Positions 1-64,000 of a stretch of 64,000 nt of DNA are shown here, in pieces. Each line of letters starts with the position of its first letter. Position 1 is the stretch's first letter. The translations under genes and the position numbers were made by a program. The stretch spans positions 857 to 64,856 of the forward strand of contig JAJCZR010000065.1 of the NCBI GenBank assembly GCA_029262295.1, in the 5' to 3' direction. Below the pieces are notes generated by a model. It made no database searches, had not been told where the DNA came from, and worked only from the letters and a program-made list of their open reading frames with translations. Origin of the DNA: Deltaproteobacteria bacterium. Its GTDB lineage: Bacteria > Desulfobacterota_D > UBA1144 > Nemesobacterales > Nemesobacteraceae.

Positions 1-186
1 TATCTCGTCCGATTTAAGCCTGTGCATTTTCGAGTTTTCTCCACTCTTTAGTAGATAGTAAATAGCTGTTGATAAACTTCTATCACCATCAACTTTTTCC
101 TCACTTCTATAAGTCTCCTTATAATAACCTCCCTCATCAGGAAGCCTTTGAAGCCCCATTCTCTGTATTAAATGATCTGCGTCCAT
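1..186 (-). CDS. Cupin_5/DUF985 family protein, 5' part (runs off the window start)
   Basis: Manual translation from ATG 186 (GGAGAG RBS upstream): MDADHLIQRMGLQRLPDEGGYYKETYRSEE...STAIYYLLKSGENSKMHRLKSDEI. The EGGYY-ETYRS and TAIYYLL...HRL-SDE motifs are typical of DUF985. Not in the ORF track. Confidence 0.85.
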   Translation of the reverse strand, partial: MDADHLIQRMGLQRLPDEGGYYKETYRSEEKVDGDRSLSTAIYYLLKSGENSKMHRLKSDEI

Positions 187-339
187 AATTACTCTCCAAA
201 TTTTATTATATAAGTTTCAATTAAGTTACATTAGATTTTTAATAATGTAACTTGGCTTTGAGTTTCAACTATTAATTGAAGCTGCAATTTACAATATATT
301 AATAATGTTATAATAATGAATAAAAAAATGGAGGAAAAA

Positions 340-753
340 ATGTCAGAACAGGAAAACCCGAACCAGGGTCAAGCACCAAATGAAGATGAAAACTTCATGA
401 ACTCGATAAATATGGCTTTCAACATGGGAGTATCAGCAAATCAGACCTATAAACACACAAAAAGTGTTGTGGAAGTTGGAGCTGAGATGGGAGAACAAAT
501 CTATCAAAACCTCACTCAGGCTTACGGCGCGGATGTTGATGAAAACTTTTTAAGGGCCAATACAGAATATTTTCTTCAAATAGCACTCATGGGATTCGTA
601 GTACCAACAATCTGCACATTCGAACCTGATTTTAAAGACAGGCTATTAAATCTGATCTTTACCAAGACAAAACAGGATCAGGAAAAAAGAGCCGCTTCAG
701 GAGATGAAGGCGGAAGTAGTGGAAGCGGTGGCGGAGGCAGAATAATCACATAA
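340..753 (+). CDS. hypothetical protein with Gly/Ser-rich C-terminal tail
   Basis: ORF 316..753; GGAGG at 330-334 favours ATG 340. Abuts the nitrilase with a 1-bp gap. Confidence 0.7.
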   Translation: MSEQENPNQGQAPNEDENFMNSINMAFNMGVSANQTYKHTKSVVEVGAEMGEQIYQNLTQAYGADVDENFLRANTEYFLQIALMGFVVPTICTFEPDFKDRLLNLIFTKTKQDQEKRAASGDEGGSSGSGGGGRIIT

Positions 754-754
754 T

Positions 755-1882
755 ATGGGAAAAGTGCTCGGTGGAAAAGACAGGGTAAAAGTGGCAGTAG
801 CACAGGCAAGTCCGGTTTTTTTGGATAAAGATAAAACTATAGAAAAAGCCTGCAAACTCATTGAAGAAGCAGGAAATAATGGTGCTGAGCTCCTTGCATT
901 CCCAGAAGCATTTATCCCCGGTTATCCGGCATATTATACAGTTGGCTATGAAACCAACCCGCACGAGTGGACTGATTATATGATTGCACTTCAGGAAAAT
1001 GCACTTTCAATACCAAGTGAAGATACCGACATTCTTTGCCATGCAGCAAGAGAAGCTGATATTCACGTGGTGGTCGGATGCAGTGAACTTGACGACAGAA
1101 AGGGAAGCTCAAGTATTTTCAATTCGCTCCTTTTTATTTCACGTGAAGGAAAGATTCTAGGGAAACATAGAAAACTGATGCCCACTTACACTGAAAGATT
1201 ATATTGGGCGCAGGGTGATGGAAGTGATCTTGAAGTTTATGAAACAGATATAGGAAGAATCGGAGGGCTTATCTGCTGGGAAAACCATATGGTTCTTGTC
1301 AGGGCACAAATGGTATACAGCGGACAGGATTTTCATATTGCAGTATGGCCTGGCAACTGGAAGAGAGGGAATGAGAAACTATTGGACTCAGACACAAGCC
1401 CGCTTGGAGCATCTTGCAATCTTCAATCACTAATAAGAGTGCATGCTTTTGAATCAGGCTCTTTTGTTCTTAGTGCATGTGGATATCTTGATTCAGAAGA
1501 TTTCCCGGAAAGGTGGCACTACATAAGAGATAATGATCATATTAACTATGATTGGGCGAGAGGTGGAAGTGCAATTGTAAACCCTGCAGGAAGATACCTT
1601 TTTGAACCCATATTTGAAAAAGATGCAATTCTTTATGCCGACTGTTATGCAAACCAGATAAAAGCTGTAAAAGCTGTGTTTGATTCTTTAGGACATTATT
1701 CGAGGTTTGATGTTGCAAAATTAGTTTACAACAAGGAAAGACTTGACCCCGTGATTAAAAACAGGCCGAAAGTTGATATAAAAATCAAAACAGAAGATAT
1801 AAATAGAATTTCTGATGAGCATGAGATATCAAAAGAAAGTCTTGAACTGATAGTAGAAGAGCTAAAACAACTTATAAACTGA
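755..1882 (+). CDS. nitrilase (carbon-nitrogen hydrolase family)
   Basis: Glu-Lys-Cys triad motifs FPEAFIPGYP, HRKLMPT and LICWEN; C-terminal FDSLGHYSR. Confidence 0.9.
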   Translation: MGKVLGGKDRVKVAVAQASPVFLDKDKTIEKACKLIEEAGNNGAELLAFPEAFIPGYPAYYTVGYETNPHEWTDYMIALQENALSIPSEDTDILCHAAREADIHVVVGCSELDDRKGSSSIFNSLLFISREGKILGKHRKLMPTYTERLYWAQGDGSDLEVYETDIGRIGGLICWENHMVLVRAQMVYSGQDFHIAVWPGNWKRGNEKLLDSDTSPLGASCNLQSLIRVHAFESGSFVLSACGYLDSEDFPERWHYIRDNDHINYDWARGGSAIVNPAGRYLFEPIFEKDAILYADCYANQIKAVKAVFDSLGHYSRFDVAKLVYNKERLDPVIKNRPKVDIKIKTEDINRISDEHEISKESLELIVEELKQLIN

Positions 1883-1896
1883 TGTCCATTACTTAA

Positions 1897-3186
1897 ATGA
1901 AAAACAAACTCATAAAGGGAAGCCCATCCGTATTTAAAGGTGAGATTACTCCTCCGGGTGATAAATCTATCTCTCACAGGGCAATAATGATCGGCTCACT
2001 TGCAGAAGGCAAAACAAAAGTAAGCGGTTTTTTAAATGGTGGAGATACTCTTTGCACAGTTGATGCTTTTAGAAAACTTGGAATTGATATCAAAGTTTCT
2101 AATACAAATGTAGTAATTGAAGGCAAAGGTCTTCATGGATTAGGAGAACCAAATGAGATAATAGATGCTGGTAACTCTGGAACCACTACAAGACTTATTA
2201 CAGGACTTTTAGCCGCCCAAAATTTCAATTCCGAGATTACAGGCGACAAATATCTTCAAAAGCGTCCAATGGCTAGAATAGTCGAACCTCTAACCAAAAT
2301 GGGAGCTGATATAACTGGAAGGGATAACAATAACCTCCTGCCACTTAAAATTAGAGGCAGAAAACTCAAAGGAATAAAGTATGAAGTGCCTGTTGCAAGC
2401 GCACAGGTTAAATCATGCCTTATTCTTGCCGGTCTTTTTGCGGATGGTGTAACAGAAATTATTGAGCCACAGAAAACCAGGGACCATACGGAAAGAATGC
2501 TTGCTCACTTTGGAGCTAATCTCGATATAAATGGAAACAATATAAAAGTACAAAATCCCGATCAGTTTCAATCGAGTGAACTTATTGTACCTTCGGATAT
2601 ATCATCGGCAGCTTTTTTTATAGTTGCCGCTCTTATAAACCCTGGGTCAGAGTTGCTAATAAGAAATGTAGGTCTTAATCCTGAACGCACTGGAGTTTTA
2701 GACATTCTTAAATTAATGGGAGCAAACATATTAATTGAAAATGAAAGGATTGATTGTGGCGAACCGGTTGGGGATATAGTTGCAAAATACTCTGACCTTA
2801 AAGGAATAGAAATAAAAGGAAAACTAATACCAAAAGCTATAGATGAACTTCCCATAGTTTCGGTAGCCGCTTGTTTTGCAGAAGGAAAGACAGTTATAAG
2901 CGAAGCAAAAGAGTTAAGAGTTAAGGAAACTGATCGCATAAAAGCTATGGTTACAGAACTAAAAAAGCTTGGAGCTGATATTGAAGAGCTTCCTGACGGA
3001 ATGATTGTTAACGGTTCAGAAAAATTAAAAGGTGCAAAATGTTCAAGCTGGGGCGATCACAGAATTGCAATGTCTATTGCAGTTGCTGCAACACGGGCAA
3101 AGGGAGAAACAGCCATAGAAGATTCAGGATGTGTTGCAATTTCATTTCCTGAGTTTTTTGATTTGCTGGAGAGGCTTAGAACATAG
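1897..3186 (+). CDS. aroA: 3-phosphoshikimate 1-carboxyvinyltransferase (EPSP synthase)
   Basis: PGDKSISHR, GNSGTT, SAQVKS, ELRVKETDR, GDHRIAM. Confidence 0.97.
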   Translation: MKNKLIKGSPSVFKGEITPPGDKSISHRAIMIGSLAEGKTKVSGFLNGGDTLCTVDAFRKLGIDIKVSNTNVVIEGKGLHGLGEPNEIIDAGNSGTTTRLITGLLAAQNFNSEITGDKYLQKRPMARIVEPLTKMGADITGRDNNNLLPLKIRGRKLKGIKYEVPVASAQVKSCLILAGLFADGVTEIIEPQKTRDHTERMLAHFGANLDINGNNIKVQNPDQFQSSELIVPSDISSAAFFIVAALINPGSELLIRNVGLNPERTGVLDILKLMGANILIENERIDCGEPVGDIVAKYSDLKGIEIKGKLIPKAIDELPIVSVAACFAEGKTVISEAKELRVKETDRIKAMVTELKKLGADIEELPDGMIVNGSEKLKGAKCSSWGDHRIAMSIAVAATRAKGETAIEDSGCVAISFPEFFDLLERLRT

Positions 3187-3202
3187 TTAAATTCATTGTT
3201 GT

Positions 3203-3230
3203 CGTCATTCTGAACTTGTTTCAGCATCTA
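3203..3230 (+). repeat. YGTC-tagged REP-like hairpin repeat
   Basis: CGTC-ATTCTGAA-CTTGT-TTCAGCAT-CTA; near-identical to 51335-51361. Confidence 0.85.
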
Positions 3231-3403
3231 TAAAAAATTACAGCTAAAAAACTCTAAATAGCTTTTCTGTGAATTAAAATTCTAATTCATTTTTAGCTAA
3301 ATTTTTGCAAGGCCATTGAGAATAAAATATATATTGTAACACTCCTGCTTAAAGAACTTTAAACTCTTTTCTAATACCAGCAATCAAGTAACTTTTTCCA
3401 AAC

Positions 3404-4069
3404 ATGAGTGAAAAGAAAATTATTATCACAATTGATGGCCCTTCAGGAGTTGGAAAAGGAACTATTGCAAAAAAAGTTGCAGAAAAACTTGGATTTTCTT
3501 ATCTTGACACTGGGGCAATGTATAGGGCAGTTGCACTCAAAATCTCAAACTTAAACATCAATTTTGATTCTGAGAAAGAACTTCAATCAATTTTAGATTC
3601 CACAGAAATTAGTTTTTCGGAAGATAAAATTTTTCTTGAGTCTGAAGATATTTCTAAAAAGATTAGAACTGAGGATATCTCAAAGCTTGCGTCAACACTT
3701 GCTACAAAAAAGATAGTTAGAGAGTTTCTCGTTAATTTACAAAGAAAAATTGGAGAAAGCGGAAATATAGTTGTTGAAGGAAGAGATATGGGAACATATG
3801 TGTTTCCCGGTGCTGATTTCAAATTTTATTTGGATGCCAATCTTCACGAAAGAGCCAAAAGACGCTACCTTCAACTCAAAGATAATGATAAAAGTATTGA
3901 TCTAGAGACAGTTAAAAAAGACATTGAAAAAAGGGATACTCAGGATTCAGAGAGAAAAGAATCTCCCTTGCATCCTGCTTTGAATGCTGTCATAATAGAT
4001 ACATCTGACATGGGTAAGTCAGAAGTCGTAAAAGAAATCCTTCTACGTATCGGAGGCTCCTTTAAGTAG
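3404..4069 (+). CDS. cmk: cytidylate kinase
   Basis: IDGPSGVGKGT, LDTGAMYR, EGRDMGT; lies between aroA and rpsA. Confidence 0.96.
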   Translation: MSEKKIIITIDGPSGVGKGTIAKKVAEKLGFSYLDTGAMYRAVALKISNLNINFDSEKELQSILDSTEISFSEDKIFLESEDISKKIRTEDISKLASTLATKKIVREFLVNLQRKIGESGNIVVEGRDMGTYVFPGADFKFYLDANLHERAKRRYLQLKDNDKSIDLETVKKDIEKRDTQDSERKESPLHPALNAVIIDTSDMGKSEVVKEILLRIGGSFK

Positions 4070-4188
4070 TGTTACGGAATATTATTTTAAGTATTAATAC
4101 TTTTAACCTATTCTTTTAGAATCTGATTCTTTAGATAGTCTCCTTGAATATTTACCTAAAATTTAAAATGGAAAAGGCATAAAACGTT

Positions 4189-5973
4189 ATGAGTGAAAAT
4201 AGTGATTTTACAAGTTCAGTTAAAAGAGAAGAAACTGCGGATAATACTGCACAAAACTCAACTGAAGAAAATTTACCACAGAAGGAAACTTCTGGTGAAA
4301 AAAGCTTCGAGGAGCTTTTGGACGAAAGTTTAAACGAGCAGGCAAGTGAAGTTGAAAAAAGCCAGCTTGTTACTGGGACAGTAATAAGGATAGAAGAAGA
4401 ATATGTTTTTATTGATCTTGGATATAAATCTGAAGGAATAATCCCAGTTATTGAATTTCACAACAAAGAAGGAGAACCAGATGTTGAGATTGGTTCTGAA
4501 GTTGAAGTGCTTGTTGAAAAAACAGGTTCAGCTCTGCCAAAAGTTTCAAAACAAAAAGCCGATTTTTTCAAAGAAAAACAAATAATAAAAGATAAATTTG
4601 ATAGTGGCGAGCTGATTGATGCAAGAATTCTAACAAGGGTAAAAGGCGGGCTCACCTGTGATATTGGAATCAAAACAAACTTTAAAGCCTTTCTGCCTGG
4701 CTCACAAATTGATGTAAGACCCGTATCAAATTTTGATGAGTATGTAGGACAAACTCTTAGGGTAAAAATAATTCAGCACGACGACAACGGAATAGTTGTT
4801 TCAAGAAGGGCGCATCTTGAAAAAGAAAGAGAAGCAATGAAAAAAGAAACTCTTTCTAAACTCGAACAAAATGATCTTATTTCAGGAGATGTTGTAAAAA
4901 TAATAGATAGAGGAGCTTTTGTTGATATTGGAGGGCTTGAAGGTTTTATTCCATTGTCTGAAGTATCCTGGGGAAGAATAAGAAACCCCGGGGAAATTAT
5001 TAAAGAAGGCGAAGAAGTGCAAGTACAGGTATTAAAAATTGAAAATGGAAGAGTTACACTCGGCCACAAACAAACGCTTCCAGATCCTTGGGATAATATC
5101 GAACAGAAATATCAAGTCGGCTCAAATGTAAATGGAAAAGCTGTATCAACTACAGATTTTGGAATATTTGTGGAACTTGAACCTGGAATTGAAGGGCTTG
5201 TGCATATAAGTGAGCTTTCCTGGACTAAAAATTTCAGGCACCCAAAAGAGATAGTAAGCACTGGAACTGAAATAGAAGTTAAAGTGCTTGATATTAATGC
5301 TAAAGACAAAAGAATATCTCTCAGTCTTAAACAGATAGAAAAAAGCCCATGGGAAACATTTAAAGAAAACAACAAGCCGGGCACTAAAATGGAAGGAACA
5401 ATAAAAAATGTAAACGAGATTGGAATATTTGTTGAAGTTGCAGAAGATCTGGTCGGGCTTATAAGACCTGAGAATATTTCCTGGCAGGGCAATGTAAAAC
5501 CAACCGATGTATACAACCCATCACAAGTTGGGGAAAAGATTGAAGTAGCTGTTCTCAATGTTGCACCAAAAAGTGAGAGGATTGCACTTGGCATTAAGCA
5601 GCTTGCATCAGATCCCTGGGCAGATACACTCAAAAAATATAAATCAAATCAAACTGTTGTTACTGCTAAAATCTCAGAAATTCAGGATCGCGGCATTGTT
5701 GTTGATCTTGGAGATGAAATTAAAGGTTATTATCAGGCAAGGGATTTATCCGATGATCCTGGAAATGATGCCCTTAAATCATACAAGGTTGGAGATGAGG
5801 TCACGGGTGTTGTTACCGGTTTTGATAAATCAAAACGCCAGGTAAACCTGAGCAAAAAAAGGCATGAACAAAAACAAGAAAAAACAAGTCTAAATGAGTT
5901 TGTTTCCTCTCAAGGAGAATCAGGGTTTAAACTTGGGAATCTTCTCAGTGAAAAACTAAAAACCCTGGATTAA
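4189..5973 (+). CDS. rpsA: 30S ribosomal protein S1
   Basis: Six S1 repeats (AFLPGSQID, FGIFVELEPGIEGLVHISELSW); cmk-rpsA synteny. Confidence 0.96.
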   Translation: MSENSDFTSSVKREETADNTAQNSTEENLPQKETSGEKSFEELLDESLNEQASEVEKSQLVTGTVIRIEEEYVFIDLGYKSEGIIPVIEFHNKEGEPDVEIGSEVEVLVEKTGSALPKVSKQKADFFKEKQIIKDKFDSGELIDARILTRVKGGLTCDIGIKTNFKAFLPGSQIDVRPVSNFDEYVGQTLRVKIIQHDDNGIVVSRRAHLEKEREAMKKETLSKLEQNDLISGDVVKIIDRGAFVDIGGLEGFIPLSEVSWGRIRNPGEIIKEGEEVQVQVLKIENGRVTLGHKQTLPDPWDNIEQKYQVGSNVNGKAVSTTDFGIFVELEPGIEGLVHISELSWTKNFRHPKEIVSTGTEIEVKVLDINAKDKRISLSLKQIEKSPWETFKENNKPGTKMEGTIKNVNEIGIFVEVAEDLVGLIRPENISWQGNVKPTDVYNPSQVGEKIEVAVLNVAPKSERIALGIKQLASDPWADTLKKYKSNQTVVTAKISEIQDRGIVVDLGDEIKGYYQARDLSDDPGNDALKSYKVGDEVTGVVTGFDKSKRQVNLSKKRHEQKQEKTSLNEFVSSQGESGFKLGNLLSEKLKTLD

Positions 5974-5990
5974 TTATCGGAGCAATTTTA

Positions 5991-6875
5991 TTGAGACTCT
6001 TTTTTAAATCCATCCTTACCATTTTTATCTTATTAATAATTTTGATAGTGGGAATCGCTATTGGTGCTTTCTTCTCAGGAAATAAAAACTTTTCAGGAAA
6101 AGACAAAATTGCCGTAATTAATGTAAATAGCGTAATAACCCAGTCAAAAGATTATCTCGATAGTATAAAAAAAATAAGGGATAACGATAAAATAAAAGGT
6201 GTACTTGTAAGGATAAACTCGCCTGGTGGTGCAGTTGGGCCTTCACAGGAAATATTCAGTGAACTGGAAGCCCTTAGCAAAGAAATGCCCGTTGTGGCAA
6301 GTATGGGAAATGTGGCAGCTTCAGGTGGATACTATATTGCTTGTGCAGCAGACACTATTTATGCAAATCCAGGCACAATCACAGGAAGCATTGGGGTAAT
6401 TGCACAATTTGCCAACTATAAAGACCTTTTGGAGTGGGCAAAAGTGGATGTGGAAGTTATTAAAAGTGGAAAACTGAAAGACATAGGGTCCCCTTTTAAA
6501 GAAATGTCTTCGGAAGACAAGGCCTACATACAATCTTTAATTGAAAATGTGCATTCTCAGTTTAAAGAAGTGGTTTCCAAAAAAAGAAAAATTAAAGATG
6601 AAAAACTTTCAACTCTTACGGATGGAAGAATATTCACAGGGCAGCAAGCAAAGGAGCTGAACCTTATTGATGAACTGGGCAACTACAACGTGGCATTAAA
6701 TAAGGCAGCTGAGCTTGCAGGAATTGAAAAAGACCCAGAGGTAATTGAATTTCCTAAAGCAAGGTCTCCCTTATATGATCTTCTTTTATCAAGAAGTAGT
6801 ACTACGGCAAAGCTGCTCGGTAATCCCGTTAAAACAAACTTTGGGCTTTTTTATATAGCAAACATTGGCTACTAG
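5991..6875 (+). CDS. sppA: signal peptide peptidase SppA, 36K type
   Basis: N-terminal TM segment, INSPGG, AASGGYY, TGSIGV, DGRIFTG. Confidence 0.93.
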   Translation: MRLFFKSILTIFILLIILIVGIAIGAFFSGNKNFSGKDKIAVINVNSVITQSKDYLDSIKKIRDNDKIKGVLVRINSPGGAVGPSQEIFSELEALSKEMPVVASMGNVAASGGYYIACAADTIYANPGTITGSIGVIAQFANYKDLLEWAKVDVEVIKSGKLKDIGSPFKEMSSEDKAYIQSLIENVHSQFKEVVSKKRKIKDEKLSTLTDGRIFTGQQAKELNLIDELGNYNVALNKAAELAGIEKDPEVIEFPKARSPLYDLLLSRSSTTAKLLGNPVKTNFGLFYIANIGY

Positions 6876-6964
6876 AATATAGCTCTTATTAACTTAATTA
6901 TTGGATTCTATAAAATTAAATTGGTATTATAAATTATAGTTAAAAAATAAGTGAGAGGTGGAAA

Positions 6965-7330
6965 ATGAGGTTTTTGAGAATACTTTTTGTACTAATATTC
7001 ATAATTTTTATTTGTGTTCTATATATTCAAAACCAGGAAATAGTAAATCACGTTTTTAAGTTTAAGCTGGATCTTTTATTTACAGAGTATGGCCCGATAG
7101 GGGTTTACAATGTCGGGATTATAGCAGTTTCATTTGTACTTGGTGTAATACTCTCAGCACTTTTTGGGGCTTTTAGTTCAGGTGGGAAAGGATCTGTGGT
7201 AAAGAGGCAGAACAAAACAATTAAAGATCTTGAGAATGAGATTATCCATCTTGAGAATAAAGTAAGGGATATTGAAAATCAAAGCTCCACTTCTGAAAGC
7301 AGTACATTTTCAGTGCCTGGATCTTCATAA
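6965..7330 (+). CDS. LapA-domain (DUF1049) small membrane protein
   Basis: Two TM segments with a ...IQNQE motif, followed by a coiled coil; downstream of rpsA-sppA. Confidence 0.6.
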   Translation: MRFLRILFVLIFIIFICVLYIQNQEIVNHVFKFKLDLLFTEYGPIGVYNVGIIAVSFVLGVILSALFGAFSSGGKGSVVKRQNKTIKDLENEIIHLENKVRDIENQSSTSESSTFSVPGSS

Positions 7331-7346
7331 GAAGAAGTAAAGCATA

Positions 7347-8270
7347 ATGCAAAACAGAAGAAAGCCTTCTTGGATAAAGGCTAAAATACCTGGCGGTCCC
7401 AACTACAATCAACTCAAGGGATTAGTTAAAGAATTAAAACTGAATACTGTATGTGAAGAGGCTAAGTGTCCTAACATTGGGGAATGCTGGGGTGCAGGAA
7501 CACTTACCTTTATGATCCTTGGAGACACTTGCACAAGAAGCTGCGGCTTTTGTCATGTAAAAACCGGAAAAGGTGGAGAGCTTGATTGGGATGAACCTAA
7601 AAGAGTTGCAGAAGCTGTTGGAAAATTAAAAAACAACAATGCCTATATCACTCACTTAGTAATAACTTCGGTTAACAGGGACGATAAAAATTATGAAAGT
7701 GCCTGTATATTCGCCGAGACTGTAGAAAAAGTAAGGGAAGCAAACCCAGACATCAAAATTGAAGTATTAATTCCCGACTTTAAAGGTGAGAATAAAGCTA
7801 TTGAAAAGATAATAAAGTCAAAACCCGACGTGCTTAACCATAATATTGAAACAGTACCCAGGCTTTATAATCACCCTCAAATATCCGAATCGGGAAAAAC
7901 AAGGTACGTTAGGCCACAGGCAATCTATGAAAGATCACTTGATCTTCTCCTAAAATGCAAAGAAGAAGGTCACTCAGATATGTTAACCAAGTCTGGAATT
8001 ATGATTGGACTAAGTGAATCTTATGACGAAATACTCGTAACCTTGTGCGATCTAAATGATGCAAAGTGTGATATTGTTACAATTGGTCAGTATCTTCAAC
8101 CCACAATAGATCATATTCCTGTATCAAAATTTTATCATCCTACAGAGTTTGAATCACTTAAGAGTTATGGTGAAAGAATAATTGGCCTTCCCCATATTGA
8201 ATCAGGGCCTCTCGTAAGAAGCTCTTACCATGCTGAGAAACAAGTCTTAAAACTAGCGGAGAACTTTTAG
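7347..8270 (+). CDS. lipA: lipoyl synthase
   Basis: CEEAKCPNIGEC, CTRSCGFC, RSSYHA. Confidence 0.96.
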   Translation: MQNRRKPSWIKAKIPGGPNYNQLKGLVKELKLNTVCEEAKCPNIGECWGAGTLTFMILGDTCTRSCGFCHVKTGKGGELDWDEPKRVAEAVGKLKNNNAYITHLVITSVNRDDKNYESACIFAETVEKVREANPDIKIEVLIPDFKGENKAIEKIIKSKPDVLNHNIETVPRLYNHPQISESGKTRYVRPQAIYERSLDLLLKCKEEGHSDMLTKSGIMIGLSESYDEILVTLCDLNDAKCDIVTIGQYLQPTIDHIPVSKFYHPTEFESLKSYGERIIGLPHIESGPLVRSSYHAEKQVLKLAENF

Positions 8271-8272
8271 AT

Positions 8273-8650
8273 ATGTCTGAAAAAGAAGCAAAAAATGTAC
8301 TTGATGGAACTCTTGAAGATTGCAGTCTTGATCCAATAACAGGATTTTTCAGAGACGGCTGCTGCAGAACCAATGAACAGGATATTGGCCGCCATATTGT
8401 TTGTGCTGAAATGACTGAGGAGTTTCTCGAATTTTCTAAAGAAAAAGGAAATGATCTTTCCACTCCAAGGCCTGAGTTTCACTTTCCAGGGCTTAAACCA
8501 GGTGATAGATGGTGCGTCTGTGCCCTTAGATGGAAAGAGGCTTACGATGCAGGAGTAGCCCCTCCTATTTGTTTATTGTCCACAGATAAGTCCGCACTTG
8601 AAGTCCTTTCACTTGAAGAACTTAAAAAACACGCAATAGATCTTTTGTAG
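8273..8650 (+). CDS. DUF2237 family protein
   Basis: CSLDPITGFFRDGCC, GNDLSTPRPE, GLKPGDRWCVCA. Confidence 0.9.
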   Translation: MSEKEAKNVLDGTLEDCSLDPITGFFRDGCCRTNEQDIGRHIVCAEMTEEFLEFSKEKGNDLSTPRPEFHFPGLKPGDRWCVCALRWKEAYDAGVAPPICLLSTDKSALEVLSLEELKKHAIDLL

Positions 8651-8672
8651 ACGAATCTATACTTAAATTTTA

Positions 8673-8701
8673 CTTGACAACTTGTCAAGAAACTTTATTT
8701 T
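8673..8701 (+). promoter_or_regulatory. TA operator palindrome overlapping the -35 of a probable leaderless promoter
   Basis: Perfect CTTGACAA-C-TTGTCAAG (8673-8689) contains TTGACA; TATTTT at 8696-8701; ATG 8708 has no SD. Confidence 0.65.
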
Positions 8702-8707
8702 ATATGT

Positions 8708-8944
8708 ATGATTACAAAAACAGTTGGAGAATTTAAAGCAAAGTTTTCCGAAGTAATAAAAGAAATAAAAAAAGGCAATGAGATTTTAATTTCTTATGGA
8801 AAGAAGAAAGAAAAGCTTGCTGTTTTAGTCCCGTTTGACAAATACAAACAAAAAAAAAGACAAATTGGGATTTTGGATGGAAAAGCATTTGCTGAATTTT
8901 CAGAGGATTTTAAAATGACTGATGAAGAATTCCTCAATAGCTAA
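8708..8944 (+). CDS. Phd/YefM family antitoxin
   Basis: N-terminal VGEFKAKFSEVI...GNEILISYG; C-terminal GILDGK...DFKMTDEEF; upstream of a PIN toxin. Confidence 0.88.
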   Translation: MITKTVGEFKAKFSEVIKEIKKGNEILISYGKKKEKLAVLVPFDKYKQKKRQIGILDGKAFAEFSEDFKMTDEEFLNS

Positions 8945-8949
8945 ATACA

Positions 8950-9351
8950 TTGAATATAATTATAGACACTCATATTTTGGTTTGGTCAATACTTGAATCA
9001 CATAAACTCAAAAAGAGCGAAATTGAACTTTTATTGGATCAAAGAAATAATATTTTTGTAAGTATTGTTTCTCTTTGGGAAATATCCCTAAAATACTCAA
9101 TTGGAAAATTAAAACTAACCAATATAAAGCCTGATGAAATACCTGATTTAACAAAAAAAATTGGATTTATGTTACTAAATCTCAGGGTAGAAGAAGCTAC
9201 TGAATTTTACAAAATGGAAAATGAAAAAGTATTAGATCCTTTTGATAAGATGTTAATGTTTCAAGCAATAAAGAACGATTTTAAATTTTTTACTAAAGAT
9301 AATGAAATAAAAAAGCATCCCCCTGAAAGTCTTAAAATACTAGAGCTATAA
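8950..9351 (+). CDS. VapC/PIN-domain toxin
   Basis: IIDTHILVW, SIVSLWEI, DPFDKML. Confidence 0.88.
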   Translation: MNIIIDTHILVWSILESHKLKKSEIELLLDQRNNIFVSIVSLWEISLKYSIGKLKLTNIKPDEIPDLTKKIGFMLLNLRVEEATEFYKMENEKVLDPFDKMLMFQAIKNDFKFFTKDNEIKKHPPESLKILEL

Positions 9352-9357
9352 ATCTAT

Positions 9358-10161
9358 ATGGATAAATACAGAGTAAAACCCGGAAGCAAAGTAAATCTCA
9401 AAAAATGGGATCCGGATGATAGGAGTGAATTCGATCTTAGCAAGGAAGAGAGAGATGAGGCGCTTTATCCATTAAATAGAAAACTTGAAACTCTTCAGGA
9501 ACTACTTTACGCCGAGGGAAAACATAAAATCCTTATTGTATTTCAGGCAATGGATGCCGGAGGAAAAGATGGCACAATCCGTCAGGTTTTTGAAGGTGCG
9601 AACCCGCAGGGAGTAAAGGTTGCAAGTTTCAAAAAACCTACACACAAAGAATTAAGCCACGACTATCTTTGGCGCGTTCACAAACATACTCCCGCTAATG
9701 GTGAGATAGCAATCTTTAACCGGAGCCATTATGAAGACGTTCTGGTTGTGCGCGTGGAAGACCTTGTTTCAAAGAAAGTTTGGAAAAAGAGATATGAGCA
9801 TATTAATAACTTTGAAAAAATGCTTGCAGATGAAGGGACAACTATTTTAAAGTTTTATCTAAATATAAGTAAAGATGAACAAAAAGAACGTTTCGAGGAA
9901 AGACTAGATAAAAAAGAAAAAAACTGGAAGTTCAGTTTGGGAGATCTAGAAGTAAGAAAAAAATGGAATAATTACATGAAAGCTTATGAAGATATGCTTG
10001 AAAAAACCAGCACCAAATATGCCCCTTGGTATATTATTCCTTCCAATAGAAAATGGTATAGAAATCTTGTGATTGCCAGTATTATTATAGATAAACTTGA
10101 AAAATTAAAGATGGAATTCCCCGAACCGCAAGATGACCTGAGTGGAGTAAGAATCACATAA
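9358..10161 (+). CDS. ppk2: polyphosphate kinase 2 (class III-like)
   Basis: QAMDAGGKDG, FNRSHYEDV, KNWKFS, KWYRN. Confidence 0.92.
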   Translation: MDKYRVKPGSKVNLKKWDPDDRSEFDLSKEERDEALYPLNRKLETLQELLYAEGKHKILIVFQAMDAGGKDGTIRQVFEGANPQGVKVASFKKPTHKELSHDYLWRVHKHTPANGEIAIFNRSHYEDVLVVRVEDLVSKKVWKKRYEHINNFEKMLADEGTTILKFYLNISKDEQKERFEERLDKKEKNWKFSLGDLEVRKKWNNYMKAYEDMLEKTSTKYAPWYIIPSNRKWYRNLVIASIIIDKLEKLKMEFPEPQDDLSGVRIT

Positions 10162-10168
10162 ATTAAAA

Positions 10169-10363
10169 ATGACAAACTGGATATCAGGAATTACAGGAAT
10201 ACTCTGGGGCGCAGGGCTTATAATATTTAGAATTTTTGAGAAAATCTCGGAAGGCCAGCAGTTTTTTACAACTGGAAGAATAGTTGGACTTCTTCTGGGA
10301 ATATTTCTTTTCTCATATGGAATTATTTTTATAAGACGGGCATTAAGACAAAGAAAAAAATAA
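10169..10363 (+). CDS. small two-TM membrane protein
   Basis: Two hydrophobic segments and a basic tail; operonic spacing. Confidence 0.55.
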   Translation: MTNWISGITGILWGAGLIIFRIFEKISEGQQFFTTGRIVGLLLGIFLFSYGIIFIRRALRQRKK

Positions 10364-10383
10364 ATTCACGGGAGAGTGGAACA

Positions 10384-10953
10384 ATGAAAAGATTTGCAAT
10401 TTTAACCGGAATGGTTTTAGCCCTGGCAGTTGCAGGATGTGCTTCAAAGGGCGCAAGCCCCAAGGCAAAACGGGAAAACATTAATCAAGAACGTCAGGAA
10501 ATACTTAATACTCTTTATAAAGAAGAACCTCAAGCTAGAAAACAAATAGCTACTGCCCCGGGCTACGGAGTATTTAGTAATATCAATGTAAATATCATAT
10601 TTGCCAGCTTTGGTGGGGGCTATGGAGTTGTAAGGGATAACACATCCGGCCTTGATACTTATATGAGGGTTGGGGAAGCAGGAATTGGGATTGGTGCCGG
10701 AGCAAAGGACTACCGTCTTATCTTTGTATTCCATAATGAGTGGGCATTAAAAAGATTTATTGATAAAGGCTGGAACTTTGGGGCACAGGCCGATGCTGCA
10801 GCAAAATCAAGTGATAAAGGTGGTGCAGCAGGTGGCGAGGATTCGTTTTATAACAACGTTACTGTATATGAAATCACAGAAACGGGACTGGCTCTACAGG
10901 CAACATTGAAAGGGATGAAATTTTGGAAAGATAATTCCCTTAATTACAACTAA
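10384..10953 (+). CDS. YSC84/SYLF-related lipoprotein
   Basis: Lipobox VAGC; GYGVFS, GGGYGVV, GAQADAAAK, GLALQATLKG. Confidence 0.82.
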   Translation: MKRFAILTGMVLALAVAGCASKGASPKAKRENINQERQEILNTLYKEEPQARKQIATAPGYGVFSNINVNIIFASFGGGYGVVRDNTSGLDTYMRVGEAGIGIGAGAKDYRLIFVFHNEWALKRFIDKGWNFGAQADAAAKSSDKGGAAGGEDSFYNNVTVYEITETGLALQATLKGMKFWKDNSLNYN

Positions 10954-11022
10954 TTGTTAATAAATAATTTTGCTGGATAAAACCTGCAATTTATTATACA
11001 ATGAGAATAGGAGGTAATTATT

Positions 11023-11202
11023 ATGAAAGTAAACTGGGATAGCGAAACATGTATACATGCAGGGGAGTGCGTAGGTAACTCACCAAATGTATTTAAAATA
11101 GTGAATGATGAGTTTGTTATTGATGAGTCTGGTGCATCCGATGAGGAAATCAGGGCAACTGTTGCAAAATGCCCCTCTGGTGCATTAACCATTTCAGAAT
11201 AA
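11023..11202 (+). CDS. small ferredoxin, divergent 4Fe-4S mono-cluster (Fer4_19/YjdI-like), 59 aa
   Basis: Manual translation MKVNWDSETCIHAGECVGNSPNVF...VAKCPSGALTISE; strong AGGAGGT RBS. Absent from the ORF track because it is under 60 aa. Confidence 0.88.
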   Translation: MKVNWDSETCIHAGECVGNSPNVFKIVNDEFVIDESGASDEEIRATVAKCPSGALTISE

Positions 11203-11338
11203 GAGATTTATTCTGGTATTGCTTGGAAAATAAACTTTTAAATCTTTAGATGTTTTTTATTTAAAATCCAAATTATCAATAGGTTTATACTTAATAAATC
11301 TTTTTTCTGCATTTTAATTACAATCTATTAAAGAATTA

Positions 11339-11379
11339 TTGCTTTTTCTATACACATGATTTAAATTGTTATGTGTATA
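11339..11379 (+). promoter_or_regulatory. vapBC promoter with inverted-repeat operator
   Basis: TTGCTT-17bp-TAAATT. Arms TATACACAT (11349-57) and ATGTGTATA (11371-79) straddle the -10. Confidence 0.65.
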
Positions 11380-11395
11380 AAGCAAAGAGGGAAAA

Positions 11396-11596
11396 ATGAT
11401 TAGAACCAATATTGTTATTGATGAAGATTTAATTGAAAAAGGTTTAAACTTAACCGGGTTGAAGACACGTAGGGAATTGGTAGACTTTGCATTAAGAGAA
11501 CTGTTGAGAAAAGAACGGCAGACAAAAATCTTGGAACTCGAAGGAAAAATAAACTGGGAAGGTAACTTAGCTAAGCTCAGAAAAAATAGGGCTTAA
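11396..11596 (+). CDS. VapB antitoxin (DUF2191-type RHH)
   Basis: RTNIVIDEDLI...KTRRELVDFALRELL...GKINWEGNL. Confidence 0.9.
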   Translation: MIRTNIVIDEDLIEKGLNLTGLKTRRELVDFALRELLRKERQTKILELEGKINWEGNLAKLRKNRA

Positions 11597-11597
11597 A

Positions 11598-11996
11598 ATG
11601 ATCCTGGTAGATACAACTGTTTGGATCGACTTTTTTAAAGGCAATTTAACAAAGCAGGTAAAGTACCTCAAAAAATTTGTTGAAGAAAAAGAAGATTTAG
11701 CAATTTGCGGCATTATCCTCACAGAAATACTTCAGGGAATAAGATCTGAAGATCAATATAAAAAAGTAAAAAACTATTTTGAACCATTAGTTCTACTTGA
11801 GATTGGTTATGAAGAATATATTCAGGCAGCAAACATTTTCAGAGTAACAAGATCAAAAGGTTATACCGTAAGAAATACTATTGATTGTATAATCGCAGCC
11901 ACAGCCATCACAAACGCAACAAAATTGCTTCATAGTGATAAAGATTTCAAGGTAATTGATAAATTTACAGAATTAGAAGTAATAGAGAATTTTTGA
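11598..11996 (+). CDS. VapC/PIN-domain toxin
   Basis: ILVDTTVWIDF, EILQG, TIDCIIA, LLHSDKDF. Confidence 0.9.
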   Translation: MILVDTTVWIDFFKGNLTKQVKYLKKFVEEKEDLAICGIILTEILQGIRSEDQYKKVKNYFEPLVLLEIGYEEYIQAANIFRVTRSKGYTVRNTIDCIIAATAITNATKLLHSDKDFKVIDKFTELEVIENF

Positions 11997-12015
11997 TACA
12001 CTGAGAATTAAGACA

Positions 12016-12250
12016 TTAAAAACTTTTGAGACTATCGCTAAAAACTCCGTCTTTATCAATTCTGTCATTATAAGATGAAATGGCTTTACTATTTGCTTCA
12101 AACCATTTTTGTTCTTTCTCTACCTTAATTTCTTGAACCAGAGCTCTTTTAGTGGTTATGGAATATTGGTCTTTAATTCTTTGGTCATTTTCAATAAATT
12201 GCTGTTCACAATTAATCTGATTGGGGTTTTAAAATTATGATTATAGATAT
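12016..12250 (-). pseudogene. ccdA: ccdA antitoxin pseudogene, followed by a 9-codon ccdB-like stub at about 11990-12016
   Basis: Minus strand reads ...VNSNLLKMTKELKTNIP*PL, then a frameshift, then KRALVQEIKVEKEQKWFEANSKAISSYNDRIDKDGVFSDSLKSF*. A TAATG overlap leads into MS*FSVYQK. Confidence 0.75.
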
Positions 12251-12372
12251 TTTAGACCGATTTCTTACAAAGAGTATTTATAAAGACAAGATATTCCTAA
12301 TTATTAACAAAGATGAATATAAAAGCTTTACTTGTTTGACTAATAAAGATTTCCATTTAATCTCATAGCCTT

Positions 12373-13578
12373 ATGAAATATGTGCTTTTACAGGGTGATG
12401 GGATGCCCGATCACAAACTACCTGAACTTGATAATAAAACCCCTTTGGAAGTTGCAAACACGCCGAATCTCGACTTTATTGCTAAAAGTGCTGAGAAATT
12501 TGGGATGGTAAAAACAATTCCCGATCCACTTCCTCCAGGAAGTGATGTGGGGAACCTTACCGTCTTAGGATACGACCCGATGGTTTACTACACAGGCAGA
12601 TCTCCACTTGAAGCTGCAAGTATTGGTGTTGAGCTTTCGCCTTCAGATGTAACTCTCAGATGCAATCTTGTAACCCTTAAAGATCAAGACGGTCAAACTA
12701 TTATGGAAGACTACAGTGCTGGACATATAAGCACTTCTGAATCCACTCAAATTATCAATGATTTAAAGAAAGAGCTTGAAGAAGAAGGCTTTATCTTTCA
12801 CCCCGGAATCAGCTACAGACATCTTCTAGTTTGGGAAAATGGTAATTATGAGATAAATACAACACCCCCACATGACATTTCAGATAAACCAATTGATTCA
12901 TATTTACCAAATGGGAAAGGGACTACTAAGCTAAATGAATTCATTAGTAGATCGCGCGTGTTTCTAAAAGATCATCCGGTAAACAAGAAAAGGGTTGCAA
13001 ACGGAGATAATCCGGCAAACAGTATATGGCTCTGGGGGCAGGGGACTAAACCTACGATGCCAAGTTTTGAAGATCTTTACGGAGTAACAGGTTCTATCAT
13101 TTCAGCAGTAGATTTAGTGAAAGGAATTGGAAAATTTGCCAAGATGAAAGTAATTGATGTTCCGGGTGCCACAGGTTATCTCGATACAAACTACAAAGGT
13201 AAGGTCGATTATGCGCTTGAGTCCCTGAATGAAGTTGATCTTACAATGATCCATATTGAGGCAACTGATGAAACAGGTCATGTTGGAATAGCAGAACTCA
13301 AAATTCAGGCAATTGAAGATTTTGATAATAAGGTCGTAGGCCCCGTGTTGGAAGGAATTAAAAAGTTTGATGAATACAGAATACTTGTAATGTCAGACCA
13401 CCCTACTCCTATTGATTTAAGAACCCATGTTAATGAACCAGTTCCTTTTGCAATTCTTGATTCAAAGGATCTATCAGAAAAAAACAGTTCTTTTGTTTAC
13501 ACTGAAGGCTCCGCAGACAGTTCTGGCATATATATTCATGACGGCTGGAAACTGCTTGGCATGCTTTTAGATAAATAA
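12373..13578 (+). CDS. apgM: cofactor-independent phosphoglycerate mutase (ApgM type)
   Basis: GDGMPD, PPGSDVGN, TGRSPLEAAS, EATDETGH, SDHPTP. Confidence 0.9.
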   Translation: MKYVLLQGDGMPDHKLPELDNKTPLEVANTPNLDFIAKSAEKFGMVKTIPDPLPPGSDVGNLTVLGYDPMVYYTGRSPLEAASIGVELSPSDVTLRCNLVTLKDQDGQTIMEDYSAGHISTSESTQIINDLKKELEEEGFIFHPGISYRHLLVWENGNYEINTTPPHDISDKPIDSYLPNGKGTTKLNEFISRSRVFLKDHPVNKKRVANGDNPANSIWLWGQGTKPTMPSFEDLYGVTGSIISAVDLVKGIGKFAKMKVIDVPGATGYLDTNYKGKVDYALESLNEVDLTMIHIEATDETGHVGIAELKIQAIEDFDNKVVGPVLEGIKKFDEYRILVMSDHPTPIDLRTHVNEPVPFAILDSKDLSEKNSSFVYTEGSADSSGIYIHDGWKLLGMLLDK

Positions 13579-13580
13579 TT

Positions 13581-14627
13581 TCAGAACATCTCGAGCTGGT
13601 TTTCCACAGGCTTTCTAAACTGAGAACAGTCAAATTTAAAACTGTTTCCCAATATACCTGCTTTTTTACAGGATAGATTAAACAAATCTTTTACCTGCTC
13701 AGCAAAGATACCATCACCTTTCATACGGTTAAAAAACTTAGTTGAATTAAGTTTTCCATCCCTTACAGATTCTATTCTGTGAATTATTTTGTTTTTTCTA
13801 TCTGGATAGTGATTATCAATCCAATCTGAAAAAAGCTCTTTCACACCATAAGGAAGCCTGAGCATTACATATCCGGCACCACTTGCTCCGGCATTCACAG
13901 ATTCCTTTATAATTTTGGGTATTTCATGATCTGTGAGCCCGGGAATTACAGGAGCAATTAAAACCATTACAGGTATGCCATTTTCTGTTAGCTTCTCAAT
14001 CGCTTTTAACCTATATGAAGGTTGAGAAGCCCTGGGTTCCATCTTTCTTGCAAGCTTTGGATCCAGGGTTGTTATAGAGATGGCAACATGCATTCCGCCA
14101 AACTCAAAGAGTTCTTTTAAAACATCTATATCTCTTGTAATTAAATAATTTTTGGTAACTATTCCTGCGGGATTTTTAAACTCTGCTAAGACTTTCAAAC
14201 ATTCTCTTGTGATCCTAAAATGTTTTTCACAAGGCTGATAACAGTCAGTCACGCCACTCATTGTAATTGGTTTTGGCACCCATTTTTTTGCTGAAAGTTC
14301 TTTTCTTAATAATAAAGGAGCGTCTTCTTTTACAAATATCTTTGTCTCAAAATCAAGACCGGCAGATAAACCCAAATATTCATGGTTTGGCCTTGCATAA
14401 CAATAAATACAGCCATGTTCACAACCTCTATAGGGATTTATACTTGCTTCAAAAGGAATATCAGGGCTGTTATTGTGTGTGATTATCTTTTTAGTTTTAT
14501 CTTTATAAAAAACTGTCTTTGGTCTGTCCAGATTTCCAATCTCTTCTTCGGATGGAATAAAATCAATCTTTTCAAATCTGTTGGCAGGATTTTCTCCCGT
14601 CCCTCTTCCCTTTATTTTTAGAGCCAT
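13581..14627 (-). CDS. PA0069-family radical SAM protein (spore-photoproduct-lyase-like)
   Basis: NPYRGCEHGCIYCYARP, SAGLDFETKI, TDCYQP. Confidence 0.9.
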   Translation of the reverse strand: MALKIKGRGTGENPANRFEKIDFIPSEEEIGNLDRPKTVFYKDKTKKIITHNNSPDIPFEASINPYRGCEHGCIYCYARPNHEYLGLSAGLDFETKIFVKEDAPLLLRKELSAKKWVPKPITMSGVTDCYQPCEKHFRITRECLKVLAEFKNPAGIVTKNYLITRDIDVLKELFEFGGMHVAISITTLDPKLARKMEPRASQPSYRLKAIEKLTENGIPVMVLIAPVIPGLTDHEIPKIIKESVNAGASGAGYVMLRLPYGVKELFSDWIDNHYPDRKNKIIHRIESVRDGKLNSTKFFNRMKGDGIFAEQVKDLFNLSCKKAGILGNSFKFDCSQFRKPVENQLEMF

Positions 14628-14643
14628 AATCTGTTTATAAAAT

Positions 14644-14681
14644 AAAAAAGGCCATTTGGCAATACAACCAAACAGCCTTTT
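14644..14681 (-). terminator. intrinsic terminator of lon
   Basis: Minus strand AGGCTGTTTGG-loop-CCAAATGGCCT followed by a T run. Confidence 0.65.
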
Positions 14682-14704
14682 AGATTAACTACTTTAAACT
14701 TATA

Positions 14705-17125
14705 TTAATTTATATTTTCAGGTGCTGATTCGCCTCCCAGAAAATCAGGTTTACCGTGAGGTACCACAAAATTTCTGATAACCGGTTCATCTGAAACAAT
14801 AACTTCGCCCAATACCTCGTCCATGTGTTCAACAACCTTGATCTCAACTTCATCTTTAATATTTTGAGGTATATCTTTTAAGTCCTTTTCATTATCCTTT
14901 GGAATAAGAATCTTTTTAACTCTTCCTCTGTGGGCAGCTAAAATCTTTTCTTTAAGCCCACCAATCTGAAGTACTCTTCCTCGAAGTGTAATTTCACCTG
15001 TCATAGCAAGCTCTCTATCAATTGGTTTTCTGATAAGTGCACTCACAATTGCACTTGCAATTGCAATACCAGCGCTTGGCCCATCTTTGGGGGTTGCACC
15101 TTCAGGAACGTGAATATGAATGTCCACATTTTGGTAAAAATATCTCTCTAAACCAAGATGCTGAGCCCTACTTCTTACATAGCTCATAGCTGCTCTTGTT
15201 GATTCCTGCATAACTTCACCAAGCTTACCTGTGACAGTGAAGTTTCCTTTTCCAGGCACAATAGATACCTCAATTGTTAGAAGCTCACCACCAACCTCAG
15301 TCCATGCAAGACCTGTGGCAGCACCGATTTGATCGGTTTCTTCAATCTCACCATGCTTATACTTGGGTATATCAAGGTATTTTTGAAGATTTTTTGCTGT
15401 AATGCTTATATTATGGTCTCTTCCATGCTCAACAACTTCCCTTGCAATTTTTCTGCAAAGAGATGCAAGCTCTCTCTCAAGCGTTCTGACACCACTTTCT
15501 TTTGTGTACCTGCGAATAAGAGTTAGAAGACCATTATCTGTAATATTCATGTTTTCTTCTTTTAGGCCGTGATTCTCAAGCTGCCTTTCCATAAGAAACT
15601 TTTTTGCTATTTGAAGCTTTTCATTCTCTGTGTACCCGGGAACTCTTATAATTTCCATTCTGTCCTGAAGTGCCCATGGGATTGTGTGAAGAACATTAGC
15701 TGTAGTAATAAAAAGCACATTTGAAAGATCGTAATCGGCTTCAATAAAATGATCGTTAAATGTGCTATTCTGTTCTGGATCAAGCGCTTCAAGAAGTGCA
15801 GAAGATGGATCACCTCTGAAATCTGAACCAATTTTATCTATCTCATCAAGAAGAAACACTGGATTTTTTGTGCCTGCTTTTCTCATTCCCTGAATAATTT
15901 TTCCGGGAAGGGCTCCAATATAGGTTCTTCTGTGTCCCCTGATTTCAGCTTCATCTCTAATACCACCAAGAGAAATCCTTACAAACTTTCTTCCCATTGC
16001 CCTTGCTATGGATTTTGCAAGTGAAGTCTTACCCACTCCGGGAGGCCCTACAAAGCAAAGTATTGGCCCTTTCAACTTCTCTGTGAGCACTCTTACAGCA
16101 AGATATTCAAGGATCCTTTCCTTCGGTTTATCAAGACCATAGTGATCTTCATTTAGTATCTTTGAAGCTGCATCAATATCGAGCGTGTCTTCTGTAAATT
16201 CGTTTGCCCACGGAATCTCTAAAAGCCAGTCTATATAATTTCTCACGACTGTAGCTTCTGCAGACATTGAAGACATCATCTTTAGTTTTTTGATCTCCCT
16301 TTTTATTCGTTGTTCAACTTCTTCGGGAAGACCTTTATCTTTTATCTTTTCTTCAAATTCATCAATCTCACTTTTCAGATCGTCTTTTTCACCAAGCTCT
16401 TTTTGGATGGCTTTCATCTGCTCTGTGAGATAATACTCCCTTTGGGCCTTTTCCATCTGTTTTTTAACTCTTTTCCCAATTCTCTTTTCAATCTGAAGAA
16501 TCTCCACTTCCGACTGCATTTTTTCGTAAAGTTTTTCTAGCCTTTCGAGTGGATCCAGCACTTGCAAAACTTCCTGCTTGTCTGGCAATTTCATATTAAG
16601 ATGCGAAGCCACTGTGTCAGCAAGCCTGCCTGCATCATCAATAGACATTATTGTGGCAAGTGTTTCTGAAGGGATTTTCTTATTGAGTTTTACATAACCT
16701 TCAAAAGCTTTAACAATAGATCTCATGAGTGCTTCAGCTTCAACACCTTCTTTAGACTCTTCTGAAACTTCTTGTACCTGAACTACAAAAAAGCTTTTTC
16801 CTGAAATAAATTTTGAAATTTTTCCCCTTTTCTTTCCTTCTACAAGCACTTTTACTGTGCCATCAGGAAGTCTTAGCATCTGTACAATAGAACCAATTGT
16901 TCCAAGTTCATAAATATCTTTTTCTTTAGGTTCATTTACTTTTGCTTCTTTTTGCGCAGAAAGAAAAATCTCTTTGCTGCCTTTCATTGCTTCTTCAAGT
17001 GCTTTGATTGATTTGTCGCGCCCTACGAAAAGAGGGGCAACCATATGTGGATAGATAACTACATCCCTGAGTGGCAAAAGGGGAATTTCTTTTTCCGAGC
17101 TGACATTATCGATAATACTTGTCAT
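14705..17125 (-). CDS. lon: ATP-dependent protease La (Lon)
   Basis: LPLRD N-domain, [26 protein letters not shown]. Confidence 0.98.
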
Positions 17126-17363
17126 TTAGGCATCTCCTTTTCTAACGTATTCTGAGTTAATATCATAATAAGATGTTAATGAAAATCTCCAGATTCAAAA
17201 ATCAAAGATCAATAAATCATAAAAAATGTCTATATCTATATATAATGTTGATTTAACTATTTTCAATACTTTTTGTTAATATACTATTAATTATAACATA
17301 AAGTTGGTCTTTCTTTTCCGTAACAGGATAAAAATAGCAATATTAATGTTTGTTAAACCTAGT

Positions 17364-17418
17364 TGGTAATTATTACCATGTGGTAATTACTTGAATTTAG
17401 ATAAGCTAAGTATATAAT
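17364..17418 (+). promoter_or_regulatory. Fur/PerR-like 7-1-7 box upstream of the ferritin promoter
   Basis: TGGTAAT-T-ATTACCA (17364-78), overlapping a second palindrome ATTACCA-TG-TGGTAAT (17372-87); then TTGAAT-16bp-TATAAT. Confidence 0.6.
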
Positions 17419-17448
17419 AAAATATAATTTTCAGAAGGAGGAATTAAA

Positions 17449-17952
17449 ATGATAGTTAGCGATATACAAGATGCGATAAACACACAAATAAAAAATGAAT
17501 ATTACTCTTCATACCTATATCTTTCGATGGCGGCTTACTGCGAAACAAAGAACTACCCAGGTTTTGCAAGCTGGCTTAGAAACCAAAGCGATGAAGAACT
17601 TGACCATGCAATGAGGCTTTATGACTATATTCTGGATAGAGACGGAAAAGTGATCCTGGAAGCAATAGATCAACCACCTTCTGAGTTTGGAACCCTTGAA
17701 GAGATGTTTGAAGAAGTGCTGGAACATGAAAAAGAGGTTAGCAGCATGATAAATAATCTTTATGAACTGGCATTAAGCCATAATGATCATGCAACTTCTG
17801 TAGAACTTCAATGGTTTATTCAGGAGCAGGTAGAAGAAGAGAAAACAGCTTCTGATCTTGTTGAACAGATAAAACAGGCTGATGGCAACAAAGCTGCACT
17901 TTTGATGTTGGATAGGGAAGTTAATGGCGGTGCCACTGAAACTAGTGAATAA
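17449..17952 (+). CDS. ftnA: non-heme ferritin
   Basis: E..SSYLYLSMAAY, EELDHA, HEKEV, WFIQEQVEEE; AGGAGG RBS. Confidence 0.93.
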   Translation: MIVSDIQDAINTQIKNEYYSSYLYLSMAAYCETKNYPGFASWLRNQSDEELDHAMRLYDYILDRDGKVILEAIDQPPSEFGTLEEMFEEVLEHEKEVSSMINNLYELALSHNDHATSVELQWFIQEQVEEEKTASDLVEQIKQADGNKAALLMLDREVNGGATETSE

Positions 17953-17958
17953 TTCTTA

Positions 17959-17989
17959 TGCCTGCAAGCTAATTTTTAGTTTGCAGGCA
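17959..17989 (+). terminator. hairpin / probable terminator after ferritin
   Basis: TGCCTGCAAGCTAA-TTT-TTAGTTTGCAGGCA; weak U-tail. Confidence 0.5.
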
Positions 17990-18127
17990 ACCTAAAATTG
18001 TCCCAAACTAGAATCCAAAAGTACAAATAAACCATCCTAAAAATATTAATTCTGAATTAAATCTTTTGTTTTTATCAAACTTTTTCACTAAACTTGTATG
18101 TTATAATTTTCAAAGTTGAGGAGATAA

Positions 18128-19435
18128 ATGTCTTTAGTTACAGAAAAAATCAGTAATACCAGTTTAAAAAATGGTGATCTATCCAGAGAGAACCTGGCGT
18201 TAAATTACAAGCGTGTGAGGGATTTCTCTCACCATCTTGCCTCTCCATTAACAACGGAAGACTATGTGATTCAGTCTATGCCGGATGTAAGTCCTACAAA
18301 ATGGCACCTTGCCCACACAAGCTGGTTTTTTGAAGAATTTGTGCTTTCCAAATTATATAAAGACTATCAATCTATAAATCCAAAATATAAATTTCTTTTT
18401 AATTCTTATTATGTGCAGGTTGGTGAACGCCACTGCCGCCCGAAAAGAGGGCTCATATCCAGGCCTACTGTAGATGAAATATATGAGTACAGGGAATTTG
18501 TTAATAAAAACATGGAAAAGCTTTTCAACAATGTTGACGATAAAGACTTCTCTCGGATTGCAGCAGTAATACAGATTGGTATTCACCATGAGCAGCAACA
18601 TCAAGAACTTGTATTAACCGACATTAAACATATTTTTTCTGAAAACCCTCTTGATCCTGTTTATTCAAAGAGGCCCGATTCTAATAGTGATGTAACTACT
18701 GGCAATCTCAAATGGATTAAATTTGAAGAAGGTATTTATAACATAGGTAATAATGGGAGCTCATTTGGTTATGACAATGAATTTCCAGAGCATAAATCAC
18801 TTGTGCAGGGATTTTATCTAGCCTCAAGATTAGTGACCAATGGAGAATACTTGGAATTTATTAATGATGGCGGATACCAAAAAACTGAACTTTGGCTTTC
18901 AGATGGCTGGAGCACTGTGTCATCAAATGGCTGGCGTGCACCTCTTTATTGGGATGATACACAAGGAGAATGGTGGCAGTTTACCCTTAATGGATTTAAA
19001 AAAGTGAATCCTGATGAACCAGTTTCGCACATAAGTTTTTATGAAGCTGAAGCTTTTGCAAGATGGTCAGGGGCAAGGCTTCCGAGCGAGTTTGAGTGGG
19101 AAGTTGCTTCAAAGGGGCTTCCGATTGATGGCAACTTTGTAGAAAAAGGTCATTTTAATCCGGTTGCAACAGATAGTAATGAAAAAAACTTACAGCAGAT
19201 GTATGGTGACGTTTGGGAATGGACAAGAAGCCCATACTCTCCTTATCCGGGATATAAAACACTTCCCGGGGCCCTTGGGGAATACAACGGTAAATTCATG
19301 TGCAACCAAATGGTGTTAAGGGGCGGTTCATGTGCAACATCCGAAACCCATATTAGAAATACTTACAGAAATTTCTTTCCACCTGAATCAAGATGGCAAT
19401 TTATGGGACTAAGGCTGGCTAAAGATGAAAACTAA
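18128..19435 (+). CDS. egtB: ergothioneine biosynthesis sulfoxide synthase EgtB
   Basis: DinB-like SPTKWHLAH, FNSYY, HHEQQHQE; FGE-sulfatase domain GDVWEWT, GEYNGKFM, VLRGGS. Confidence 0.92.
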   Translation: MSLVTEKISNTSLKNGDLSRENLALNYKRVRDFSHHLASPLTTEDYVIQSMPDVSPTKWHLAHTSWFFEEFVLSKLYKDYQSINPKYKFLFNSYYVQVGERHCRPKRGLISRPTVDEIYEYREFVNKNMEKLFNNVDDKDFSRIAAVIQIGIHHEQQHQELVLTDIKHIFSENPLDPVYSKRPDSNSDVTTGNLKWIKFEEGIYNIGNNGSSFGYDNEFPEHKSLVQGFYLASRLVTNGEYLEFINDGGYQKTELWLSDGWSTVSSNGWRAPLYWDDTQGEWWQFTLNGFKKVNPDEPVSHISFYEAEAFARWSGARLPSEFEWEVASKGLPIDGNFVEKGHFNPVATDSNEKNLQQMYGDVWEWTRSPYSPYPGYKTLPGALGEYNGKFMCNQMVLRGGSCATSETHIRNTYRNFFPPESRWQFMGLRLAKDEN

Positions 19436-20387
19436 CCTTGCAAAAGAAGAATATTACACACCTGAGCAGGAGGCTATTGTTGAAGAAATAATAGAATCTT
19501 TGAGCCAGGCTCAAAAAACCCTTTCATGTAAATACTTTTATGATGAAAAAGGTTCAGATCTTTTTGAAGAGATCGTAGAGCTTGATGAATACTACTTAAC
19601 AAGAACCGAGACCTCTATTATGAACAATAATATAGAAGAGATTTCCAGGCTTATTGGTAAAAACTGTATTTTAATTGAACCCGGTAGTGGAAGCGGGCAA
19701 AAAATAAAGATACTTCTCGACAACTTAATATTCCCCTCAGCATATGTGCCTATAGATATCTCTGAGTCGTATGTGAAAGATTCTGCCAATAAACTTTCAA
19801 AGAACTATCCCGATTTGAAGATCCTGCCAATCATTGCAGACTACACAGGAGAATTCAAACTGCCAGGGTTTAACTTTGAGCATGAAAATCTTGTTGTTTA
19901 CTATCCGGGATCAACAATTGGGAACTTTAGTCCTGAAAAAGCAAAGGAATTTCTCAAAAAAATTGCACACATGTGTGGGAAAGACAGTTACCTTCTACTT
20001 GGAATTGACTTAAAAAAAGATAAAGAGGTTCTTGAAAAAGCCTACAATGATGGATCAGGAATTACGAGAAAATTCAATATAAACATACTTGAAAACCTTA
20101 ACAATCTTATAGAATCCAATTTCGAGTTAGATCAATGGGCACATAAAGCCTTTTTTAATGAAGATAAAAGTAGGATTGAAATGCATCTTGTAAGCAAAGA
20201 AAAGCAAAATGTGAATATCAATGGGTATACTGTTTCTTTTAACAAGGGTGAGACAATACATACCGAGAATTCACATAAATATAGTATTGATAAATTTTGT
20301 GAACTTATCTCGGATGATTACAGAATGAATAAAGTGTGGACTGATAAAGAAAATAAATTTGCAGTTCTATTATTCCAGTCAATTTAA
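19425..20387 (+). CDS. egtD: L-histidine N-alpha-methyltransferase EgtD
   Basis: KYFYDEKGS, EYYLTRTE, PGSTIGNF, IHTENSHKY; overlaps egtB. Confidence 0.93.
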   Translation: MKTNLAKEEYYTPEQEAIVEEIIESLSQAQKTLSCKYFYDEKGSDLFEEIVELDEYYLTRTETSIMNNNIEEISRLIGKNCILIEPGSGSGQKIKILLDNLIFPSAYVPIDISESYVKDSANKLSKNYPDLKILPIIADYTGEFKLPGFNFEHENLVVYYPGSTIGNFSPEKAKEFLKKIAHMCGKDSYLLLGIDLKKDKEVLEKAYNDGSGITRKFNINILENLNNLIESNFELDQWAHKAFFNEDKSRIEMHLVSKEKQNVNINGYTVSFNKGETIHTENSHKYSIDKFCELISDDYRMNKVWTDKENKFAVLLFQSI

Positions 20388-20453
20388 AAATCTCTTGAAA
20401 TACAGTAAATAGTGCTCATATTAAAGCAGCATTTTAAAGAAGGGCTGAACAAA

Positions 20454-21755
20454 ATGGGAATCGAGCAAATAAAACCACAGGTAAACAGGGAAATTAAAAA
20501 TCTCCTTGTTAATAATTATGGAGTTATCGTTACCTCCATTGTAAAAGAGTTTGGACTATCAAGTCTTGAGCATGTTCAAAAGGTAGCCAAAAACTCAATT
20601 GAAGAAGCCAAAAAGGATTGGTCGCAAAATGGGATTCCTGATAATCCCGAACTAAATATTTGGGAAAGTATTCTTGAAAACTCAAATAGGCTTTTTTGTA
20701 AAAAGATCAACTATCTTCAACAACATGGAAATAAAATTGACGTTACAAAATTTCATTTTGACTACCCAAAAACTCATTACGCAACTAAAAACCAAATAGA
20801 GTTTTTATTTTCTATTTTTGATGAGAACATTGATGAAACTGTAAGAAAATATCTTCTTCTCAACATTCTATGTGGATTTTCATACTCCTCTCTTGCAAGG
20901 ATTTTTGAGAAAAATGAAAAACATCTCGAAACTCAAATATTTAATGAAAAAAAGAAAATAATGTACGAAGAAGTAAGGTTAAATACCCCGAGTGGGAAGC
21001 ATAACAATTTAAAGCTGCAATCTGTTTTAAATATCGCAAAAGAAATTTTTGATAAGGGTTATAGCTGCAATAACAATGAAAAGACTCTTTTCCCCGAACT
21101 ATGCCATTCTGCAATTAAAATTGTTGGCCTACTTGCAAACTTCCCCGCAACCTCAATACCTGAAAGCCATGCACTTTTAGCCTGGATGCTATTTAGTGCT
21201 TCAAGATTAAATGCAATGCAGGATGAAAGAGGAAGTGTTTTAACACTACAGGAACAGGATAGATCAATCTGGAACACAAAGATGATTGAGAAAGGGCTTG
21301 TTCACCTGCATGAATCTGCAAATGGTGAAGAGGTTACAATTATTCATCTTGAAGCCGGCGTTTCTGCTATACATTCACTTGCTTCTGACTACAGATCAAC
21401 AAACTGGAACCGCATAGTTTCACTTTATGACAACTACCTTGCTTATAACAACTGCCCTTCAGTTGAGCTTGAAAAGGCAATTGCAATATCCAAGCAAAAA
21501 GGGCCCACAGAAGGAATAAATGCAATAAATAGCATACAAAGAAAAGAGAATCTGGATTCAGACGATCTTTTATATTCAACTCTTGGAAACTTAAATTTCC
21601 AGCTCCACAAATATGAAACAGCTATTTCGAATTTTAGACATGCAATTGACCTTTCTGATGAATCATTCGACAGATCGTTTTACTCAAAGAAAATCAAGAT
21701 CTGCCAGCAAAGAATTAATATGTCTAAAAAGTACGGCCACAGCCTATCCTTTTAA
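20454..21755 (+). CDS. divergent ECF42-type sigma factor-like protein (DUF6596 + TPR)
   Basis: GIPDNP; SRLNAMQDERGSVLTLQEQDRSIWN; TNWNRIVSLYD; TPR tail. Sigma2 motifs are degenerate. Start ATG 20454 (ORF track uses 20412). Confidence 0.72.
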   Translation: MGIEQIKPQVNREIKNLLVNNYGVIVTSIVKEFGLSSLEHVQKVAKNSIEEAKKDWSQNGIPDNPELNIWESILENSNRLFCKKINYLQQHGNKIDVTKFHFDYPKTHYATKNQIEFLFSIFDENIDETVRKYLLLNILCGFSYSSLARIFEKNEKHLETQIFNEKKKIMYEEVRLNTPSGKHNNLKLQSVLNIAKEIFDKGYSCNNNEKTLFPELCHSAIKIVGLLANFPATSIPESHALLAWMLFSASRLNAMQDERGSVLTLQEQDRSIWNTKMIEKGLVHLHESANGEEVTIIHLEAGVSAIHSLASDYRSTNWNRIVSLYDNYLAYNNCPSVELEKAIAISKQKGPTEGINAINSIQRKENLDSDDLLYSTLGNLNFQLHKYETAISNFRHAIDLSDESFDRSFYSKKIKICQQRINMSKKYGHSLSF

Positions 21756-21764
21756 ATCTAACGA

Positions 21765-22193
21765 ATGTCTAGAATGACCAAAGAAGAGTATTTAAAGTTT
21801 CTTTCAGAAGGAACTAAAACCGCTCATCTTGCAACAGTTAGAGAAGATGGACGACCTCATGTTGTGCCTATTTGGTTTGTTATGGATGGAGATAAACTTG
21901 TATTTAATACCGGCGTAAACACTGTAAAAGGAAAAAACCTAAAAAGAAATCCCGAAGTCTGTATTTCAGTAGATAATCCAAATCCACCTTATGATTTTGT
22001 ACAGATTCAGGGAAAAGCAAAAATATCAGAAGACCTTGATGAAATGTTAATTTGGGCGACAATAATAGGAGCTAGATATATGGGTGTGGATAAAGCTGAA
22101 AAATTCGGAAAAAGAAATGCTGTTCCCGGCGAGCTTCTTGTAAAAGTTAACCCAACTAAAATTATTGCCGAAAAGAATGTTACCGCCTGGTAA
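21765..22193 (+). CDS. PPOX-class (pyridoxamine 5'-phosphate oxidase-like) putative F420-dependent oxidoreductase
   Basis: LATVREDGRPHVVPIWF, KGKNLKRNPEV, GARYMG...FGKRNAVPGE. Confidence 0.85.
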   Translation: MSRMTKEEYLKFLSEGTKTAHLATVREDGRPHVVPIWFVMDGDKLVFNTGVNTVKGKNLKRNPEVCISVDNPNPPYDFVQIQGKAKISEDLDEMLIWATIIGARYMGVDKAEKFGKRNAVPGELLVKVNPTKIIAEKNVTAW

Positions 22194-22198
22194 CTATC

Positions 22199-22377
22199 CT
22201 TCATTCTGAACTTGTTTCAAAATCTATACTTAATGTCATACTCGAATGCTTAAACCTGTGCTGAGCAAAGTCGAAGTATCGGGTATCCATTCTTTTAAAT
22301 ATTATAGATTCCCGCTAGAGAATTGCGAGAATGACATTTTGGTTAATCTAGTTACTCTGAACTCATTTCAGAATCTA
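22199..22377. repeat. cluster of four YGTC-tagged REP-like repeats, one carrying a nested 24-bp element
   Basis: Copies at 22199-22226 (+), 22234-22289 (+, insert CCTGTGCTGAGCAAAGTCGAAGTA at 22255-22278), 22305-22336 (-) and 22350-22377 (+). Confidence 0.85.
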
Positions 22378-22498
22378 TTCTTTTCAGTCAATTTGAGCAT
22401 GCTTGTCTTGAGGACATTCGAGAGTTAATCACTTTAAACTATTAGATTTAATCTCTGGTATAAAATATAATTATTAATAAAGAGAGCAGAATAAATCC

Positions 22499-22792
22499 AT
22501 GAACAAACTGACTAAGACAAAACAAATATTAAAAGACCTGAAACCTGAGCTCAAAAGTAATTACATGGTTAAAGAAATCAGTATATTCGGTTCTTATGTG
22601 AGAGAAGAACAAACAATAGGAAGTGATATTGATATCCTGGTTGAATTTGAAAGACCGGTAAGTCTTCTAAAAATTGTTTCTCTTGAAAACTATTTATCAG
22701 ATATTCTGGAAATGAAAGTTGATATTGTTCCAAAAAACAATATCAGAAAAGAATTAAAAAAATACATATTGAAAGAAGCTGAGCTTGTATGA
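22499..22792 (+). CDS. MNT-family minimal nucleotidyltransferase antitoxin
   Basis: FGSYVREEQTIGSDIDILVEF (GS...DxD motif), 97 aa; ATGA overlap with the HEPN fragment. Confidence 0.9.
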   Translation: MNKLTKTKQILKDLKPELKSNYMVKEISIFGSYVREEQTIGSDIDILVEFERPVSLLKIVSLENYLSDILEMKVDIVPKNNIRKELKKYILKEAELV

Positions 22793-22959
22793 AAAGAAAT
22801 ACAACTCTGTATATCTCCGATATTATTGAATATATAGAAAGAGCAGAAAACTATATAAAAGATCTAAGTTATAAAGAATTTTTCGATGATTGCAGAACCA
22901 TAGACAAAATATTAGGTCGGAACAAACTTAATTATTCTCTTTTAAATAATTGCATTTAG
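22789..22959 (+). pseudogene. truncated HepT/DUF86 HEPN toxin (56 codons)
   Basis: MKRNTTLYISDIIEYIERAENYIKDLSYKEFFDDCRTID matches DUF86 N-termini, then diverges; no RX4-6H motif. Confidence 0.78.
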
Positions 22960-22971
22960 AGAAGAAAACGA

Positions 22972-23005
22972 TGTACATTCTGAACTCATTTCAGAATCTA
23001 TTCTT
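22972..23005 (+). repeat. REP-like hairpin; its last 27 bp are a direct repeat of 22356-22382
   Basis: TCTGAACTCATTTCAGAATCTATTCTT is identical at 22356 and 22979, and overlaps the DUF2130 stop codon. Confidence 0.85.
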
Positions 23006-24272
23006 CTTCATTTTCATCTTCAGACTCTTCGGTTGACGACAACTCTAAAGCTTTTACAGACTGAATGGCATTGCCTGCTATACCTTTTATGGAACCATAC
23101 ATGTCAGTTGTGTTTAAAAGTACTTTTTCAATCTGTTTTTCTCTTTGCTTCCATATTCTTTGCATTGAGCGTTTTTCACTTTCCATATCTGATTTCATCT
23201 GGGTAAACCCTTCAACTATTGCTTCCACCTGCATCCTGAAAGTATTACTTGTGAGATAATCATAAAGCATGTGCATCTTGTCGCCCCTGTTTTCCTGCGA
23301 ACTTATTGTCATACTAAGCTGCACAATTGATTCTCTTAACACAGTGCAAAGCCCTTTAAACTCTTCATAGCTACAAACCCATACCCCATCTTTATTGCCC
23401 ATTCTATCAAAATCAGATGGCATTGCTTCAGTCACGATAACACCAATATCAGCATCTTTGTCTCTCATATCGGCTTTAAACTTCTCAATCCAACTAGGCT
23501 GAAAATCCTTAGTGCGCTTACTTTCATAGTAAATCTTTCCGCAGTTTTGACGAGTTCTGGTATTAACAATCTGAATACAGTCGCCACCTCTTGCACCTTT
23601 TTTAATTTCCTCGATTGTATCTAATGGAAATTGAGCAGCAAGCCATTCCTCTATTCCCAGCTCTTGCACTTCTCCCTGAAGCTGCATTGAGCCCTGCTGC
23701 TGTTTACGACTCATTTCAGCTGTTAATTTTTTCTGATCTTCAAGCTGTTTGTCCTTCTCTTTTAAACGTAATTCAAATTTTTCTTCAAAAGATTTTTGTA
23801 TCTTATCTTTTTCAGCCAATAACACTTCATTCAGTTTTTTCTGGGCTTCAGCTTCAACAGCTTCTTTTAGTTCATCCTTTTCACGCTTTAATTTTTCTAT
23901 CTCAGCTTTTGTACGATTGAGTTCTTTTATCTGTTCTGATTTTTCATTTAACTCTTTTTGCAGAGCCTCGAATTGATCTGAGTTTTCTCCTTGAATCTTC
24001 AACTTCAGTTTTTCTTCAATGGATTTTCTTTCTTCTTTAAGCTGCTTATCAAGCCGCTCTTGAAATAGTTCATCCTGCTTTTTCTTTTCCAGCTCAAATG
24101 CTTCTTTGGATTTATTTAGGTTTTCAAAATCTTTATTGAACTTTTGTTTTTGTTCAGCAAGCTGAGCTTCGTATTTTTGCTTAATCTCATCTTCGAGCTG
24201 ATGTGAAAGAATATCCTGCACATCAATAGATTCGCCGCAATTCGGGCATTTTATTTGGGTTTCGTTACTCAT
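22998..24272 (-). CDS. DUF2130 domain-containing protein
   Basis: N-terminal CPNC, long coiled coil, QGSMQLQGEVQEL, GKIYYESKRTK, WKQREKQ. Confidence 0.9.
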   Translation of the reverse strand: MSNETQIKCPNCGESIDVQDILSHQLEDEIKQKYEAQLAEQKQKFNKDFENLNKSKEAFELEKKKQDELFQERLDKQLKEERKSIEEKLKLKIQGENSDQFEALQKELNEKSEQIKELNRTKAEIEKLKREKDELKEAVEAEAQKKLNEVLLAEKDKIQKSFEEKFELRLKEKDKQLEDQKKLTAEMSRKQQQGSMQLQGEVQELGIEEWLAAQFPLDTIEEIKKGARGGDCIQIVNTRTRQNCGKIYYESKRTKDFQPSWIEKFKADMRDKDADIGVIVTEAMPSDFDRMGNKDGVWVCSYEEFKGLCTVLRESIVQLSMTISSQENRGDKMHMLYDYLTSNTFRMQVEAIVEGFTQMKSDMESEKRSMQRIWKQREKQIEKVLLNTTDMYGSIKGIAGNAIQSVKALELSSTEESEDENEEE

Positions 24273-24483
24273 TTGATTATTTCCCTGATTATTGCATATA
24301 TAATTGGATAAAACTTACTGGAATATATTTGAAGGTAAACTGCTTGTAAAAGTTACTCCGTGGCAAGAACTTATCAACCTGAACTAAAGACAGTACCTAT
24401 TTATTCTTAATTGAATCTCTTTTCATATAAATTTAACAATAGCTAATGTTTAAAGTACATTAATTAGCTGTATAGGATAATAA

Positions 24484-25579
24484 ATGAGTAAAGATTTTCA
24501 TGATAAACCTTTTGATGATGCAACTAAAACTAAACTTGAGCTTTATCAAAAATATGTTGAAGAGTGGTTACCAGTATTCATAAAATATAAGATTAAAAAT
24601 ATCAATATTTTCGATTTTTTTTTGCGGTCCAGGTCTAGATAGTAAAAACAATTTTGGAAGCCCTCTTTTAGCCATTGAAACAATCAAATCATTTGAAGAG
24701 CTTGTTATTAAAGAGAATTTAAAAATAAATCTTTACCTAAATGATAATAAGAGAGACAAAACAAGCAATTTACTCAGATTATTGCATTCAAGAAAAACAG
24801 ATAAGATTGAATATTTGAACATTAATGTTACAAATCATAAGTTCGAATATATTTTTGATAAATATTATTCACAAATTATGAATCGGAGATATTCTGCAAA
24901 TTTAATATTTATAGACCAAACTGGAATAAAACATGTTACAAGTGATAGATTCTTAAAAATTATGAATTTAAATAGAACAGACTTTCTTTTTTTTATTTCA
25001 TCTTCAGCAATTAAAAGATTTATTAAAGAAGAAGGATTTAGAAATCATTTTGGTAATATTTCACAAGAGATAAGAAAAACTAATCCAAACAACATACACA
25101 GAGAAGTTGCGAAATTTTATAGAAGTTTAATTCCTAAAAATACCGAGATGCATTTAATCCCATTTACTTTAAAAAAAGGTAAAAATTACTACGGACTAAT
25201 TTTTGCAACAAAACACATACGTGGAGCAGAGAAATTCCTGAAAGTATGTTGGGATAAAGATAAAATAACAGGAGATGCTAACTTTGATATTGATAATTCC
25301 AAAATTGATTTAGATAAACCCGCATTATTTGATGAAATGAACAAATCCACTAAATTAAATGAATTTGAAAAAGAATTAAGAGGAAAAATTCTCGAAAAAA
25401 ATTTAAAAACTAATGTTGAAATTTTTAAATTTACAATATCAAATGCTTTTTTAGCAGAACATGCAAGAGAAGTCATTAGAATCCTAAAAAAGGATAAATT
25501 AATAGAAAAAAAAGTTAATATATCTTATGATTCTTGCATAAAGAAAAAGAAGGAAGAAAAAATAAATGTCCTCAAATAG
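24484..25579 (+). pseudogene. tcmP: three-Cys-motif partner protein TcmP (SAM-binding methyltransferase-like), frameshifted at a T9 tract
   Basis: ATG 24484 gives MSKDFHDKPFDDATKTKLELYQKYVEEWLPVF...IFDFF. T9 lies at 24615-24623; T8 would give DFFCGPG...GSPL in frame with ORF 24782..25579 (FIDQTG, GLIFATKH), 364 aa. Confidence 0.82.
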
Positions 25580-26312
25580 CAAAATAGAATGGACTGAAGC
25601 AACTTGGAATCCAGTAACAGGTTGCAATAAAGTAAGTCAAGGTTGCAAATTCTGTTATGCAGAAAGGCTAGCCTATCGTTTAAAGAGAATGGGGAATATT
25701 CGTTACAGAAATGAATTTGAAGTTACTCTTCACAATGATCTCACAGAATTGCCTATTAAATGGAAAAAACCCAGAATAATTTTTGTGAATTCAATGAGCG
25801 ATTTATTCCACGAGAAAGTACCTTTGGAATTTATTCAAAAAGTTTTTAAGACAATGGAAAAAACTCCACAGCATATCTATCAAATACTTACAAAACGAAG
25901 TTCTAGATTGAAAGAGCTCTCACCTGAACTTAAATGGCCTCATAATGTCTGGATGGGAGTTAGCGTTGAAGACATGAGAGTTGTAAATAGAATTTCTGAT
26001 CTTTTAGAAGTTAATGCTTTCGTAAAATTCCTTTCACTTGAACCTTTAATTGGACCACTGGATTCATTACAACTAAACGGAATTAATTGGGTAATTGTTG
26101 GTGGAGAATCAGGCCCAGGATCTAGACCAATGAAAAAAAGTTGGGTCGAATCTATTCTATCGCAATGTAAAGATGCAGAAGTACCTTTCTTTTTTAAACA
26201 ATGGGGTGGGGTTCGAAAAGATTTAACTGGTAGAAAACTTAATGGAAGGACATATGATGAAATGCCTTCTACAAATAATGACAACCAATTACTATTAGCA
26301 AGTAGCTATTAA
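25566..26312 (+). CDS. DUF5131 / phage Gp37-Gp68 family three-Cys radical-SAM-like protein
   Basis: [47 protein letters not shown]. Confidence 0.93.
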
Positions 26313-26352
26313 AAACAACTTCTTAGATTTTTTTCACCATTGAATTAATGTC

Positions 26353-28071
26353 ATGAGAATCTTACAAAACATTTTTATTCTTTTTCTTATTTTTACTTTC
26401 TCAATCCAATCTTCAAACTCAGTAGAACCCCTAGACTTCCCCAACTCCATCCACAAACCTATAATAGCTCAAAACGGAATGGTTGTTTCTGAAGATAGTT
26501 ATGCAACCAAAGCAGGATTGGAAGTATTGAAAGAAGGTGGGAATGCGGTGGATGCAGCAGTGACAATGGGATTTGTGATGGCTGTGACATTTCCAAGAGC
26601 AGGAAATCTTGGCGGCGGTGGCTTCATGATGGTTCTTAATAAAGAATCTGATGAGATTATTGCAATTGATTACAGGGAAAAAGCTCCGAAAGCTGCAACA
26701 AAAGATTTATTCTTGGATGAAACTGGAAATGTAGATAAAGAAAAATCTCGGCACAGCATCTATTCAGCAGGTGTTCCGGGAACAGTTGCTGGTTTGGCAC
26801 TTGCACTCGAGAAGTACGGCACTATAACGCTTAAAGAAGCATTAGAGCCTGCAATTAGGCTTGCAAAGAAAGGTTTTCCCGTCTCTTATGAATTCAGAGA
26901 ATCACTTAAAGATTCAAAAGAGTATATGAAGAGGTCTTCTGAGAGCCTTTCCAATTACTATAAAGAAGATGGAAGTAATTTTGAAGTTGGTGAAGTTTTA
27001 AAACAAAAAAACCTAGCATGGAGTTTAAAACAGATAAAAAAACATGGCCCAAAAACATTTTATGAAGGAAAGGTTGCCGACAAAATTGTAGATTTTATGG
27101 AAGCTGAAAATGGCTTAATAACAAAAGATGATCTCAAATCCTATGAACCAAAGACTAGAAAACCAATAACTGGAAGTTATAAAGGTTATGAGATTTACTC
27201 AATTCCCCCTCCAAGCTCTGGCGGAGTACATATTATCCAGATGCTGAATATCCTTGAGCAGTTTCCTTTAAACACCTACGGACATAACTCTGCTGATTAT
27301 ATCCATCTTGTTTCAGAAGTAATGAAACTTGCATATGCCGACAGATCAAAATATCTTGGGGATCCTGATTTTGTGGATGTCCCAATTAAAGAACTAACTT
27401 CAAAAGAGTATGCCAAAAAACTTTCAAAAAAAATTAAGCTCAAAAAGGCAACTCCATCAAAGAAAATAAAACCTGGAAAGATTATCTCTGAAGGACCGAG
27501 CACAACTCATTTCTCAGTGATGGATAAATATGGAAATGTAGTTTCAAACACATATACGCTTAATTTTTCTTACGGCTCAAAAATATCTGTTCCAGGCACT
27601 GGAATACTCTTAAATAACGAGATGGATGACTTTTCAGCAAAAGCCGGAGTACCAAATGCTTATGGATTGATTGGCGGCGAGTTCAACTCTATTGAACCTG
27701 AGAAAAGAATGCTTAGCTCAATGAGCCCCACCATTGTTTTAAAAGACGGAAAACCTTTTCTTGCAACAGGAAGCCCGGGAGGTAGCAGGATTATCACTAC
27801 TGTTTTACAAATTATCTTAAATACTGCAACTAATGATATGAATATTTCTGAGGCCACTCATGCCCCAAGATTTCATCATCAATGGTTTCCCGACAAGCTC
27901 TTTGTCGAAAACGGGATAAGTAAAGACACACTTAATATTCTAGAGAAAAGAGGACACAAAATAGAGAAGAACAGAACTATAGGTAGTGCTCAAAGTATTG
28001 TTAAAATTGGTAATTACTTTTACGGATCAACTGACCCGAGAAGGCCGGGCGGCCTTGCTGACGGGTATTAA
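26353..28071 (+). CDS. ggt: gamma-glutamyltransferase
   Basis: Signal peptide, GGNAVDAA, IDYRE, STTHFSV nucleophile, NNEMDDF, SSMSP, GSPGG. Confidence 0.96.
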   Translation: MRILQNIFILFLIFTFSIQSSNSVEPLDFPNSIHKPIIAQNGMVVSEDSYATKAGLEVLKEGGNAVDAAVTMGFVMAVTFPRAGNLGGGGFMMVLNKESDEIIAIDYREKAPKAATKDLFLDETGNVDKEKSRHSIYSAGVPGTVAGLALALEKYGTITLKEALEPAIRLAKKGFPVSYEFRESLKDSKEYMKRSSESLSNYYKEDGSNFEVGEVLKQKNLAWSLKQIKKHGPKTFYEGKVADKIVDFMEAENGLITKDDLKSYEPKTRKPITGSYKGYEIYSIPPPSSGGVHIIQMLNILEQFPLNTYGHNSADYIHLVSEVMKLAYADRSKYLGDPDFVDVPIKELTSKEYAKKLSKKIKLKKATPSKKIKPGKIISEGPSTTHFSVMDKYGNVVSNTYTLNFSYGSKISVPGTGILLNNEMDDFSAKAGVPNAYGLIGGEFNSIEPEKRMLSSMSPTIVLKDGKPFLATGSPGGSRIITTVLQIILNTATNDMNISEATHAPRFHHQWFPDKLFVENGISKDTLNILEKRGHKIEKNRTIGSAQSIVKIGNYFYGSTDPRRPGGLADGY

Positions 28072-28078
28072 AAATAGT

Positions 28079-28444
28079 TGTCATTCCAAACTTGATTTGG
28101 AATCCAGTATATTGGGAAAAAGCAATGAAGTCCTATTTTATATATATTATAGCAAGTAAAAAGAACGGGACTATCTATATAGGCGTTACTAATGATTTGA
28201 TAAAAAGAGTTTACCAACATAAGAATGACTTGGTAGAAGGATTCTCAAAGAAATATAAAACACACAACCTTGTTTATTATGAGGTATGTAGTGAGATAAA
28301 TTCTGCAATTAAAAGAGAAAAAACTATAAAAGCTTGGAAAAGAAAATGGAAAGTAGATTTAATTGAGAGTAAAAATAATGGTTGGAGAGATTTGTATAAA
28401 AACCTTATCTGAATCCTAGATTCCAAATCAAGTTTGGAATGACA
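28079..28444. mobile_element. putative REPtron-like unit: GIY-YIG gene bounded by 29-bp inverted hairpin repeats
   Basis: Left end TGTCATTCCAAACTTGATTTGGAATCCAG (28079-28107); right end CTAGATTCCAAATCAAGTTTGGAATGACA (28416-28444); 28/29 reverse-complement identity. Mobility is inferred. Confidence 0.6.
28125..28412 (+). CDS. small GIY-YIG nuclease family protein (95 aa)
   Basis: YFIYIIASKKNGTIYIGVTNDLIKRVYQHK, LVYYE, AIKREKTIKAWKRKWK. ATG 28125 preferred because the TTG at 28092 lies inside the repeat. Confidence 0.92.
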   Translation: MKSYFIYIIASKKNGTIYIGVTNDLIKRVYQHKNDLVEGFSKKYKTHNLVYYEVCSEINSAIKREKTIKAWKRKWKVDLIESKNNGWRDLYKNLI

Positions 28445-28488
28445 GGAAAAAATGAATTTTTAATTGTGATTTTAAGTGACTTTTTATT

Positions 28489-28539
28489 TGGATGCCTTAT
28501 TACTTCGACAAGCTCATCACAGGCAAGTACGGAATGACA
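28489..28539 (-). repeat. REP-like hairpin with a 23-bp element nested in its loop
   Basis: Minus strand: TGTC-ATTCCGTA-CTTG-[CCTGTGATGAGCTTGTCGAAGTA]-A-TAAGGCAT-CCA. Confidence 0.8.
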
Positions 28540-28544
28540 AACTT

Positions 28545-29501
28545 TCAATCCAAAGCAGATATCTCAAGCATCCTATCAATAGAAAGTTTGGCTTTATGTG
28601 CAATATTTTCAGGCACTTTTACTTCATAGATCTCTTCCTGAAGTGATCTTAAAACCTTTTCGATTGTTATCATTTTCATATACTCACAAACCGCATTTTC
28701 ACTTGCAGGATAGAATTTTTTAGTAGGATTATCTTTTCTGAGACTGTGAAGCATTCCCGTCTCAGTTGCAATAATAAACTCATCGGAATCTGATTCTTCT
28801 GCAAATTTTCTCATGCCACCTGTCGAAAGAAACTTTATGTCAGCAGTGGATTTTTCATCTTTAATGCTGTGATACAGAAATGAAGTAGTACAGCCACATT
28901 CAGGATGGACAACCATCTCAGCCTTGGGGCGTTCATCACGCATTTTCTGTATATCTTTTGGTCTGATACCAGCGTGAACATGACACTCACCCGGCCAAAG
29001 ATGCATCTTTCTTCCTGTTTTTTTTGCAACATAAGATCCAAGGAACATGTCGGGAAGAAAAAGAATCTCCTTATCTTCAGGTATTGCATTTACTACCTTT
29101 ATTGCATTTGAAGATGTAACGCAGTAATCAGTCTCAGACTTTACCTCTGCCGTTGTATTCACGTAAGAAACTACCACTGCTCCCGGATGTTCGTCTTTCC
29201 ATTCTTTTAGTTGTTTTAAATTTATTGTGTCTGCAAGAGAACAACCGGCATCTGTATCTGGAATTAACACTTTTTTATGGGGTGAAATAATTGAAGCGGT
29301 TTCGGCCATGAAATGCACGCCGCAAAATACAATTATATCTGCATCAGTTTCAGCCGCCTGTTGGGAAAGTCCAAGAGAATCGCCCGTATAATCAGCAATA
29401 TCCTGCACTTCTCCTATCTGGTAGTTATGTGCAAGAATCACAGCATTCTTCTCTTTTCTGAGACGATTTATTTCTTCATTTATGGCTTTTAGATTACTCA
29501 T
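28545..29501 (-). CDS. nadA: quinolinate synthase
   Basis: LAHNYQ, FCGVHFMAE, AGCSLA, HPEC, CEYMK. Confidence 0.96.
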   Translation of the reverse strand: MSNLKAINEEINRLRKEKNAVILAHNYQIGEVQDIADYTGDSLGLSQQAAETDADIIVFCGVHFMAETASIISPHKKVLIPDTDAGCSLADTINLKQLKEWKDEHPGAVVVSYVNTTAEVKSETDYCVTSSNAIKVVNAIPEDKEILFLPDMFLGSYVAKKTGRKMHLWPGECHVHAGIRPKDIQKMRDERPKAEMVVHPECGCTTSFLYHSIKDEKSTADIKFLSTGGMRKFAEESDSDEFIIATETGMLHSLRKDNPTKKFYPASENAVCEYMKMITIEKVLRSLQEEIYEVKVPENIAHKAKLSIDRMLEISALD

Positions 29502-29539
29502 TAGTTAACACCCACACCTAATATAAGGTTAGATGCTAA

Positions 29540-30385
29540 CTATAACATATCGATGCTTAGGTCTAAAGCATTTGCTGAGTGTGTGAGTGCACCAACAGAG
29601 ATAAAATCAACCCCCGTTTCAGCTACTTTTCTTACATTTTCAAGTGTTATTCCACCTGAAGCTTCAATCAATGCCTTGCCTGAAATTAGTTCAACAGCTT
29701 CACTCATTGTATCAGTATCCATATTATCAAGCATTATAATATCCACGCCAGATGAAAGAGCTTCTTCAACTTCTTTGAGGTTGGTAGTTTCAACTTCTAT
29801 TTTGAATTTATTGCCAAGTTTAGAACGAACTTTTTCTACAGAATTTTTAATACTTCCTGCTAATTTTATATGATTGTCCTTTATCATAACCCCGTCAAAT
29901 AGCCCAAATCTGTGATTGTATCCACCACCAACTGTCACAGCATACTTCTCAAGCACCCTTATTCCGGGCACTGTCTTTCTGGTATCAACTATTTTTGCTT
30001 TTAAGCCCGAAACTTCTTCAACATATTTAGATGTAAGTGTGGAAATTCCACTCATCCTTTGAAGAATGTTGAGTGCAACCCTTTCAGCTGTTAGCAGATG
30101 TCTTTGATTTCCTTTTATATTTGCAAGAATATCACCAACGCAAAGGCTGTGACCGTCACTCTTTTCTTCTTCCCACTCTATAGAACTATCAAATTTCTCA
30201 AATACAAGCCTGGCAACACTAATCCCTGAGAGAATCCCGGCTTCTTTTGCTTTAATTATTGCTTTACAGTCTATATCTTCAGAAAAAAGAGAATCAGTGG
30301 TTATATCTCCATCCTGTATATCTTCATGAAGTGCATTTTCAATTATTTTATCAACCTGATTCAGATCTAATTCATAAATTTTCAT
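29540..30385 (-). CDS. nadC: nicotinate-nucleotide pyrophosphorylase (carboxylating)
   Basis: DTRKT, NHRFGL, IKDNH, IEVE, MLDN, EASGG. Confidence 0.96.
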   Translation of the reverse strand: MKIYELDLNQVDKIIENALHEDIQDGDITTDSLFSEDIDCKAIIKAKEAGILSGISVARLVFEKFDSSIEWEEEKSDGHSLCVGDILANIKGNQRHLLTAERVALNILQRMSGISTLTSKYVEEVSGLKAKIVDTRKTVPGIRVLEKYAVTVGGGYNHRFGLFDGVMIKDNHIKLAGSIKNSVEKVRSKLGNKFKIEVETTNLKEVEEALSSGVDIIMLDNMDTDTMSEAVELISGKALIEASGGITLENVRKVAETGVDFISVGALTHSANALDLSIDML

Positions 30386-30388
30386 CAG

Positions 30389-31981
30389 TTAATTTACTTC
30401 AACCTCATATGGTTCAGAATCATTTTTAAAAACAAAATGATTTACAAAATTTTCATCTTCTTTTGGAAAATCATCTCTTTGGTGTGCTCCCCTCGATTCT
30501 TTTCGTTTAAGAGCAGCCTTTGTCATAAGTATGCAAACATCAAGCATAGTATTTAATTTGAAATTAAACCATCCTTTTGTCCTTGATGCGTCTTCTTTAA
30601 GTTCACCAAGCAGACATGAAAATTTCTCCAGGTCATCACCAATCCTTATTATTCCAAGAGTACTCGTGGTGCTTTCCATTATCTCTTTTTTAAGGATATT
30701 AAACAGCTCTTCATCCCCACTATTTGTTTCAGCCAGTGGATGGCCGGAAAACTCATTTATATAATCGTTTTCTTTAGAAATAAAATTATCTTTTGCACCA
30801 TCAATGGCCCTTTTGGCAAACACGATACATTCTAAAAGAGAATTGCTTGCAAGTCGGTTTGCACCATGAACTCCAGTGTTTGAAACTTCACCACATGCAT
30901 AAAACCCTTTTATATTTGTCTCACCCATAAGCCCTGTCTTTACTCCACCGATTGTATAATGCGCTGCAGGCGCAACCGGTATAAGATCAGAAGCAAGATC
31001 AAATCCATGCGTGAGGCAACGGTTATATATATTGGAAAACCTGTCTCTAATAAAATTTTTGTTTAGATGGCCAAGACTGAGATAAACATGGGTCCTACCC
31101 GAGTTTTTTGTCTCATTATAAATAGCTTTAGACACAACATCCCTGGGAGCAAGTTCTTCTTTTGGATGATAATCTTTCATAAACCTTTTACCGCTTATAT
31201 TTACAAGATGAGCTCCCTCACCTCTTACAGCCTCAGTTATAAGAAAAGTCTCACCTTCATGAGTATAAAAAGCTGTGGGATGAAACTGGACAAATTCCAT
31301 ATCAGAAATTTCTGCCCCGGCATTATAAGCTAAAGATATTCCTTCGCCAGTGGCCCCTTCCGGATTGGTTGTGCGGGTAAATATCGCTGAAGCACCACCT
31401 GTGGCAAGAATTGTGGTACTTGCATTTATTTTAAGATACTCATCAGTATCCTGTTTATATCCCCATGCTCCGAAACAGTTTTCACCATCTGAAATAATAT
31501 TAGTAATAGTTGTTAACTCCAGTATTTCTATTTGTGAATTCGTTTCAACGGAAGATATTAGAAACTCCACCATTTTCTTTCCTGTGGAATTTCCACCTGC
31601 GTGCAGCACCCTTCTTTTTGAATGCCCGCCTTCTAGTCCGAGCAAAAGTCCTTCCTCATTTGAATCAAACTTCATTCCCAGCGCGATCAAGTCAATCACC
31701 CTGTCTTTTCCTTCTTCCACAAGAATATTCACAGCTTCCACATTACAAAGCCCTCTTCCAGCAACGAGGGTATCTTCTTTATGGGAAATCGGCGAGTCTT
31801 CAGGATCAACAGCTGCTGCAATGCCTCCCTGGGCCCAATAAGAATTACTCTGTTGAAGTGTTTGCTTAGTCGCAACTATGCACTTTCCAAACTGAGATGC
31901 ATAAAAAGCAGCATAAAGCCCTGCAAGTCCGCTTCCAATAATCAGAAAATCGCATTTTAAATCTTTTATATTTTTTTTCAT
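30389..31981 (-). CDS. nadB: L-aspartate oxidase
   Basis: GSGLAG, AQGGIAA, QFHPT, HGANRLASNSL, ESRGAH. Confidence 0.95.
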   Translation of the reverse strand: MKKNIKDLKCDFLIIGSGLAGLYAAFYASQFGKCIVATKQTLQQSNSYWAQGGIAAAVDPEDSPISHKEDTLVAGRGLCNVEAVNILVEEGKDRVIDLIALGMKFDSNEEGLLLGLEGGHSKRRVLHAGGNSTGKKMVEFLISSVETNSQIEILELTTITNIISDGENCFGAWGYKQDTDEYLKINASTTILATGGASAIFTRTTNPEGATGEGISLAYNAGAEISDMEFVQFHPTAFYTHEGETFLITEAVRGEGAHLVNISGKRFMKDYHPKEELAPRDVVSKAIYNETKNSGRTHVYLSLGHLNKNFIRDRFSNIYNRCLTHGFDLASDLIPVAPAAHYTIGGVKTGLMGETNIKGFYACGEVSNTGVHGANRLASNSLLECIVFAKRAIDGAKDNFISKENDYINEFSGHPLAETNSGDEELFNILKKEIMESTTSTLGIIRIGDDLEKFSCLLGELKEDASRTKGWFNFKLNTMLDVCILMTKAALKRKESRGAHQRDDFPKEDENFVNHFVFKNDSEPYEVEVN

Positions 31982-32001
31982 ATAAATCCCGCAATATAAA
32001 T

Positions 32002-34650
32002 TTAATTGCTGTTAATTGCTTCAAGAAGAGATGATTTTATTTTCTCGATCTGTTTTTCGTTTTCAATTTTTTTACCTTTTTTATCACGTACATAAAAAGC
32101 ATCTACCACCTGATCCACTTTTGTCGAGACCTTTGCATAATCAATTGTGAGACCCAAATTTCTAAGTGTATTTGTAATATCAAAAAGTAAAGCCTCCCTG
32201 TCATGAGTATAGACATCAACCACAGTGGAGCTATCTGAAGATTTATTGTCAATTACTATTTTTGAAGGATATTTGGGCACTTTTTTTCTATAACTCATAT
32301 TTCCTGTGTTTCGTTTATCAAGAAGCTTTTCCACATCAATTTTATTATTTGTCACACTTTCTACATCCTCTCTAACTTTATCCCAGAGCTTGTTATTCTC
32401 CGAAGTAGATTTACCAAGTCGGTTGACATAAAAAATATCTAATATCCTGTCATCTGAGGTTGTTACTATCCTTGCACCCATTATATTGAGGCCATTTAAG
32501 CTCATTATTCCACACAACTTTGAGAAAATCCCTTCATTATTAAATCCCCAAAGTGTAAATTCGTCATAACCCTCTTTTTTATAGTTAATAATTTCAGAAC
32601 CTAGGCCCTTTCCAGATGAATTAATAAGCATGACATGCCTTGAAATATTTTTTGGTGAAAAACCTTCAAAATAAGATGCAGGCTTTTTCTTTAATATTTT
32701 TTTTACCTTTGTATCTTTTAGTTTGTCTCCAGTGATCTTTACAACTTCATTAACAATTCTTTCTCTTCGTTGTTCGACTGTCTCTTTTTTGTAATCCTCC
32801 ACTTCTATCATTCGCGCCGTTCGCAAATAAAGTTCTGTCAGGAGCATACCCTTCCAGTTTGTCCAAACCTCGGGGCCTACCGATCTTATATCGGCAAAAG
32901 TCAATAAATAAAGAAGTGATAGAGTTTCAAGGCTCTTAACGGATCTGGCGAACCTCTCAATCAAAGTTGGATCGTTCATATCCCTTCTTTGAGAAAAATG
33001 AGGCATTACGAGATGATGCCTAACCAGAAATTCGAGCTGCTCAGCATCAACTTTATTTAATCCCATCCTCTCAGCAATTTTGGGAATCATTGCAGCCCCT
33101 TTCTGTGAGTGGTTTTTGCCGCTTCCCTTCCCCATGTCATGAAATAAACATGCTAAAAAAAGCACATGCCTTTTGGTAAGTGATTCTGCAGTTTTAGTTA
33201 GTAGTTTGAATTCTTCGTGATACTCATAGTTAATAAGTTTTTCTATCTCTTTCACCATAAATATTGAATGAACATCAACTGTGTAAACATGATATGAATC
33301 ATACTGTACCATGCAGACAATCTTTCCAAATTCAGGAATGTAATGACTAAGAAGCCGAAGCTCGTTCATCTCAAAAAACATTTTAGAAACATTCTTTGCT
33401 TTTCTTAGAAGTGATAGGAATATTCTATTAAAACTTACGTCTTTTCTCACACTTTCATCTACAAGTGAGACACTATCCCTTATAAGCCATACAAGATAAC
33501 GGCTCATCTTCACTTCATGTTTATTAACATATTCAAAAGCCCTTAATAGATTGCAAGGATCCTCCCTAAATACGTTTTTACTGGTAACGGATAGAAACCC
33601 GCCCTGAATTATAAAACCGTGATCTAGGTGAATTGTCTTTCTTGAACTTCTGCCCCTTGCTTTTTGTGTGCACTTATCAATTATTTTTTGGGATTGCTGC
33701 TTTACCACACTTGCCCTTAGGTAGTAAACCCGCATAAACCTTTCAACAGCTTTAAGGTCTGCATCCTTGTAACCAAAAAATTTTGCTATTTTTTCCTGAA
33801 AAGAAAAAGTGAGGTTATCCTCCCTTCTTTCTGCAAGGTAATGAAGTTCAGCCCTTACAAGAAGAAGGAAATTTTCACACTTCTGCATTACTCGAAACTC
33901 TTTTTGAGATAAAAAACCTTTTTGAAGGATTTCATTCAGGTTTTTAACCTTATACTTCGACTGTGCAATCCAGATTGCACTTTGCAAGTCTCTTAACCCT
34001 CCCTCACTTTCTTTCACATTGGGTTCAAGAAGATAAACAGTCTTACCAAATCTACTGATCCTGTTTTCTTTTTCTTCCAGCTTTTTTTTTATATAGTTAG
34101 AAGAGTTTCTGGGAAGAAGTTCATTGTAAATCTCGTTTTCAAGGGAAGAATAAAGATTTAAATCGCCAAATATAAACCTGCTATCTAGAAGAGAAGTTAG
34201 GATTGTTGTGTCTTCATCATCGTAGGAAAGCTCAACACATTCTTCAATTGTTCTTACTGAATGACCCACATCGAGTTTTAAGTCCCAAAGAAAATACAAA
34301 ACTGATTCAGCTACATCTTTTGCAAGTGTCTTGCTTCTGTTTTTATAGAGAAAAAGAAGATCAACATCAGAGTGGGGTGAAAGCTCACATCTTCCGTAGC
34401 CTCCCAGTGCAACTACAGATACACCCATAAGATCACTGTAACCATTTATCTCTAAAGACCTTTCTATCACAGCATCAACCGTTTTTGTTCTTTCTCTTGC
34501 CAGATTATGTCCGGTTAAAGCTTTATTCTTTTTTGTTTTTCTTCTGTGTTTTTGCTTTATTTCATCAAAAGATTGTTTGAAGAATTTTTCAATATTTTTT
34601 TTGGTTTCTTTTGTTTTTGTGGCAGTAGAAATAATTGGCATAGAGTTCAC
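32002..34650 (-). CDS. glnD: [protein-PII] uridylyltransferase
   Basis: ALGGYGR..L.PHSDVD, EPNVKESEGGLRD, HVYTVDVH, FHDMGKG, C-terminal ACT domains. Confidence 0.95.
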   Translation of the reverse strand: MNSMPIISTATKTKETKKNIEKFFKQSFDEIKQKHRRKTKKNKALTGHNLARERTKTVDAVIERSLEINGYSDLMGVSVVALGGYGRCELSPHSDVDLLFLYKNRSKTLAKDVAESVLYFLWDLKLDVGHSVRTIEECVELSYDDEDTTILTSLLDSRFIFGDLNLYSSLENEIYNELLPRNSSNYIKKKLEEKENRISRFGKTVYLLEPNVKESEGGLRDLQSAIWIAQSKYKVKNLNEILQKGFLSQKEFRVMQKCENFLLLVRAELHYLAERREDNLTFSFQEKIAKFFGYKDADLKAVERFMRVYYLRASVVKQQSQKIIDKCTQKARGRSSRKTIHLDHGFIIQGGFLSVTSKNVFREDPCNLLRAFEYVNKHEVKMSRYLVWLIRDSVSLVDESVRKDVSFNRIFLSLLRKAKNVSKMFFEMNELRLLSHYIPEFGKIVCMVQYDSYHVYTVDVHSIFMVKEIEKLINYEYHEEFKLLTKTAESLTKRHVLFLACLFHDMGKGSGKNHSQKGAAMIPKIAERMGLNKVDAEQLEFLVRHHLVMPHFSQRRDMNDPTLIERFARSVKSLETLSLLYLLTFADIRSVGPEVWTNWKGMLLTELYLRTARMIEVEDYKKETVEQRRERIVNEVVKITGDKLKDTKVKKILKKKPASYFEGFSPKNISRHVMLINSSGKGLGSEIINYKKEGYDEFTLWGFNNEGIFSKLCGIMSLNGLNIMGARIVTTSDDRILDIFYVNRLGKSTSENNKLWDKVREDVESVTNNKIDVEKLLDKRNTGNMSYRKKVPKYPSKIVIDNKSSDSSTVVDVYTHDREALLFDITNTLRNLGLTIDYAKVSTKVDQVVDAFYVRDKKGKKIENEKQIEKIKSSLLEAINSN

Positions 34651-35292
34651 CTAAATTTTTACGCTCAAGGAAATACCATCTCTAAGGGGGATTATTGTAG
34701 ATAAAAAACCGGTCTTTGAAAAAAGAGACTCATTATATTTTTTTATCCCCTTTGTGCTAGGAAGTCCGTCATCATCCACAACTCTTCCAGACCAAAGAAC
34801 GTTATCTGATACTAAAAGACCACCCGGGTTTAATTTCTCATAAGCAATATCAATCACGCGAGGATAAAAATCTTTATCCACATCATTAAAGATTATATCA
34901 AATTTATCATTGGTATCTTTAAGAATATTGAGTGAATTACCAACTTTGAAATCAATTTTTTTACTCACACCTGCTTTTTCAAAATAGTCTTGTGCGAGTT
35001 TTGCTTTTGCTTCCGCAAAATCAGAACAGAGAATAGTAGCATTAACAGGAAGGGTAATGGCAAACCAAAGTGCGGAATAACCAAATCCAGATCCCAGTTC
35101 AAAAATTTTTGAAGGTTGCTTAATTAAAGATATTTGAGATAAAAGCCTTCCAACCAAAGGCCCAACAATTGGCACTTCTTTCTTAGCAGCATACTCTTCC
35201 ATCTCTTTGAATATCCCGCTACTTTCACCGTAAAGGTTTGATATATACTCATCAATTTTGGGATCAACAATGTCGGCATAAAACTTTTTCAT
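34651..35292 (-). CDS. O-methyltransferase (caffeoyl-CoA OMT-like)
   Basis: FELGSGFGYSA, FNDVDKDFY, DNVLWSG. Confidence 0.88.
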   Translation of the reverse strand: MKKFYADIVDPKIDEYISNLYGESSGIFKEMEEYAAKKEVPIVGPLVGRLLSQISLIKQPSKIFELGSGFGYSALWFAITLPVNATILCSDFAEAKAKLAQDYFEKAGVSKKIDFKVGNSLNILKDTNDKFDIIFNDVDKDFYPRVIDIAYEKLNPGGLLVSDNVLWSGRVVDDDGLPSTKGIKKYNESLFSKTGFLSTIIPLRDGISLSVKI

Positions 35293-35339
35293 CTTTTATT
35301 ACTTTATAAATACTAAGCTTAAATTTAGGCTATCTTCAT

Positions 35340-35744
35340 TTAACTTAATATTCCTATATTCATAATATCTATCCCAAGATTAGGTGCTTTTGAAAGTGGC
35401 CCGTCAGCAGTAATTAAGGTTGCATTATAAAACTTGGCTGCAGCAACATAGAAAGCATCATATGCACTAACATTTTCTCTGTGCCCCCATGCTTCTTTCA
35501 CAAGGATCTTATGTGGAATTCGCTCAATTTCCCAATCTACAAGATCATCCAACGCCATAAGTGCCCTATCGTGTTTTAATTTATTTAAAAGAACTGCCCT
35601 CCTTAAAACTGAGAGAACTTCCACTTCCATTAACTCAGGTGCCATGAGAAAAGATTTATTGATTATATCAGAAATTTTAAGACCGGACTTTGTTTGAAGT
35701 AAGTATTCTACTGCCACTGAAGCATCAATTACCAGCCTGTTCAC
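35340..35744 (-). CDS. VapC/PIN-domain toxin
   Basis: VIDASVAVE, APEL..VEV, SAYDAFYVA, TADG.L. Confidence 0.9.
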   Translation of the reverse strand: MNRLVIDASVAVEYLLQTKSGLKISDIINKSFLMAPELMEVEVLSVLRRAVLLNKLKHDRALMALDDLVDWEIERIPHKILVKEAWGHRENVSAYDAFYVAAAKFYNATLITADGPLSKAPNLGIDIMNIGILS

Positions 35745-35974
35745 TTGAAGTTATCCGTGCGTTCCTCCCGCGTTTGCTCAAGCAGGGATGCAGCTGAAAC
35801 TCCAAGGTTTGTTTCAGGTCGTTTGGAAAAGCGTTCCTGCCATTCGTTTCTTGATAATTCACGTTTCACTGCTTGCAAAATAAAATCACTAAGAGTACGG
35901 TTCTGTTTTTTTGCAATAAGCCGGATACGGTTATGTAGTTTTTCTGGAATGTTTTTAACCTGTAAATTAGCCAT
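35741..35974 (-). CDS. FitA-like ribbon-helix-helix antitoxin
   Basis: MANLQVKNIPEKLHNRIRLIAKKQNRTLSDF. True start is ATG 35974, not 36103; 4-bp overlap with the PIN gene. Confidence 0.87.
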   Translation of the reverse strand: MANLQVKNIPEKLHNRIRLIAKKQNRTLSDFILQAVKRELSRNEWQERFSKRPETNLGVSAASLLEQTREERTDNFK

Positions 35975-35980
35975 AAAATC

Positions 35981-36009
35981 ATGGTAGCATGCTAAAAGCA
36001 TGCTGTCAA
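35981..36009 (-). promoter_or_regulatory. leaderless sigma70 promoter with two AGCATGCT operator palindromes
   Basis: TTGACA (36009-36004), 17 bp, TACCAT (35986-35981); ATG 7 nt downstream. AGCATGCT at 35986-93 and 35997-36004. Confidence 0.75.
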
Positions 36010-36035
36010 TATTAAACACTATTAAAAAACATTGT

Positions 36036-36599
36036 TTATTTTCCAAAATCAACAGAAATTTCATCAAAACCACTTCTTTTATTATCAACTCTTGCCAGAA
36101 CAAAAAGAAGATCTGAAAGCCTGTTTAAATAAATTAAAACATTTTTGTTAATATCCTCGGATTTTGAGAGATGAGCAACCTTTCTTTCGGCCCTTCTACA
36201 AACCGTGCGTGCCAGATGAAGATAAGCACCACCTTCATTGCCAGCAGGGAGAATAAATTCTTTTAGATCACCCACTTCTGATAAAAACTTATCAATAAGT
36301 TCCTCAAGCGTGCCCGCCATTTTTGAAGTTACTCTTGGCACATTAAATTCCGAATCGTTTGGAGTGGCAAGGTCACCTCCCATTATAAAAAGGTCGTTCT
36401 GAATAAAACGTATAATATCATTTAACTCAAATTCGTTGGTTTTTGCCCTTGAAATTCCCAATACTGAGTTTAACTCGTCAACATCCCCATAAGAATCAAC
36501 CCTTTTTGAAGCCTTACTTACCCTTTTTCCACCCACAAGTGAGGTCTCACCATCATCACCTGTTTTGGTATACACTTTTGTTATTCTTTTTTTAGCCAT
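36036..36599 (-). CDS. PduO-type cob(I)alamin adenosyltransferase
   Basis: VYTKTGDDGET, YGDVDELNS, FILPAG, RTVCRRAER, YLNRLSDLLF. Confidence 0.93.
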   Translation of the reverse strand: MAKKRITKVYTKTGDDGETSLVGGKRVSKASKRVDSYGDVDELNSVLGISRAKTNEFELNDIIRFIQNDLFIMGGDLATPNDSEFNVPRVTSKMAGTLEELIDKFLSEVGDLKEFILPAGNEGGAYLHLARTVCRRAERKVAHLSKSEDINKNVLIYLNRLSDLLFVLARVDNKRSGFDEISVDFGK

Positions 36600-36743
36600 T
36601 TATAAAATTCTAACCGAAAAAAAAGCTGAAGAAAGACCGAAGGAGCAGGTTTAAAAAGCATTTATAAGTTCAATTCAACTTCCTTGAACATAGCTTTATA
36701 TATGTTACTTTTAATCTTTATTTTGCACTATGGAGATTCATAA

Positions 36744-37217
36744 ATGTATTTCTCAGCTGAGCTTAAAAACAGGATTGATACAATAGTAAGCGAACATGAA
36801 ACAAACCTCTCCGCTTTACTGCCAGTTTTACGGGAAGTGCAAAATAAACATGGCTGGCTTTCAAAAGAATCTATGGATGAGATATCCGAGATTCTCGATA
36901 TTCCCGCCTCAAATGTACAAAATGTTGCCACTTTTTATACAATGTATTTCACTGAACCAGTTGGAAAACACATTATCTGGCAATGCAGAACTCTTTCCTG
37001 CGCATTAAAGGGAGCGGAGCACGTGGAACATTATCTTTGCGAAAAGCTTGGTGTAAAAATTGGTGAGACAACTAGCGATGACAAAATAACACTTATGGAA
37101 GCAGAGTGCCTTGCTTCTTGTGGCACAGCACCCGCTATGCTTGTTGATAATACACTTCACGAAAATCTGACAAAGGCCAAAGTGGATAAAATAATTGAAG
37201 ATCTTAAAAATGAGTGA
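36744..37217 (+). CDS. nuoE: NADH-quinone oxidoreductase subunit E-like [2Fe-2S] protein (stand-alone)
   Basis: VATFYTMY, CRTLSC, ECLASC, HENLT. Confidence 0.88.
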   Translation: MYFSAELKNRIDTIVSEHETNLSALLPVLREVQNKHGWLSKESMDEISEILDIPASNVQNVATFYTMYFTEPVGKHIIWQCRTLSCALKGAEHVEHYLCEKLGVKIGETTSDDKITLMEAECLASCGTAPAMLVDNTLHENLTKAKVDKIIEDLKNE

Positions 37218-37232
37218 TCAAGTAAATATAAT

Positions 37233-38567
37233 ATGAGCGAAGAAAAACTGAGAGAACATGCACATTTACTTTTCAATGAAGCTATAGATGAAGTTAATCC
37301 CAAAAAATGTGTTCTGGAACATTCAAGCCTCAAAAAAAATATTTTAAAAATCAACTCCAAGAAATACAACCTTGAAAATTTTAATTCAATATATGTAGTA
37401 GCTTTTGGAAAAGCTGCCCCTGCTATGGCTAATGCCGTGGAAGAACTTCTAAGCGATCGGATCACAAACGGAGTTGTAGTCTCAAACAACAAATCAGACT
37501 TCTCATTTAAAAACATGGAGTTTTGCCTTTCAAGTCATCCTGTTCCAGATAAAAAAAGCGTGGATGCCGCAGAAAAAGTAATAACCCTGCTCGACAAATC
37601 CACTAAAAATGATCTTGTAATCTTTTTAATCTCTGGAGGGGGAAGCTCCATACTTGCTCTTCCGTCTGAAGGGCTTTCAATCGAGGATATAAGAAAAGTT
37701 ACTCAAAGATTAATGCTTTCGGGCGTTGACACAAATGGCCTTAACACAATAAGAAAAAAACTTTCCCAAATTAAAGGTGGTGGCCTTCTAAAAAGGGCTT
37801 TACCTTCAGAAGTTGCAACACTCATTCTCTCTGACGTTGTTGGCGACAAACTGGAGTTTATTGCATCAGGGCCAACTGTATATGACACTACAACATTCGA
37901 AGATGCATGGCGAATTATTGATGCACTTGATCTGGAACATAAAATTCCACCAAAAGTTGTTGTACATCTTGAAAAAGGAAGAAAATTAAATTCTTCCCCT
38001 TTAATTACAAAAGAGGAAATAGACAAAAAAAGAGTTCAGACAATTGTTGTAGGAAACAATAGAAAGGCAATATCCGCAGTTGAGAAAAAAGCAAAGAAAC
38101 TTGGCTACAAAACTTTAATCCTTTCTTCCCAGATATCCGGTGAGGCAAGAGAGGTTGCTAAAGTACTTGCCGGCATTGCCTTTGATATTCAAAAGTTTGA
38201 GCACCCTATAAAAAAACCGGCCTGTATTATTTTTGGTGGAGAAACAACTGTTAATGTGATTGGAAAAGGGAAAGGTGGCAGAAACACTGAAACTGCGCTT
38301 TCTTTTTGTTTTGAAATAATTGGCAGAAAAAACATTGTGGGGCTTTTCGCGGGCACAGATGGAATTGATGGGCCTACAGATGCAGCTGGGGCAGTTTGCG
38401 ATGGAAGGTCAAGGCTTGTGGCAAGAAAGATGGGAGTGAGCGCAAGGGACCATCTTGCAAATAATAACTCTTACAATTTTTTCAAGAAAACAGGTGATCT
38501 TATCAAAACAGGTGCAACTGGTACAAATGTAATGGATATAGGGATTATCCTTATAGCAAAAGATTAA
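37233..38567 (+). CDS. glycerate 2-kinase (MOFRL family)
   Basis: GKAAPAMA, HPVPD, ISGGGS, SDVVGD...IASGPT, GGETTV, GGRN, TDGIDG, TGTNVMD. Confidence 0.92.
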   Translation: MSEEKLREHAHLLFNEAIDEVNPKKCVLEHSSLKKNILKINSKKYNLENFNSIYVVAFGKAAPAMANAVEELLSDRITNGVVVSNNKSDFSFKNMEFCLSSHPVPDKKSVDAAEKVITLLDKSTKNDLVIFLISGGGSSILALPSEGLSIEDIRKVTQRLMLSGVDTNGLNTIRKKLSQIKGGGLLKRALPSEVATLILSDVVGDKLEFIASGPTVYDTTTFEDAWRIIDALDLEHKIPPKVVVHLEKGRKLNSSPLITKEEIDKKRVQTIVVGNNRKAISAVEKKAKKLGYKTLILSSQISGEAREVAKVLAGIAFDIQKFEHPIKKPACIIFGGETTVNVIGKGKGGRNTETALSFCFEIIGRKNIVGLFAGTDGIDGPTDAAGAVCDGRSRLVARKMGVSARDHLANNNSYNFFKKTGDLIKTGATGTNVMDIGIILIAKD

Positions 38568-38570
38568 TCT

Positions 38571-38599
38571 TTGCCCACTCTTTAAATATCTTTTATAAT
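38571..38599 (+). promoter_or_regulatory. dnaB promoter
   Basis: TTGCCC-17bp-TATAAT, ending 11 nt before ATG 38611; no SD. Confidence 0.55.
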
Positions 38600-38610
38600 C
38601 TTAAAACCTT

Positions 38611-39969
38611 ATGCAAAACCTAACAAAACCGCTTCCTCAAAACGATGAAGCTGAAAAAGCTGTTTTAGGTGCAATTTTAATTGAAAACAGCATCATTAAT
38701 CAGGTTTTAGAGATTCTTACCCCTGAAGATTTCTATAAGGATTCTCATAGCAAGATTTTCAGCTGCATGATAGACCTTGATAAAGAGAATAACCCTATCG
38801 ATGTGCTCACTCTTTATGAATACATGGGAAATAAGGGAAGCCTCCTGGAAGATGTGGGCGGAAGCGCTTATCTTACATATCTTACTGATATTGTGCCGAC
38901 AGCTGCCAATGTTGCCCACTACGCAAGAATAGTTAAAGATAAATCTATTTTAAGAAAACTTGTGCTTGCAGCTACTGATATAGCACATAGGGGATATGAG
39001 CAGCCTGATAATGTAGACGATTATATTGACAGGGCAGAAATGGCAATCCTTAATATTGCTCAAAATAAAATTAAACCAAGCTTTTATCACTCAAGAGAGT
39101 TGGCAGGGCAAGCCCTTGAGCTCGTTGAGAAGCTACATGAAAATAAGGAACTTATTACCGGGGTATCAACCGGGTTTGAAAAAATAGATTATATGACAGC
39201 AGGCCTACAGCCTTCTGACCTGATAATCATTGCAGCAAGGCCTGGAGTTGGAAAAACATCTTTTTGTCTTAACGTCACAAGCAATGCAGCACTTAATGAA
39301 GGGCTTTCAGTCGGAATGTTTTCCTTAGAGATGACAAAAGAGCAGCTAATGCTAAGGCTTCTATCAATAAAAGCTAAAGTGAGTTTTTCAACAATAAGAA
39401 GTGGTTATATAAAAGACTCGGAACTCAAAGACATTTATAAAGCTGCGGAAGAGTATGGAAATGCCAACATTTTTATTGATGACACACCCGCACTTACAGT
39501 CCTTGAAGTAAGGGCAAAAGCAAGAAGGCTTAAAAGAGACAGGGGGCTTGATCTTATGATAGTCGACTATCTGCAACTTATGAGGGGAAGTGGATCAAGG
39601 AATGAAAGCCGTGAACGTGAGATTGCAGAAATATCAGGTTCTCTAAAAGCCCTTGCAAAAGAACTAAGCATTCCTGTAATAGGAATATCCCAGCTTAGCC
39701 GACAGACTGAAACCAGGTCAGACAGAAGACCTCAACTTTCTGATCTCAGGGAAAGTGGAGCAATAGAGCAGGATGCAGATGTGGTAATGTTTATTCACAG
39801 GCCTGATATTTATAAAAAGGATGCTGAAGAAAAAGACGGCTTGGCAGAGATTATTATTGGTAAACAAAGAAATGGCCCGATAGGCACAGCCAAGCTTGCA
39901 TTTCTTGATCAAAGGGGAGTGCCAAGCTTTGAGAACCTTGCGGATGATTTTGAAGAAGATTTTGCGTAA
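38611..39969 (+). CDS. dnaB: replicative DNA helicase
   Basis: [44 protein letters not shown]; no intein. Confidence 0.97.
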   Translation: MQNLTKPLPQNDEAEKAVLGAILIENSIINQVLEILTPEDFYKDSHSKIFSCMIDLDKENNPIDVLTLYEYMGNKGSLLEDVGGSAYLTYLTDIVPTAANVAHYARIVKDKSILRKLVLAATDIAHRGYEQPDNVDDYIDRAEMAILNIAQNKIKPSFYHSRELAGQALELVEKLHENKELITGVSTGFEKIDYMTAGLQPSDLIIIAARPGVGKTSFCLNVTSNAALNEGLSVGMFSLEMTKEQLMLRLLSIKAKVSFSTIRSGYIKDSELKDIYKAAEEYGNANIFIDDTPALTVLEVRAKARRLKRDRGLDLMIVDYLQLMRGSGSRNESREREIAEISGSLKALAKELSIPVIGISQLSRQTETRSDRRPQLSDLRESGAIEQDADVVMFIHRPDIYKKDAEEKDGLAEIIIGKQRNGPIGTAKLAFLDQRGVPSFENLADDFEEDFA

Positions 39970-40035
39970 TTAATACAGTTTTACTTAAAGATTTTAATTT
40001 GACATCTTTTAACAATTTATTAACTATAAACAATT

Positions 40036-40818
40036 ATGGCACAATCTGTTTTAATGGTTTACGAGTATCTTGACGCATTAAAAGAAAACAACTACTGGAT
40101 GGAGTATATCAACTTTTATCTTAAGTTTTGGGATGGCCCCGCAACACCAAAATCCACATGGTGGGGAAGAGAGTATCATGAGTTTAGACAATCCCTTTCA
40201 AATCATTTAGACCTGGATGAAAAATACCTTAAAGACTGCTTCTTTATTAAAGATAAAGATGAGAAGTATTATGTATGTCCAATCGGCACCGATATAAAAA
40301 ACCTTAACATCCTGGCTGCTGAAAATAGAATCCCTTATGAGTGGTTTTTACTCTTTGGAAATGAAGAAAAAAACTATTTTTATACTCATACGGGTTTTGG
40401 TGCAATTCACCACGATTCAATATATTACAGCACAAAAATAGAACAATCCCTTGAAAGAATAGAAAATGCAGAAAAACTCATTTCTGATAACCTTGAAATT
40501 TTAGGTGATGATATTAATGGCTTTCAATCACTAAAAAAATTACATCTCATAAAAGACGGGATTTTTAATATTAAAGACTGGATATCAGGATTTAATGGTA
40601 AAGGCATTTTAATACTTAACTATGGAGAAATATGCTCTTTTATTGAGCAAAATTCCCTTAAAGATGAAAACTCTGTGGGCAATCTTTGGGAAATTCTTGA
40701 TAGTATTAAAAGCGGTGAACTTGAGAAAGCCGATTCTGATCTCAGGTTTTTGGATATAAAGTGGATGGATATATCATCAAATGCTGCGGGCACTTTTGAA
40801 ATTTCTTCCCTTCAGTAA
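40036..40818 (+). CDS. hypothetical protein
   Basis: 260-aa ORF with host-like codon use; no motif recognised. Confidence 0.75.
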   Translation: MAQSVLMVYEYLDALKENNYWMEYINFYLKFWDGPATPKSTWWGREYHEFRQSLSNHLDLDEKYLKDCFFIKDKDEKYYVCPIGTDIKNLNILAAENRIPYEWFLLFGNEEKNYFYTHTGFGAIHHDSIYYSTKIEQSLERIENAEKLISDNLEILGDDINGFQSLKKLHLIKDGIFNIKDWISGFNGKGILILNYGEICSFIEQNSLKDENSVGNLWEILDSIKSGELEKADSDLRFLDIKWMDISSNAAGTFEISSLQ

Positions 40819-40862
40819 ACTTGCACTATAATTAATTGAGAAAATAAAATTGGTGCAATATT

Positions 40863-41663
40863 TTGAGTCAAAACAACCCCTTTAAAGCTCCCCTGTATAA
40901 AGAAGTTCAAAATAATAATGAACAAAAACGAAAACTAAACGCAAAAAGTGCTGTATTAATATTCGCTTCCTATCTCGGTATTCAAATTTTATCTGGAATT
41001 ATAGCAGGGATAGTATTTGCCGTTTATTTTGCAGCTAAAAATTCAGGTTTTAATAGCGAAGAATTTCAGCTTTTTTTTAAAGGATACACACTTCCAATTC
41101 TTATATTCTCACTTCTTTCTTCGGGTTTTATAATGTTGGCTTTGAGCTTAAAATATGGGAAAGACCTCATTAAAGATACAAGCACAACGGGAATAGCATT
41201 AAATACAGGAAAAACAAAGAACCTGCTCTTTTCTATATTTCTTGGGATATTAATTGCCCTTCTTTATTCTTCTTTTGCTGTTTTCATCTATCCGCCCGAT
41301 CCAGATGCAGAGGTTGGCCCTCTTACGCAGATGCTCATCACCCCGGGGCCCACAAGAATATTCTGGATATTTCTTGCACTATTTTTTGCACCGTTTGTTG
41401 AAGAATTTTTGTTCAGGGGCGTAATGATAGCAGGCTTTGCATACTCATATGGAATAACAAGGGCCGCGATCATTGTTACTTTTCTTTTTGTCGTGATCCA
41501 CTCATTCGAAGCTATTCACTACCCACCCGCTTTCGGTGGAATAACACTTATCGCAATTGTCGTTCTTTACCTGCGATTAAGATACAAATCACTTGGCCCA
41601 CCAATAGCTGCACACTTTGGATACAATTTGGTAATTGCTTCGGCCACTTTTGTAGGCGGGTAG
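40863..41663 (+). CDS. CPBP (Abi/CAAX) intramembrane metalloprotease
   Basis: APFVEEFLFRG, FVVIH, AAHFGYN. Confidence 0.9.
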   Translation: MSQNNPFKAPLYKEVQNNNEQKRKLNAKSAVLIFASYLGIQILSGIIAGIVFAVYFAAKNSGFNSEEFQLFFKGYTLPILIFSLLSSGFIMLALSLKYGKDLIKDTSTTGIALNTGKTKNLLFSIFLGILIALLYSSFAVFIYPPDPDAEVGPLTQMLITPGPTRIFWIFLALFFAPFVEEFLFRGVMIAGFAYSYGITRAAIIVTFLFVVIHSFEAIHYPPAFGGITLIAIVVLYLRLRYKSLGPPIAAHFGYNLVIASATFVGG

Positions 41664-41683
41664 GAAAGTATTTATAGAATATT

Positions 41684-42985
41684 TTACTGAAACACAGCTA
41701 ACAACATTCCGGCAGCAACAGCAGATCCTACTACACCTGCGACATTAGGACCCATGGCATGCATTAAAAGCATATTCTGAGGATCTTCCTTTGCACCGAC
41801 ATCCTGGGAAACCCTTGCAGCCATAGGGACGGCTGATACTCCTGCAGAACCTATTAAAGGATTTATTTTATTCTGAGAGAAAACATTCATAAGTTTTGCC
41901 ATCAAAACTCCTGAGGCTGTTCCAATACTAAAAGCAATAATTCCTAAAAGAAGTATTCCAAGTGTTTCAGCTGACAAAAACTCACCTGCAGAAAGTTTGG
42001 AACCAACTCCAAGTCCTAAGAATATGGTTGTAATATTTATTAACGCATTTCTTACTGTATCTGAAAGTCTTTCAACCACACCACATTCCCTCATCAAATT
42101 ACCAAACATAAAAAACCCTATCAAAGGGGCAGCTGATGGTAAAAGTAATAAGCAAATTGTTAGGGCAAGAAGAGGAAATATTATCTTTTCGGTTTTGCCA
42201 ACCGGCCTAAGCTGTTTCATCCTAATTATTCTTTCTTCTTTTGTAGTTAATGCCTTCATTATCGGAGGTTGAATTAATGGCACTAAAGCCATATACGAAT
42301 ATGCAGCAACAGAAATTGCTCCCAGCAACCTCGGAGAAAGTTGTGAAGAAAGAAAAATTGCTGTTGGGCCATCTGCACCGCCAATAATTCCTATTGATGC
42401 AGCATCTTGAAGAGAAAAATTAATCTGGGGAACATACTGAGTTAGTGCGATAGCACCGACAAGAGTTGTAAAAATACCAAACTGCGCAGCCCCCCCGAGG
42501 AGTATTGTTTTTGGGTTCGCCAGAAGCGGGCCAAAATCAGTTAATGCACCAACTCCCATAAAAATTATAAGTGGAAAAACCCCTGTCTTTATCCCTATTT
42601 CGTATACGTAGTAAAGAATACCGCCCGGCTCATTAATTCCGGCAAGCGGAATATTTGATAGAATACAACCAAAGGCTATTGTAACAAGCAGCAAAGGTTC
42701 AAACTTTTTGGCAATTCCAAGATACAAGAGGAGAAAACCAACAAGTATCATTACCAAACGTCCAAACCCGTTTGTCCAACTCTCTTCATTACCTTCAATA
42801 AAACCAACAACCCCTGTTGACTTTAATATGCTTTTTAATAAAACCCCAATTGAAGGAAGTGACTCAACCTGCTCGGTTTGCTGAACAACATGATCGGTTT
42901 GAGCAGCTTCCCCAAATACAACCGTTGGTGTAAATAGCCCGAATACGACTAATAAAAGTAATAAAATTAAACTGTGATTTTTCAT
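41684..42985 (-). CDS. oadB: Na+-translocating decarboxylase beta subunit
   Basis: [41 protein letters not shown]. Confidence 0.94.
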
Positions 42986-42989
42986 GAGA

Positions 42990-44780
42990 TTATGAAGGAT
43001 TGATCGTCATTAAAATATCACCTGCTTCAACGACATCCCCCTGGTTAATTTCAATTGAAGCAACCTCTCCGTCACAAGGTGAGGCCACAGGTGTTTCCAT
43101 TTTCATTGCTTCAAGCACAACAAGTGGTTCATTTTCTTTTACCTTATCCCCAACTCCGACAACCAGTCGCAACACATTTCCCGGCACCCCGGCTATAACT
43201 TCGGTTGAACCGCCTGTGGGAGCTGAAGGAGCATTTTTGGGTTTTGAGGTTTCACTAACAGACTGCACTTCGGAGGTGCCTTCTTTTACTGTAACGTTAT
43301 AATCGCTGCCATTAACTGTGACAACAAAATTTTCTGGGCCAGGTGATTTTGAAGCAGCTGGTGCTTTAGCCTGCTCAGCTTCCACATTTTTTCTTACATT
43401 CACAGTAAAATCACCTTTTAGAAAATCAAGGCCTTTATTACCACCCGCAGTCGCAAGCGCACCAACAATAAAAATATTTTCGTCGGTTACCGGGAGTCCT
43501 TCTTTTTCAAGTATTTCTTTTGCCTTTGGAATACCGGGGTCAAGAATATCAACTGGATTGCCATCAAATTTAGGTTTTCCGAGTTGCTCAGATGCAATTT
43601 TTACAATCTCCGGATCAGGTTCAACAGGAGTTCTTCCAAAATAACCGAGTACCATTTGACCATAACCATCAGTCATTTTTTTCCATGGGCCTTGAGTTAC
43701 ATTTGCAAAAGCCTGTTGAAAATAAAACTGCGAAACGGGTGTAACAGAGGTCCCGAAACCACCTTTTGCAACACACTCAGACATAGCTTCAATTACCTTT
43801 GGATAAAGTTTAAGTGTGCCTGTGTCTCGCATCATCATTGTGTTGGCAGTAAGGGCACCACCTGGCATTGGGGATAAAAGCACTTCTGAAGATACTTTTA
43901 GTGCTTCAGGTGGAAAATAATATTCACTCATTGCTTCTTTAAATACTGCATTTGCCTCAAGAATTTTCGCTACATCTATATCGAGTGTGTATTCCGTGTC
44001 TTTAAGGGCATTCCACATTGAAATTAGATCGGGCTGCGCCGTTCCCCCCGACACTGGTGCCCTTGCAACGCATATTCCATCACAACCGCCATGAATTGCA
44101 CCCATATACTGATGCACTCCCTGTGCAGCTGTTTCATGGGTATGCATCCAGAGAATCACATCATCGCCAACAAGTTTTCTGGCAGCTTTAAATGTTTTAT
44201 GTACTTTTTCTGGATTGGAGGTCCCGGAAGCATCTTTAAAACAGATTGAATCAAAAGGAAGGCCGGAATCAAGGATTTTTTTAAGCCTGTCAATATAAAA
44301 ATCTACATCATGCGCCCCACTGCAACCAGGGGGAAGCTCCATCATTGTAATAACCACTTGATGATGAAGGCCCGCATTTGTGATACACTCACCTGAATAC
44401 TCAAGATTTCTTACATCATTAAGGGCATCAAAATTTCTTATGTGTGACATTCCATGCTTTTTAAACATCTTGGCGTGAAGGTCAATCATATCTTTTGGTT
44501 GTTGTGAAAGGGCAACCACATTTATACCCCTTGCAAGGGTTTGCAGATTTGCATCCGGGCCAACCGCTTCGCGAAACTTATCCATCATATCGAATGCAGA
44601 TTCCCCGCAGTAAAGAAAAAGGCTCTGAAACCTTGCCCCGCCCCCTGCTTCAAAATGTGTAATACCTGCATGTGCCGCTGCTTCAACTGCTGGAATGAAA
44701 TCTTCAGTTAAAACTCTGGCACCAAAAACCGATTGAAATCCATCACGAAATGATGTGTCTTGAAATAAAATTTTCTTCAT
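42990..44780 (-). CDS. oadA: oxaloacetate decarboxylase alpha subunit (carboxyltransferase + biotin domain)
   Basis: RDGFQS, HTHET, PMPGG, VTPVSQ, EAMKM; flanked by beta and gamma subunit genes. Confidence 0.88.
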
Positions 44781-44805
44781 CTTTTTATAACCCTTTTCAA
44801 ATTAT

Positions 44806-45024
44806 TTATTTTGCCTTTCTAACCCTATAGGCCGCAATTGCGGCAGAAATTACGGCAGTAATTTCACCATTTTTAATATTGGTTTTTCTGTTTTTAGGGG
44901 CTATTGCTGCAGCCTTTCCCTTGAAAATTTTTGAAGAAAGTATAACAAGCAGCATTAATACGATAAGAAATATATAAACGATGATCATGCCTATGACCAT
45001 CAGCTTCAATCCTTCAATAATCAT
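44806..45024 (-). CDS. oadG: OadG family gamma subunit
   Basis: GLKLMVIGMIIVYIFL TM segment; AVISAAIAAY. Confidence 0.88.
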   Translation of the reverse strand: MIIEGLKLMVIGMIIVYIFLIVLMLLVILSSKIFKGKAAAIAPKNRKTNIKNGEITAVISAAIAAYRVRKAK

Positions 45025-45169
45025 ATTTTAATTAGACCCCTATGTGGAATTAGTTGAAATTAATTATTCGCAAGAATTAATTTATTGTCAATTCCAAAGA
45101 AGTGATATTATCCGAAATTGTGCTTAAAAATATGGGAAGTAAGTATTAAGGAAAAAGCGCTAATAGCAA

Positions 45170-45877
45170 TTAACTTTCACGAAGATTACTCAATTCATCA
45201 TCAAAGCTGTTTTTAAATTTCAATACCTTGGATACATAACGCGGCATTAAATTTTTATTGTTATGTTTCTTTATAAGCCTGTTAAATTTGTGCGGGCCAT
45301 AGTTATACGCCCCCAAAGCATGGTTAAGGCTATTATACTGCTCTTCAAGTTCGGAAAGGTAGGCTATTCCAAGCCTTACATTAATCTCAGGATCGTAAAG
45401 CTGTTTTCTTGTTACAAGGCTGATGCCTTCCTGCTTGGCAATATATCTGCCTGTGCTTGGCATGATCTGCATCAGGCCCATTGCACCTTTATTTGAGATC
45501 GCTTTGGGACGAAAACGGCTTTCAACCATTATTACCCCCAAAACCACTGATGGATCAATTCCCTTTCTATAAGATTCCATGTTAATGACATTTGCAAGGT
45601 TATATGCCTCTGATGGGCTAAGGGAATCTGTATTGCGAAGAATTAACCTGAATATTTCAATTTCACTATCATCGAAATTCTTTGTGTTAACCTTAGTAAC
45701 GGTTGTATTAATTTTATTTAGATATCCAAGGCTTGAGTGCTCATACCTGCTACCCGAACTTATAAACAAAAATCCAACTGCAAAGATTGCAAATACAAAA
45801 GTAAAAACAATTGCTGTGAATGATACTACAAGCTCTTTAAGAATAAATGATTTTTCATTTGATAAGCTTTTTTTCAT
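45170..45877 (-). CDS. lytic transglycosylase (SLT domain)
   Basis: VIMVESRF, SNKGAMGLMQIMP, AYNYGP. Confidence 0.9.
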   Translation of the reverse strand: MKKSLSNEKSFILKELVVSFTAIVFTFVFAIFAVGFLFISSGSRYEHSSLGYLNKINTTVTKVNTKNFDDSEIEIFRLILRNTDSLSPSEAYNLANVINMESYRKGIDPSVVLGVIMVESRFRPKAISNKGAMGLMQIMPSTGRYIAKQEGISLVTRKQLYDPEINVRLGIAYLSELEEQYNSLNHALGAYNYGPHKFNRLIKKHNNKNLMPRYVSKVLKFKNSFDDELSNLRES

Positions 45878-46052
45878 TTTATATAGAGTGCCCTTAAATA
45901 TTTTGATACAGTATAATTATTGTCGATTCAATTTTTTTGGAGTTTTTGTTCTTCAGGAGTAGTTTTTGCTATACATTGTATGTAAATATCAATAAAAAAC
46001 AAGTTTTTTTTCTTGACGTTTAAATAGAATCATGTTAAGTTGACCGCTTATC

Positions 46053-46202
46053 ATGAAAAGAACTTATCAACCGCATGTTATAAAAAGATTAAGAAAGCAT
46101 GGGTTTCGTGCCAGATTAAAAACAAAAGGCGGAAGAAACTTACTAAAAAGAAGAATTGCCAAAGGCAGATACAGCCTGGCAGTGGAGAAATGGAAAAAAT
46201 AA
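46053..46202 (+). CDS. rpmH: 50S ribosomal protein L34
   Basis: Manual translation [49 protein letters not shown]. Missed by the ORF track. Confidence 0.96.
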
Positions 46203-46543
46203 ACCATTTTTCAAATCAATCCTTTCCAAAAAATCTTAGAATAATTAAATCTGATCATTTTAAACAAATATTTAAGTCTGGAAGAAAAATCTATTCTGCA
46301 AATTTTGTTATTTACGTATTATCCAATCAACTTGATTTCCCGAGAATCGGTATATCCGTTGGAAGAAGAGTCTCCACAAAAGCAACTGATAGAAATAAAA
46401 TCAAAAGGCTTATAAGGGAAGTTTTTAGAACAAACAAAAATATTTTTGATAAAAATGATATAGTTTTAGTAGTGAAAAATAATGTTAAAGATGTAAAGGG
46501 CAAAGATTTATTCGAGGAAATAAAAAAAGCGTTGAGAAAGTAA
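46190..46543 (+). CDS. rnpA: ribonuclease P protein component
   Basis: [26 protein letters not shown] 46190 with GGAG RBS, overlapping rpmH. Confidence 0.93.
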
Positions 46544-46545
46544 AA

Positions 46546-46779
46546 TTGATATTGGATAGGATTATTTCAAAAATTACGATTTCAATAATAAAAGCATATA
46601 AGGCTTTTATCTCACCTATTTTACCATTTAGTTGTAGATTTCATCCCAGCTGCTCTGCATATACCATTGAGGCAATTAAAATTCATGGATCTTTTCGAGG
46701 CCTTCAGATGGGGGTTAAAAGGTTATTTAAGTGTCACCCTTTTAATAAAGGGGGTTACGATCCAGTAAAAAAAGAGTAA
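46546..46779 (+). CDS. yidD: membrane protein insertion efficiency factor YidD
   Basis: CRFHPSCSAY, KCHPF..GGYDPV. Confidence 0.94.
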   Translation: MILDRIISKITISIIKAYKAFISPILPFSCRFHPSCSAYTIEAIKIHGSFRGLQMGVKRLFKCHPFNKGGYDPVKKE

Positions 46780-46854
46780 AATTTGATGTTTGATATTCAA
46801 TATAATAAAATTCTGTATTATAATTAAAACAATCTATATAGGTTACAAGAAATT

Positions 46855-48702
46855 ATGTTACTCGATATTGCAAAATTATTGCTCCAAAAAAATCTGGTTA
46901 ATTACCAGAACATAAAAAATGTTCTCGAGAAGAACGATAGTATCACTATCAAAAGCTTTAAAGACTCTTTAATAAGCTCGGGACTTATTGACAGAAATGT
47001 TCTTGAAGACCAGATTAGAAGAAACTTCGGGGCAAACATTGAAGATATAAAAAATATTGAGATTGATAAAGAAATACTTCAGCACATAAGAAAAGAAACG
47101 GCTGCAGGACATTTGGTTTTACCATTAAGGATATCAGACTCAAAGCTTGTTGTTGCAATGGCTGATCCATCCGACCTTTTTTTACTTGATCAACTTGGAT
47201 TTGAATCAGGCCTTGGAATTACCCCTGTGATGGCTTCAAAGGAAACTATCAGAAATGCCGTTATAAAAAATTATAAAATTGATTTTAATGATCAGCATGT
47301 CGAAATTGAGTCACTCGACTTTTCAAATTCAACTGAAAATATTATAAGTGAGCTAAAAGAGTACGAGAATAATGATGGAAATGGACATGCGAGTGAAACT
47401 TCACACACAGAAACAACTGAGAAAATTGAAGAACCAATAACGCAGCCAAAACCAGAAATAGAAGCTGGAAAAAATATTGAAAGTTCAAACAGTCATGAAA
47501 TAGCTTTAGGGTTAGAACCTAAAATAGATGGCGCTGAAGAAGCACAAAGCTCACCATCAAATGCTGAAAAAACTGTTGGTTCTGAATTCGCCCCTTTTAA
47601 AAGCTCTCTTTCAGAAAGCACCTCTGAAAATATTGAGATTGAAAGAAACCCTGAAGTTCTGGAAAACAGATCACAAAACGACAACTTACAGGATTTAGCT
47701 AAGCAACCAATAGATGATGATATTATCCTGCTTGACGATAAAGTCGCTGAAAAAGAAAAAAATGATTTAAATAATTCAAATCCATTTACAAGTGCTCTCA
47801 ATAAAGACGAACTGATTCCTGAGGTAACTGAAGAGCTAACCCCCTTTGTTCGTGAAGAGCAACCACTGCAGGAAGGGGAAGTTGAAGTTGAACAGCTCAG
47901 TGAAGAAAAAGAGCCTTCAGATAATAACCAGTCAAACCTGTTTACAAGTGCTGTATCAACAACAAAGGAAATAAATGATAATAAACCTCTTGAAGAAGTA
48001 ACAGAAGATCTCTCCCCCATTCTTCATAAAAATGAAGCTTTTCATAAAGAAGAATCTGAATATAAAGAAATTGAAGAGCTAAAAGCAGATGAAATTATTT
48101 CTGAACCCATTAGTAAGGAATCAAACCCTTTTGCAAGCCCAATAAAAAAGGATCCCGAAAACAACCTTGATGAAATAAGTGATGGCCCTTTTGTAGAAAA
48201 AAACCCTTTTGATCTTGCTCCTGATACTGTATTAACAAATACCATCGATGAATCAACCGAACAAATTCTGGAAAAAGAGCCTATAAAAGATCAAATTGAT
48301 CTTACAAAAGATGAGCTTCCAAAAGCTGCCCCTGAAGATATTAATATTTTAATAGTTGATAAAAGCGTCACTATGCAAAGGGTAATGACGCAAACACTTG
48401 AGAAAATAGGCTACAATGTCGTAAACTCAGATAATGCTATTGATGCAATATCCAAGATAAATAACAGTAAGCCTGATCTGATTGTAATAGATATTAAACT
48501 TCCACACATGGATGGTTATCAGCTTTGTAAGACAATAAAGAAAAATGCTGATACAAAAGATATACCGATAGTTATGCTTTCTGGAAAAGATGGTATTTTA
48601 GATAAAATGAAGGGTAAAATGGCTGGGGCCAATGCATATATTACAAAACCTTTTAAACCAAACCGATTAACATCCATAATTGAAGAACTAACCTCAAACT
48701 AG
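46855..48702 (+). CDS. response regulator with PilB/GspE-type N-terminal domain, long acidic linker and PilG-like receiver
   Basis: VLPLRISDSKLVVAMADPSD (T2SSE_N); C-terminal PDLIVIDIKLPHMDGYQLC...MLSGKDGILDK..G...GANAYITKPF. Confidence 0.8.
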   Translation: MLLDIAKLLLQKNLVNYQNIKNVLEKNDSITIKSFKDSLISSGLIDRNVLEDQIRRNFGANIEDIKNIEIDKEILQHIRKETAAGHLVLPLRISDSKLVVAMADPSDLFLLDQLGFESGLGITPVMASKETIRNAVIKNYKIDFNDQHVEIESLDFSNSTENIISELKEYENNDGNGHASETSHTETTEKIEEPITQPKPEIEAGKNIESSNSHEIALGLEPKIDGAEEAQSSPSNAEKTVGSEFAPFKSSLSESTSENIEIERNPEVLENRSQNDNLQDLAKQPIDDDIILLDDKVAEKEKNDLNNSNPFTSALNKDELIPEVTEELTPFVREEQPLQEGEVEVEQLSEEKEPSDNNQSNLFTSAVSTTKEINDNKPLEEVTEDLSPILHKNEAFHKEESEYKEIEELKADEIISEPISKESNPFASPIKKDPENNLDEISDGPFVEKNPFDLAPDTVLTNTIDESTEQILEKEPIKDQIDLTKDELPKAAPEDINILIVDKSVTMQRVMTQTLEKIGYNVVNSDNAIDAISKINNSKPDLIVIDIKLPHMDGYQLCKTIKKNADTKDIPIVMLSGKDGILDKMKGKMAGANAYITKPFKPNRLTSIIEELTSN

Positions 48703-48962
48703 TACTTAATAATCTTTTATCTTTTTCACCAAACCCTTAGAAGTTTTAAAAATTAATCTTAAAGACAAATTAACATCGAAAACAACTTTTATTATTTATA
48801 TCCATTATTTTCGTGTATATTTCTCCTTTCAAAATTCTATCTATAACTTTACTCTGAAAGATTTTCGTAAATGTTGTGAGGAGAAACACAAAGACCGGCG
48901 CAATTTCCATAGTGCTTTTTTCACTTTATTACCTCAACGCTTAAACACAGGAACCCCTTTAA

Positions 48963-50651
48963 ATGAACAATAGCAGCCTTAAAAAAAATTATATTCTGTT
49001 TTTAGTGCTTTCCACAATTATTATATTTGGTTACTCATTCTTTTTTTATAAACCTGCGCCCAAAAAACCAATAGCAGAAAAAACAACTGAGCAACCGGTT
49101 ATCAATCCCAGGCTTGAAGAGATTAATGAGATTGAAGAAATAAATATCAATCCGATTGATAATACACCTGAGGCAAAAAAGCTTGATAGCAATTATTTAA
49201 GTAAGACAATTACGGTTGAAACAAAAAAGTATATTGCAAAGATCGATACACTTGGTGGAAGAATAGTTGAGTTTGAATTAAAGGGTTTCGACGATACAAC
49301 TGCAGAGAATTCACCGCAAGTAAAAGTGGTGGATGAATCAAAAAATTCTTTTCACAACATCTTGAGATTGACAGGTGTGGATGTGCCGCCAAGAATTCCC
49401 TACAACTATAATGGTAACGAGTTTATAAATGTTGATTCTGAAAGTTTTAATCTTAACATGGCATGGAATAGCAGCTCTGGTGTAACTGTCAAAAAAACTA
49501 TCAGATTTTTTGACTCTGAATACTTTATTGAAGAAAATTTTGAGGTTGAAAACAACACAGCAGCCACGATTGAAGAAAAACTTTATATAAGCTGGTTAAA
49601 CAGGGTTAATGAAAGCAGCGATACAGCCAGCAACTACAAGTTTGTCTCAATGGTTGATAATGATGTCGACCGAATAAAAAAGCCTCCAAAAGAGCCCGAA
49701 AACTTTAAAGGCACAATCAACTGGTTCGGTTTTTCAGGCAAATATTTTTTCAATGCCTTTTTGCCTGAAATAGGTGGCTCATCAAACCTTAATGTTGAAA
49801 AAACAAGCGAAAAGGGTTTTGTTAAGTCAACTTTTTCCTATCCGTCAAAACAAATAACTTCTGGCAACAGCTCACAGAAAAAATGGAGAATGTACCTGGG
49901 CCCCAAAAACAAAGAGGATCTTGTCCGCGCTGGTTATAACCTTGAAGAATCAATCGACTATGGATATGCAGGAGTGCTCACAAAGGTTGCTGTGGGCGTA
50001 CTTAAATTTGTAAACAAATACATCAAAAACTATGGTGTATCAATTATAATAACCACCATTTTTCTTCGTCTGATCTTTTTACCCCTTACAGTAAAAAGCA
50101 TGAGGTCAATGAAAGAAGTTCAGATGAAAATGCAGGCATTAAAACCAAAAATTAATGCCCTAAAAGAAAAATATAAAGACGACAAACAAACCCAGCAAAC
50201 TGAAATGATGAAGCTTTATTCAAGCAACGGTGTTAACCCACTTAGTAGCCTGGGTGGATGCCTTCCACTTCTACTTCAGTTTCCGGTGTTTATTGCACTT
50301 TACTTTGCACTTTTATATTCGATAGATCTTCGTCATACACCTTTTCTATGGATAAATGATTTGTCGGAACCTGAACATCTATTCGATATTCTTGGAATTC
50401 CATTCAGGATACTGCCATTACTAATGGGTGTTTCGTGGTTTTTCTCACAGAAACTTACACCTACCACGGCACCTGGAAGCGAAACTATGCAACTGCAGAT
50501 GAAAATGATGCAATTTATGCCTATAATATTTACGGTTATGTTTTGGGGATTACCATCTGGTTTGATACTATATTGGACGGTAAGCAATATCATATCAATT
50601 GGGCAACAACTTTATATTAACCGCGGAACTACCATACAGACAGGAGGATAA
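48963..50651 (+). CDS. yidC: membrane protein insertase YidC
   Basis: NYGVSII, GGCLPLLLQFPVF, WINDLS, PSGLILYW. Confidence 0.96.
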   Translation: MNNSSLKKNYILFLVLSTIIIFGYSFFFYKPAPKKPIAEKTTEQPVINPRLEEINEIEEININPIDNTPEAKKLDSNYLSKTITVETKKYIAKIDTLGGRIVEFELKGFDDTTAENSPQVKVVDESKNSFHNILRLTGVDVPPRIPYNYNGNEFINVDSESFNLNMAWNSSSGVTVKKTIRFFDSEYFIEENFEVENNTAATIEEKLYISWLNRVNESSDTASNYKFVSMVDNDVDRIKKPPKEPENFKGTINWFGFSGKYFFNAFLPEIGGSSNLNVEKTSEKGFVKSTFSYPSKQITSGNSSQKKWRMYLGPKNKEDLVRAGYNLEESIDYGYAGVLTKVAVGVLKFVNKYIKNYGVSIIITTIFLRLIFLPLTVKSMRSMKEVQMKMQALKPKINALKEKYKDDKQTQQTEMMKLYSSNGVNPLSSLGGCLPLLLQFPVFIALYFALLYSIDLRHTPFLWINDLSEPEHLFDILGIPFRILPLLMGVSWFFSQKLTPTTAPGSETMQLQMKMMQFMPIIFTVMFWGLPSGLILYWTVSNIISIGQQLYINRGTTIQTGG

Positions 50652-50656
50652 CTAAC

Positions 50657-51313
50657 ATGTCGATAGAACTTGAAAAAGAAGGAAAAACTGTTTCAGAAGC
50701 AACAATCAGTGCATGCGAGGAACTTGGAGTAGCAAGAGACGATATAGAAGTAGAAGTTTTACAGAAAGGATCCAAAGGCGTTTTGGGAATAGGCAGTAAA
50801 AATGCCATAGTAAAAGTAAAAGTTAAGGCTAAAGAAAAAGCTAAAGAAAAAGGCTCTAGCGAAAAAGGGCAAAAAGCAAAAGAAGCCCTTGAGACACTTC
50901 TCAGCCATCTTGTTTCAACGCAAAATGTAAACATTGTTGAATCGGATAGAAGAATAAAACTTGAAATCAAAGAGACTGAAGATAAAGGCCTTCTAATTGG
51001 AAAAGGCGGGGAGATGATAAGGGCCCTTGAGTATATTGTTGGAAAGATATCATCAAGGAACTGTTCTGACGGAAGGGAAAAAAGAATATCTATTGATGTT
51101 GATGGATATAAAAACAGAAGGGAATCAGGGGTTTCAAGAAAAGTGGTTGATGCCATAAAAAGAGTTAAAAAGACAAATGAACCATATACGCTTGAAAGGC
51201 TTTCCTCTTATGAAAGAAGAATTGCTTATATAACAATAAAAAACGAAAGTGGTATTAAATACGATACTGTTATAGATGGTAATCATAAAAAGATTATTAT
51301 TAGCCCGAGTTAA
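50657..51313 (+). CDS. jag: Jag/EloR (KhpB) RNA-binding protein
   Basis: Jag_N EGKTVSEA, KH LIGKGGE, degenerate R3H (ERRIAY); follows yidC. Confidence 0.9.
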   Translation: MSIELEKEGKTVSEATISACEELGVARDDIEVEVLQKGSKGVLGIGSKNAIVKVKVKAKEKAKEKGSSEKGQKAKEALETLLSHLVSTQNVNIVESDRRIKLEIKETEDKGLLIGKGGEMIRALEYIVGKISSRNCSDGREKRISIDVDGYKNRRESGVSRKVVDAIKRVKKTNEPYTLERLSSYERRIAYITIKNESGIKYDTVIDGNHKKIIISPS

Positions 51314-51334
51314 AAAAGCACTCTGAGAACATAT

Positions 51335-51538
51335 CGTCATTCTGAACTTGTTTCAGAATCTTTTTATATGTCATCCCAGACTTGATCTGGGATCCAGAAT
51401 GTTGACTAGAAATATAAATACATCCCTGGATTAACTAGATTGCTACAAAACTAAGTGTTAGCTAATAAATCATTCTTTCTCACCACTCTGGATTCCGGCT
51501 CGAAGGCCGGAATGACCCTTCGACAAGCTCAGGGCAGG
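51335..51538. repeat. cluster of YGTC-tagged REP-like repeats plus a 23-bp mini-element
   Basis: Copies at 51335-51361 (+), 51369-51397 (+) and 51488-51516 (-); CCCTTCGACAAGCTCAGGGCAGG at 51516-51538. Confidence 0.85.
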
Positions 51539-51568
51539 CTCTTTGCATCATGAATTTTAACCCATAGT

Positions 51569-51607
51569 CACCCCCATCCTCACCTTCCCCCATCAAGAGG
51601 GAAGGGA
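51569..51607 (+). repeat. C-rich-leader hairpin repeat (different family)
   Basis: CACCCCCATCCTCA-CCTTCCC-CCATCAAGA-GGGAAGG-GA; single copy in the window. Confidence 0.55.
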
Positions 51608-51620
51608 TTAATAGGGAAAC

Positions 51621-52073
51621 TTACTTTCTAATACCTTCAAAAAACTCTTTTAAAATAGCGCCACACTCTTTTTCAAGAACACTTTCTGTAAACTCAATTT
51701 TGTGGTTTAGCTTTTTATCCCAGCCAATCTCATAATTGCTGATCAGGGCCCCTGCTTTTGGGTCTTTTGCCCCAAATACAACCCTTTTTATCCTGGAATT
51801 AATAATTGCACCCATACACATCACGCAGGGCTCAAGAGTAACATAAAGAGTGGTATCAATTAATCTCCAGCTTTGGAGTTTTTCAGAAGCTTCTTTTATA
51901 GCAAGAATCTCAGCATGAGCTGTGGGGTCATTTCTTGATTCTCTAAGATTATGGGATTTTGAAAGGATGGAATTATTTGAGCCGATTATTACGCAGCCGA
52001 CTGGCACTTCATTAATACGCCTGGCCTCTTTTGCTTCTTCGAGGGCCAGGCGCATAAATTTTTCGTCATTCAC
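51621..52073 (-). CDS. tadA: tRNA adenosine(34) deaminase
   Basis: EVPVG, DPTAHAE, TLEPCVMC, DPKAGA. Confidence 0.94.
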   Translation of the reverse strand: MNDEKFMRLALEEAKEARRINEVPVGCVIIGSNNSILSKSHNLRESRNDPTAHAEILAIKEASEKLQSWRLIDTTLYVTLEPCVMCMGAIINSRIKRVVFGAKDPKAGALISNYEIGWDKKLNHKIEFTESVLEKECGAILKEFFEGIRK

Positions 52074-52078
52074 AAATT

Positions 52079-53800
52079 TTATTTTCTAGCACTAAATTTG
52101 ATACCAGATTCATTTCTGTCCCAGGTATTGTCTGTTATTTCTTTGATTTCAGCAACTTTAACCTTTTGAGTGGCAGTCATTGGAAAACCATCTTCAAACA
52201 CCTCAATAAATCTTGGCACCATGGCAACCATTACCCTTTCTGCCATCCATTTACAAAACTCAATAGGATCGAAGTTTTCACCTTTCTTTGTAGTTACGCA
52301 AAGTTTAATTTCATCATCTGAAACATTCGGGAGCCTTATACCAACTGCAATAGCTTCCTGGATTGCTGGATACTGCATAGCTTCATCACTAACAGCAACG
52401 GGGTCAACATTTTCACCTGAAACCCTGATTCTGCTGAAACGTCCTACAAAATAAAATCTTCCATCAATTCCTTTTGCAAATATATCGTCAGAGTTAAAAA
52501 AGCCTTCATCATCAAAAGCTTCATTTGTTCTTTTTTCATCTTTAAAATACTCATTTAGAGTTGTGTTTGGAACAAGTGGTTTAACAAAAAGAAGACCTTT
52601 TGCATCATCAGGAGGAGTAATATCGTCAGTTGAATCCCAAAAAGGCCTTACAACATCATCAATATCATCAGGATTTCTGAGCTCCACGTAGTAACCTTCC
52701 ATTGGGAAACCAGATGATCCGGGCCTGTGGTCTTCAGGGTCTTTCCAAAGGACCATACCCATCTCAGTTGAACCATATCCATCTATTACCCTCACACCAA
52801 ACCTTTTCTGAAATTCCACAAGGTTTCTGGGGGCAGGAGAACCAAGCATTATTCTTACTTTGTGTTTCTGGTCCCACTCAGATTCTGGGGCTGCCCAGAG
52901 ATATTCTGCAACCGCACCAAGCATATTCACTCCTGTTGCACCACAATTCGCCGCCCATTTCCAAAAATTAGAAGCTGAAAAACGTGGAAAGAATACAGCC
53001 GTTGCCCCACTTCCCATTGCACTGAAAAGACACATAACCTGTGCATTGGCATGGCCAAGTGAAAGTATACTCATAAGAGTATCTTCACTCCTTACACCCT
53101 GCTGCTGAAGATAGGCGCGCACTGTCATAAGAACCCCGCCGTGATCCCTTGCCACACCTTTGGGCATACCAGTAGTTCCGGATGTAAACATACATCTCTC
53201 CATATCTGATACAGATATCTTCACTCCAGGGTTGGAAGCATCATTTCCGTCAAAAGCAGAAAATGGAAGGGTTTTAATATCACCTATTTTTTCAGGTGGA
53301 TTATCCGAAGTTACAAAAATTACTTCGAGGTTTTCAAGGTCAGTGGCTATATCCTGAATAAAAGGAACACTTCCTTCATCAATAATAAGCGCCTTCATAT
53401 CAGAATAGTTAATTACGTATGCTAACCTTTCACCTTTTTCATCTTTGTTTATAGGCACTTGCACTGCGCCTGATTTATGAATAGCAATGATTGAAACAAC
53501 ATACTGTGAGCAGTTGAGCATATACATACCAACTTTTTCACCTTTTTTAACCCCAAAGTCTTTGATTAGGCCATTTGATATTTTGTTTGCCCATTCATTT
53601 GTTTCTTTATAAGTGTAGCTTTCAATAATATTTCCATCGGGATCACCAACTTTATACATTACTTTGTCTGGAAACATCTCTGCACCTTTTTCAAGGCATT
53701 TTGTAATTGGTTCCCATTTTGATGTATCTTCAAAATTTCCAAAGGGAAGAGTCCCTTCTCCAAGATAGGCTGTGTCACGTGGTTTGAATAGTAAACGCAT
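52079..53800 (-). CDS. CaiC-like AMP-forming acyl-CoA ligase (paralog A)
   Basis: FTSGTTGMPKG, GYGSTE, RVSGENV, TATQK. Confidence 0.87.
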   Translation of the reverse strand: MRLLFKPRDTAYLGEGTLPFGNFEDTSKWEPITKCLEKGAEMFPDKVMYKVGDPDGNIIESYTYKETNEWANKISNGLIKDFGVKKGEKVGMYMLNCSQYVVSIIAIHKSGAVQVPINKDEKGERLAYVINYSDMKALIIDEGSVPFIQDIATDLENLEVIFVTSDNPPEKIGDIKTLPFSAFDGNDASNPGVKISVSDMERCMFTSGTTGMPKGVARDHGGVLMTVRAYLQQQGVRSEDTLMSILSLGHANAQVMCLFSAMGSGATAVFFPRFSASNFWKWAANCGATGVNMLGAVAEYLWAAPESEWDQKHKVRIMLGSPAPRNLVEFQKRFGVRVIDGYGSTEMGMVLWKDPEDHRPGSSGFPMEGYYVELRNPDDIDDVVRPFWDSTDDITPPDDAKGLLFVKPLVPNTTLNEYFKDEKRTNEAFDDEGFFNSDDIFAKGIDGRFYFVGRFSRIRVSGENVDPVAVSDEAMQYPAIQEAIAVGIRLPNVSDDEIKLCVTTKKGENFDPIEFCKWMAERVMVAMVPRFIEVFEDGFPMTATQKVKVAEIKEITDNTWDRNESGIKFSARK

Positions 53801-53993
53801 TTTATAATTTTCCTCCTGAGTTTTTAAGCATTTAGTAATAAAAATGCCCCATAAATATAGACCATGAGCTTAATTTTTCAAATCTCAAAACACATAAACA
53901 GTTTTACAATTAATCTCAGCTAATTTATAAACTTCTAATTCAAACAGATTATGTGATAATAATGTCCACAAAAATTATCTTAAAACTGCCTAT

Positions 53994-54941
53994 ATGGACT
54001 TTACTTTCATAATAATAAACCTCTCGCTATTCCTTGTCGGTCTCACGCTGCTTCTAATAGGAGGGGAATTCCTCGTAAGGGGATCATCAAACTTTGCAAG
54101 ATCTCTTGGAATAAGCCCCATAGTTATTGGACTTACCGTTGTGGCTTTTGGAACTTCATCACCTGAATTCCTTGTGTGCCTCACTGCTGCTATTAAAGGA
54201 TCAAGTGATATTGCACTTGGAAATATAGTGGGAAGCAATATCTCAAATATTGGGCTTATTTTAGGAATGACAGCAATTTTATATCCCATTTTAATTAACA
54301 AAAAGATATTTAGACTTGAACTGCCAATAATGGTGATACTCACTATTGCCCTTGTCGCTCTTTGCTACAGGCTCGAGCTTGGAAGGGTTGAGGGAATAAT
54401 TATTTTTTTGATGCTCCCCGCTTTTGTAATTCTGAGTTACAAAAAATCTAAAAAAGTTATTTTTGAGAATGAGATTAATGAGTTTGGCCCCAACACCTTT
54501 AATCAGAAATTAAAATATATTGCATATATAGTTTTTGGGCTTGCAGGACTTATTTTAGGTGCCAATTTAATAGTAGAAAAATCAATCTTGTTTGCACGGT
54601 CTATGGGAGTAAGTGAACTCGTTATAGGAATAACTGCTGTAGCAATCGGAACATCGCTTCCGGAGCTTTCCGCATCAATAATCGCTGCAATAAAAAAAGA
54701 ACATGATTTAATAATCGGAAACATTATAGGAAGCAATATATTCAATATCGGGATACTGGGCCTTGTGTCTGCTATTCAGCCTATATCCGTTAATACTGCA
54801 ATGTTTAAACGCGAACTTCCAGTCTTACTTTTATTTACATTAATTCTGGTTCCGATCATGAGAACCGGTTTTAAAATAAGCAGAATTGAAGGATTTATAT
54901 TCCTGATTTTATATGGCAGCTTTGTTTATATTCTTTTTTAG
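53994..54941 (+). CDS. calcium/sodium antiporter (YrbG family)
   Basis: GTSSPE and GTSLPE repeats; GNIVGSN and GNIIGSN. Confidence 0.93.
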   Translation: MDFTFIIINLSLFLVGLTLLLIGGEFLVRGSSNFARSLGISPIVIGLTVVAFGTSSPEFLVCLTAAIKGSSDIALGNIVGSNISNIGLILGMTAILYPILINKKIFRLELPIMVILTIALVALCYRLELGRVEGIIIFLMLPAFVILSYKKSKKVIFENEINEFGPNTFNQKLKYIAYIVFGLAGLILGANLIVEKSILFARSMGVSELVIGITAVAIGTSLPELSASIIAAIKKEHDLIIGNIIGSNIFNIGILGLVSAIQPISVNTAMFKRELPVLLLFTLILVPIMRTGFKISRIEGFIFLILYGSFVYILF

Positions 54942-54949
54942 AAAAACTT

Positions 54950-56386
54950 TTAGGCACTACAGCCTCTCTTCCTAACCTTTTCAATCGGCCTAAAGTTCAT
55001 CAATTTACGAATAGCAAAAGGAATAGGTTTATTAAACATTAGATCATTTTCAGCGTTTATTACATTGTAAAATTTTCCATTCTTTTCATATTCAACCTGA
55101 ATACCCTTAACACTTTTTTTGGTTTCCAGATAAACAATAAGTCTGAGCTGAAAAAAAGGTATTACTAAATCCCTGTTTTGAATTTTCTTTAATTCTTTGA
55201 TATTTGTACTTTTAATTGATACTAGATCGTCCTGGTAATCAAAAATCCTTATCCATTTTCCAAGAAAGAAATGATTGGGATTTATCCCTTCTGTTCTTAG
55301 GTTGCTGTACATGGATAATGTATTATGGGTTTTTAAACCTAAATATGGCTGAAAAGAGTGAATTGCAAGTAAAAACGGAATAAGCAAAATTATAATATTT
55401 GTTTTAAAAAAACCATTTTTCCATATAAATTCCTTTTCTTTAAGATTTGTAAATAAATAGAACACAACAGCTGCACAATAAATATAAAAACCTAATTTTA
55501 GCAGGTCATTTATAAATACTCTTATTATAAAACCGCTCTCAGATATTAAATAAATGGATTTGGAAAATAATTTAAAGGCCAGAAACAAAAGCAGACTTAA
55601 AAAAACAATAATATATGGGGCTTTTAACTTTACTACATAACTTCTAATCCCTAAAATAAATTGTGATAATGTCTGCTTTCCAAAGAAATTATCTGGAAGA
55701 AAAAGACTTAAAAGTGCAAACATTATATAGCTAAACCTTCTATATCCAAGTATTCCAAGAATTATCTGAAATAAAACGCCTAAAACAATTCCAATCATTC
55801 TGGTTCTTTTAAATATCAATAAAACGGGGATAAAAAATTCAAAACCGACACTTACAAACATCATTGAGTTTATAATTGAATTACTTGTCGAAAGAAACGG
55901 GATTTTATTTGCCAGGTTAAGATACTGCTGAACTCCACAACTAACATCCGGTGAGAAATAATCAAAGTTGAGCTTATGAACAAATGAAGCAAAATAAATT
56001 ACAAGAAGCTCAAGCCTAAGTGCCGGGGCAAAAATACGAAAAAGAACATCTGCTGATATTTCTTTTTTTCTAAACAAAAGTATTAAGTATGAAAAAACTA
56101 CAGTTGACGATATAAAAATAGTTGTATACCAGTGATGGTTATTAATAGGAAGAAGGGTAACAACTGTGAATACTTGAAGCACTGCCTGAAAAAAGAAGAG
56201 CCTTAAATCGTAAGGTCTGAATAAATTTAAAACTGCAAGAAGAGTTAAAGAAAAATCAAAGAATGAATTGAATATATCCCTGTAAAATACTTGGTGGGCT
56301 ATAACAGCAATAGACCAAAGAAATATAAAGAGTGTAAAATTTTGATTGTTTGATGATCTGGTCCTGACAAAGTTCCTAAAATACAC
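54950..56386 (-). CDS. HTTM-like polytopic membrane protein
   Basis: Many TM segments; YFASFVHKLN, VSCG, YLGLKT...MYSNLRTEG..NH. Confidence 0.65.
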   Translation of the reverse strand: MYFRNFVRTRSSNNQNFTLFIFLWSIAVIAHQVFYRDIFNSFFDFSLTLLAVLNLFRPYDLRLFFFQAVLQVFTVVTLLPINNHHWYTTIFISSTVVFSYLILLFRKKEISADVLFRIFAPALRLELLVIYFASFVHKLNFDYFSPDVSCGVQQYLNLANKIPFLSTSNSIINSMMFVSVGFEFFIPVLLIFKRTRMIGIVLGVLFQIILGILGYRRFSYIMFALLSLFLPDNFFGKQTLSQFILGIRSYVVKLKAPYIIVFLSLLLFLAFKLFSKSIYLISESGFIIRVFINDLLKLGFYIYCAAVVFYLFTNLKEKEFIWKNGFFKTNIIILLIPFLLAIHSFQPYLGLKTHNTLSMYSNLRTEGINPNHFFLGKWIRIFDYQDDLVSIKSTNIKELKKIQNRDLVIPFFQLRLIVYLETKKSVKGIQVEYEKNGKFYNVINAENDLMFNKPIPFAIRKLMNFRPIEKVRKRGCSA

Positions 56387-56391
56387 AGCAA

Positions 56392-58110
56392 CTATTTTCT
56401 AGATTTTAATTTCAAATCTGTATTATTTCTATCCCATGTGTTATCGGATCTTCTTTTAAGCTCCGACACAGCTATTTTTTGTGTGGAAGTAACAGGGTAG
56501 TTTTCATAAATTTCAATAAACCTGGGCACCATTGCCACCATTACTTTTCTTGCCATCCACTCGCTAAAATCAACGGGGTCAAAGTCTTCACCTTTTTTAA
56601 GAATTATATTAAGTTTAATTTCATCATCGGAAACATTTGGAAGCCTTATTCCAACTGCCATTGCATCATGAATTGCTGGATATCCAAGTGCCAAATCTGC
56701 TATTGCAACTGGATCCACATTTTCACCCGAAACCCTGATTCTGCTGTACCTTCCCTGAAAGTAATATCTGCCGTCTATACCTACTGCAAAAAGATCATCT
56801 GAATTAAAAAAACCATCCTGATCAAAAGCCTCACTGGTTCTTTTCTCATCTTTGAAATACTCGTTAAGAGTAGTGTGCGGAACAAGCGGCCTTATAAAAA
56901 GAAGCCCCTTTGCTTCTTCAGGAGGAGTAGGCTCATTATCAGGATCCCAAAAATACCTTACGACTTTATCAGTGTTTTCAGGGTCTCTTAACTCTAAATA
57001 ATATCCCTCAAGCGGAAATCCTGCAGACCCCGGCCTTTCATCTTCAGGGTCTTTCCAGAGCACCATTCCCATCTCTGTTGATCCATAGCCTTCCATTACT
57101 TTTGTATTAAACCTTTTTTCAAATTCTTCTAAATTCTTTGGAGCAGGAGCTGCGAGGACAAACCTTATATTATGCTTTTTATCCCACTCAGACTCAGGGG
57201 CAGCCCAAACATACTCTCCCACAGCACCAAGCATATTTACACCTGTAGCGCCAGAATTTGCTGCCCACTTCCAAAACTTTGAAGCTGAAAACTTGGGATA
57301 AAAAACGCATGAACATCCTGCGGCAATTGAAGCAAACAGGCAAAGCACCTGTGCATTTGCATGGCCCAGAGACAAAATAGACATGAGCATATCTTCGCTT
57401 CTAAGCCCCTCCTGCTGAATAAAGGAGCGAACAGTCATTATTACCCCACCGTGATTTCTTATTACACCTTTTGGTAGACCTGTGGTGCCGGAGGTAAACA
57501 TGCACCTCTCCATATCCGCAATTGTTACGCCCACACTCGGATTAAATTTCTCATAGTTATCAAATACAGAAAAAGGTGCTGCATCTATTTCCCCAATTTT
57601 TTCTGGCACCTCACCTGATGTTATAAATATGGTTTCAAGGTTTTTGAGTTTGTCTGATATTTCAAGAATATAAGGAAGGCTTTCTTTATCAACTATAAGT
57701 GCTTTCACCTCAGAATAATTTATTACATAGGCAAGCCTTTCGCCTTTTTCATCCTTATTAATCGGCACCTGCACACCACCCGTTTTATGGACTGCAATTA
57801 TTGATAGCACATACTCAGAGCAGTTGAGCATATACATACCAACTTTATCACCTTTTTTTATATCAAAAGCCTTGATTAAACCACTTGCAATCTGATTTGC
57901 CCTTTGATTGGTCTCGCAGTAGGTATGGCTTTCAACAATATTCCCTTCGCTGTCAGCCATTTTAAACATCAATCTGTCGGGATAAGCATCCGCTCCCTTT
58001 TCAAGGTATCTTGTGATTGGAAGCCAGCTGTTGGTGTTTTCAAAAGTGCCGTTTGGAATATTTCCCTTTCCAATATATTTTTTATCTCTTGGTTTGAAAA
58101 GTAAACGCAT
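56392..58110 (-). CDS. CaiC-like AMP-forming acyl-CoA ligase (paralog B)
   Basis: FTSGTTGLPKG, GYGSTE, RVSGENV, TSTQK; colinear with paralog A. Confidence 0.87.
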   Translation of the reverse strand: MRLLFKPRDKKYIGKGNIPNGTFENTNSWLPITRYLEKGADAYPDRLMFKMADSEGNIVESHTYCETNQRANQIASGLIKAFDIKKGDKVGMYMLNCSEYVLSIIAVHKTGGVQVPINKDEKGERLAYVINYSEVKALIVDKESLPYILEISDKLKNLETIFITSGEVPEKIGEIDAAPFSVFDNYEKFNPSVGVTIADMERCMFTSGTTGLPKGVIRNHGGVIMTVRSFIQQEGLRSEDMLMSILSLGHANAQVLCLFASIAAGCSCVFYPKFSASKFWKWAANSGATGVNMLGAVGEYVWAAPESEWDKKHNIRFVLAAPAPKNLEEFEKRFNTKVMEGYGSTEMGMVLWKDPEDERPGSAGFPLEGYYLELRDPENTDKVVRYFWDPDNEPTPPEEAKGLLFIRPLVPHTTLNEYFKDEKRTSEAFDQDGFFNSDDLFAVGIDGRYYFQGRYSRIRVSGENVDPVAIADLALGYPAIHDAMAVGIRLPNVSDDEIKLNIILKKGEDFDPVDFSEWMARKVMVAMVPRFIEIYENYPVTSTQKIAVSELKRRSDNTWDRNNTDLKLKSRK

Positions 58111-58134
58111 ACTATTTTTCCTTATTGTTTGGAG

Positions 58135-58710
58135 TTAAATACTTCGGGCAATCTCAATAAAGTTTTTTAAAAGTTCCCTTCCACAATCCGTAAGCACTGA
58201 TTCGGGGTGAAATTGCACTCCTTCCATCGTCAATTTTTTATGCTTTATTCCCATAATTTCATCTTCTTTTGTCCAGGCAGTAACCTCAAAATCATCGGGA
58301 AGAGACCCCTTTTCTATTAGTAAAGAGTGATACCTTGTGGCCTCAAAAGGGTTTGGGAGGCCTTTGAATACGCCTTTGCCATTATGGTGAATTGGAGAAG
58401 TCTTGCCATGAAGTAGCCTTTCAGCACGAATAATATTGGCCCCATAAGCATGGGCAATTGATTGATGGCCAAGGCAGACACCCAGTATTGGTTTTTTCCC
58501 GGCATATTTTTTTATAATATCCACAGATAATCCTGCTTCATTGGGTGTGCAGGGGCCAGGAGAAATAACTATGAATTCAGGATCAAGAGAATCGATAGTA
58601 TCAAAATCAAGTTTGTCATTTCTGTAGACTTCCACTTTTTCTCCAAGCTCACCGAAATAATGAACAAGGTTGTATGTGAAAGAGTCATAATTATCAATCA
58701 TTAAAATCAT
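58135..58710 (-). CDS. trpG: anthranilate/aminodeoxychorismate synthase component II
   Basis: [32 protein letters not shown]. Confidence 0.92.
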
Positions 58711-58721
58711 TTTTTAATCCT

Positions 58722-60206
58722 TTACAAACCGGCTTCAGCGAGCTCAACTGCTTTAACCAAAGCCCTTACCTTATTAACCGTTTCCTGATACTCAGTCTCA
58801 GGGACTGAATCGGCAACAATTCCGGCCCCAGCCTGAATATATATTTTATTGTTTTTTATTACAAAAGTCCTGATTGTGATACAGCTATCCATATTACCGG
58901 AAAAGCTAAAGTATCCGATTGCCCCGCCATAAGCCCCTCTTCTTGAGGGTTCAGTTTCCTCAATAATTTCCATCGCCCTAACCTTTGGTGCACCAGATAA
59001 AGTGCCAGCAGGAAATGTGGCTTTTATCACATCGAAGGCATCTTTGTTTTCACTAAGATCTGCAATCACATTTGAAACTATATGCATAACGTGAGAGTAT
59101 CTCTCAATTGTCATAAGTTCATCAACTTTCACAGTGCCCACTTTTGCCACTCTCCCAAGATCATTTCTTGCAAGATCAACAAGCATAATATGTTCTGCCC
59201 TTTCTTTGGGATCGGCTAGTAGGTCTTTTTCAAATCGGAGATCTTCTTGTTTATCTTTGCCTCTGGGCCTTGTGCCTGCAATAGGTCTGTTTTCAATTTT
59301 ACTTCCTTCCACTCTTACCATTACTTCAGGGGAAGAGCCCACAATTTTCTGATCACCCATATTTAAATAAAACATATATGGAGATGGATTTAGCACTCGC
59401 AGGGCACGGTAAAGATCAAAAGCATCAACATTGAGATCAGTTTTCCATCTCTGTGATATTACAGCCTGAATTATATCCCCGGATTTTATATACTCTTTGG
59501 TTTTTAAAACGGCTTCCTTAAATTGCTCCGGCTCAAAATTGGATTCGAGTTTTATACTTTTATTGTTTGTATTTGATGCTGAACTTGTGAGGAAACTCTC
59601 ATTTATACTACTTTGCAGCTTTTGTTTTAACTCAGCAATTTTATCGACAGCATTTTTATATTCAGCCTCTGCATCCCCTTTATTTGGTACATAGGCATTG
59701 GCAATAATTTTTATTTTGTGATTTATATTATCAAAAACAAGCACGGAGTCCGTAATCATATAAACTGAGTCCCAAAGCTCGAGCTCATCTTCGCCAATCT
59801 TTGGCAACTCTTCAATAAACCTGACTGTATCATAGCTAAAATAACCAACTGCACCGCCATGAAACCTGGGAATATCGTCTGAGACAACAGGCTTATATCT
59901 TGACAAAAGATCTCTCAAGGCATCAATTGGATTTCCAGTAAACTTTTTCACCTCTCCTTTCTCAATGATCTCAATATCGCAACCTTTTGAGCGAAACACA
60001 ACCGATGGATCAGTGCCTAAAAAACTGTACTGGGCCCATTTCTCTCCGCCTTCCACACTTTCAAGCAAAAAGGAATAATCAGAAGAATCTATTTTTCTAA
60101 AAGCGGAAACGGGTGTATCATAATCTGCAAGTATTTCTTCCCAAACGGGAATTAAATTGCCTTTTTCCAGCTTTTCCAGATATTCATCATAAGAAGGTGA
60201 GATCAT
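58722..60206 (-). CDS. trpE: anthranilate synthase component I
   Basis: LLES, NPSPYM, PIAGTRPRG, EHIMLVDLARND, GTLSGAPK. Confidence 0.94.
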   Translation of the reverse strand: MISPSYDEYLEKLEKGNLIPVWEEILADYDTPVSAFRKIDSSDYSFLLESVEGGEKWAQYSFLGTDPSVVFRSKGCDIEIIEKGEVKKFTGNPIDALRDLLSRYKPVVSDDIPRFHGGAVGYFSYDTVRFIEELPKIGEDELELWDSVYMITDSVLVFDNINHKIKIIANAYVPNKGDAEAEYKNAVDKIAELKQKLQSSINESFLTSSASNTNNKSIKLESNFEPEQFKEAVLKTKEYIKSGDIIQAVISQRWKTDLNVDAFDLYRALRVLNPSPYMFYLNMGDQKIVGSSPEVMVRVEGSKIENRPIAGTRPRGKDKQEDLRFEKDLLADPKERAEHIMLVDLARNDLGRVAKVGTVKVDELMTIERYSHVMHIVSNVIADLSENKDAFDVIKATFPAGTLSGAPKVRAMEIIEETEPSRRGAYGGAIGYFSFSGNMDSCITIRTFVIKNNKIYIQAGAGIVADSVPETEYQETVNKVRALVKAVELAEAGL

Positions 60207-60302
60207 GGTTTGAAAATCATAAAAGGCATTAACTTAAAGTCAAGATAACATCTGATAAATTACCAATGAAAAACTACCATTATTTTTTAAGGAGCGTTTA
60301 AA

Positions 60303-61664
60303 ATGACAAAACTGGATCCCGAAATATTCAGGGAATACGACATAAGAGGTATTGCCGGTGAGGTATTAAATGAGCAGGTGGTTGAAACAATTGGAAAAGC
60401 CTATGGCACTATGGTTAAAAATAAGAATGTGAAAAAAGTTTCAGTGGGCCGCGACTGCAGGGAAACTTCTCCAGCATACTCAAAAGCTTTAATTAGAGGG
60501 CTTAATTCCACCGGTATTGATGTTTTGGATATTGGCCTTGTTACAACACCTTTGGTTTACTTTTCGCTTTTCAATACAGATGTGGATGGTGGAATTATGG
60601 TAACTGCAAGCCATAACCCAGGTGAATATAATGGACTTAAACTTTGCATACGAAAAGACTCACTTTTTGGAGAAGGTATTCAGGAATTAAGAAAAGTTGC
60701 TGAAGCTGGAAATTTTGAATCAGGAAATGGAACCGTAGAACAAACTAATCTTTTAGAAGATTACTTTAAATATTTAGAAAAAAATGTTGAGATAAAACCA
60801 GGCTTAAAAGTAGTTGTGGATGGTGGCAATGGGACAGGTGGATTAACTGCACCGCAAATCCTTAAAAGGTTTGGATGTGAGGTTATTGAACTTTACACAG
60901 AGCTTGACGGTAATTTTCCTAACCACCATCCTGACCCAACTGTTGAAGAAAACCTCATTGATCTAATAAAAACTGTGAAAGAAAACAACTATGATGTTGG
61001 ACTTGCATTTGATGGCGATGCCGACCGAATAGGCGTTGTGGATGAGAACGGAGAGATAATCTGGGGTGACATGCTTGTTTTAATTTATGCGCTTGATGTT
61101 TTGGAACAGAATAAAGGTGCAACAATTGTGGGGGATGTTAAATGCTCGTCAAACCTTTTTAACGGAATCAAAAAAGCGGGTGGCAATCCTATTATGTGGA
61201 AAACCGGACATTCCCTAATAAAGAGCAAGATAAAAGAGGAAAACGCTGCCCTTGCCGGAGAGATGAGTGGGCATATTTTCTTTAATGATAAGTTTTTTGG
61301 CTACGATGATGCTGTTTATGCGGGGCTTCGTCTTTTGGAAATAATGTCAAAGACCGGAAAAAAAGTTTCAGAACTTTTATCTGATATACCAAAGACATAT
61401 TCTACTCCTGAGATAAGGGTTGACTGTCCGGATGATATCAAATTTAAAGTTACTGAGATTGTGAAAAACAAATTGAGCGTGGGTAATGAAGTAGTTGATA
61501 TTGATGGGGTAAGAGTTGAATACCCAGATGGATGGGGGCTGCTACGTGCATCAAACACGCAGCCTGCTTTAGTGCTAAGATTTGAAGCCGAGTCTGAAAA
61601 AAGATTAAATGAGATCAGGAATAAAGTGGAATCAACTTTAGAGGAAGCGAAAAAAGAGGCGTAA
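60303..61664 (+). CDS. phosphomannomutase/phosphoglucomutase (AlgC-like)
   Basis: FREYDIRG, TASHNP, DGDADR, GEMSGH, RASNT. Confidence 0.94.
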   Translation: MTKLDPEIFREYDIRGIAGEVLNEQVVETIGKAYGTMVKNKNVKKVSVGRDCRETSPAYSKALIRGLNSTGIDVLDIGLVTTPLVYFSLFNTDVDGGIMVTASHNPGEYNGLKLCIRKDSLFGEGIQELRKVAEAGNFESGNGTVEQTNLLEDYFKYLEKNVEIKPGLKVVVDGGNGTGGLTAPQILKRFGCEVIELYTELDGNFPNHHPDPTVEENLIDLIKTVKENNYDVGLAFDGDADRIGVVDENGEIIWGDMLVLIYALDVLEQNKGATIVGDVKCSSNLFNGIKKAGGNPIMWKTGHSLIKSKIKEENAALAGEMSGHIFFNDKFFGYDDAVYAGLRLLEIMSKTGKKVSELLSDIPKTYSTPEIRVDCPDDIKFKVTEIVKNKLSVGNEVVDIDGVRVEYPDGWGLLRASNTQPALVLRFEAESEKRLNEIRNKVESTLEEAKKEA

Positions 61665-61667
61665 GAA

Positions 61668-62597
61668 TCAATCCTTTTCCTTTAAATCTTTAGGAACATA
61701 AGGAACCAGACTATAGTAATAAAAAAGATGCAGATACTTGGCTTCAGAATCACCGCAGCTTGGTAAAACCTTAACAGCATCATTTAGCACAATTGAATTT
61801 ACACTGTAAACAAGACCTTTTGATTCAACCCTGAATTCAACAGAAGTATAGACATCTCTATCTTTTTCATATTCCCACTCAATATCATAAATCCCAAGGT
61901 CTTTGATTTTCTCCCTTAAAAAATAATCTGAAACCTGTGAAGTCTGAGAATAGCAAGATCTTCCGCGAAAACAGTCAAGATAAATTTCTTCTTTTAAGTG
62001 GGATCCAATAAGAGAATTTACATTTTCAGGGTTAACCCTTCCATAATAAATACCTTCGGGAAGTGTTACCAGATTAGCCGAAAATCTGTGAGCACCCACG
62101 TGTGTTGAATTCCAAGCTGAAATATTCTTATTATCTTTAATGCTGTTATAAACCGGTACACCTAGTTTGCCACAGCAAGTGTCATAAGCACCGTGAGTGC
62201 AGACTAAAACAATTTTTTCATCTGATTCAGAATCCCTTATTTCCCCTGTTTCTATAAGGTTTTTTATATCAAGGTTAATAATATCTTCGTAGCTGTTTAG
62301 TGAAAACTTATAGAGCTTTGGCTCAAACTCAGTGGATTTTGCATAGTAAAAGCCGATATTCTGCAAATCTTTTGTATCTTTTTTAATAAACTGAAGTCTT
62401 GAATTAGGAAAAGAATCCAAAAACTTATTTATACATTCCTTTATATCTTCCGAAAGTGAACTACTTAAAAGTGCATCTTTATTCCAGTTGCCATTATATT
62501 CGAGCAAAAACCAGTTATCCACTCTCGGAGCAGTGCCGAATAGCTGCTCACCTGATTCAGCGGATAGCTCGGAACATGATTTTCTTTTCTCAGACAA
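61668..62597 (-). CDS. sucrase-ferredoxin (thioredoxin-like [2Fe-2S]) family protein
   Basis: GTAP...W.LLE, CTHGAYDTCCG, HVGAHRFSAN, YYGRV, FRGRS; TTG start with GAGG RBS. Confidence 0.88.
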   Translation of the reverse strand: MSEKRKSCSELSAESGEQLFGTAPRVDNWFLLEYNGNWNKDALLSSSLSEDIKECINKFLDSFPNSRLQFIKKDTKDLQNIGFYYAKSTEFEPKLYKFSLNSYEDIINLDIKNLIETGEIRDSESDEKIVLVCTHGAYDTCCGKLGVPVYNSIKDNKNISAWNSTHVGAHRFSANLVTLPEGIYYGRVNPENVNSLIGSHLKEEIYLDCFRGRSCYSQTSQVSDYFLREKIKDLGIYDIEWEYEKDRDVYTSVEFRVESKGLVYSVNSIVLNDAVKVLPSCGDSEAKYLHLFYYYSLVPYVPKDLKEKD

Positions 62598-62760
62598 AGT
62601 ACAACCTCAAATTAAAAAAGATATATGAATATAACCTTGAATATATCATTCTAAAAATCATTAAGTCGGTATTCAATGGGAATTATGATAAAGCAAATCT
62701 GTCAACGAATTACTTAACTTTTACAATATCATAAAATTTGGTTTTCTTTGAAAAAATTTA

Positions 62761-63378
62761 TTAGTTATCAAATTTCAATAATGCCTTGCCATGGGTTTGG
62801 TTTGCAATTTCATTTGATAACTCAGTTAATACAGCTTCAGATACTTCAATTTGTATAATCACATCATCAGCGTAATTAACTTCTTTAACTTCAACATTCA
62901 CTGAAGATAAGAGATTCCTTATTGCATTTTCATATTCATAAGAAAAAGTGATGCTCACGGATATAAGCGGAACATATTCAATAAGCTTAAGCTCATCGAG
63001 AGCAAGTTGAAGTGAACTGGAATAAGCTCGCACAAGACCGCCTGTGCCTAGTTTTGTCCCTCCAAAATAACGTGTGACAACAACAACTATCTCGCCAATT
63101 GTCTTATGCTGAAGAATATTGAGCATTGGCATTCCGGCTGTACCTGATACTTCACCATCATCTCCGAATCCAACATCAGTAGTGCTAAAAGGATTCCCTG
63201 CTACAAAGGCATAACAATTATGTGAGGCATCAGAGTATTCAGAGATAACTTGATTAATAAAAGCTTTGGCTGAGTTCATATTTGTTGCACGTCCAACAGT
63301 TGCAACAAACTTGCTCTTTTTGATTTCCTGCTCAACTATTACAGTTTCGGAAGGAACTTTGTATTCACTTTTACTCAT
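62761..63378 (-). CDS. yigZ: YigZ/IMPACT family protein
   Basis: IKKSKF, ASHNCYA, DDGE..GTAG, RYFGGTKLGTGGLVRAY. Confidence 0.93.
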   Translation of the reverse strand: MSKSEYKVPSETVIVEQEIKKSKFVATVGRATNMNSAKAFINQVISEYSDASHNCYAFVAGNPFSTTDVGFGDDGEVSGTAGMPMLNILQHKTIGEIVVVVTRYFGGTKLGTGGLVRAYSSSLQLALDELKLIEYVPLISVSITFSYEYENAIRNLLSSVNVEVKEVNYADDVIIQIEVSEAVLTELSNEIANQTHGKALLKFDN

Positions 63379-64000
63379 TCATATTCCAAAAATGATTCAA
63401 CGGGCCATTGCCACCGCCAATTTTAAAAGAATCATGAATTGCACCTGTGACATATTCCTTGGAAGCTTTAACCGAATCCAACAAATCCATGCCCTTTGCA
63501 AGATTTGCACAAATTGCAGCAGAATAAGTGCAACCAGTGCCATGTGTGTTTTTAGTATTAATTCTCTCAGTTTCAAATTCTTGGTAGCTATCTCCGTCAA
63601 AATAAATATCCAAAGCAGGAAACTCATTAGCAAGATGGCCGCCTTTTAATAAAACTGCTCCACAACCAAACTTTATAATCTTTTCCGCAGCTTTTTTCAT
63701 ATCTGATGGATTTTCAATTTTATAAGATGTAAGAATTTCAGCTTCGGGGATGTTAGGAGTTACTATTTTGGCTAAAGGAAAAAGAAGTTCTTTATATATA
63801 TCCACAGCAGAGTATTTAAGAAGATCACTTCCATCTTTAGCTTTCATTACTGGATCAATTACAAGGTTTGTGGCTTTATGTTTTTTAAGTTTATTTGCAA
63901 CTGCTTTTGCTATATCAATATTTGAAAGCATACCAAGCTTTACTGCATCAAAACCAATATCATTTGCAACTGAACTAAACTGAAGTTCCACAAAATCAGC
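63371..64000 (-). CDS. thiD: hydroxymethylpyrimidine/phosphomethylpyrimidine kinase, 5' end outside the window
   Basis: KLGML, DPVM, TPNIPEA, KGGH, THGTGCT, GPLNH. The frame stays open to 64000 (ADFVELQF). Confidence 0.94.
   Translation of the reverse strand, partial: ADFVELQFSSVANDIGFDAVKLGMLSNIDIAKAVANKLKKHKATNLVIDPVMKAKDGSDLLKYSAVDIYKELLFPLAKIVTPNIPEAEILTSYKIENPSDMKKAAEKIIKFGCGAVLLKGGHLANEFPALDIYFDGDSYQEFETERINTKNTHGTGCTYSAAICANLAKGMDLLDSVKASKEYVTGAIHDSFKIGGGNGPLNHFWNMNE

What the first reader, a model, noticed from the sequence alone, without database searches (positions are those of the whole stretch)
28079..28444. Minimal GIY-YIG nuclease gene bracketed by inverted hairpin repeats: candidate new REP-mobilising element
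Seen: a 366-bp unit consisting of TGTC-ATTCCAAA-CTTGA-TTTGGAAT-CCAG, 17 bp, a 95-aa GIY-YIG ORF, 3 bp, and the reverse complement of the same repeat (28/29 identical, 26 bp perfect). It starts 8 bp after the ggt stop, between convergent ggt and nadA. The two ends match each other far better than any other copy in the window, and gene-less inverted doublets of the same family occur at 22234-22336 and 51369-51516. Known: GTAG REPs flank HUH RAYT transposases in this architecture (REPtrons/REPINs), whereas CGTC/TGTC-tagged REPs have no established mobiliser to my knowledge; GIY-YIG enzymes include structure-specific nickases such as SLX1. Inference: this GIY-YIG subfamily is the cognate hairpin-recognising enzyme that spreads or maintains these repeats, making this an autonomous element with non-autonomous derivatives.
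Basis: partly seen in the sequence, partly recalled or inferred. Interest (0 to 1): 0.88.

Follow-up and report, generated by a model that had tools for sequence, protein, structure and literature searches.

The report
Ssn hairpin nuclease gene with repeats
This is a small nuclease gene sitting between two inverted copies of the DNA hairpin that enzymes of its family cut, a pairing first described in 2025, so it is a real but already known kind of element.

Summary
The association is not chance. All 5 paralogues in the 2.2-Mb genome are flanked this way. Of 76 homologous loci from many phyla, 54 carry outward GTCA-tagged hairpins on both sides, against 2 of 274 control windows per strand.

It is not new. 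Chenal et al. 2025 (PMC11893778) described this system: the Ssn family of ~94-aa single-domain GIY-YIG enzymes that bind CGTC/TGTC-tagged hairpins (NTS/SRM) as ssDNA and cut just upstream. They noted the IS-like NTS-ssnA-NTS architecture and the RAYT/REP analogy.

Mobilisation by the enzyme is unproven. This genome gives circumstantial support:
- relatives have an empty, abutting ggt|nadA junction;
- homology between two ssn units stops at the tags;
- there is an internally deleted ssn relic;
- a 95%-identical gene-less doublet sits at two unrelated sites.

The local hairpins have A/T-rich inner stems and escape the published SRM search pattern.

Verdict: new member of a known kind.

The parts
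28079..28107 (+). Left SRM-type hairpin repeat (TGTC tag, 8-bp stem ATTCCAAA/TTTGGAAT, loop CTTGA, tail CCAG), with the tag pointing away from the gene
   Evidence: folds as ssDNA at -5.8 kcal/mol, z=-2.5
28108..28124 (+). 17-nt leader between the hairpin and the start codon. It is not conserved in the paralogous unit on C68.
28125..28412 (+). ssn-like gene: a 95-aa single-domain GIY-YIG nuclease (Tyr7, Tyr18, Arg28, His32, Glu65 invariant in 36 homologues)
   Evidence: AF2 pLDDT 93.4; Foldseek hits to UPF0213 BH0048, Slx1 and UvrC N-domain
28416..28444 (-). Right SRM-type hairpin, an inverted copy of the left one (28/29), tag pointing away from the gene
28490..28540 (-). Degenerate third tagged element (TTGTCATTCC...GGCATCC) with a long loop that holds a TTCGACAAGCTCA-type insert. 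It does not fold well. In a related population the 99 nt at 28446-28544 are replaced by 16 nt.
   Evidence: I2; X5 record 29
26353..28071 (+). ggt (gamma-glutamyltranspeptidase), the upstream neighbour; its stop lies 7 nt before the unit
28545..29501 (-). nadA (quinolinate synthase), the convergent downstream neighbour
51370..51516 (.). Gene-less inverted doublet (two tagged hairpins with different inner stems, 98-nt spacer). It is one of 12 copies of a ~145-bp family in the genome.
51336..51362 (+). Single tagged hairpin of the CTGAA/TTCAG class (tail CTT) next to the doublet
22234..22336 (.). Inverted pair of longer, imperfect tagged hairpins about 20 nt apart
3204..3230 (+). Single tagged hairpin (GTCATTCTGAA...TTCAGCATCTA)

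Best explanation
The unit is an ssn-SRM module. It comprises a member of the Ssn family of single-domain GIY-YIG site-specific single-stranded-DNA endonucleases, bracketed by two inverted copies of its presumptive recognition hairpin. That hairpin is an Ssn-related motif, which is the same thing as a CGTC/TGTC-tagged REP.

Mechanism, inferred by homology with the four enzymes assayed in PMC11893778 and not shown here:
- The protein binds the hairpin only when the DNA is single-stranded, and only on the strand that reads 5'-TGTC-stem-loop-stem-C.
- The C right after the palindrome matters most for binding. The GTC just before it matters most for cleavage.
- With Mg2+ the enzyme nicks a few nucleotides 5' of the tag.
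- Because the two hairpins are inverted with tags outward, the predicted nicks fall just outside the unit, one on each strand: about 28075-28078 on the top strand and just beyond 28444 on the bottom strand.

Shown here:
- The pairing of gene and hairpins is specific and general.
- The hairpin stems are under structural constraint.
- The genome carries about 80-140 such hairpins, three ssn lineages each with its own hairpin class, decayed ssn copies and gene-less doublets.
- The module occupies a site that is empty in relatives.

My reading is that the module is a REPtron-like selfish or domesticated nuclease/hairpin pair. A GIY-YIG enzyme only hydrolyses DNA, so I judge that any spread of the hairpins and hairpin-bounded segments goes through nick-stimulated repair or gene conversion by host recombination, not transposase-type strand transfer. 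I give the identity and biochemistry about 0.85-0.9 and the claim that Ssn drives spread about 0.35.
For: Family.
- Pfam GIY-YIG, E=2.2e-16, as the only domain of a 95-aa protein.
- AF2 model with pLDDT 93.4. Its best PDB fold matches are the small UPF0213 GIY-YIG protein 1zg2, Slx1 and the UvrC N-domain.
- Tyr7, Tyr18 and Glu65 are invariant in 36 homologues. They sit exactly one residue further along than the Y6, Y17 and E64 whose mutation abolishes Nm SsnA cleavage.
- The length matches: Nm SsnA is 94 aa.

Repeat.
- T-GTC tag, AT at the stem foot, 8-bp stem, 5-nt loop, C after the palindrome and a CCAG tail. These fit the NTS layout CGTCATTCCC...GGGAATCYRG and Di Nocera's CGTC REPs.

Bridge to the published family.
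- A homologue 60% identical, in relative G024, is flanked by exact matches to the published NTS consensus; there are 10-11 in its 3.3-kb locus.
- 13 of 76 homologous loci carry the NTS consensus (up to 1 mismatch) on at least one side.

Association.
- 5 of 5 own paralogues are flanked by outward tagged hairpins.
- Of 76 loci with complete flanks (80 fetched, many phyla, 52-66% identity): 59 upstream, 63 downstream, 54 both and 68 at least one. In the wrong orientation the counts are 11 and 17. Control windows 700 or 1100 nt away give 2 of 274 per strand.
- The hairpins sit mostly 8-36 nt before the start and 5-30 nt after the match end.
- The two hairpins of one gene are more alike (normalised edit distance 0.156) than permuted partners (mean 0.259, minimum 0.232 over 300 permutations).

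Genome level.
- 81 hairpins were picked by tag, foot and tail alone, against 2 in a shuffled genome. Watson-Crick pairing holds at five variable stem positions in 73-79 of 81, against shuffle means of 24-66.
- The same pattern gives 84 hits against 0 for the reversed-pattern control. Among 30 relatives the counts are 55, 13 and 5 in the three that have ssn, 0-4 in 26 that lack it, and 24 in G019.

Past mobility.
- ggt and nadA abut or overlap in G001, G004, G005 and G026, and lie 8 and 33 nt apart in G023 and G021.
- Homology between the C65 and C68 units stops at the tags.
- C4:44013-44261 is an internally deleted ssn relic between two copies of the same hairpin (z=10.8-12.9).
- The doublets at C35:21924 and C68:109626 are 95% identical with unrelated flanks.
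Against: - No direct comparison with N. meningitidis SsnA or CDD cd10448 was possible with these tools, so family membership rests on proxies.
- The window's two hairpins do not match the paper's degenerate SRM search pattern, because the inner stem is A/T-rich. That pattern finds only 14 sites in this genome (2 in a shuffle) and only 8 of the 315 candidate GTCA-tagged hairpins with a stem of 6 bp or more, a loose set that a shuffled genome nearly equals (295). The NTS consensus finds 0.
- The paper reports that changing the palindrome sequence while keeping the structure abolished Nm SsnA activity. Cleavage of these divergent stems by this protein is therefore an extrapolation.
- No protein/repeat co-variation among 49 close homologues (rho 0.067; 202 of 999 permutations as high).
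- G019 has 24 pattern hits but no detectable ssn, even with a profile.
- Counted by tag alone, GTC-tagged hairpins are not enriched (263 against a median of 325 over all 64 three-letter tags). With stems of 6 bp or more the A/T-rich genome gives as many in a shuffle (315 against 295). The family stands out only by tag plus foot plus tail.
- No sigma-70-like promoter was found upstream of the ORF.

Against the spread sub-claim:
- GIY-YIG nucleases have no known strand-transfer chemistry (my knowledge).
- No target-site duplication is visible at the unit or doublet ends.
- A related population (about 85-90% identity) has the ssn 3' end and right hairpin joined to nadA at the same place, so the insertion is old and stable (record 29).
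- The 97-nt spacers of the 12 common doublets show no similarity to the ssn unit interior.
- 2 of 5 own copies are frameshifted.
Confidence: 0.85

Rival explanations
1. One reading: the 366-bp unit is an autonomous transposon. The GIY-YIG protein is itself the transposase that excises and inserts hairpin-bounded DNA, and the gene-less doublets are its non-autonomous MITEs, exactly as RAYTs are thought to serve REPINs.
For: - IS-like architecture, with inverted ends tightly abutting the ORF.
- Relatives have an empty ggt|nadA junction.
- The two ssn units share homology only between the tags.
- There is a deletion relic between intact hairpins.
- A 95%-identical doublet sits at two unrelated loci, with homology ending 2-5 nt outside the tags, close to where Ssn homologues cut.
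- Distribution is patchy: 0 of 18 sister-genus genomes, yet 52-66% identity to proteins in many phyla.
- The authors of PMC11893778 raise the same analogy.
Against: - GIY-YIG enzymes hydrolyse DNA and are not known to form covalent intermediates or join strands (my knowledge). The paper shows cleavage only.
- The two predicted nicks lie on opposite strands, unlike IS200/IS605 single-strand excision (inference).
- No target-site duplication or conserved target is visible.
- The doublet spacers are unrelated to the ssn unit.
- The position is stable in a diverged relative.
- No paper in the library reports transposition.
Confidence: 0.12
2. [quoted passage not shown] As in Neisseria meningitidis, it trims incoming or replicating ssDNA that carries the hairpins. 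The flanking hairpins merely regulate or mark the gene, and the repeats spread by other means.
For: - SsnA lowers integration of NTS-bearing transforming DNA in N. meningitidis (PMC11893778 abstract and discussion).
- The module sits at the same place in a population diverged by about 10-15%.
- Hairpins lie 17 nt before the start codon, where they could affect expression.
- A non-ssn gene (cytochrome c-like, C2:3639-4861) also lies between outward hairpins, the NTS-gene-NTS layout.
Against: - 2 of 5 copies are frameshifted and one is a deletion relic, which looks like decay rather than a maintained host function.
- Five to six copies from three lineages sit in a 2.2-Mb genome.
- The gene was not found in 18 of 18 sister-genus genomes.
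- Natural competence of this organism is unknown.
- This reading does not explain how discrete doublets reach new sites.
Confidence: 0.3
3. The hairpins are RNA-level elements (terminators or mRNA stabilisers) at convergent gene ends, and the small gene merely tends to land in such permissive intergenic spots.
For: - The unit lies between convergent genes.
- Di Nocera et al. found CGTC and GTAG REPs mainly downstream of ORFs and proposed RNA roles (abstract).
- Strong stem covariation fits any hairpin function.
Against: - No terminator-like site: the hairpins lack a T-run (0 found).
- Orientation is strictly tags-outward around the gene (59 and 63 of 76, against 11 and 17 in the wrong orientation).
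- Control windows in the same loci are empty (2 of 274).
- Nm SsnA does not bind the RNA form.
Confidence: 0.03

Closest known systems
Ssn nucleases with NTS/SRM hairpin repeats (SsnA NMV_0044/NMB0047 of Neisseria meningitidis; CDD cd10448 GIY-YIG_unchar_3; Chenal et al. 2025, PMC11893778)
   Same: A single-domain GIY-YIG protein of about 94-95 aa with the same spacing of the two Tyr and the Glu. The gene is bracketed by inverted (C/T)GTC-AT...-C hairpins with tags outward. The genome carries tens to hundreds of the same hairpins. Relatives 56-63% identical carry the exact NTS consensus.
   Different: The inner stem is A/T-rich (ATTCCAAA, loop CTTGA), so the hairpins fail the published SRM pattern and the NTS consensus. 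One small genome holds three ssn lineages with three hairpin classes. Biochemistry is untested here, and direct similarity to Nm SsnA was not measurable with these tools.
CGTC-tagged REPs (families CGTC-1 to -4; dRS3, RPE-4/6) of Di Nocera, De Gregorio and Rocco 2013 (PMC3733652)
   Same: Tag CGTC, often TGTC. Stems of 8-9 bp starting with AT. Loops of 4-5 nt. Tail CCA. Mostly head-to-head dimers. Stems heterogeneous within a family.
   Different: That survey found no dedicated enzyme. Here, and in the 2025 paper, the enzyme gene sits between two of the repeats. The host is a low-GC uncultured bacterium rather than an alphaproteobacterium or a Neisseria.
REPtrons: RAYT (HUH/Y1 IS200/IS605-like) genes flanked by GTAG REPs, with REPIN doublets
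   Same: A single small nuclease gene bracketed by inverted copies of the genome's own hairpin repeat. Gene-less inverted doublets with a spacer. Recognition of ssDNA hairpins plus an unpaired tag.
   Different: A different fold and chemistry (GIY-YIG hydrolase, not an HUH tyrosine recombinase). A different tag (GTC, not GTAG). Several ssn copies per genome, some decayed, whereas RAYTs are described as single-copy (abstract of 10.1101/2022.05.22.493013, seen in the listing).
UPF0213 small GIY-YIG proteins (BH0048 1zg2, EF2693 1ywl; E. coli YhbQ by recall)
   Same: The nearest solved structures by sequence profile (E=5.4e-6 and 1.4e-4) and by fold. The size is similar.
   Different: Only about 22% identity. 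The one UPF0213-like paralogue examined (G024:1003944, 36% identity to the query) has no flanking tagged hairpins.
GIY-YIG homing endonucleases (I-TevI type)
   Same: A GIY-YIG catalytic core. A selfish-element lifestyle in which a nuclease break is repaired by host recombination, which is my preferred route for any spread.
   Different: Those enzymes have a separate DNA-binding domain and cut dsDNA at intron-less alleles. Here there are only 95 aa, and NCBIfam TIGR01453 scores 22.5 bits against a cut-off of 56.

Membership tests
Ssn nuclease family (cd10448) | Single-domain GIY-YIG protein of about 94 aa with no extra DNA-binding domain | tested here: met
   95 aa; PF01541 covers residues 4-76. 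The AF2 model is one compact beta-beta-alpha-alpha-beta-alpha-alpha domain, pLDDT 93.4. GIY-YIG fold matches in PDB.
Ssn nuclease family (cd10448) | Catalytic Tyr (GIY), Tyr (YIG) and metal-site Glu, as mutated in Nm SsnA (Y6, Y17, E64) | tested here: met
   Y7, Y18 and E65 are invariant in 36 homologues. All three are offset by +1 from the published residues.
Ssn nuclease family (cd10448) | Assignment to CDD cd10448, or blast E<1e-10 to Nm SsnA (the paper's operational criteria) | not testable with these tools
   No CDD search and no Neisseria sequence were obtainable. Proxy: 60% identity to a homologue flanked by exact NTS-consensus repeats. Pfam and NCBIfam have no Ssn-specific model. No solved Ssn structure exists.
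Ssn nuclease family (cd10448) | Gene flanked on both sides by inverted hairpin repeats of the SRM type | tested here: met
   Also 5 of 5 own paralogues and 54 of 76 homologous loci.
Ssn nuclease family (cd10448) | Binds its hairpin as ssDNA only and cuts a few nt upstream; no activity on dsDNA, RNA or the reverse strand | not testable with these tools
   This needs purified protein. It has been shown for four homologues in PMC11893778.
SRM / NTS repeat | Match to the published degenerate pattern HGTCWYN(0-2)YYVSBRHN(0-5)WNVSBRGN(0-2)RNCYNB | tested here: not met
   The window's hairpin does not match. The pattern gives 14 hits in the genome against 2 in a shuffle. The NTS consensus gives 0 hits. 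The misfit lies in the S/B/R positions of the inner stem, which are A/T here.
SRM / NTS repeat | Functional determinants mapped in the paper: H-GTC just 5' of the palindrome, a hairpin-forming palindrome, C right after it, tail CYNB | tested here: met
   T-GTC, an 8-bp perfect stem, then C-CAG (left) and C-TAG (right).
CGTC-tagged REP super-family (Di Nocera 2013) | CGTC/TGTC tag, 8-9-bp stem starting AT, 4-5-nt loop, CCA tail, mostly head-to-head dimers, high copy number | tested here: met
   81 copies of the 8/5 geometry; the base before GTC is T in 62 and C in 9. Tails CCA 69 and CTA 52. 34 of 53 neighbouring pairs have tags outward.
REPtron (RAYT + GTAG REPs) | HUH/Y1 tyrosine transposase of the IS200/IS605 type and GTAG-tagged REPs | tested here: not met
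   The protein is GIY-YIG with no Y1_Tnp hit. The tag is GTC, not GTAG.
Autonomous insertion sequence / transposon | Terminal inverted repeats, an encoded transposase, target-site duplication, copies at unrelated sites, empty sites | tested here: inconclusive
   Inverted ends: yes. Copies with homology ending at the ends: yes. Empty site in relatives: yes. Target-site duplication: none seen. Transposase chemistry: not known for GIY-YIG. No insertion polymorphism was recovered.
GIY-YIG homing endonuclease (group I intron endonuclease, TIGR01453) | GIY-YIG domain plus linker and DNA-binding domain; score above the family cut-off | tested here: not met
   22.5 bits against a cut-off of 56.05, matching profile positions 3-37 of 215 only.

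The most novel reading that the evidence does not exclude
The SRM-ssn-SRM module is an active mobile element of a new mechanistic type. A 95-aa GIY-YIG ssDNA nickase marks hairpin-bounded segments, and host repair then copies them (and swaps individual hairpins) into other hairpin sites. On this reading Ssn would be the long-missing mobiliser of CGTC/TGTC-tagged REPs (dRS3, RPE, NTS). This genome, with three ssn lineages, three hairpin classes, a deletion relic and a freshly duplicated doublet, would show the whole life cycle. The hairpin swap seen between two otherwise 95%-identical doublets (2 compensated stem pairs plus 2 loop bases changed in 21 nt, about 5 changes in the other 120 nt) would be a footprint of that repair.
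Probability: 0.3. Interest if true: 0.75.

Novelty: new member of a known kind. Interest (0 to 1): 0.3.

Why it matters
The pairing itself matters because CGTC/TGTC-tagged hairpins (Neisseria dRS3/NTS, Rickettsia RPE-4/6, many alphaproteobacterial REPs) were for years repeats without an enzyme. That gap was closed in print in 2025, so this window does not open the question.

This case adds four things.
- The system extends to A/T-rich stems that the published search pattern misses. Surveys based on that pattern therefore undercount carriers.
- One small genome can hold several ssn lineages, each next to its own hairpin class. That gives a natural test bed for specificity.
- The genome preserves intermediates that bear on the one question still open, whether Ssn drives the spread of the repeats. 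These are intact units, frameshifted units, an internally deleted relic, a discrete doublet family with one recent duplication, and an empty site in relatives.
- Ssn enzymes are also being developed as ssDNA tools, so variants that recognise different stems have practical interest.

Tried and rejected
- Literature: 'GIY-YIG' with 'repetitive extragenic palindromic' found 0 papers. The Ssn paper came from 'GIY-YIG' plus 'CGTC'. Searches for follow-up work on SsnA, Ssn or NTS, and on GIY-YIG with hairpin and transposon terms, found no report of mobilisation. Supplements of PMC11893778 (lists of homologues and SRM counts) were closed, so I could not check whether this lineage is already listed there.
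- PDB by sequence: nothing for the single protein. A profile gave only UPF0213, UvrC and Slx1.
- NCBIfam: only a sub-threshold intron-endonuclease hit.
- Counting hairpins by 3-nt tag alone was uninformative in this A/T-rich genome, as was a stem cut-off of 6 bp (315 against 295 in a shuffle).
- My first geometry pattern was off by one stem base and found 3 sites. It was corrected.
- Doublet spacers against the ssn unit interior: no similarity; most z below 2, maximum 3.5, across 72 comparisons.
- Protein against repeat distance: no correlation.
- Sequencing runs: 5 listed from 2 studies, all kept as contigs, and no RNA holder listed. Laying X1, X2, X3 and X5 gave contigs broken at the repeats and no contig joining ggt directly to nadA. 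No empty-site allele was recovered, and contigs cannot show absence. The joint 28107->28383 has a 28-nt side and probably comes from another hairpin copy.
- Promoter and terminator scan: no promoter-like site upstream of the ORF on the + strand and no terminator. It is a consensus scan only.
- align_proteins failed once because L024 has an in-frame stop. I dropped L024 and re-ran.
- I did not determine the organism's name. The scan of genome contigs leaves the window's own record out, and I made no attempt to trace samples or studies.
- Complex prediction, the search of protein representatives, the search for homologous proteins, the listing of cluster members and the protein-atlas search were not used. 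Nothing in the verdict depended on them.
Full report
**1. The observation**

- ggt ends at 28071.
- Seven bases later comes TGTC-ATTCCAAA-CTTGA-TTTGGAAT-CCAG (28079-28107).
- Then 17 nt, then an ATG-initiated 95-codon ORF (28125-28412).
- Then 3 nt and the reverse complement of the repeat (28416-28444), identical at 28 of 29 positions.

The repeat finder reports 32-nt arms that are 94% complementary. The 21-nt core occurs twice in the window at up to 3 mismatches and never in 100 shuffles. As single-stranded DNA each copy folds into the 8-bp/5-nt hairpin. The ORF is a GIY-YIG domain and nothing else (PF01541, E=2.2e-16). The neighbours are gamma-glutamyltranspeptidase and, convergent, quinolinate synthase NadA, followed by nadC- and nadB-like genes.

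**2. Is the gene-hairpin pairing more than chance?**

The window is C65:857-64856 of a 2.2-Mb, 83-contig, 35.6% G+C assembly. The assembly has five matches to the protein. In all five, the DNA just before the start and just after the stop carries GTCA-tagged hairpins with the tags pointing outward. Three pass my strict scan (perfect stem of at least 7 bp directly after GTC; spacings 316, 317 and 337 nt). The other two have longer, imperfect hairpins that I read by eye.

Counting by tag alone is uninformative in this A/T-rich genome. GTC-tagged hairpins number 263, against a median of 325 over all 64 tags. Stems of at least 6 bp are as common in a shuffled genome (315 against 295).

The family is sharp once tag, stem foot and tail are required. 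GTCAT.C-4-5-4-G.ATC[CT][AT] gives 81 sites against 2 in a shuffle. The slightly wider pattern gives 84 against 0 for its reversed control. These 81 were chosen without regard to inner pairing, yet 73-79 of 81 are Watson-Crick at each of five variable stem positions (shuffle means 24-66). Up to four pair types occur per position. The hairpin is therefore under structural constraint.

**3. Elsewhere**

Among 30 relatives, three have the gene and 0 of 18 genomes of the sister genus do.

In the three carriers the gene is again bracketed by tagged hairpins. In G024 these read exactly as the Neisseria consensus. A weaker, UPF0213-like GIY-YIG match in G024 has none (one case only).

A scan of 185,579 species genomes with a 6-sequence alignment found at least 597 confirmed relatives. 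I received the best 80, at 52-66% identity. They come from Saccharibacteria, Planctomycetes, Dehalococcoidia, Nitrospirae, Cyanobacteria, Leptospiraceae, many Proteobacteria and others. Results for the 76 with complete 150-nt flanks:

| Position | Outward tagged hairpin | Wrong orientation |
|---|---|---|
| Upstream | 59 | 11 |
| Downstream | 63 | 17 |
| Both sides | 54 | - |
| At least one side | 68 | - |

Control windows 700 or 1100 nt away in the same loci gave 2 of 274 per strand.

The hairpins hug the gene: mostly 8-36 nt before the start and 5-30 nt after the match. The two hairpins of one gene resemble each other more than hairpins of different genes do (0.156 against 0.259 normalised edit distance; none of 300 permutations below 0.232; 10 of 55 pairs identical). 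These 80 loci are the closest relatives of this one protein, not a random sample of GIY-YIG genes.

**4. What it is**

A search for 'GIY-YIG' plus 'CGTC' led to Chenal et al., Nat Commun 2025 (PMC11893778). I read its abstract, passages and sections 7, 8, 10, 12 and 17. The paper makes these points:
- It defines the Ssn family as single-domain GIY-YIG proteins. Nm SsnA is 94 aa and falls in CDD cd10448.
- Ssn genes are spatially associated across phyla with hairpin repeats. These are the NTS (CGTCATTCCCGCGMAVGCGGGAATCYRG) and, more loosely, SRMs.
- 71% of homologues have at least one SRM nearby and 42% have one on both sides.
- Nm SsnA and three homologues bind the hairpin only as ssDNA and only on one strand, and cut a few nucleotides upstream.
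- The three bases before the palindrome govern cleavage. The C after it governs binding. Y6A, Y17A and E64A kill cleavage.
- The discussion states that NTS-ssnA-NTS looks like an insertion sequence and draws the RAYT/REP parallel.

Di Nocera et al. 2013 (PMC3733652; abstract, passages and section 6) had defined the same repeats as CGTC-tagged REPs. Their features are a tag that is often TGTC, 8-9-bp stems starting with AT, 4-5-nt loops, a CCA tail and head-to-head dimers. That paper concluded that they 'apparently lack a dedicated transposase'.

The window's unit fits both descriptions:
- Y7, Y18 and E65 are invariant in 36 homologues and offset by exactly one residue from the published catalytic residues.
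- The AF2 model is confident (pLDDT 93.4) and has a GIY-YIG fold.
- The hairpin has the T-GTC tag, the AT foot, the post-palindrome C and the CCAG tail.

I could not run the paper's own membership criteria (cd10448, blast to Nm SsnA). The bridge is indirect. Homologues 56-63% identical to this protein are flanked by the NTS consensus itself (13 of 76 loci at up to 1 mismatch), and G024's locus holds 10-11 exact copies.

**5. What differs here**

The inner stems are A/T-rich. The window's hairpins fail the published SRM pattern. That pattern finds only 14 sites in the genome, and the NTS consensus finds none. A census built on those patterns would score this genome as nearly repeat-free.

The five paralogues fall into three lineages:

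| Lineage | Within-lineage identity | Flanking hairpin class |
|---|---|---|
| C65 and C68 | 85% | ATTCC..., tail CCAG |
| C78 and C5:28766 | 75% | A[CT]TCT...GAAGA.T, tail CTA |
| C5:6923 | single copy (42-60% to the others) | ATCCTGAA..., tail CTA |

That is co-variation at depth, but n=3. Among 49 close homologues from other genomes, protein distance and hairpin distance do not correlate (rho 0.067). There the variation lies in the inner stem and loop, which seem free to change.

**6. Signs of past mobility**

(a) In relatives, ggt and nadA are convergent and overlap or abut. The gap between matches is 2 nt in G001, G004 and G005 of the sister genus and in G026. It is 8 nt in G023 and 33 nt in G021. 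Reading the DNA confirms it, with stop codons overlapping on opposite strands. Twelve sister-genus genomes instead carry a 2.0-2.4-kb insert there. In G010 that insert is a GDSL-lipase autotransporter. In G000 the 479-nt gap is filled by the ssn unit plus a degenerate third hairpin.

(b) The C65 and C68 units share homology only between the tags. Inside, the left hairpins are identical, while the 17-nt leader and the inner stem of the right hairpin differ.

(c) C4:44013-44261 carries the same hairpin at both ends. Between them lies a degenerate, internally deleted ssn whose 96-nt 3' part aligns at z=10.8-12.9. This is one gene-less doublet that demonstrably derives from a gene-bearing unit.

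(d) Twelve ~145-bp doublets share a recognisable 97-nt spacer. Two of them (C35:21924 and C68:109626) are 95% identical across the spacer and right hairpin. Their flanks are unrelated, and homology ends 2-5 nt outside the tags. Their left hairpins differ by two compensated stem pairs and two loop bases. That looks like replacement of a hairpin as a block rather than point mutation.

(e) Hairpin abundance tracks the gene. Pattern counts are 84, 55, 13 and 5 in the four ssn carriers and 0-4 in 26 non-carriers. The exception is G019, with 24 hits and no ssn even by profile search.

Evidence against recent activity:
- 2 of the 5 own copies are frameshifted.
- 2 of the 80 foreign copies have in-frame stops.
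- No target-site duplication is visible.
- The common doublet spacer is unrelated to the ssn unit.
- A contig from a related population (about 85-90% identity, another study) joins the ssn 3' end and right hairpin to nadA at the same place. It differs only in lacking the 99 nt that hold the third hairpin.

**7. Mechanism**

Shown here: the specific, oriented pairing; the structural constraint on the hairpin; and the insertion-like distribution.

Taken from the paper for homologues: ssDNA-only, strand-specific binding and upstream nicking.

Inferred for this unit: nicks just outside each tag on opposite strands.

Inferred, and my preferred reading of the biology: a hydrolytic GIY-YIG nickase cannot join strands. 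Spread and hairpin swapping, if Ssn-driven, would therefore go through host repair of nicks made in transiently single-stranded DNA, with other hairpin copies as templates. This resembles homing more than transposition. The alternative, demonstrated in Neisseria, is a host-level role in limiting recombination of hairpin-bearing ssDNA. The two readings are not exclusive.

**8. Verdict**

This is a new, A/T-rich-stem member in an uncultured low-GC bacterium. It comes with a useful set of decay and duplication intermediates. The mobilisation question remains open both here and in the literature I could search.

Noticed in passing
window 28446-28544 (and C68:120666-120716, C4:17698-17745, C33:7774-7821 of the genome): Some tagged hairpins carry a 25-30-nt insert of the TTCGACAAGCTCAG..CAGGC type inside the loop, in either orientation. 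The same motif lies just beside the doublet at window 51517-51545. Long-loop hairpins also flank ssn homologues in other phyla (for example L049, L054, L090). The nature of this nested repeat is unexplained. The paper notes that loop extensions do not block cleavage.
   Followed up: partly
L007/L009 = G024:C1:1388542-1391814: Two identical ssn copies lie about 1.27 kb apart. Between them are five tandem 110-nt units, each made of one exact NTS plus the first ~40 nt of ssn, truncated at the YTG motif. Arrays of partial GGGAATGAC pieces lie downstream.
   Followed up: no
G019 (same order, 1 contig, 99% complete): 24 hits to the tagged-hairpin pattern (reversed control 2) but no ssn, even with a 36-sequence profile. 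These are orphan hairpins without the enzyme.
   Followed up: partly
G000:C68:120328-120603 and G000:C5:28766-28990: Two of the five ssn paralogues look inactivated or mis-assembled. The C68 copy has one extra base just after the ATG, so the GIY tyrosine frame has no in-frame start. The C5 copy shifts frame in an A-run, cutting off the last ~20 residues.
   Followed up: partly
G000:C2:3639-4861 (locus L103): A 270-aa secreted cytochrome c-like gene (PF00034) lies between two outward-facing tagged hairpins 1171 nt apart. This is the NTS-gene-NTS layout that the Neisseria paper links to transformation control. It may be chance.
   Followed up: partly
window 24782-26312: An overlapping gene pair just upstream of ggt: a 265-aa protein with a GMT-like wHTH domain (PF22560, E=4e-7) and a DUF5131 protein (PF07505, E=4e-99; also a weak GP88 hit). 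By recall this resembles the phage Gp37/Gp68-type DUF5131 with its partner protein.
   Followed up: no
ggt|nadA junction in sister-genus genomes (for example L098 = G010:C1:1542700-1545000): Twelve of 18 sister-genus genomes have a 2.0-2.4-kb insert between convergent ggt and nadA. In G010 it encodes a GDSL-lipase autotransporter. Three others have the genes overlapping. The junction has been hit by different insertions in different lineages.
   Followed up: partly
G000 doublets of other classes (for example C24:16690-16807, C26:685-761, C17:576-650): A second doublet type pairs TGTCATACCTGAATG... with TGTCATTCCGT.ATG... hairpins (9-nt loops, tail CTA) about 20 nt apart. No ssn paralogue with this hairpin class at its ends was seen, though one such doublet sits right beside the C68 ssn unit.
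   Followed up: no
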